Origin: Amoeboradix gromovi X-113
Taxonomy: Eukaryota; Fungi; Sanchytriomycota
DNA: 32,000 nucleotides
Direction: 5' to 3'
NCBI GenBank assembly: GCA_018985225.1
Contig: JADGIF010000006.1
Location: forward strand, 1 to 32,000
Part shown: piece after piece, positions 1-32,000 of the stretch
Numbering within the stretch: position 1 is the first letter of the stretch
Layout of the letters: each line of letters starts with the position of its first letter
Position numbers and translations under genes: made by a program
Notes under the pieces: generated by a model
What the model was told of the DNA's origin: nothing
What the model saw: the letters and a program-made list of their open reading frames with translations, nothing else
Databases searched by the model: none

Positions 1-169
1 CTGATGCGATAAAATTGCACCTAGTCGTAGATCTGCAAAGTGTTGAATTGTGACAAAATACCAGTACCAATAAAAAGAAGTCCTATGATATTGAGTGTTG
101 TTTATTTTTTGTCTTTTTCACTTTCACGTCTAGCGGCTTAATTTCTAAAACACCTTTTTAATTTTTAAA

Positions 170-1294
170 ATGTTTAGTTGCTACATATGCCTTGAATCAT
201 TAAAGAATGCAGAGATGTGTGTAAAATGTACTAAGATGGCATGCTCAGATTGTTTGAAGAAGTGGAATCATCATCAGTGTCCTCATTGCAGACAACTCCT
301 GCAGTCTATTAAAGTTCCTTGGGTTGCTGACATTCAGTTAAGACTGAAAGATATGTGCCATCACAATGCACCTCTTAATTACTATTGCTGTACTTGCAAT
401 TGTTGTGCTTGTGCCGAGTGTGTTTTGCAGACTCATCGAAGCCATGTGATGGAGCGAGTTTCCACTAGATATGAGTTGGAAAAAGAGAATCTGGAAATGC
501 ACAAATCTCAGTTACTGCAGCTCTACAACATATATTCTGTATTTGTGGAAGAGCAGCTAAAAATTAAAAACGCGATTTCTTCGATTTCTGATTTATTGCT
601 ACAGTCTCCTCCTCAGCTTTTAAATAATGCACGCGATATCATTCAAGACATTCAAAGCACAATACTAGATGTCTCCACCGATCACGTTGTACCAAAAGAA
701 TCTTTTAACTTTAACTATTCAAATTCTGATGGCGAGCTATTATATTCCCCCACTTTTACCTCAATAACGGGCCTGGAATGGAGATTGAAAATATATCCAA
801 AAGGAAACACACAAGTTAGTGGAAAGTCTGTATCAATATTTCTTGAGCTAGTGAAGGACCCTTTTAACATCTCCAACTCTCGTCAGATCTCTTATTTTAT
901 AAAAATGAATCAGCATCAACGTCATTTTACTAGCGCATTTAGGGCTGGCGAATCCTGGGGGTATAACAAGTTTGCTAAAATTACAGAGTCAGGTGAACCA
1001 AATTTTCCGATAATAGTTCAAGTTGAGCTTTTTTACGCCAATATAATGGAGTACTGCAGAGACGCAACATTGAGATTGAAGAACAAGACGGTGGAATTTG
1101 AAGGAGTGAGAAAAAGTATTGAACATCATGTAGATAAGTCAGATTCAAATGTTGAGAGCTTGAATTCGTATGAATTAGGATTAGCGTATCAATACGAGGC
1201 AGAAGAAGAAAGTATAGAGCAAGACTACCCAATGTTCGACCTTACAGGACTGCTATTGGATCAAGTGTCAACTGAAAGTTTTGATGAAAATTAG
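170..1294 (+). CDS. TRIM37: TRIM37-like E3 ubiquitin ligase (RING, B-box, coiled coil, MATH)
   Basis: The protein has a RING (FSCYIC...CVKCTKMACSDC...QCPHCR), a B-box (CHHNAPLNYYCCTCNCCACAEC...HRSH) and a MATH domain (GLEWRLKIYPKGN...SIFLEL...SWGYNKF), followed by an acidic tail. Confidence 0.8.
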   Translation: MFSCYICLESLKNAEMCVKCTKMACSDCLKKWNHHQCPHCRQLLQSIKVPWVADIQLRLKDMCHHNAPLNYYCCTCNCCACAECVLQTHRSHVMERVSTRYELEKENLEMHKSQLLQLYNIYSVFVEEQLKIKNAISSISDLLLQSPPQLLNNARDIIQDIQSTILDVSTDHVVPKESFNFNYSNSDGELLYSPTFTSITGLEWRLKIYPKGNTQVSGKSVSIFLELVKDPFNISNSRQISYFIKMNQHQRHFTSAFRAGESWGYNKFAKITESGEPNFPIIVQVELFYANIMEYCRDATLRLKNKTVEFEGVRKSIEHHVDKSDSNVESLNSYELGLAYQYEAEEESIEQDYPMFDLTGLLLDQVSTESFDEN

Positions 1295-1681
1295 GTTTAT
1301 TTCGTGGATTTCAATAAATTCGGTATTATATTCTGATAAATTTCAATTTCTTCAAATGGAATTGATTCTAGAATGTTTGAATTAGTATTGGAATGTTTTT
1401 GAGGCGATCTTGCTGACTGAGAACTATGCTGATACATTTGTGATACAAGGAAAATATAACACAGCAAACCTATAAAAATGAAAGACGACAGCCATTAGGT
1501 CAGCATATAAGTCAGTAAATATAAATGATGAATCACGCAAAGCATATCTTTCTTGAAGCTACAGATTGTGTATACTTTTCCATCTCTTTTTATACCCGTC
1601 ATGGTCACATGTATAGTGATACCATCACGGTTATTTCAATGTGGCTTAAGAGTAAAAATCTCCCAATTCAAGTGATTTAAC

Positions 1682-2497
1682 ATGCTGAGGTTGGATGCAC
1701 CGACAGTGCTGATCCTTATGCTTTTAGGAATGGACTATTTTATGTTTTTTTCAGGCCTGAGCAAGGCCTTTTTTGTATTCAAACGAAAAAGAAGCCACAT
1801 CTTCATGCTGATCGTTGGTGGAATGGTGGCAACGCTGGTCGAAGTGACAGCTAGCTATGCATGGCTATACCTTGACACAGGAAGCTACGAGGTGTTTCTG
1901 GGATTTATAACATGCGTTTCTTGGCATCTGATGCTGCAGATACCCTGCTGGATATACTGCTTAAGGATACAAAGCTTGGTGGGGTATGACTATAAAATGG
2001 TAAGATATGCACGAGCAGCACCATTTATACTTGGAGTTGCCCAGTTGCCGAGTGCAATATCCTTTGTGTTTGCCATGTTCGACTATTCGTTATGGCCTTT
2101 CTTTGTGATAACCTCTGCAGTAACAACGATTGTAGCATGCGGCGTGGAGATAACAATGTATTTTGTGCTGCTAAAAAGAGTGAATACAATGTTCCAGTAC
2201 AGGAGAACAGTTAAAAAACAGATGGCCATGGAGCTGACAATGAGCATGGTGTTATTGATCGCACTGGATGTTTCACTTGTGGTAGTAAAGCTCACAGGGA
2301 GCAGTCTGCGGCCACTCACGTTACCCTCGCCGGTGCCGCAGATGGACAACGCCCTTCGACCGTTTTCATATTTCTTGCGAATCAACATAGCGATAAGGTT
2401 TTTTGACGACCTGGTCGAAAAGGTGAACAATCGGCCAAAGACCACCGAGTCATACGCTCGATGGTTTAATAGTAGCAATAGCGAGGACAATAAATGA
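1682..2497 (+). CDS. Multi-pass (6-7 TM) membrane protein, GPCR-like, function unknown
   Basis: This is a 271-aa ORF with 6-7 hydrophobic segments separated by short basic loops. Confidence 0.65.
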   Translation: MLRLDAPTVLILMLLGMDYFMFFSGLSKAFFVFKRKRSHIFMLIVGGMVATLVEVTASYAWLYLDTGSYEVFLGFITCVSWHLMLQIPCWIYCLRIQSLVGYDYKMVRYARAAPFILGVAQLPSAISFVFAMFDYSLWPFFVITSAVTTIVACGVEITMYFVLLKRVNTMFQYRRTVKKQMAMELTMSMVLLIALDVSLVVVKLTGSSLRPLTLPSPVPQMDNALRPFSYFLRINIAIRFFDDLVEKVNNRPKTTESYARWFNSSNSEDNK

Positions 2498-2518
2498 ATT
2501 GGTTTTACTCCGCTTTTC

Positions 2519-3358
2519 ATGGCCATTTTCAATAACTTGAAATTGCTGGCGCAGAAACAATACGCAGCAACGCACCCGAGCACGTTGCAAGCGCAGTACT
2601 TGTACAAGCATTCCGCAGCGCAGATTATAGAACGGCTGATGGACATAAAAAAGCCGTTTGCAACAATAACGGACTATCTTTCGGGACATGGCCATGTAAG
2701 CAGTCTACTAGATGAGGGTGCGGGGGTCGAACAGGTCCTTATGTACGAGCCTATCAAGGCTTATTACCCTCATCAGCTGGAAAGTACTGCAAATAGCCAG
2801 TTTGTAGAGACGCTGCCAATGAGTGAGTGCATTACGACAAACCTAAGGCTTCATTGGGAAAATGATCTGTTGGCACAGTTCAAGCTGCTCAACTCACATC
2901 TCACACCAAACGGGTGTCTCTTAGGATCCATTCTGGGTGGAGACACGTTATATCAGCTTCGAAGTAGCTTACAGCTAGCGGAGCAAGAGCGGCTAGGCGG
3001 CTTCAGTCCAAACCATACTTCACCAATGACTACCTTGAGGGACGTAGGATCCCTCCTTACAGAGTCCAGCTTTGTGCTGCCGACCGTGGACTACGAGGAG
3101 GTGACTGTTAACTACCCGTCTATATATGAGCTTCTCGTAGACCTGGAGCTTATGGGTGAGAGAAACGCTCTAAACGATTCAAAAGCGACGTTAAGAAAAG
3201 ATGTTCTGGTTGCTGCCGGTAGTATCTACACAGCCATGTATGGAAAAGAAACACCTGCAACGTTCCAGATCATATATTTTATTGGATGGAAGAGGGGCAC
3301 AGAGCAGATCCCCAAAAAAAAAGGTACACCAAAGACCAGGATCTCGGAGCTTCTTTGA
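2519..3358 (+). CDS. NDUFAF5: NADH dehydrogenase complex I assembly factor 5 (SAM-dependent fold)
   Basis: Recognised motifs are ERLMDIKK, LHWENDL, GGDTLYQLRSSLQLAEQERLGGFSP, LPTVD, DLELMGE and PATFQIIYFIGWK. Confidence 0.9.
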   Translation: MAIFNNLKLLAQKQYAATHPSTLQAQYLYKHSAAQIIERLMDIKKPFATITDYLSGHGHVSSLLDEGAGVEQVLMYEPIKAYYPHQLESTANSQFVETLPMSECITTNLRLHWENDLLAQFKLLNSHLTPNGCLLGSILGGDTLYQLRSSLQLAEQERLGGFSPNHTSPMTTLRDVGSLLTESSFVLPTVDYEEVTVNYPSIYELLVDLELMGERNALNDSKATLRKDVLVAAGSIYTAMYGKETPATFQIIYFIGWKRGTEQIPKKKGTPKTRISELL

Positions 3359-3435
3359 AAAGACCCAGCAACAGGGTACTATGGGCCTAGTAAATAAATG
3401 GTTTGAGATATGCTTTTATTTTCACAAGGCCGTAG

Positions 3436-3941
3436 ATGGTGACCTATGCATTTGTTGGAGAGTGCCAGTGCGGTAAATCTACCTTCATCAGAAACTTTTT
3501 TGACAGTGAGAATGTTGAGTCCTATGCAACTGTTGGTATAGACTTTGGTAGAGTCAAGGAGAAGGACAGAGTAGTTGAATTTTGGGAAATCGCTGGACAC
3601 GAGTATAGCCAGTCTTTTAAGAGGATCGCAGAGCCATTCATTGCATCGCATTTGCACTCGATAGATGTGCTCTTTACTGTGTTCAACAGCAGCGACCCTG
3701 CCTCTCTTTCTGCAAGTCTGAAATACATAGAATGGCTTCAGATGCATCATTCAATCATCGGCAAGGTACTTCTTGTTGGTACTAAATCAGACCTGGGTAT
3801 CCATTCTGTGTACTCGGGGACTGACTGCATCTTTACAAACAAGAACCAAAAAATAAATATAATTCCTTGAACGAGTCTTTTCGATGCTACGAGTTTGATG
3901 GCAAGTGTAGAAAGAGTTTGAATCAAAGCTTGATAAAGTAG
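3436..3941 (+). CDS. Divergent Rab-like small GTPase, possibly RJL/DNAJC27-type; probable intron 3797-3843
   Basis: Motifs are G1 GECQCGKST, G2 ATVGIDFG, G3 WEIAGH and G4 GTKSD. The unspliced ORF ends at 3870. Removing a 47-nt GT..AG intron with an ACTGAC branch-like motif adds a G5-like segment (CYEFDGK) ending at TAG 3941. Confidence 0.6.
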
Positions 3942-3971
3942 AAATTTCTCAACGTGTTTTTGGATTGCGAT

Positions 3972-5357
3972 TTATTTTTTCTGGTTCAGTTTGGATTTTA
4001 ATTCAACAACTCTCTTTACCACTGATTTTTTGTCTTGCCCATCCACCATTTCTGCTATTTTTTCCCATCTATCTTTATCAGACTTGTCACTGTATTTCTT
4101 CATTGCTGCTTCCAGTTGTTTTTGTTGTTCTTTGGTCCATTCAGCAGTCATTTCTGCTTTACGGTCATAGTCAATTGTTGCCTCTGTTACATCTCCTGAT
4201 TTATCCACTTTAGTCTGCAAATCTTTGATCCCTTCATTGTCTCCATTTTTAATCAGCTTCATTTTTTCAATCACATCAGCTTTTGTTCTCAAGTGCAACG
4301 TTTTGCATTGCTTTTTAATTTCTTGTGCTATTTTGTCAAATCTATTCGTGGCGCCACCAGGAATCTTCTTTATAGCTTGAATTAGAGCTGCACTCTCCTC
4401 CTTGGTCCAATCTGGTAGTTTCTCAGGCTTGCTTGCAGGCTTAACCACTTGTTTAATAACCACTTTTTTAACAGGTGCTTGCGGTAGCTTACCACCATTT
4501 CTAGCCTTTGCCATAGCAATCTTACGATCTCTAATTTCGTTCTTTTTACGTTCCTTTTCAGCTAATTCTTTTTCCTTCAACTTTTGACATCTTGGGTCTA
4601 ATTGCATGCTCTTTTGAATGGTCTCACTGATCTCGACAGCAGCAATTTTACGATTCTTTTCCCATTCCTTTTGTAGCTCTTTCTGGCGATGTCTTCGTTC
4701 ATCCCTTCCACCAGAAGTATTTCTTAGTTCAATTATGGAATCTAAATCAAATGTTCTCCAACTGGTGTACTTCAGCCAAGAGCTGTAAAAAATACCAACT
4801 TTTTCTTCCTTTATGTCACTGAATGCAGGCATCTTCTTTTTGTCAGAAAAGTGGGCTAGCTGGTTAAAGTATTTGCTGAAAACTTTGTTAAACTTTTCCT
4901 CGTCGACTTGTTCACCATTCATGTACTCCTCAGGCAAAGGAGTATGAATAGCATAAAATGGGTCCATGGAATCATAAGATCTTCTAGTTTTAACATCGCT
5001 AAGCAGTTCATGAGCTAAAGTAATTGCTTTAAACATCTCATCTTTTATACCCAAGTGATGGCATTTATCAGGATGAAATCGTAAAATCATTTGCTTGTAG
5101 TGAGCCAACAGCTCATCATTAGTAGCATTGTATCGTTTTGGGCACTCCAACAGCGAATACAAATCCACCGTGGACAACGGTTCACCTCTTTCAATTTTCA
5201 TTGCTTCTTCAATTAAATGAGTGACATTCTCTTCGATTTTAGCACCCTGTTTTTCAACCTTAACAATGCTCTGGTAATATTCCTCGTCATATTCCTTGAT
5301 GGATTTATGCAAATCAGTTGGATCTAAAAAATAAAAAGTAATTGGATTCAAAATCAT
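3972..5357 (-). CDS. DNAJC2: Zuotin/DNAJC2 (MPP11) ribosome-associated J-protein with two SANT domains
   Basis: The protein has a J domain with HPDK, RRSYDSMD, a zuotin homology region (FYSSW..YTSWRTF) and two SANT repeats (WTKEES.., WTKEQQKQLE..RWEKIA). The probable ATG is at 5357; the ORF-track extension to 5498 is not an ATG start. Confidence 0.9.
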   Translation of the reverse strand: MILNPITFYFLDPTDLHKSIKEYDEEYYQSIVKVEKQGAKIEENVTHLIEEAMKIERGEPLSTVDLYSLLECPKRYNATNDELLAHYKQMILRFHPDKCHHLGIKDEMFKAITLAHELLSDVKTRRSYDSMDPFYAIHTPLPEEYMNGEQVDEEKFNKVFSKYFNQLAHFSDKKKMPAFSDIKEEKVGIFYSSWLKYTSWRTFDLDSIIELRNTSGGRDERRHRQKELQKEWEKNRKIAAVEISETIQKSMQLDPRCQKLKEKELAEKERKKNEIRDRKIAMAKARNGGKLPQAPVKKVVIKQVVKPASKPEKLPDWTKEESAALIQAIKKIPGGATNRFDKIAQEIKKQCKTLHLRTKADVIEKMKLIKNGDNEGIKDLQTKVDKSGDVTEATIDYDRKAEMTAEWTKEQQKQLEAAMKKYSDKSDKDRWEKIAEMVDGQDKKSVVKRVVELKSKLNQKK

Positions 5358-5824
5358 ACTCCTCTGTCTTGGGTAGTCTGCAAAAATTAGTAAACTACAA
5401 TTCGGGGATAGTCCCCTGAGATAATGTCTCATAACTGTGACCCATTCATGCACTTTGCTAAAGCTTAGTGTTTTATGCATAACTGAATAACTAAGCACGA
5501 TTTTTATATGCCGGCAGTTCCAAATAGACAGACACGATGTATTTTATATCTGTTTCTGAGGGATTTGAGTGCAAACGTGGCAAAGAATCGTGGATTTCAG
5601 GAAGAATGTTTATTAGGTTGAGAACAATCGGGTCTAATGCGGAAACATTCTCTTCTACTCCTCTGCTAAGCAGTGCTTCGTTCAACTTCTTGGAAAATCC
5701 GTAATAATCATGCATTGAGTGTAAGCATTCATAGTGAACAACGTAACTGGTTGGTAATGCAAATGGACTGTCATGGCTTATCAGCTACTGTAGAGTGTAC
5801 AATTGCAAACTCGAAAACATTAGC

Positions 5825-5966
5825 TTTACAATACAAGCGACTCTAATGAAACCCAATGTGGAGACATGAAAAAACATAAATTTGAAGTGGAGAGCGAGCA
5901 CACGGCAACAATGGCGTATAACAGCATGTATACTTACTCGATCCAGTCTTAGGTGTGGAAGCATGA
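5825..5966 (+). mobile_element. Heavily decayed IS607/Fanzor2 remnant (copy F): Zn-finger/RuvC-III end plus start of right-end scaffold
   Basis: The sequence ctctaatgaaacccaatgtggagac...gaagtggagagcgagcacacggcaaca...tactcgatccagtcttagg.gtggaagcatga aligns by eye with the KKPNLE..EVDRDHTAARN..ttcaatcccgcctcagggtagtgaaagcgtga region of the other copies. Confidence 0.6.
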
Positions 5967-5967
5967 T

Positions 5968-6190
5968 GCGGGATTGAATAAGAATACACATTAGATTACT
6001 AGTAAGTGCTTTATTACATTCAACTGACGTCTTCTCTCTTTACATTTGAATTTCAAATGTTTTTTGATTGCTTAATGAGACATTCTTGATATACATCTAG
6101 TTTTCCCATTCTTGCAACCGTTTCTCAAAGTCAACGATGGGTGTATACCATATTTACTTTTTATTTCTTTAGATCTGATATATTCAGGTT
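5968..6190 (-). mobile_element. Decayed IS607/Fanzor2 remnant (copy G): TnpA HTH fused to Fanzor2 fragment
   Basis: The minus strand reads KPEYIRSKEIKSKYGIHPSLTLRNGCKNGKTRCIS (MerR-like HTH), then SH*AIKKHLKFKCKER../VECNKALTS. It ends in cttattcaatcccgc, which matches the other copies. Confidence 0.75.
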
Positions 6191-6752
6191 TGCGGTTTAG
6201 AAACACATAAGGGACATCAAATATAAAAACTGGACTAACTTTCTGTAACAGCTTGGAACATTATTTCAGTTTTATTAATTTATGGATTTAAGAGGCGAGT
6301 GGACATTGAGCTAGTTGCGGAGTTGACGAGTATAAAAGGAAAATAAATATTCTGTACAGCTTTTCTCTTACTCTATCATCCAATCTTTTTCAAATAAAAT
6401 ATCACTATTACACTTCAAAGAAATAGATAAGAGTAATGATGTTAGTATAGCATTAAATGAAATGAAGAAAGAGTACCGTCCAAGAAAATGCACCTTTTGC
6501 TTAGATGCTCAAAGACCTCATATATTTGAACGAGATTCAGGGTCTTCTACTTTTATTTTGAAAAGAGGAATACAATCAATGAAAGAAAATTGGTATAATA
6601 GAAGATCTTTTATCAATGATAGCATTTCCTCCGTATGGTGCACCTTTAAAAACGAGTTAGTCTGGTTTTATATTTGGTGTCCCAAATCTAGCAGATTTAA
6701 TTAAAAATGTAAATAGGAATATTAATAAAAGGCTTACAGCTAATTTAAATAC

Positions 6753-8741
6753 TTATTTATTAAGCTGTTTAATCTCTTGATGTGCCATCTCATGTTTGTT
6801 GAGCTGGGGAAACAATATCGATATTATATCACTATAATAATCCACAGGTATCCCTACCATTCCCTCTCGTATGCCTTTCTCAATATCCATCCATTCAGCC
6901 ATGTTGTCTCGCGGGAATATTACATTCTTAACTAGTTGGCGTTTAGCACTTATGACTTTTTCCAACAATCCCCCAATCCTCAGCACCTTCCCGCTTAGTG
7001 TTAGTTCGCCTGTCGTCGCATAATCAACTGGTACACTCCTGTTCAGCACCAAAGATAAAATACTCGTGCACATAGTTATACCCGCACTTGGGCCATCTTT
7101 TGGAGTTCCTCCTTCCGGTACATGCAAATGTATTTTGTTCTTAAATATGTCATTTTCAGGGTACTGGCGCAGCACATGTTTGGCATATGTGTATGCTATA
7201 CTAGCTGATTCCTTCATTACCTGCTTTAAATGGCCTGTGATTTGCAATCCTCCGTTCTTGTGGCTGCTTGACATGGTTTCCATTATACTTTCAATGTATA
7301 AAGTACATCCACCTAAACTCGTCCACGCTAGCCCCATAACAACACCTGGCACCAGGTACTCGTATCTCTGTTCGTTGTATTTTGGAATACCAAGATATTT
7401 GGCCAACAAAGACTCGTCTATCGTTATCGACGGATACTCTAGCGGCAGTGTTAGTTTAGGAGGTGAGAGGGATGGAGGTACTACAATTGAGCTATTAATA
7501 GGCGCTGCAACAGGTGCTTCACTCTCTTCTTTAGTCAAGGTCACCTCCCTAATATACTCCTGTCCAATCTTCTCTAGAGACTTCCATAGCTGACGCACTC
7601 CCGCTTCTCTACAATATTCCTTGATCAGAAGCTCGATAGCACTGTCTGGCATTGTGATTTGTAGCCTGTATTGTTTATTAATTTTTGAAATTAACAAATC
7701 CTTTGTCATTTTTATTTTATCGTTTATAGTGTACCCTGATATCTCAATAATTGTACATCTGTCTAATAAAGGTGTTGGAATAGTATCCATGGTATTGGCT
7801 GTTGCAATAAACATGCAATGGCTTAAATCAATTGGAGCATCAATATAATGATCCATGAACTCAGAATGCTGTTCAGGGTCTAATGCTTCCAATAATACAC
7901 TACTAGTATTCATGTTACTGAAGTGCGATCCCAGTTTATCGATCTCATCTACCAAAATGACTGGGTCCATGCACTTGGATCTGATAAGGGAATTGACTAG
8001 TTTCCCGGGCATACTACCGATATAAGTACGCCTATGACCCTTCAATTCACTTGCGTCATGCAGTCCCCCTAAAGGAATGCGAAATAATGGGCGATTTAAC
8101 GCTTTGCTGATACTGGTCACTATGGATGTTATACCAGTACCAGGTGGTCCCACCAAAAGTAAAATATTGGGTTTGTTACTGGTATATTTTAGCAAAGAAG
8201 CATAATTTAGTATCTGCTTCTTGACAGTTGCTAAGCCATAATATGTATTCAATGAGGACTCAATTTTGTTCAGCTTAATAGGAGTTTGAGTGAAATTGGT
8301 AAAAGGAATAGACTTGAGAACAGACAAATATTGTTTGTTAAGGTGATATTCACTATGGTGAGCTTCCAACTGGTTTAGCTTGTTTTGTTCTTTTGCAATT
8401 ATATCACTTATGTGCTGCGGATATTTGTTATCAATTTGTGGAAGCTGGGCTATAGAAGTTGAAGGTTGAGCTAGTGATTTAGAATCATTGTTGCGTTCTA
8501 ATTGAGCAACATGGTTGATAATGAAGTCAAGCCCTTCCTTTTCATTTAGATACATTAATGAGTAAGTAGCAGAATCATTCTTTAAAAGATTGCCTATAAA
8601 AGTAAGGAATAGCTCATAGTTTGCAAAGCAGTTGGGATGACAAAACTGACCGATTAAATGACGATAAGGTGTATGAAATAAAGTGTTAAGAATATGAATA
8701 AAACTGCGATCGTTGTGCAGAGATGGAACAATTGCTGCCAT
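6753..8741 (-). CDS. Lon protease homolog (PIM1/LONP1-like), N-domain missing, Walker A degenerate
   Basis: Recognised motifs are GHRRTYIGSMPGK, Walker B ILVDEIDK, LLEALDPEQ, YCREAGVR, HLHVPEGGTPKDGPSAG (catalytic Ser) and IGGLLEK (catalytic Lys). Walker A reads GPPGTGITS. Confidence 0.85.
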   Translation of the reverse strand: MAAIVPSLHNDRSFIHILNTLFHTPYRHLIGQFCHPNCFANYELFLTFIGNLLKNDSATYSLMYLNEKEGLDFIINHVAQLERNNDSKSLAQPSTSIAQLPQIDNKYPQHISDIIAKEQNKLNQLEAHHSEYHLNKQYLSVLKSIPFTNFTQTPIKLNKIESSLNTYYGLATVKKQILNYASLLKYTSNKPNILLLVGPPGTGITSIVTSISKALNRPLFRIPLGGLHDASELKGHRRTYIGSMPGKLVNSLIRSKCMDPVILVDEIDKLGSHFSNMNTSSVLLEALDPEQHSEFMDHYIDAPIDLSHCMFIATANTMDTIPTPLLDRCTIIEISGYTINDKIKMTKDLLISKINKQYRLQITMPDSAIELLIKEYCREAGVRQLWKSLEKIGQEYIREVTLTKEESEAPVAAPINSSIVVPPSLSPPKLTLPLEYPSITIDESLLAKYLGIPKYNEQRYEYLVPGVVMGLAWTSLGGCTLYIESIMETMSSSHKNGGLQITGHLKQVMKESASIAYTYAKHVLRQYPENDIFKNKIHLHVPEGGTPKDGPSAGITMCTSILSLVLNRSVPVDYATTGELTLSGKVLRIGGLLEKVISAKRQLVKNVIFPRDNMAEWMDIEKGIREGMVGIPVDYYSDIISILFPQLNKHEMAHQEIKQLNK

Positions 8742-8971
8742 ACTCTGCTCTTGAGTAGAATAGACTTATCTTGTCTTGTAGATACACTTTTATTCAGAAT
8801 CTTGTATGCCCATTGCCTTGACTATCCAGCCACCTTTGTTATTTGAAATAAGTGTACATTCTTGAATCCTGGAAAACTAGTTGATTTCTTAGGGTCGGTC
8901 CCAAATAGGAAGCACTATCCGATAAAATAATAATCTTGATTTATTAATATCCGTATCAACCAGTTTCCATA

Positions 8972-9798
8972 TCAACCAATATCCGTTTCTTTTTCCCCAG
9001 ATTTCATTATTTTAGTAAATTCATGGAGATCAGACAAAGTCATTTCTTGCAGATCAGTTTTTGAGAAGTCTGAAAAAAGTTGATCGCATATATGTCGGAA
9101 ATCTTCAAAAGAAGTGCTTTGTTGTTTGAACCAATAACACCAAGTGTATATTAATTTTTCTGGGTCGCCTATTCTTGTTATAGTACTTTGGAATTCTTCT
9201 GCGCTCCGATAGAAATCTTTTAAGTTTAAGTCATATTCCTCGATCCATTCTAAACCGTGATCCCGCAAGTCATCTGGGGTTAAAATACCAGCGGAGATCG
9301 CATTTGTATAGTGATGAGTAATGTCCTTTCCACTAAAGAAATTCTCTTCAATATCTTTTAACTTAAGATCAAAATGATTGAAAAATAAATGAGCTGCTTC
9401 GTTATATTTATCAGGAAATGTCACTCCTCGTGGGTCAATATTTCTAGAAAACGCTTCATTACAAGACGCTTTAACTATAAAATAATTTGTTTTCTTTACA
9501 CCTTGACACCATGACATGAAAGCTTTGTAATTAAATGGCAAATAAATTGAAAAATTATTGGCCAAATGTAACAAATTTTGAGAGGGTAGCATATGTTCAT
9601 ATTCATAGTTCATGTAGTTGTAAAACAACTCACGGTACTTTGAATAACCTTTCAAGCTTTCTTCTATTTATTCAACCCCATAAGGATTAAAAAACCCGAT
9701 TACTAGATTGCAGCTAACTTTAACTTTTTGAAACAATTTGTCATTCTTGACAAGGTCATTGCACCATAAGTAAAACAGTCTGTTGTTTACGCTAGTGC
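8972..9798 (-). pseudogene. Unknown protein with repeated WC motif, interrupted by an in-frame stop
   Basis: The 227-codon ORF continues upstream in frame across one TAA (..FFNPYGVE*IEESLKGYSK..) to about 9798. No ATG start is evident. Confidence 0.4.
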
Positions 9799-10038
9799 CC
9801 TAAATTGGAGGAGAAGAAAATATAAGTGCGAGAACAAACAACATTAACAGGATGTCTTTGTTTCACAGTCCTCTGCTCATTTTTTTGTTCGTGATGCTTT
9901 GTGCAAGGTACAAACCCCGAGTTTGTAGCATAGCTGAGGAACCATTGACGTTAATAATTGTACTGTTTAATTGTAACATTTATAATAGGACGCCTTCGAG
10001 GATAAAAGTTAACGTCAAAATGAGCACCTATCAATTAC

Positions 10039-10559
10039 AGCTTCTTCATTTTGTTGAATAAATTATTTATCGAGAACTAGCACGCATTTTATCTTAACGC
10101 GAATTTTCCAATAGGTTGAATGCTCGAAATTCTTCCTTTTCACAAACAGTACACGGAATGAATGGATTTATCCCGAATATTTTAGATTTAAAGAAATAAG
10201 TAGCAACATCATCTAATATACTTATCATCGTTCAATAAGAGCCAGGTGATAAGTAACTTGTGGAGCAAGGTCGCAAGAAAAACGCTTGAAGTTCAAGTGC
10301 AAGCTGAGAAAGACGATGGGCAAATATAATAAAGTATTAGTAGTCAGACATGTAAAAGGTGTGGTACTCTAAAGAAGAACAATTTAGAAACCACATCTGT
10401 ACAAATTGTCATTGGTATACATAAAGTATATGCATCCTAGTTCAATCCCGCCTCAGGGTAGTGAAAGCGTGAGCAATCACTGCAACGGATCATCTAGCAT
10501 TACAGGTTTCTCTGTAGAATTTCTAGATCTTCTCGGAAGACAGGACTTTTAACGAGGAG
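10039..10559 (+). mobile_element. Non-autonomous IS607/Fanzor2 element, copy A (both ends present)
   Basis: The left end is ACAG|cttc..ttgaataaattatttatcgagaa. Coding remnants read PEYFRFKEISS, PGDK*L, KRLKFKCK and SSQTCKRCGTLKKNNLET..CTNCH. The right end is ...ggacttttaacgaggag. Confidence 0.85.
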
Positions 10560-10577
10560 TAATTGCATCAGAGATGG
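10432..10577 (+). ncRNA. Candidate Fanzor omegaRNA (scaffold to 10559, flank-derived guide TAATTGCATCAGAGATGG)
   Basis: This conserved structured segment lies at the element right end and overlaps the nuclease 3' coding remnant. Conservation ends at GAGGAG. Confidence 0.6.
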
Positions 10578-10767
10578 CAATACTTGTTGACAAAGCCAGT
10601 AGAACCTTAAATTCCTGTATCTGTAGATCCCAATTGAATCCAACATGCTCTCATGCTTTTTTCTCAAGTCAAAGAAAGTTCAGAATATGTTCACATCAAA
10701 ACTTAGACAGTTGATAGGCCTTTACGCAAGTGAAAGGACTATTTGGCAACGTTTAAAATCTTTTTGG

Positions 10768-13700
10768 CACTCTGTAGTCTGGATGCTTCAGCACTGGAGA
10801 CTCGCATAAAGAGCTTTTCAGCTTGTCAAATGCTTCCTGACATGCGTCTGACCATTGGAACCTCGCATTCTTTGATATCAGCTTGGACAACGGACTGGCT
10901 ATATGTGCAAAGCGATACACAAAGTTGCGATAGTACGATGCCATTCCCAGGAATCTTCTGACTCCTCGCACTGTAGTTGGTGGTCGCATATCTCTGATTG
11001 CACTAACCTTTGCATTATCCACTTCGATACCCTTGTCACTGACAACATAGCCAAGATAGTTTATACGTTGCATGCCAATGCTGCACTTCTTTGCTCTCAG
11101 CTTGAGACTTGCACTTGTAAGCTTCTTGAATACGCTATCCATCACTTGGAGTAGCTCTTCCATATCTCTTGCATAGATGAGTATGTCATCCAGATATCAG
11201 CACATTTGACATACTGTGGACTAGTCTGTCCATCATTCGTTGGAATGTAGCAGGTGCAGTCTTCAGTCCAAAAGGCATTACTGTGAACTCGTACAGACCC
11301 AATGGTGTCACAAATGCCGTTTTCTCAACATCTGCACTGTGAATCGGTATCTGCCAGTATCCTGCTGCTAGGTCTAGCTTAGCAAAGTACTTGGCACCCT
11401 TCATCTTGGATAGACACTAGTCTATATTTGGCAGCGGATACTTGTCAGACTTGGTGTGCTGATTCAGCTTCCGATAATCCACACAGAATCTCCAGCTTTT
11501 ATCGATTTTGGGCACTAGTCTACTGGACTGGCATAGCCAGACTGACTGGGTCTGATAATCCCTAAGGACAGCATCTTGTCGATCTCTTCCTCGACCACAT
11601 GTCTCTGTGCCATGCTCAACCGATAGGGCTTGGAACTCACTACTGTTCCATCTGTTACTATCCTATGCGAGACAGCTGTAGTAGTAGACGCACCTCTTCC
11701 TTCATTCTCAAAGTAGCCAAACATGTAGCCATGCTTGTTGATGAACCTGTTGATGCTATCTTTGTCCTTGCTAGACAAGGACGGCTCAACATTAACCTCC
11801 TGTGCTGATCCATGCAAGATCTCGAAGCTCATTGAGGTCTTGGCTACAAGCGGGTCTAACTCAATGTCAGAAGAGTAATAAGTAGTAAATCTTTTAATAG
11901 ATTTGAAGCTTTCCAGCTTCTCGTTGAATGCATCACTCATACGCGCAGCACCGAGACTGACCAGAGCCTCTTTTTGGCTGCAGCTTAGTGAGATGGGCAT
12001 TCCAGCGATCCAGACTAGATCCTGCTCTCTGTCCAAGCGAATCTTCAGCTGATCTTGTCCGTCAATACCTAGCAAGCATTCTGGCACGAGGTCTTTGAAC
12101 ACTAGGAACTTGACCGGAACAGCTTCCATATGCTTGTGGAACTTCATGAGTATGCGCACCACCTCAGGTGCCTTGACCTTTTGCATATGCTTGACACCTG
12201 CTTGCTCAGCAAATTCCAGTGATATGCAATTCGTATCAGCACCGCTGTCAATGGTTACTGGAATACTTGTGAGTCCAACAACTGCCATAACCGTTGATGA
12301 CTTGTTAGTTCTTGTAAACTTAACTTCCTCTTCCAACAGCGTAATTGCACCTACTCGCGTAGATCTGCAATCTTTGGCATAATGACCTGGTTTGTTGCAT
12401 TTGAAGCAGACCAGTGCTTGGGTGCTACCTTGGTTGCTGCGATAGTTTGGTCTTCTGAAATTGGAAGTACTGGATTCATAGACTTTTCTCTCAGAGACCT
12501 GTCTTTCCGGGTTACTCGTACCCAAATGAGGTTTGAAACGCTTTCTTGATCCTTGTTCAGGATCAATCTTTCGTCGAAATGAATTGTGAAAGTCTTGAGT
12601 GACATCCTCATAGATCACAGCATCCTGATAGACCTTCTTGATGTCTGTGGATTCCTCAGATGCCAGCTTCTCTTTGATGCTATCACTATTCAATCCATGT
12701 GTAAAGATAGCCACAGCAAGGTCTGAACTGATTAGCTCAAACTCTTTACCATGTCTTTCACGTGCCATGCCATTTACGCGGCTCATCTTCTTAGACAAGT
12801 AATGGTAGTATCCTGTTATCTTCTAATTCTTTCCTTGTCGGGCACTGCACAAGTCTTGGATAGACTTCATGTATGCACCCGGTTGGCGGAACTCTCTTAG
12901 AAGCAGGCTCTTCAGTTCCTCGTAGTTGGAGCTGTCTCCCTCTGTTAGCACCATAAATGCTCGACCTCGCACGCTGTTGCCAAGCACATAGGCCTTCTCA
13001 GCCGAGCTCAGGTTATGGGGCTTTAGTAGAAACTCTAACTGGTGGAGCCATTCATTAATGCCAATAGATTCGCTTCCAGTAAACTTGTTTCCAAAAGCAT
13101 TTAGGATCTGCATCAAGATCTTGTATCTTAACTGGTGCAGTGTATTCTGGTTGCTCTTGATGGGTGTCTGAGTGTCATCGAAACTAATACCCAAGGCATT
13201 GTCTCTTGCTAGCTCAGAGTTTAATGGATTATCTGATTGTTCTTGCTTTTGTGGCTCCTTGATTTCTTTCTCTGGAATTTCAGCGAGTGCTACTACCCTC
13301 GCTACCATGTTATGGTCCTCACTAGGGTCTGGAGAGGTTTGGTTCGAATGCGGTGAAGTTGCGTTAGAATTCATAAGTTCTTTATTGAGGGCATCGCTCT
13401 CTTTTATAGCCAACGATCTGCTATCATTGGTTGAGCGATATTAATGTGCTGTTAAATGATTGATCTACATATCTTGCACCAATCTTACTCAGTTATCTCT
13501 GACAAATAGTAAATCTCTCATTTACATGAGATCATGCTGTTTGTTCACCAATCAGCCAGAGCCATACTCACAACAGTTTGGATGTTCTGAATTCTGGAAT
13601 CATCAGCACAAGAGTTCTTCTTCCCAATGAGTAGATCAACTTCTTGTTTGGAATAGAGCAGTTTCCTCTTCTGTTATGCGTGTAGCTACCATCTCCATAA

Positions 13701-13888
13701 TAACGCACTTTCTTTCTTTCTCTGTCATCATACTTCATGCTGGTTTGATAGGTGTAATTGCACTTGGATCGTGCCTCTCGTTTTGAGGGTGGTCTGCTCT
13801 CTTCATCAGCGGAATTGCGCTCTCTTTTCATGTTTTGTAAGTGGCAATCCTCTTCTTTCAACTCTGATTGAATTGTATTTGAAATCAT
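10768..13888 (-). mobile_element. Degenerate Ty3/gypsy LTR retrotransposon (gag, CCHC knuckle, aspartic protease, RT), truncated at the start of RNase H
   Basis: Motifs are gag (WLHQLEF..L; ARQGKN*K), CFKCNKPGHYAKDC, protease IDSGADTN, and RT motifs [35 protein letters not shown] and YLDD. It has in-frame TAGs (12823-12825 and about 11417), frameshifts near 11518 and 11197, and no RNase H or integrase after KHPDYR. Confidence 0.92.
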
Positions 13889-14020
13889 AAAATCAGTAGT
13901 TACCGTACAAATCTAAAATAAAGACTGGATGAAAGGGCAAAAAAATAGCTGTACAGAATATTTATTTTTGAAATTTCGATACAAATTGTCTAGTCTAGTT
14001 TTTACAGAGCATGTCCCAGA

Positions 14021-14382
14021 TGTTACTTCTAATCTACATGTCTTTCTGTGTTTCGTTACAGACTGAAGAGGCTCTATCCTCTAGTTTTGCCATACTTTTA
14101 TAATTCTAATGCGCGATTAATAAGCCAAGAGTGGCTGAAAGTTTTAAAGTACATACATTCCAAAGTATTATAGGGTTTAAGAATGTGTCTTATGCCCCTA
14201 GATTGAAGGCAGCTTTATCCAATCGTTTACAATGGCATTAGTTCTAGAATAAACTTCTGCTCTGTAGAGTTAATGCTTCCAGCAGTTCATCCCGGTTGGT
14301 CAAAAATTAGGCTAGTGACTACAGACCCGAAACATATACATCACTATTGATCTCACCTTGGGCTTGCAATCACTTTATTACA
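14021..14382 (-). repeat. Possible 5' LTR of the gypsy element
   Basis: The minus strand begins TGTAAT, contains TATAAAAG and ends GTAACA followed by TCTGG (PBS-like TGG). No second LTR is present to confirm it. Confidence 0.25.
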
Positions 14383-14457
14383 GGTATAGCTCATCAGCTG
14401 GTCTTGTAAACTTCTCTGTTTAATTTCTACTTCTAGAGAACGCCATGAATTTTAAAG

Positions 14458-15363
14458 ATGGCATTCAATATGGCAAGACTTTTTCAAAACCTTCGGAGAT
14501 TCTTAAACAATACAATGCTGTCTCAATTAGCAAAGTTGAGTCGGTGGGACAAGCCTGTTGGAACTCTGTTACTGTTTGTTCCATGTCAATGGGGATTGTA
14601 TTGCACAGATGCTAATTTGTTAAAGTACACCGCATTATTTGCAATTGGCTCTGTAGCGATGAGAGGTGTCGGGTGCACAATAAATGATATATGGGACTGT
14701 AAATATGATAGGCTGGTTGAGAGAACCAAAGAAAGGCCTATTGCAAATAATAAAATAACAATTAAAAATGCAATTTTGTGGAGCGGGGCTCAGAGTTTAG
14801 TAGGATTGGGAGTTTTGCTACAATTGCCATTTCAAACCCAGATTATAGCACTAAGCAGTGTTCCTCTAGTACTGGCATACCCGCTGTTTAAACGTGTAAC
14901 CTTCTTCCCGCAAGCAATTCTGGGCTGCGCCTTTAATTATGGTGCATTAGTCGGATGCAGCCTAAGTCTACCGATAGACCTAAGTTGCGCTTTACTATTT
15001 GCTAACGGTTGGTGTTGGACCATGATTTATGACACTCTGTATGCGCACCAAGATAAGGTAGACGATTTAAAGATCGGCATAAAGTCAACCGCGTTGAAGT
15101 TTGGGAATGATAAATCATCATTATATTTACTAACCACTGCTCAGTTTTCTTGCTTATGTGGACTGCACTTGCTTCAAGGCACATATTTGATAAGTTATTC
15201 AATTGCCGCTATTCTTTACCAGACTAGCATAATTCATTCTGTCAAACTTGATGTTCCCAAGTCCTGCAAGTCGGCATTTGACAAGTCTGTATTCACAGGA
15301 ATTCTAATTGCTTTAGGGCTACTGCATGATCGCATAAGTAACTCCAAAGATAAAGAACTCTAA
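14458..15363 (+). CDS. COQ2: 4-hydroxybenzoate polyprenyltransferase
   Basis: Recognised motifs are RWDKPVGTLLL, MRGVGCTINDIWD..YDRLVERTKERPIA, YPLFKR and YDTLYAHQDKVDD..GIKSTA. Confidence 0.95.
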   Translation: MAFNMARLFQNLRRFLNNTMLSQLAKLSRWDKPVGTLLLFVPCQWGLYCTDANLLKYTALFAIGSVAMRGVGCTINDIWDCKYDRLVERTKERPIANNKITIKNAILWSGAQSLVGLGVLLQLPFQTQIIALSSVPLVLAYPLFKRVTFFPQAILGCAFNYGALVGCSLSLPIDLSCALLFANGWCWTMIYDTLYAHQDKVDDLKIGIKSTALKFGNDKSSLYLLTTAQFSCLCGLHLLQGTYLISYSIAAILYQTSIIHSVKLDVPKSCKSAFDKSVFTGILIALGLLHDRISNSKDKEL

Positions 15364-15806
15364 ATAAACAATTTGATGAATTATTTGACTCCTCTATGCA
15401 GTCCTGATTTCATAGAGAAACTGAAAGGCAGTTTATTGCATTAATTGCTCACGCCTCCATTAGCCTGTGGTAGTATAAAAACAAATGCACACTTTCAAAT
15501 TTATATTTTTCACTGCCTTAAGGTCTTTATCTACTTCCTAATAAGCTTTCAACGTTTTGAATAACTTGGTTGTGAAAGAAGTCTTCAGATATAGTATCTA
15601 ATTATCGGCCAATATCCTATTTTTCCTCATCACACGTAACCCTTGTAGTTAAGATAACCTCTGTTGAGTAAAACGTGGAAATACCAAACAACTGTTAGAT
15701 AATCGATTTTCTAGCATTGAGAACCATTTTGCAGACTGTTTTACTAGTGATTATGTTTACTAGTTAATTGCGTTAATTTGACATTTTTGGCTGTGGTCAT
15801 TTGTAA

Positions 15807-15947
15807 TAGATGACAGAGTACCGACTCCTCATTAAAAGTCCTGATTTCCGAGAAAATCGAGAATCTCCACGGAGAAACTAATGCTATATCTCCGTTACAG
15901 TGATTGCTGACGCTTTCACTGCCCTTAGGCGGGATTGAATAAGGATG
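15807..15947 (-). ncRNA. Candidate omegaRNA of copy B (guide TCGGTACTCTGTCATCTA)
   Basis: The same scaffold is present as in copies A, C and E, including an ACGGAGA/TCTCCGT stem. Confidence 0.55.
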
Positions 15948-16504
15948 TAGATACTTGATGTATATGTTCCTTGTTGCCATATGATCTCTATCTATCTTCA
16001 AATGACACTTTGTACAGGTTCAGGTTTCTAAACTGGTTTTCTTCAGGGTACCATACCTCGTACATGGCATCGAATATGTTCCTTGGTGCCATGTGGTCCA
16101 TGTCCACTTCCAAACGACACTATGTACATGAATAGCTCTCCAAATTGGGTTTCTTTAGATTTCCACATATTGTACATCTTTGAATAGTAAATGATTCATT
16201 ACATTCGATTATCGTCTTTCCTCTTTGTTTACATTTAAACTTCAAGCGTTACTTGAATAAATTGTACAGATATCGCTGTCTAGGTGTCGAAAGACATCTA
16301 ATTCTTCCACATTTGGACCAGTTCCTCAGTGTTGAAGAATGTATGCTGTACCTACTAGTTATTTCTTTAGAATTGATTTACAATTTGTGAAAAGGAAGAA
16401 TATCAAGTATTCAAGCTAGTAGAAAAATCTGGAAAAGTCATGAAATTATACAAAAATGCATACAAATTCGCGATAAATGATATATTCAAGAAAACAATCG
16501 AGCT
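15825..16504 (-). mobile_element. Non-autonomous IS607/Fanzor2 element, copy B (both ends present)
   Basis: On the minus strand the order is ACAG|ctcgattgttttcttgaat, then TnpA HTH SKEITSRYSIHSSTLRNWSKCGRIRCLSTP, then Fanzor2 LFK*RLKFKCKQRGKTIIECNESFTIQRCTICG. A duplicated Zn finger, KIDRDHMATRNIYIKY and the right end ttttaatgaggag follow. Confidence 0.9.
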
Positions 16505-16582
16505 GTTATTAGTTGCAAAATCCTGTAAAAAAAGCCTATTTGAGCAATAAAATTCATTTATAGCTATAAATAATTTATTTAT

Positions 16583-16981
16583 TTAAAGCCGATAGCTACT
16601 TATCAGCTTGTATACTTGCTGCACTTCGCTCACGCGAATTCTAATGGACTCCAAAGTTGTCAAAACTTGAAGCTCCATGTTAATTAGTTCCACACATGGA
16701 ATGACTAGCACAGCAGATATATATTTATTAGGGATGGTGTTGTAATTCAACTTATTGACCAGCAGGTAGCAAGCTAAAAACACATCTGACAATTTTCCAT
16801 CCAAGGAATTGCCAAGTCTTTTCAGATATATGATAGTTTGGCAGAATTGAATTGGGTTGATTCTAAGAACTTGGACTGCGTATGATATTCGTTCAACATC
16901 TATTGGGGTGAACTGTAAATATTGAGAAACTATGGGCAATGCTCTCAGCTGCACAAACATGGCATTCATGATCTCTTGCAT
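16583..16981 (-). CDS. Small PHO80/Pcl-like cyclin-fold protein
   Basis: IIYLKRL...VFLACYLLVNK...N...ELINMELQVLTTL matches the cyclin-box pattern of Pho80/Pcl cyclins. Confidence 0.6.
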   Translation of the reverse strand: MQEIMNAMFVQLRALPIVSQYLQFTPIDVERISYAVQVLRINPIQFCQTIIYLKRLGNSLDGKLSDVFLACYLLVNKLNYNTIPNKYISAVLVIPCVELINMELQVLTTLESIRIRVSEVQQVYKLISSYRL

Positions 16982-17932
16982 TACAGTTCTCTGCTGTTCC
17001 AAGTTCCCTGTTTTCTTGTCATTTGTATCTAATTACAAATGATCTGATGTAATTGCCAAAACTCATCTAAACAGAAAATGGCGCCATATCTCTAAAATTC
17101 TAGAGGGGTTAAAAATATTGAGACATTAAATTGAGAAAGTAACTAGCTTAAGTTAGCAAGAGAAGTGCCTCACTAGGAAACGGCTTTCTGATACATTACA
17201 CTCCACAATCTCAAGTGTAATTCAGTGTCCGGGAAATCCAGTTGGCTCTAAAAGACTAATGATTTTAGTGAAATTTGCTTATAATAAGGTCGCTGGCGTC
17301 AAACTAGAAAAGAATACGCCTAAGTTATCACATTTATTTTTCTCCTCCCTAATGTTTAAATGCAAAGATCTGAGAAAAAAATAGAGTTCACATTACTTAA
17401 ATATACACAACTCGGGCAGATACCATTTAAACTTATCTCTGCCTGGTTTGATATCTTTTTAGTTCGTGACTGCAGCTACAGCATTCGAATCTTCTCGATT
17501 GTACGCTTTTTGTCAACTGAGAGTTGCATTTAAACACTAAATGGTGGAGTATGCTGGACTGCAGCTACTCAAATTAACTCAATATGTTTTTACTTCGCAT
17601 GAGGCTAATAGATTTTATGCCCAAAACTCAAAGTTGACCAATGTCAGAGATTCGTTCCATTACGATTGTACATAAAAACAGCTCAAAAATCACACGATTA
17701 GTTGAAGAGCTGTTTATTTTTGAAATACATGACTAGAGTCTAGTCGAGAGATATGTCCGTTGGTACCAGTATTTTATCTGAGAGCGAAATAAAAGTAAGA
17801 TTGTTGTGATACAAGTTACCTGAGCAGAACAAGCCAGTTAAAACAAATTGACATATTGGCGAGGCTATTGCGTAACCATTGCCGTGTAATCGCCAGATTT
17901 AGAGTATTTAAGGTATCTGGTTACTGCACATC

Positions 17933-18892
17933 ATGTTAATACAATTAGCTCTTATTCACAGTGTCACTTGTACTTTTGGTCATGCGAGAGCTGAATCAAG
18001 CTGCAAATCCAGAAGTTCTAAATGGGGATTTTTTCGTAACTCAATTCATAAACCTGTGTTCCAAAAACAGGTTCACCAGAGAGGCCCTAGTGCAGAAGTC
18101 GACCCGTTGAATGGGTCATCAAAAAAGGAAGTTTATAAAATACTAAACAATTATTTTTCTGGATCTCGCATCAGTTCAGACGCCAGCGATAAGGAGGCCA
18201 ATGATATCTACGGATACTCCAAAGGCATAAATTTCTCAGAATTAGAATGTTTTACGCCTAAAGATAGTAAAGATAGAAGTCCATGTCCTTTTATTAACAG
18301 TTTGGCTAATTGCCATTTAATCAATTTCAGTGGTAAGGACATTCCCTTACAGCAGCTTAAAGAAGCTGCTATGCATATTGGCAATGTATTCATGGGCGGT
18401 ATTGATAAGGTTGTTGACACGTTTAAGCCCGTTGCTAAAGATAAGGATGGAAAACTTGTTATTGACTTGAATCAGCTTAATGTTCATCGTGATGCTGATC
18501 ATCTACATGCAGTTGAGCATGATTATTCGCTTACCAGGTTAAATTATTTCGAGGGAGACAACCACACACCAAATAACAATTTGATAGAGCAGCTAATGCA
18601 ATTTGCTACCGACGGCTACTTGACACTAAACCAACTAATAAAAGCAAGAACATTGAGGATGCGGCAAACTCGGGCTGATAGTAGACATAAAGCTTTCAAC
18701 GATTGGCTTCCCTCAAGTGTGGAACTTGTATTCTTAGCAACTACATTGGGCAGAGACGATAGAATAAGTGTCCAGGATGCTTATTCATTTTTAAAGTTAG
18801 AGCGATTTCCAAAGAACTGGAGCCCTCGCCCAAAAGTTTTGGGGCAGTTCGAATTTATCAGAAAGTTGGCATATATTTACGTTAAGGAATGA
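17933..18892 (+). CDS. Secreted heme-thiolate peroxidase (chloroperoxidase/unspecific peroxygenase family)
   Basis: It has a signal-peptide-like N-terminus, RSPCPFINSLAN (proximal Cys PCP motif), EHDYSLTR and a C-terminal ERFPKNW. Confidence 0.9.
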   Translation: MLIQLALIHSVTCTFGHARAESSCKSRSSKWGFFRNSIHKPVFQKQVHQRGPSAEVDPLNGSSKKEVYKILNNYFSGSRISSDASDKEANDIYGYSKGINFSELECFTPKDSKDRSPCPFINSLANCHLINFSGKDIPLQQLKEAAMHIGNVFMGGIDKVVDTFKPVAKDKDGKLVIDLNQLNVHRDADHLHAVEHDYSLTRLNYFEGDNHTPNNNLIEQLMQFATDGYLTLNQLIKARTLRMRQTRADSRHKAFNDWLPSSVELVFLATTLGRDDRISVQDAYSFLKLERFPKNWSPRPKVLGQFEFIRKLAYIYVKE

Positions 18893-19059
18893 ATAAATCA
18901 GATCTTGTTACGAGCGCACTTGGCTTAACCGATTTAGCACTTTGAATTTTTGGATTCGCTGTAAAAGTCATATAACGTTAAATATGAGAGTATAACATAT
19001 TTACTCGGACATTTAGGTAATTTTTCGAATGAAACGCATTAGTCCTCAGTTTTGCTGAT

Positions 19060-19920
19060 TTACTTACTCAATCTGGCCATAAAATTAGCGTGATAATTCC
19101 AAAATGGATCTCTTAATACTTGGGACATGCTAGGACGCGATTTGGCATTACGATCGACCATTTTGAGCAAAATATTTACAAACAAAATGTTCAGTCCATG
19201 AATAGTAGGATTTTTATCATTTAGCAACTGAAGCCTTGCACTTGCATTTAAGTTATCTGCTATTCTGTAAGACTCAACCATTTTCATCAAAGTATATCTA
19301 TTCAGCGTATGCTTGTTATCTAAAATTTGTAAAGCCATAATGCCAAGAGAATGAACATCGGCTTTATAACCATTCCACTCGAACCTTTTGTTTGAATTCA
19401 AATTGGCATATAGCTCAGGAGCCATATAAAGTGAAGTACCGAGACTTGTCGAGTGCATATGGCATTGTTTGCGAGAAAGTGAAAAATCGCAAAGCTTGTA
19501 AACATTGTTGCATATCAAAACATTTCCTGGTTTTATATCAAGGTGGCAGAACCCTTTCGAATGCATAAAGTACAGCGCATTAGCTACTTGATAGAAAATC
19601 CTTATGGATTCTAAAATATCAATTTTGCGGTTTGCCAGTCTGTAAGGTAGTGACTGATCGCATTTCTCCATGAATAGCAAGTACTTTTTAGTAGATACAG
19701 CAACAGACCCTTTGTATACAACAATATATTGGTGATTTAATCTTGACATTACCTGCGCTTCGTTTTTGAGAGCACTCAACGCAAATCTAGAACTAGAGTT
19801 CTCTTTCACTACACACTGCTCATTATTTATACTTGCCAGCTTAACTATACCATGCGTCCCTTTTCCTATCACTTTGTTTTCGTAAACGTAGTAACTGCAG
19901 ACAATCGAGAGGAAAAACAT
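19060..19920 (-). CDS. Ser/Thr protein kinase
   Basis: Motifs are IGKGTHGIV, VVK, HLDIKPGN, DFS (in place of DFG), GTSLYMAPE and DVHSLG. Confidence 0.9.
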   Translation of the reverse strand: MFFLSIVCSYYVYENKVIGKGTHGIVKLASINNEQCVVKENSSSRFALSALKNEAQVMSRLNHQYIVVYKGSVAVSTKKYLLFMEKCDQSLPYRLANRKIDILESIRIFYQVANALYFMHSKGFCHLDIKPGNVLICNNVYKLCDFSLSRKQCHMHSTSLGTSLYMAPELYANLNSNKRFEWNGYKADVHSLGIMALQILDNKHTLNRYTLMKMVESYRIADNLNASARLQLLNDKNPTIHGLNILFVNILLKMVDRNAKSRPSMSQVLRDPFWNYHANFMARLSK

Positions 19921-19984
19921 CTGACTTGTAGGAGAATGTTTTGGAAAGTTCAAACCACATTTTGAGCAAATATTTACTAGAACG

Positions 19985-20915
19985 TTACTTCTTCCTTAAT
20001 ACCACGGCCATATAGAATGTGCAGACTTCCCACAAATTTGGTCTCATTAACTCATCATCTACACTCTTTTTCATCATTCTTTGAAACAGCTCTTTGGACT
20101 GAACATCTTTTATCCCATCTTTATGCATTTTATCAAAGCTCTTCTTTACGACAAGCTCAAATCCTGCTTCAGTGAAAAGGTTCGTAAATTCCTGCCATGG
20201 CACTACATATTCAGGGCAATCCTTCGTTAGAAATAAATACATCAACTGCATCCTGCAAACTGAAGAAGTATTGTCTGCCAAAGACAGACTTCCATTCTTG
20301 CTCGACTCGGACGCTGTAAACATCATTACCAAAGACTCTACCATTTTCGCGCTGACTCGCATTTTGCAATCTGTTAACTATGACATCTTCATTTGGAATA
20401 GTAGCTATCCAATATCCACCACTCTTCAGTACTTGGGAAACATTGTACAGCGCGTTTTTGACTTTCTGAACATTCTCAAAGGCATAATGAAAGCAAAACT
20501 GGGAACTGACTAGATCAAATTTATTCGTTGTTAATTTAGACCAGTTGTACGCGAAACAATCTAACGCTATAAACTTGGAGTCAAAAGGCATCTTCATTTC
20601 TTTGTATCTGCCTATGTTGTCCTTGACGCTTTCCTCAGCAATGTCTAGTCCCATGTAGTACTTGATATTATGATTAGCAAACTTACGAAGATCGCCACCT
20701 TTTCCGCAACCTAGATCAAGCACAAATGCATCTTTTACGATGAATTTCATTATTAAACAACTTTTAATCCAGTTATTGAATGTTCTCAAATCGTAAGTAT
20801 CAGAATACTTACGCTGGTTTTGAGTTTGCTGTTTATGTTGATTGTAATGACTAGCAACCCTTTTTGCTATTATGTGGGGAGGACTCTGTTTACGTTTATT
20901 GCCTATTGTAGACAT
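19985..20915 (-). CDS. ABD1: mRNA cap guanine-N7 methyltransferase, with a 19-nt intron at 20222-20240
   Basis: Motifs are VASHYN, LRTFNNWIKS, VLDLGCGKGGDL and SSQFCFHYAFE. Splicing yields LQDAVDDCPEYVV. Confidence 0.92.
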
Positions 20916-20984
20916 ACAAATGGAGCTCAATATGAAGTAGACTTGGAGCAAAGGAGATGCGAAAAGAAAAAGAATCGGAAAAAC

Positions 20985-21210
20985 AGTTCGATTGCTTTCT
21001 TGAATAAATCATTTATCGCGAATTAGTATGCATTTTTGTATAATTTCAAGACTTTTCCAGATTTTTCCAATAGCTTAAATACTCGATATTCTTCCTTTTT
21101 GCAAATGGTAAATCAATTCTAAAGAAATAACTAGCAGGTACAGCATACATTCTTCAACACTGAGGAACTGGTGCAAGCATGGAAGAATTAGATATCTTTC
21201 GACGCCAGGG
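20985..21210 (+). mobile_element. IS607/Fanzor2 element copy D (left end plus TnpA HTH only)
   Basis: It is the reverse complement of about 16280-16506, begins ACAG|ttcgattgctttcttgaat, and translates SKEITSRYSIHSSTLRNWCKHGRIRYLSTPG. Confidence 0.85.
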
Positions 21211-21418
21211 GTTTTATAGCCAACGAGAAATCCATTTAATTTGATTTGGTTTGACCCATCCAATTTTAAATCTCTGTATACATATTAAGATGAACCCATT
21301 ACTGTTATAGAGCAGTTGCCCTAAAGGCTTACATCTTAAAGTTCCGTCCTGTCTTGATTGGATAAATTTTCATTTTGGAGCTGAAACTTCAAAACGCAAC
21401 GTATTCAGAAATTCACAA

Positions 21419-22276
21419 ATGTCGCTGATGGATTTTGGATTACTATGCTCTAAGAGTACTTTACCAGTCTGTCCGCTATATAAACCAGATGTTATCGCTA
21501 ATTGTTATGCTAGGAATGCTGATCTGGGTTCAGTATTGATATTTCAACCTGCTCTTGGAATGGTCTACTTGGGTGCATTGCTGATGGCCTCAATTATGCT
21601 ATATAATATCAAACAAAAATACACAGCAGTGGGTCGCAGGGAAATTAGCTGGTTTATGTATATTTACATTATTACAATCATTTTGGAGGCTCTGGTGAAC
21701 CATGGATTCTTCCCATCCCAAAATATAGTATACCAAATTATCTGCGCTCTTTATATAGGCCATGTTTTAGGACTATTCGGAGTTTTATTTTACAATGGCC
21801 TGGTGCCTCTCCAACTTATAGAAGATGGCACAAATAAAAGCATGATTATATTATGGACCATATATGCTGTATGTGTTGCTCTGGGTGCTGTGGTGGGATT
21901 TATAACATTCAATAGTAACGGTACGATCGTGTTTCTTTTGATTAATTTGGTTCCACTACTGATAGTTGTACTATATTCATGTATCCAAGTATACATAGTT
22001 CTAACTCGTCTTGATAACAAGTGGCCATTGGGTGCTTTAGTATTTGGATTACTATTTTTTGTAATTGCGATTGGATTTTTATTTACTAGTGACTTGGTAT
22101 GTATTCAAGCATCGCATTATTTAGATGGCCTATTCTTTACCGCCTTATTTATGTTGTTAGCTGTCATGATGTTGTACAAGTACTGGGATTCAATAACAAA
22201 GGAGGATTTGGAATTTAGTGTTGGTGGCAATAATAATTGGGAAACAAAAAGATTAATTGACGACTCATATGAGTGA
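21419..22276 (+). CDS. CHS7: Chitin synthase export chaperone Chs7
   Basis: Motifs are C..STLPVC, CYARN, KYTAVGRREI, QLIEDGT, HYLDGLFF and MMLYKYWDSITKEDLEFSVG. Confidence 0.95.
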   Translation: MSLMDFGLLCSKSTLPVCPLYKPDVIANCYARNADLGSVLIFQPALGMVYLGALLMASIMLYNIKQKYTAVGRREISWFMYIYIITIILEALVNHGFFPSQNIVYQIICALYIGHVLGLFGVLFYNGLVPLQLIEDGTNKSMIILWTIYAVCVALGAVVGFITFNSNGTIVFLLINLVPLLIVVLYSCIQVYIVLTRLDNKWPLGALVFGLLFFVIAIGFLFTSDLVCIQASHYLDGLFFTALFMLLAVMMLYKYWDSITKEDLEFSVGGNNNWETKRLIDDSYE

Positions 22277-22347
22277 GCATCAAATGAATAAATGATTTTT
22301 AAATTATACCTTTTTTGTGGGTGGCTCAAAGTCTTTTATTCAATCGA

Positions 22348-24807
22348 ATGATGGATATGAATTTGTCACCAGCATCTGTTGATGGAACCTTGTATTTAGC
22401 AAATACAATTTATCCGTACAAAATCAAGACCAAAGACGCGTCAATGGGATTGTATGTAGATGATGAACAAATTATATTAGACGAAAATCAGATGGCAGTT
22501 TTAAAAAGTAATCTAGACTATGCGAGTAAAGCAATACCTTTGACCACAGACGAAAACAAGGATTTCTTTGCTATAAAAAGAAGATTCAAACTCGATGAAA
22601 TGAAGAAATCTAGAAGTACTAATGTGATTGTGGATAAAGCTGTTTCAAAGAAACACGCACCGGAAGATTCCACTATCTTACTGACCTGCTTAAAAGTTCC
22701 TTTTTTAAGTGGTCAGGTCTATCCAGGTACTAGCAAAGGAAAAAGTCCTATACAGTTAGGTTTAAGTCATAATGTTCTGAAATTATATTCTGTAAATGAC
22801 AAATTGCAAGAGCCTTTTGATGCTTATCCTTTATCAAGTAACGTCAGTAGTTTCTTGGATGAAAATAACCCTAATTTTTTTAAAGTGCTGTTTCCAAAAA
22901 TTACACTAATTTTTGAAGCTTTAACATCACATCAGTCTGCGATGTGGGTATCCCTTTTAAACACTTCTTGTCTCTATTTAAATATATTGGAGGAGTCATT
23001 AAACATTGATGTGAATGTACTGGAGAGAACATATAAAAGCACTTTTCCAGACGCTATGCCAGTTACAGAGCTAGATTCAGATAAAGAATTAGAGCTGCTG
23101 AACACTGTACTAAATGATTACAATATTCCTCCGAACTATGAGTCGCATGCTAATCCAGTTGCCTATGATTTTTTCGCCATTCTTCCAAGCCCAAAGAAAG
23201 CAGTTCATTCTCCCGCCGATGCTCCAAAAGAATTAGAAATATTGATGAACTTGCAATCTGACGAATATCTAGCTAATAGGAACAGTGAGAAGAGACTCAG
23301 CAGGCTTACAAGCATGGTTAGTGAAGAGGTTCATAAAAGTGGTTATGGTAGTCTCAGTAGAAATTCCATTGGAATAAGTGGTAACGAATTGAGAAGTGTC
23401 ACAATTGAGGAAGACGCAGCTATAATTACAATGTCAAGACACAAATCAAAGCCGCGGAACATGCAGGAGCTATCGCCAATTTCATTGACAACGGACCCTA
23501 TAGTTGCTGAGCCATCTGAAAATTTTCAAAATGATGAGATATTAAAGATGTTGATGTTGTTTCCAGATCAGAGAATTGTAGAAAATGTAATAACAGAATC
23601 TACACCTCCTGAAGAGCAGAGCAACCAATTACATTCTATTGCCAAAATCGATGACTTCGGAAGACCAACGATTATTTATACGGTTGAGAACTATGAAAGA
23701 GGAATACTGGCTTGTTCTTTAGACGTTTTAATCGATTTATTGGCGAATCAGACTAAGCCGGCAGAGGAATATTGGCTATGGTTAAGTTTTTTAAATACAC
23801 CAGTTTTTACAAGTTGCCTAGTAATTATGAAGAGATTTATAGCTAGAATAAATACAAGTCCTGATGGAACTGAAGAGCAAAAATTTACAATTAGAGTGCG
23901 TCTACTTAGGGCTTTATTCCACTGGTACGAGTGGTTTCCGAACGATTTCAAGAGTGCAGAAATGGATGTACTTTACACGGCATTTTTGAACCTCATTTCG
24001 AAAGTCCGTAATGAGGAAAATAGTAGAAAGTTGAGCAACACCTGTGAAAAACTCTTGTATGTTTTTGAAAATAAAGTACTTTGCAAATTAACTTAGCTGA
24101 CTGTTAGGACTGAGATGAATCATCATAAAGACAGTATAAAGTTACCAGGAACTGAAATATTGCCTCGCGAGTACTCTCCGCAATTGTTTGCTCAAGAATA
24201 TACAAAACTTGACTTTTACTTCTTTTCTCGAATAAGCCCAAAAGAATTTATATATCAATTACATACCAAAGACAGAGAGGCTATAATGCCGCTCATGAAC
24301 GCAATATCTTTTTTCAACAAAATGACACTTTGGTTTGCGAATTGTTATGAAAATGAGATCTCAGATGCAAAATTAATTTACATTGAATGGCTTGTGTTGG
24401 TAGCGAAAGAATTTGAATATTTAAATAACTTCAATGGCTTGATGGCCGCCATACTAGCTTGGAATCAATTAGAAGTGACGGCAACGTCAGAAGAGCTGGG
24501 GCTGGAAATAAAAAGACTGGAGGACCTAATGAGTTTTCACGCAAATTACAAAAATTATAGAACCTCATTGGAGCAAACAAAAACTCCATGTATACCTTTT
24601 TTAGGTTTATTTATTAAGGATTTGTACCTCATAGAAGAGTATAACAGCTCAATGATTGACAACTTAATAAACATCTCAAAACTAAATTTGATAAGTGAGA
24701 GGTGTAGGCGGCTGAAAATATGGCAATCTGTGCCATATAAATTTCACGACAGCAAGGAAGGACTGGAGCTATACAGCTTGTTAGAATCGATGAAAAACAC
24801 AAAATAA
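22348..24807 (+). CDS. Ras guanine-nucleotide exchange factor (PH-like, REM, CDC25 domains), with a 21-nt intron at 24076-24096
   Basis: The REM region reads ILACSLDVLIDLL..FLNT..F..RVRLLRALFHW..WFPNDF. The CDC25 region reads FAQEYT, LNNFNGLMA, NYKNYR and PCIPFLGLFIKDL. The two ORFs join in frame after removing GTACTTTGCAAATTAACTTAG. Confidence 0.88.
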
Positions 24808-24812
24808 ATTTA

Positions 24813-25094
24813 TTATTTCTCTACTAGTTGCTCTTGAACCGTGATATAAAGAAAGCACATGCTGCTAGTACTCATTAAATACATCCACCGTGGCATCATT
24901 GCGTCGCTTTCTGTCTTTTTACTAGTCATGTAGGCTCTGAAATTGAACATCATTGATAAAAGAAGAAAATAAGGTTGTTTCCCAATAATAGAGAGCATAC
25001 TAGCAAAGAGTGAAAGCATAGAGGTCATATCTGGCAATTCTGGACCCTGTTTTAACCTGTAAAATTGTAATGGTGAAAGAGGAGTTTGATTCAT
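24813..25094 (-). CDS. PAT complex subunit Asterix (WDR83OS/UPF0139)-like small membrane protein
   Basis: This 93-aa protein has a Y..(P)..PD..S.L....SM.....K pattern, hydrophobic segments and the size typical of Asterix. Confidence 0.55.
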   Translation of the reverse strand: MNQTPLSPLQFYRLKQGPELPDMTSMLSLFASMLSIIGKQPYFLLLSMMFNFRAYMTSKKTESDAMMPRWMYLMSTSSMCFLYITVQEQLVEK

Positions 25095-25606
25095 GGTGTT
25101 TTAAATCATCTCCAAATAAACGTAAGCTTTCGTCGAATCAAACACTAAATTCTTAAAAAACTAAACATTTTGCAGCCCGCAATAGTGTTTCATGTGTAAC
25201 ATCGGTATTATATTAATTCTAACTTACTACTAGAACCTTTACTAAGAATTCACAATTGGACAAAAACAAGATAATCCGGCTTTCTTGTCTATGAAAAACA
25301 ACTAAAAAGATATAAGTAGAACGTAATGAATCATTTACCAACATACTATGAAGCTAATGTTCGGAATACACTCATCGCTGTTCAATACCGCTTTAGTGTA
25401 GTAATCGTGAGCTGCCATTTGAACTAACAACTAGTGTTGTCATTTTTTTCTATTGAAATTCTTTATTTTCCACCAAATTAGTGGCTGATGAGAAGTCCGT
25501 TGCTAGAGCTGATAAATTTTTGCACTTGTGCCTCCTTTCATAGCTCTGCATGCATTGCATGTAAGTGATTTCAATAAGAATCGAAAACTTGAGTTTGAAA
25601 CAAACC

Positions 25607-26416
25607 ATGCCCATTCTTTTTTCAGAATATCGATCTTCAGCCATCGACTCTTTATTTATCTTAATACATGGCGGTGGATATACCTTAGAAACCTGGTACC
25701 CTATGCTTCAATTTATTTCTGTTGATGTACAATACTTACTCGTTGATCTTCGAAACCATGGTAAATCATTCAATGACGACGATTCCAGTTTGGAAAGCAT
25801 GGCTGCAGATATAAAAGATACCTTTGAATTTTACAACCTCGCGGTCAAAAACGTAGTGGTAATTGGTCATTCTTTAGGTGCAGCTCTTGCAATACATCTG
25901 GCAGTTAATAAATTAATTCCAAACATCATAGGGATCGTTGATGTTGACGTCGTAGAAGGATCAGCAATAGCGGCGCTGAAATACATGAAGGACGTGATTC
26001 GAAAACGACCTGAGCAGTTTAGTTCAATAGAGGAAGCCATTAAATGGGCAACTGAGACAAAATACCTATCAGAGAGTGTGGCCGAGTTGTCATTGTCAAA
26101 TCAACTCATTAGGAATGGTGAAAGTTATATATGGAGGACAAATTTATTGAAAACTGAGATTTTTTGGCAAGACTGGTTCAATGATTTGAGTTCCAAATTT
26201 CTGAATTGCAGATGCGGAAAATTGCTAATACTGGCATCTACCAATAGATTAGATACAACTCTGACAATAGCCCAAATGCAAGGCAAATTTCAATTAGAAA
26301 TACTTCCATATGGCCATGCACTTCATGAAGAATCGCCCGAAGCGTTTGCAGCAATACTCGTGCAATTCTATCAAAGGCAATTGCCAATAAAACTACCCCC
26401 AAAGTTTTACAAATAA
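25607..26416 (+). CDS. PPE1: Protein phosphatase methylesterase 1
   Basis: Motifs are HGGGY, DLRNHG, GHSLG, DVVEGSA, WRTNL..TE.FW, LD..LTIAQMQGKFQL and GHALHEE. Confidence 0.93.
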   Translation: MPILFSEYRSSAIDSLFILIHGGGYTLETWYPMLQFISVDVQYLLVDLRNHGKSFNDDDSSLESMAADIKDTFEFYNLAVKNVVVIGHSLGAALAIHLAVNKLIPNIIGIVDVDVVEGSAIAALKYMKDVIRKRPEQFSSIEEAIKWATETKYLSESVAELSLSNQLIRNGESYIWRTNLLKTEIFWQDWFNDLSSKFLNCRCGKLLILASTNRLDTTLTIAQMQGKFQLEILPYGHALHEESPEAFAAILVQFYQRQLPIKLPPKFYK

Positions 26417-26724
26417 AACTTTTATTTAAATTTGAAAGCCTTTTGATCTTAAACAGGCCTGATGTGCTAGTATTTCGCCGCCACAGCTGTCCTCTCCTTT
26501 CATTAAAACACATTTATCTCGCAAAGTTCTGGTCAGCTTGCATGCGCAACATGGCTTAGCATCGTCATTATTGGAATCTTTAGAGGACATTTGGAGTTTT
26601 ATAGCAAGGGGTCAATCTTTCATGGAAATAATGTGCATTGCCAATTTTAAACAAAGTGATGCGTTGACCGGAAATGACTTCAACGTATTAAGAATCATGA
26701 GTATAAAAATAAAATGAAATGCTT

Positions 26725-27222
26725 TTATTTTGCAGGAATTTCTATACTACCGTCAGTAATACCATCGCTAACCTCTTTAGGAGACTTGCCATCAACTGTA
26801 CAACCAACGCTGAATGCAGTTCCTAAAATTTCCTTTACATTTCCCTTAAATTCACGAGCATAGCTCTTGTCTCTCATCTCTCTAGCGATATCCATAATTT
26901 TAGATAATGGCACATCTCCATTATGCAATATATTCTTCTCCTTTTTCTTATCACGGGGAGGTTCATTAAGTGCTTTAATAACAAGAGAGCTGGCAGCCGG
27001 TAGTACACTACAAGTAGCTTGTCTATTTTGAATTTTCAACTGAACAGTAACACGTAATCCTTTCCATTGTGCAGTTGATTTTGCGATATCTTCACCAACT
27101 TTCTTAGGTGATAAACCAAGTGGACCAATTTTAGGAGCTAATGCAGATCCACCCGGAACTTCGCCACCAGTGACTCTTAAATTTACATATATAATCTCAG
27201 TTGGATCAAATTTTGGAGGCAT
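26725..27222 (-). CDS. RPL12: 60S ribosomal protein L12 (uL11)
   Basis: The sequence MPPKFDP...[27 protein letters not shown]...[16 protein letters not shown] is diagnostic. Confidence 0.98.
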
Positions 27223-27526
27223 TTCTCAACCTAACGGTCTAGAGCTCGCATGATATATACACGTGTTATGTCCAATCAAACAGCTTTCCCCTTGCAACTA
27301 ATACCTTGTGCATTAATTTAATGATAATTATAGCCGAAAGCAAGCAAAAGGTCAAGTGAACTGTTTCTTTGTCGCGCCTCTTATTGTTTGCTTTAAACTT
27401 AGTGCCGCAGATATCCTGAAATATGTTCATATGTTCACTATGTTTCAAATTTTTAATGTGTCTGGATTTAGCAACATGCTACGCAATTAGAGATGTGTAT
27501 ATAAGAACTTCAGAATCCGATTGCAG

Positions 27527-27772
27527 ATGATCCCGAACCACATTAAAGCCGTTCAACAATCAATGTCTAAGCTGAAAAATGAAAATATCGAATTGCGGAA
27601 AAAAGCTTTAATAATGACTACCCTTGACAGAATGATGCTGGAACATCCGGTACAATATTGTAAGGCCATTTATACCAAGAATTATAAGAATATACTTTGT
27701 AAGATGATTAAATGCGGAGTCGCAAGTGAAAAATCAATATTGCACGATAAAGTAGTAAATCTTATTCTGTAG
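27527..27772 (+). CDS. Small protein with SERTA-like motif
   Basis: QSMSKL..ELRKKALIMTTLDRM..EHP is shared with the ORF at 30602-30832. Confidence 0.5.
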   Translation: MIPNHIKAVQQSMSKLKNENIELRKKALIMTTLDRMMLEHPVQYCKAIYTKNYKNILCKMIKCGVASEKSILHDKVVNLIL

Positions 27773-27864
27773 TAACGTCAATACAGTTTTAGGATATTTT
27801 AGAATATCAATTTTGTTATTTTGTCTTTTTTATTCGTGTAAAATTATTTTAGGGGATAAAACAG

Positions 27865-28935
27865 ATGATTAAAACGGTCCCAACTTCCAACTCTCTAGGT
27901 GTGCTTCAATTGTTTGTAAAAGAGGGCGGCTCTAGAAACCTAAAGCCAGGCGTTTCTTCAATGCTAGGATATTTTGGATACAGCGGAAATGAAAACTTAA
28001 CACAATTAAAAATTGCCAGAGAGGCAGAATTGCGCGGTGTAGCATTCTCTTATACAGTTGAACGTGACTACTTAGCGTTTAAAGCGCAGTTTTTAAAAAC
28101 AGAATTATCGTTTGTAATGGATGTTTTTAAAAATTTACAAAATGTTGAGTATGTTGAATACAAGTACAAAGATATCAAGATCAAAGCTGAAAATGAATCT
28201 TGGGGTGCCTTTAGTACAAAGAATACCTTTGTCGAAGAATATTTGCATCTGCTGTCATTTCGTGGACAACCTCTAGGGGAAAGCATTTATCCAAAGTCCC
28301 CAGTTTCTCTATCCGACATTAAATCTGCCGCGTCCAGTGTTTTTAGAAACTCTCAGATTTTAGGTATTGGATTCGAAAAGAGTGAATTAGAGAAATTTGA
28401 ATTGTCTTTAGGAAAAGCAAAACCATCTGAAATAGCTAAATTTGTAGGTGGTGAGACAGTGATTCATAAACCGTTTGCTAGTACCGTTGCAATTGCCATC
28501 CCTATAAGCAATTCCGCAGATGCTGATGCTTTAAGAAATAGCTTGGGTGATACCACTCCGAGAGTCAAGTATGGTAACTCCGCTAGCTTAATGAGCAGAT
28601 CAGCTCCTAAAGATGTTTTAATTACTACTAAAGCCTGTCACCACGAAAATTCTCCATCTTTACTTCAATTTGCCATAACTGCAAATACCGCAGACCAGTT
28701 TAAAGCGAGCTACATCGCAATTCAAGAGGCTCTTGGGAATGTCAAAGAATCCCTACCTGTTTTGCCTAATGATACAGCAAATGGCAAGTTGAAAGAGTTA
28801 ATTAACGAGGAATTAGGCCTTAAACTGGGGAAAGGAAATGTTGTAAAAGGTGCAAAAGAAGCACTGGCAAATATTAAATCCCTTAAGAGCATTGTGTATG
28901 TAGGAGACGTTAATCATATTCCCAAATTTCAATAA
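27865..28935 (+). CDS. QCR2: Ubiquinol-cytochrome c reductase core protein 2 (M16 family, non-catalytic)
   Basis: Motifs are GGSR..KPGVS..L, LKIAREAELRG, RDYL...AQFLK and a C-terminal VGDVNHIP. Confidence 0.8.
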   Translation: MIKTVPTSNSLGVLQLFVKEGGSRNLKPGVSSMLGYFGYSGNENLTQLKIAREAELRGVAFSYTVERDYLAFKAQFLKTELSFVMDVFKNLQNVEYVEYKYKDIKIKAENESWGAFSTKNTFVEEYLHLLSFRGQPLGESIYPKSPVSLSDIKSAASSVFRNSQILGIGFEKSELEKFELSLGKAKPSEIAKFVGGETVIHKPFASTVAIAIPISNSADADALRNSLGDTTPRVKYGNSASLMSRSAPKDVLITTKACHHENSPSLLQFAITANTADQFKASYIAIQEALGNVKESLPVLPNDTANGKLKELINEELGLKLGKGNVVKGAKEALANIKSLKSIVYVGDVNHIPKFQ

Positions 28936-28967
28936 ATTGCCTATTAAACATAGTTATAATTATTTAT

Positions 28968-29093
28968 TTAGTGATTCTTTTCATCTTGCTCGTTAGCTTG
29001 GTATGCATAAAGCATAATTAGAGACATCATTGCAAATCCAACAATGTTTATGAAGAAACCAAGTTGATCATCACTTATTGGAGAGGCGGACAT
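28968..29093 (-). CDS. OST4: Oligosaccharyltransferase subunit 4 (41 aa; missed by the ORF track)
   Basis: MSASPISDDQLGFFINIVGFAMMSLIMLYAYQANEQDEKNH matches the OST4 pattern ISD.QL.....G..MM.LI..Y. Confidence 0.85.
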   Translation of the reverse strand: MSASPISDDQLGFFINIVGFAMMSLIMLYAYQANEQDEKNH

Positions 29094-29919
29094 CTGTGTG
29101 GAAAATTAATGTGCATGCAATTTATAAAGACAAAAACCCTAATATTAACTCCATTAAGCTGTTGCGTCCAATTTGTGATCGCACGCTAACTTGTTAATTA
29201 TTTTTTATGCTCAGTAGGGCATGTTTGACATCTATAACTTTAAGAGATTATAAGGAGACCCTAATTATTTCAACTTTCCCAATGTTTTTTAGTACCTTAA
29301 GTTAAAAATGAAGCCACATTAGATGTATACATGACCTATATGTTGGGATAGGGCTCAAAGGAGAAACACTATCCATTAGTAACTCTATATCGCGGCTTAC
29401 AGTGTTTTCAAGCGAAGTACATACAACTGCAAATATAATTAATAGTTCATCAGTAAATTTTGTAAGTTAAGAAGTACGGAAAAAATTAAATAGAGGTTAG
29501 CAATTTGAATGTTTTGTGGAAAGTGTACTAAGTATAGTAGCGGGTGACAAAAAGAAGAATAGCTAATTATTGGATTTTCCAAACACCATCAAAAAGTGAC
29601 GAAGCTGTAAAAAGTCTTAAAAAGCTATTGCAATAACATTGGGATTATCAGTAATACCAGAATAGTTAATTAAGATTAGTACAAACATGTGAAAAGCTTT
29701 CGTTTCGAAAGATATTGGTTGTGGAATTACAGAGAGAAATTGAAAAAAAGTAATGCACCATATAATCGCGATTACAAACACAATAGAAAGAGCCATTGCA
29801 TGTGATGTAGCTGAGATATAATATTTGTAAAATTAAGACCAAATCGGCAAAAAGATTATGGTAAAACAACTGCCTAATTTATCGGCAGTGAAAAAAGGAG
29901 TACAGGTAAAAACTGATTT

Positions 29920-30064
29920 TTTTATATTTTCTTTGTCCTCCTCCTTAAAAGTCCAGATTTCCGAGAAAATCGAGAAATTCCACAGAAAAACTAGCAATGC
30001 TAGATCTCAGTTACAGTGATTGCTCACGCTTTCACTACCCTGAGGCGGGATTGAATAAGGATGC
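29920..30064 (-). ncRNA. Candidate omegaRNA of copy C (guide GACAAAGAAAATATAAAA)
   Basis: The conserved scaffold contains GTGA-GCAA-TCAC and CTAGC-ATT-GCTAG hairpins. Confidence 0.55.
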
Positions 30065-30504
30065 ATATACTTGATGTATATGTTCCTTGCTGCCATATGA
30101 TCTCTATCTACCTTCAAATGACACTTTGTACAGGTTCAGGTTTCTAAATTAGTTTTCTTTAGAGTACCATACCTCGTACATGGCATCGAATTTGTTCCTT
30201 GGTGCCATGTGGTCCATGTCCACTTCCAAACCACACTATGTACATGAGTAGCTCTCCAAATTGGTTTTCTTTAGAGTTCCACATACTGTACATGGCATCG
30301 AATTTCCGTGTTTGGACCAGCTTATCAGTCTGAGACGAATCTATGCTGTACCTATTAGTTATTTATTTAAAATTGATTTACCGTTTGCGAAGAGGAAGAA
30401 TATCTAGTGTTTAAGCCATTAGAAAAATCTGGAAAAGTCTTGAAATGATACAAAAATATATACAAATTCGCGATAAATGATTTATTCAAGAAAATAGTCA
30501 AGCT
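29938..30504 (-). mobile_element. Non-autonomous IS607/Fanzor2 element, copy C (both ends present)
   Basis: It is highly similar to copy B, including the duplicated Zn finger and KVDRDHMAARNIYIKY. The left end is ACAG|cttgactattttcttgaat and the right end is ttttaaggaggag. Confidence 0.9.
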
Positions 30505-30601
30505 GTCACGATATCATGAATCTATCAATTTTCTATCAGCCAATCAACTGTCTCATCATTTCTGTTTTCAAGAGCACCTCCTTGAAAATCTCAATTTGGA
30601 A

Positions 30602-30832
30602 ATGATTTGTTGGTCGGATCTATTAGAAAACTCTGATAGTTTCCCGCCATGCAAAGACGAAGTAGAACAGGTTCATTCTATTCAAGTGAGTCTATTAAAG
30701 TTAGCTCGTCCAAGGCATCGAGAGGATTTATTAAAACAAATTCTAATAAGTAAAACCCTGGACAGGATGTCATCCGAACATCCAGAACTAATGAAATATC
30801 ACTACCTCGGTCACAAGTTTAAAATTAAGTAA
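30602..30832 (+). CDS. Small protein with SERTA-like motif
   Basis: The sequence reads QVSLLKL.....EDLLKQILISKTLDRM..EHP. Confidence 0.5.
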   Translation: MICWSDLLENSDSFPPCKDEVEQVHSIQVSLLKLARPRHREDLLKQILISKTLDRMSSEHPELMKYHYLGHKFKIK

Positions 30833-31119
30833 ATTCAGATTCCTTTCAATGTTTTGTTCTACAGCTATAGGAACTCAACGCGTGTATCTGAAAATTATTC
30901 TGTGTAATCTCTAAGTTTGACATCCTTCAGCAAAATGAAGTCGCTTTGAGATATAATCAATTAAAGCAAGTGCTTATTGGGCATAGGTCTCGTTGCAAAC
31001 TAAAATCTAACTAGTTTGTTGCAGAGTTGGATTCCTAATTTTGATGCGAATGCCAACTGTTCACAACTAGTAAATCTATAAAGCGAATCAACCCAGACGA
31101 TCTTACTAGTTGATATAAA

Positions 31120-31260
31120 ATATCTCATCAGTAAGCTCTGGAGTCCTATGCAATTCTCAAATGCTGCTGTTTACTTAAACAGATCAAAGAACAGTTTAAT
31201 CTATTTACCTTGTTTTGGTAGCGCTTGATTAATGCTAGTGAATTTACTATACACCAATTG
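31120..31260 (+). pseudogene. Decayed paralog of the cyclin-like gene at 16583-16981
   Basis: PMQFSNAAVYLNRSKNSL compares with PIQFCQTIIYLKRLGNSL. After a frameshift, LMLVNLLYTN compares with YLLVNKLNYN. Confidence 0.5.
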
Positions 31261-31271
31261 GTTATTTACAG

Positions 31272-31529
31272 CTAGAATTTATTTACATTTTCTTTAAAGT
31301 TGGCTAACAGTTTTAATCTTTCCGAACTTACCATGTTCGGATATACAGCCAACATAAACTCAATTGGGTAGCACCTTTCGATAAAACCTAACAACTGCCT
31401 CGCAAGCACCCGATTTCTTAGAACTTCTGTCTGCTTTTGTTTCGTATTTTCAACTATTCTGTGCACTAGTTCCCATTCATTCTTCTTTTGTGCTGTATGC
31501 GCTGGTAAGAGAGTCGGCTGCTGGTACAT
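31272..31529 (-). CDS. Small hypothetical protein, distant SERTA-like motif
   Basis: EVLRNRVLARQLLGFIERCYPIEF..AVY loosely parallels ELRKKALIMTTLDRMMLEHPVQY..AIY. Confidence 0.4.
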   Translation of the reverse strand: MYQQPTLLPAHTAQKKNEWELVHRIVENTKQKQTEVLRNRVLARQLLGFIERCYPIEFMLAVYPNMVSSERLKLLANFKENVNKF

Positions 31530-31737
31530 TTTCAATTTTTTGATCAGTTCTTCTTTAATAAAATCGCAATATGATTGATTGGACTAGAATTTTAAACTTG
31601 TACCAATTGGTCGGTGTTGAAATTAATTAAAAAGAACCCTGAAAAATCAATTAATTTAGCTACGAGTTAAATGGAATAAGCCGTTTTATTGTTGTATTCG
31701 CTGTATCGCTCCATATTAGTTCTAAATTAATTGTTAA

Positions 31738-31882
31738 AAGAGACCCAATACAAGACTTCTCGTTAAAAGTCCTGATTTCCGAGAGAATCGAGAATTTCCA
31801 CAAAGAACTAGCAGTGCCAGATGCTCCGTTACAGTGATCGCTCACGCTTTCACTACCCTGAGGCGGGATTGAATAAGGATGC
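31738..31882 (-). ncRNA. Candidate omegaRNA of copy E (guide TCTTGTATTGGGTCTCTT)
   Basis: The scaffold carries a GTGA-GCGA-TCAC variant hairpin. Confidence 0.55.
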
Positions 31883-32000
31883 AGATACTTGTATATGTTC
31901 CTTGCTGCCGTATGGTCTCTATCTATCTTCAAATGACAATTGGTATAGGTTTAGATTTCTAAGTTGGTTTTCTTTATAGTACCACACCTTGTACATGTCT
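31756..32000 (-). mobile_element. IS607/Fanzor2 element copy E (right end; runs off the window)
   Basis: The minus strand reads TCTRCGTIKKTNLEI*TYTNCHLKIDRDHTAARNIYKY, followed by the scaffold and the right end ttttaacgagaag. Confidence 0.9.

Follow-up and report, generated by a model that had tools for sequence, protein, structure and literature searches.

Between the genes of a 32,000-nt stretch of the fungus Amoeboradix gromovi X-113 (contig JADGIF010000006.1, positions 1 to 32,000), referred to here as the window, lies a family of short related segments, and the question is whether they represent a working RNA-guided nuclease transposon or the remains of one. A preliminary description made from the sequence alone had listed seven segments, read their left parts as the HTH of an IS607 TnpA and their right parts as the zinc-finger end of Fanzor2, and spoken of an RNA-guided nuclease system. 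In our analysis it is highly probable that a eukaryotic element of the IS607 type, about 1.9 kb long and consisting of TnpA and Fanzor2, gave rise to them by internal deletion, and that these now dead and non-autonomous derivatives multiplied in the A. gromovi nucleus.

Copies in the window and their anatomy

Self-BLASTN and nhmmer across the 32-kb window recovered all seven segments, which amount to about 2.6 kb, or 8% of the window (Table 1). The copies B, F, C, E and G are each found at E <= 2e-72, with 74-92% identity over the shared ends of these five close copies, and a 12-mer from the scaffold described below occurs four times in the window as opposed to 0.3 expected occurrences. The other two, A1 (nhmmer E 7e-7 against F) and A2 (matched at 5998-6204, minus strand, E 2e-12), form a separate diverged subfamily, as their left end is unlike that of the close copies; the left end of A2 resembles the sequence upstream of the Fanzor2 protein P0030 in contig L001 (90.6% over 32 nt). 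That each segment has a left and a right part holds only in part, as E has the left part only, A1 the right part only, and G is cut by the edge. Absent from the earlier list were an eighth copy, H, and the tandem duplication of 112 bp that B and F contain. In copy H, the TnpA remnant extends to the region of the catalytic motif (tblastn E 0.001), a Fanzor tail is present and the right end finishes in GAGGAG. A candidate remnant of its left end at about 16503-16598 (minus strand; p 0.02-0.11, of weak significance) faintly suggests that copy B is probably nested at ACAG in the left end of this older copy. All copies are intergenic, with Chs7, zuotin, Lon, a UbiA-family prenyltransferase, a cap methyltransferase and ribosomal protein L11/L12 as neighbours. 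Of seven window proteins compared with EukProt, six are identical to entries there, and the GC content of the window agrees with the 36.3% published for the genome (PMC8371127), in keeping with nuclear DNA of A. gromovi.

The window holds several other features. Left-end-like sequences of a second IS607/Fanzor2 subfamily are present at 13920-14050 (plus strand) and 6207-6388 (minus strand) as well as in L001 (340-440), and a motif common to them occurs twice upstream of P0030 in L001. A decayed remnant of a Ty3/gypsy-like LTR retrotransposon with a zinc knuckle and a broken reverse transcriptase covers 10753-13413 (minus strand), a gene of the heme-thiolate peroxidase family (PF01328) lies at 17933-18892 (plus strand), and there are small ORFs at 27521-27772, 30596-30832 and 31272-31535, the first two of which are alike at the C-terminus.

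Table 1. Family members in the window and the parts of copy B.
Feature	Coordinates	Strand	Remarks
Copy B	15825..16502	-	678 bp; non-autonomous mini-element with IS607/Fanzor2 parts; self-BLASTN and nhmmer
Copy F	29938..30502	-	565 bp; deletion breakpoint unlike that of copy B; self-BLASTN
Copy C	10041..10559	+	519 bp; third deletion type; self-BLASTN and nhmmer
Copy E	20987..21208	+	Left half only; stops at CCAG internal to tnpA
Copy G	31756..32000	-	Right part; cut by window edge
A2	5964..6204	-	Diverged sister subfamily; TnpA HTH fused to Fanzor tail; right end lost
A1	5825..5966	+	Piece of a Fanzor tail, decayed; arranged tail-to-tail with A2
Copy H	15389..15824	-	Older, heavily decayed family member adjoining B on its downstream side; nhmmer E 6e-7
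B: target motif ACAG before left end	16503..16506	-	AG, putative crossover core; CAG, predicted TAM
B: left end, non-coding	16378..16502	-	About 125 bp; without TIR; 74-92% identity among B, E, F and C
B: N-terminal HTH remnant of IS607-type TnpA	16261..16377	-	tblastn with L003 TnpA, 55% identity
B: Fanzor2 remnant with 112-bp duplication unit 1, stop-bearing	16074..16257	-	PF07282 match
B: duplication unit 2, RuvC-III motif and Fanzor C-terminal tail	15832..16073	-
B: predicted omegaRNA scaffold core	15825..15933	-	Hairpin, pseudoknot, three stem-loops, AG core at end
B: right flank, predicted guide, copy-specific	15805..15824	-	Predicted from TnpB/Fanzor2 architecture

The HTH remnant of copy B matches intact IS607 TnpAs in tblastn (E 5e-13 and 5e-9) and a TnpA profile (iE 1e-6), with a weak match to NF033518, which confirms the earlier reading of the left peptide. 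The right part matches PF07282 at 16123-16248 (E 6e-7) and is 47-52% identical to P0141 and P0030, the best solved-structure match of the Fanzor fragments is the mimivirus Fanzor2 9B0L, and in copy B as well as in the genome fragments P0012 and P0014 the RuvC-II glutamate stands in a shifted position, six residues ahead of the zinc finger, which is a signature of Fanzor proteins. The right peptide was thus correctly placed as the Fanzor2 zinc-finger end. The peptides that had been reconstructed are real, although the position rendered as ‘FK(Q)RLK’ is a stop in B and an E residue in other genome copies.

From their sequence, each element is an internal deletion of an IS607 element of about 1.9 kb that kept the ends, the HTH and the zinc-finger tail. 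The order of tnpA before Fanzor is retained in B, C, F, A2 and H, and the deletions arose several times independently, with breakpoints differing among these five copies. RuvC-I is missing from every window copy, together with its DPG motif, which is present in the nearest full-length relatives P0141, P0030 and P0034; an intact catalytic domain of the serine recombinase is likewise lacking throughout, only H showing a decayed trace of it. The notion of a nuclease system within the window therefore does not hold. Copies B and F also have two stop codons in common. Since they share the duplication and these stops, yet have unrelated flanks, versions that were already dead moved in trans. Copy B is probably a recombinant, since its left part is longer but its junction inside the duplication is of the F type. 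An intron-forming reading of the elements was rejected, as a GT start is found on neither strand.

Deletion fusions of this kind also occur among the predicted proteins. P0015 from A. gromovi is an in-frame HTH-Fanzor fusion, and the cyanobacterial protein P0065 from Coleofasciculus, in which a deletion has fused TnpA and TnpB in frame, is a prokaryotic counterpart of the mini-elements. The element tail of P0019 (A. gromovi NODE_246) runs in frame into a host ORF resembling an RNA-binding protein, probably an artefact of ORF calling.

Ends, target motif and dispersal

The ends of the copies are precise. ACAG directly precedes the left ends of B, C, E and F (4/4, with a background of 0.4% per site), the right ends in the window terminate in GAG(G/A)AG, and the core AG is found in all copies and four relatives. 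In a comparison with 2,115 contigs of the source run, contigs diverge from copy B at 15824/15825 (35+47, right end) and at 16505/16507 (25+28, left end), and its flanks are single-copy with a depth of 18-23. No TIR was found when the ends of the copies were compared, nor a TSD beyond the shared AG dinucleotide, which could formally be a TSD of 2 bp. In F, a single 9-bp motif (n=1) stands at one end and, in inverted orientation, at the other, with no clear array of repeated TnpA-binding motifs. By analogy with known elements, CAG is predicted to be the TAM of the family. The core dinucleotide typical of IS607 is GG (PMC6188088, PMC13565253); however, one review states that ‘most’ IS607 elements finish in GG and gives AGGAG TAMs for some IS607 TnpBs (PMC13565253), so that an AG core marks a variant and does not exclude the elements from the IS607 family.

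Extrapolation from the density in the window gives about 2,000 copies or fragments in the genome, and a range from hundreds to low thousands is defensible. The summed read depth (about 1e5 as opposed to 20) was rejected as a measure of copy number because it adds overlapping contigs together. Repeats of this kind might also result from segmental duplication, contamination or amplification chimeras, as the genome was obtained by whole-genome amplification with heavy contamination (PMC8371127) and segmental duplication accounted for many eukaryotic IS607-like sequences (PMC3673617). This origin is very improbable here, given the sharp ends in unrelated single-copy flanks (depth 18-23), the location of copies between fungal genes such as those for Chs7, zuotin and the cap methyltransferase, and the distance of 8-26% between the copies.

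An intact relative and the predicted omegaRNA scaffold

An intact two-gene relative was found via the tail sequence, which led to the Fanzor2 P0141 encoded on the JGI contigs L005, L006 and L155. The element in L005 and L006 is 1,887 bp long with both genes intact. Its TnpA (214 aa) scores 172.7 bits against NF033518, the cut-off being 110, with IS607-type recombinases as the best structures, and its Fanzor2 (579 aa) is of the DPG type, overlaps tnpA and has ApmFz2 (9B0L) as the best structure. At independent sites, the relative follows ACAG or TCAG, begins with CT and finishes in GAGGAG; in L155 (1264-1845) it is inserted at TCAG in the tnpA of another copy. CAG also precedes the element in L003, and the overlap of tnpA and Fanzor is seen in L003 and L005. 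Joining the L006 flanks with a single AG yields a short open frame, which lends weak support to these ends. The existence of a two-gene relative with the same end rules bears out the earlier interpretation of the copies as non-autonomous, internally deleted TnpA and Fanzor2 derivatives.

In L005, the TnpA ORF (576-1220) is overlapped almost throughout by the frame of the Fanzor2 N-terminal extension (592-2331), and L003 is similar. The closest relative outside Amoeboradix is L004 (1-608), an ENA metagenome contig with a stop in its own zinc finger, which may come from another infested eukaryote. Virus-like neighbours lie beside the elements of L001 and L003, and judging from these sequences viral delivery of the family is plausible.

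The element search also gave EukProt fragments, and the 12 that were checked all belong to EP00835, Amoeboradix gromovi. In a quick C-terminal tree (126 columns, Fanzor1 rows left out, moderate support), the A. gromovi fragments cluster with L004 and P0141 (SH-aLRT 92), followed by P0030 and P0034 (90). The fragments lie inside the clade of pro-Fanzor and Fanzor2 but not in its cyanobacterial subclade, and they are separate from canonical TnpB, in agreement with the Fanzor2 affinity proposed at the outset.

The right end is predicted to hold an omegaRNA pseudoknot, a trait of Fanzor2 and TnpB. A right-end pseudoknot is the core of TnpB and Fanzor2 scaffolds and is absent from Fanzor1. About 105-110 nt from the right end lies a small hairpin whose loop is the complement of positions -7 to -3; in copy B these are the hairpin at 15922-15933 and the strand at 15827-15831. 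When four copies from the window are taken together with four relatives, 35 of 40 pseudoknot pairs form, as opposed to at most 21 of 40 in slid registers, and compensatory double changes occur in three of the five pseudoknot columns, with one more in the stem, in a structure drawn by eye from eight sequences only. No covariation was found among the window copies alone. Folding gives three more stem-loops, whose sequences are unrelated among B, L004 and L006 (z -2.7 to -3.4; B -3.4). The stop codon of the parent ORF lies about 7 nt ahead of the right end; the ORF being open that far, the scaffold core overlaps its tail. The scaffold has no match in Rfam, and its exact pattern is absent from the viral contigs searched. 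In the right ends of other Fanzor2 elements (L009, L012, L085 and more), a strand complementary to an upstream loop is seen by eye directly before the GG or TG core.

These features bear on a second origin, namely capture of Fanzor2 by a DDE cut-and-paste transposon, as with the Fanzor2* of molluscs and Chloropicon, in which the AG would be a TSD. Such Fanzor2* elements exist and AG stands at both junctions, but the copies have no TIR, the TnpA HTH lies immediately inside the left end, the TnpA of the intact relative scores above the curated IS607 cut-off, and, as is the case at IS607 ends, the terminal AG comes immediately after the strand that forms the pseudoknot. We therefore regard such a capture as very unlikely, and the IS607 origin is retained.

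An intact partner was sought in A. gromovi itself, as an autonomous parent had been suggested as a possibility elsewhere. The protein collections searched yielded neither a TnpA nor a Fanzor2 that was both cognate and intact: a representative search gave A. gromovi fragments only (99-213 aa), and two homologue searches, limited to 0.55-1.75 times the query length and with few candidates, gave no full-length EukProt Fanzor. P0201 (EukProt, 204 aa, NODE_221_length_13987, named in sanchytrid style) is a full-length IS607 TnpA (NF033518, 160 bits) of another family and was rejected as the parent TnpA, with 26-32% identity to the window HTH.

Could the system nevertheless be working, with a Fanzor2 still intact at another genomic site and the mini-elements as a selected repertoire of omegaRNA genes? 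The pseudoknot cores of C and F are intact, and functional ghost omegaRNAs have a precedent in SpuFz1 (PMC10432273). However, one pseudoknot pair is broken in each of B and G, no full-length cognate protein was found, and the guides have no CAG-adjacent match elsewhere in the window. Moreover, scaffold and dead zinc-finger remnant are equally diverged (87.6% and 87.5% pooled identity over four copies), so that selection on the scaffold is not seen. We consider this reading unlikely, and the same doubt applies to the broader proposal that A. gromovi keeps a working CAG-specific pair of TnpA and Fanzor2, by which mini-elements in their hundreds to thousands, each expressing a guide of host origin, are mobilised and kept. 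If such a pair existed, eukaryotes would have their first native model of serine-transposase transposition coupled to RNA-guided restorative homing on a genome scale. As no intact cognate nuclease was found in the protein collections searched and the scaffold is conserved no better than dead coding remnants, the family is more probably a fossil burst than a working system; all window copies are dead.

Proposed mechanism and comparison with known systems

By analogy with characterised IS607 elements (PMC6188088, PMC10690162, PMC13565253), a full-length copy would have supplied TnpA in trans, which would bind both ends, excise the element as a double-stranded circle via a crossover at the AG dinucleotide and insert it after CAG without target duplication. 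The parent Fanzor2 would load an omegaRNA whose scaffold comes from the right end and whose guide is formed by about 20 nt of the adjoining flank, and would cut vacated donor sites bearing a 5'-CAG TAM and a guide match, whereupon homologous repair would restore the element; filled sites finish in GAG instead of CAG and would therefore escape cutting. Because the mini-elements retain both ends and the scaffold, they could make use of both proteins. The internal deletions and mosaic copies would most probably stem from incomplete gap repair. Copy E may be a nested insertion that was later excised with the wrong pair of ends, which fits its stop at the internal CCAG of tnpA. Self-insertion is seen in L155 and is also probable, on slender grounds, for B within H.

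Neither eukaryotic elements with IS607 and Fanzor2 parts nor ghost copies that lack the nuclease are new in themselves; new are the scale of the nuclear amplification and the CAG/AG specificity in place of GG. Gilbert and Cordaux described 1-22 IS607-like sequences per eukaryote genome, often due to segmental duplication and with transposition not evidenced, and put forward the view that IS elements of prokaryotes do not proliferate in eukaryotes (PMC3673617). With about 8% of a 32-kb window consisting of IS607 debris with precise ends, this barrier can evidently be crossed on a large scale, and the copies provide clear sequence evidence that an IS607-type transposon has jumped inside a eukaryotic nucleus. 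Earlier surveys reported up to 122 Fanzor copies per genome. The paper on the A. gromovi genome (10.5 Mb, 36.3% GC), the reduced genome of a parasite of algae, does not contain the words ‘repeat...’ or ‘transpos...’ (PMC8371127), and no link between Fanzor and Amoeboradix was found in the literature searched. For the clade, the predictions are a CAG TAM, an AG core and a scaffold core that is compact at about 110 nt, the characterised Fanzor2 TAMs being GGG, CCG and TAG, and the intact metagenomic relative makes these predictions directly testable.

Like IS607EU, ISvMimi/ApmFz2 and ACa-1/2, the A. gromovi family has overlapping tnpA and Fanzor2 genes, no TIR or TSD, a shifted RuvC-II glutamate and, as predicted here, a right-end omegaRNA pseudoknot adjoining the guide. 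It differs from these elements (GGG/GG) in its CAG target and AG core, in a scaffold core inside the ORF tail as opposed to about 200 nt downstream, and in its hundreds to thousands of nuclear copies, of which all those in the window are deleted. The ghost copies of Spu-1 in Spizellomyces punctatus (PMC10432273) are likewise fungal, nuclease-less, about 550 nt long and equipped with ends, TAM and omegaRNA scaffold; however, Spu-1 is a Fanzor1 element with 30-nt inverted repeats, no pseudoknot, 134 ghosts and intact partners (PMC10432273), whereas the A. gromovi family derives from an IS607 element with a serine recombinase. The IS607-like sequences of Gilbert and Cordaux are also IS607-derived nuclear fragments in eukaryotes, in which the zinc ribbon is often kept (PMC3673617), whereas the A. 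gromovi copies are dispersed with precise ends and a target motif. In contrast to Fanzor2* and Fanzor1 elements, the family lacks TIRs and TSDs and contains an IS607 TnpA remnant. The elements of L005, L006 and L155, the closest intact relatives, share about 68% DNA identity in the tail, the CAG target, the CT start, the GAGGAG end and the pseudoknot with the A. gromovi mini-elements, but they are autonomous, 1,887 bp long and different in the sequences of their stem-loops.
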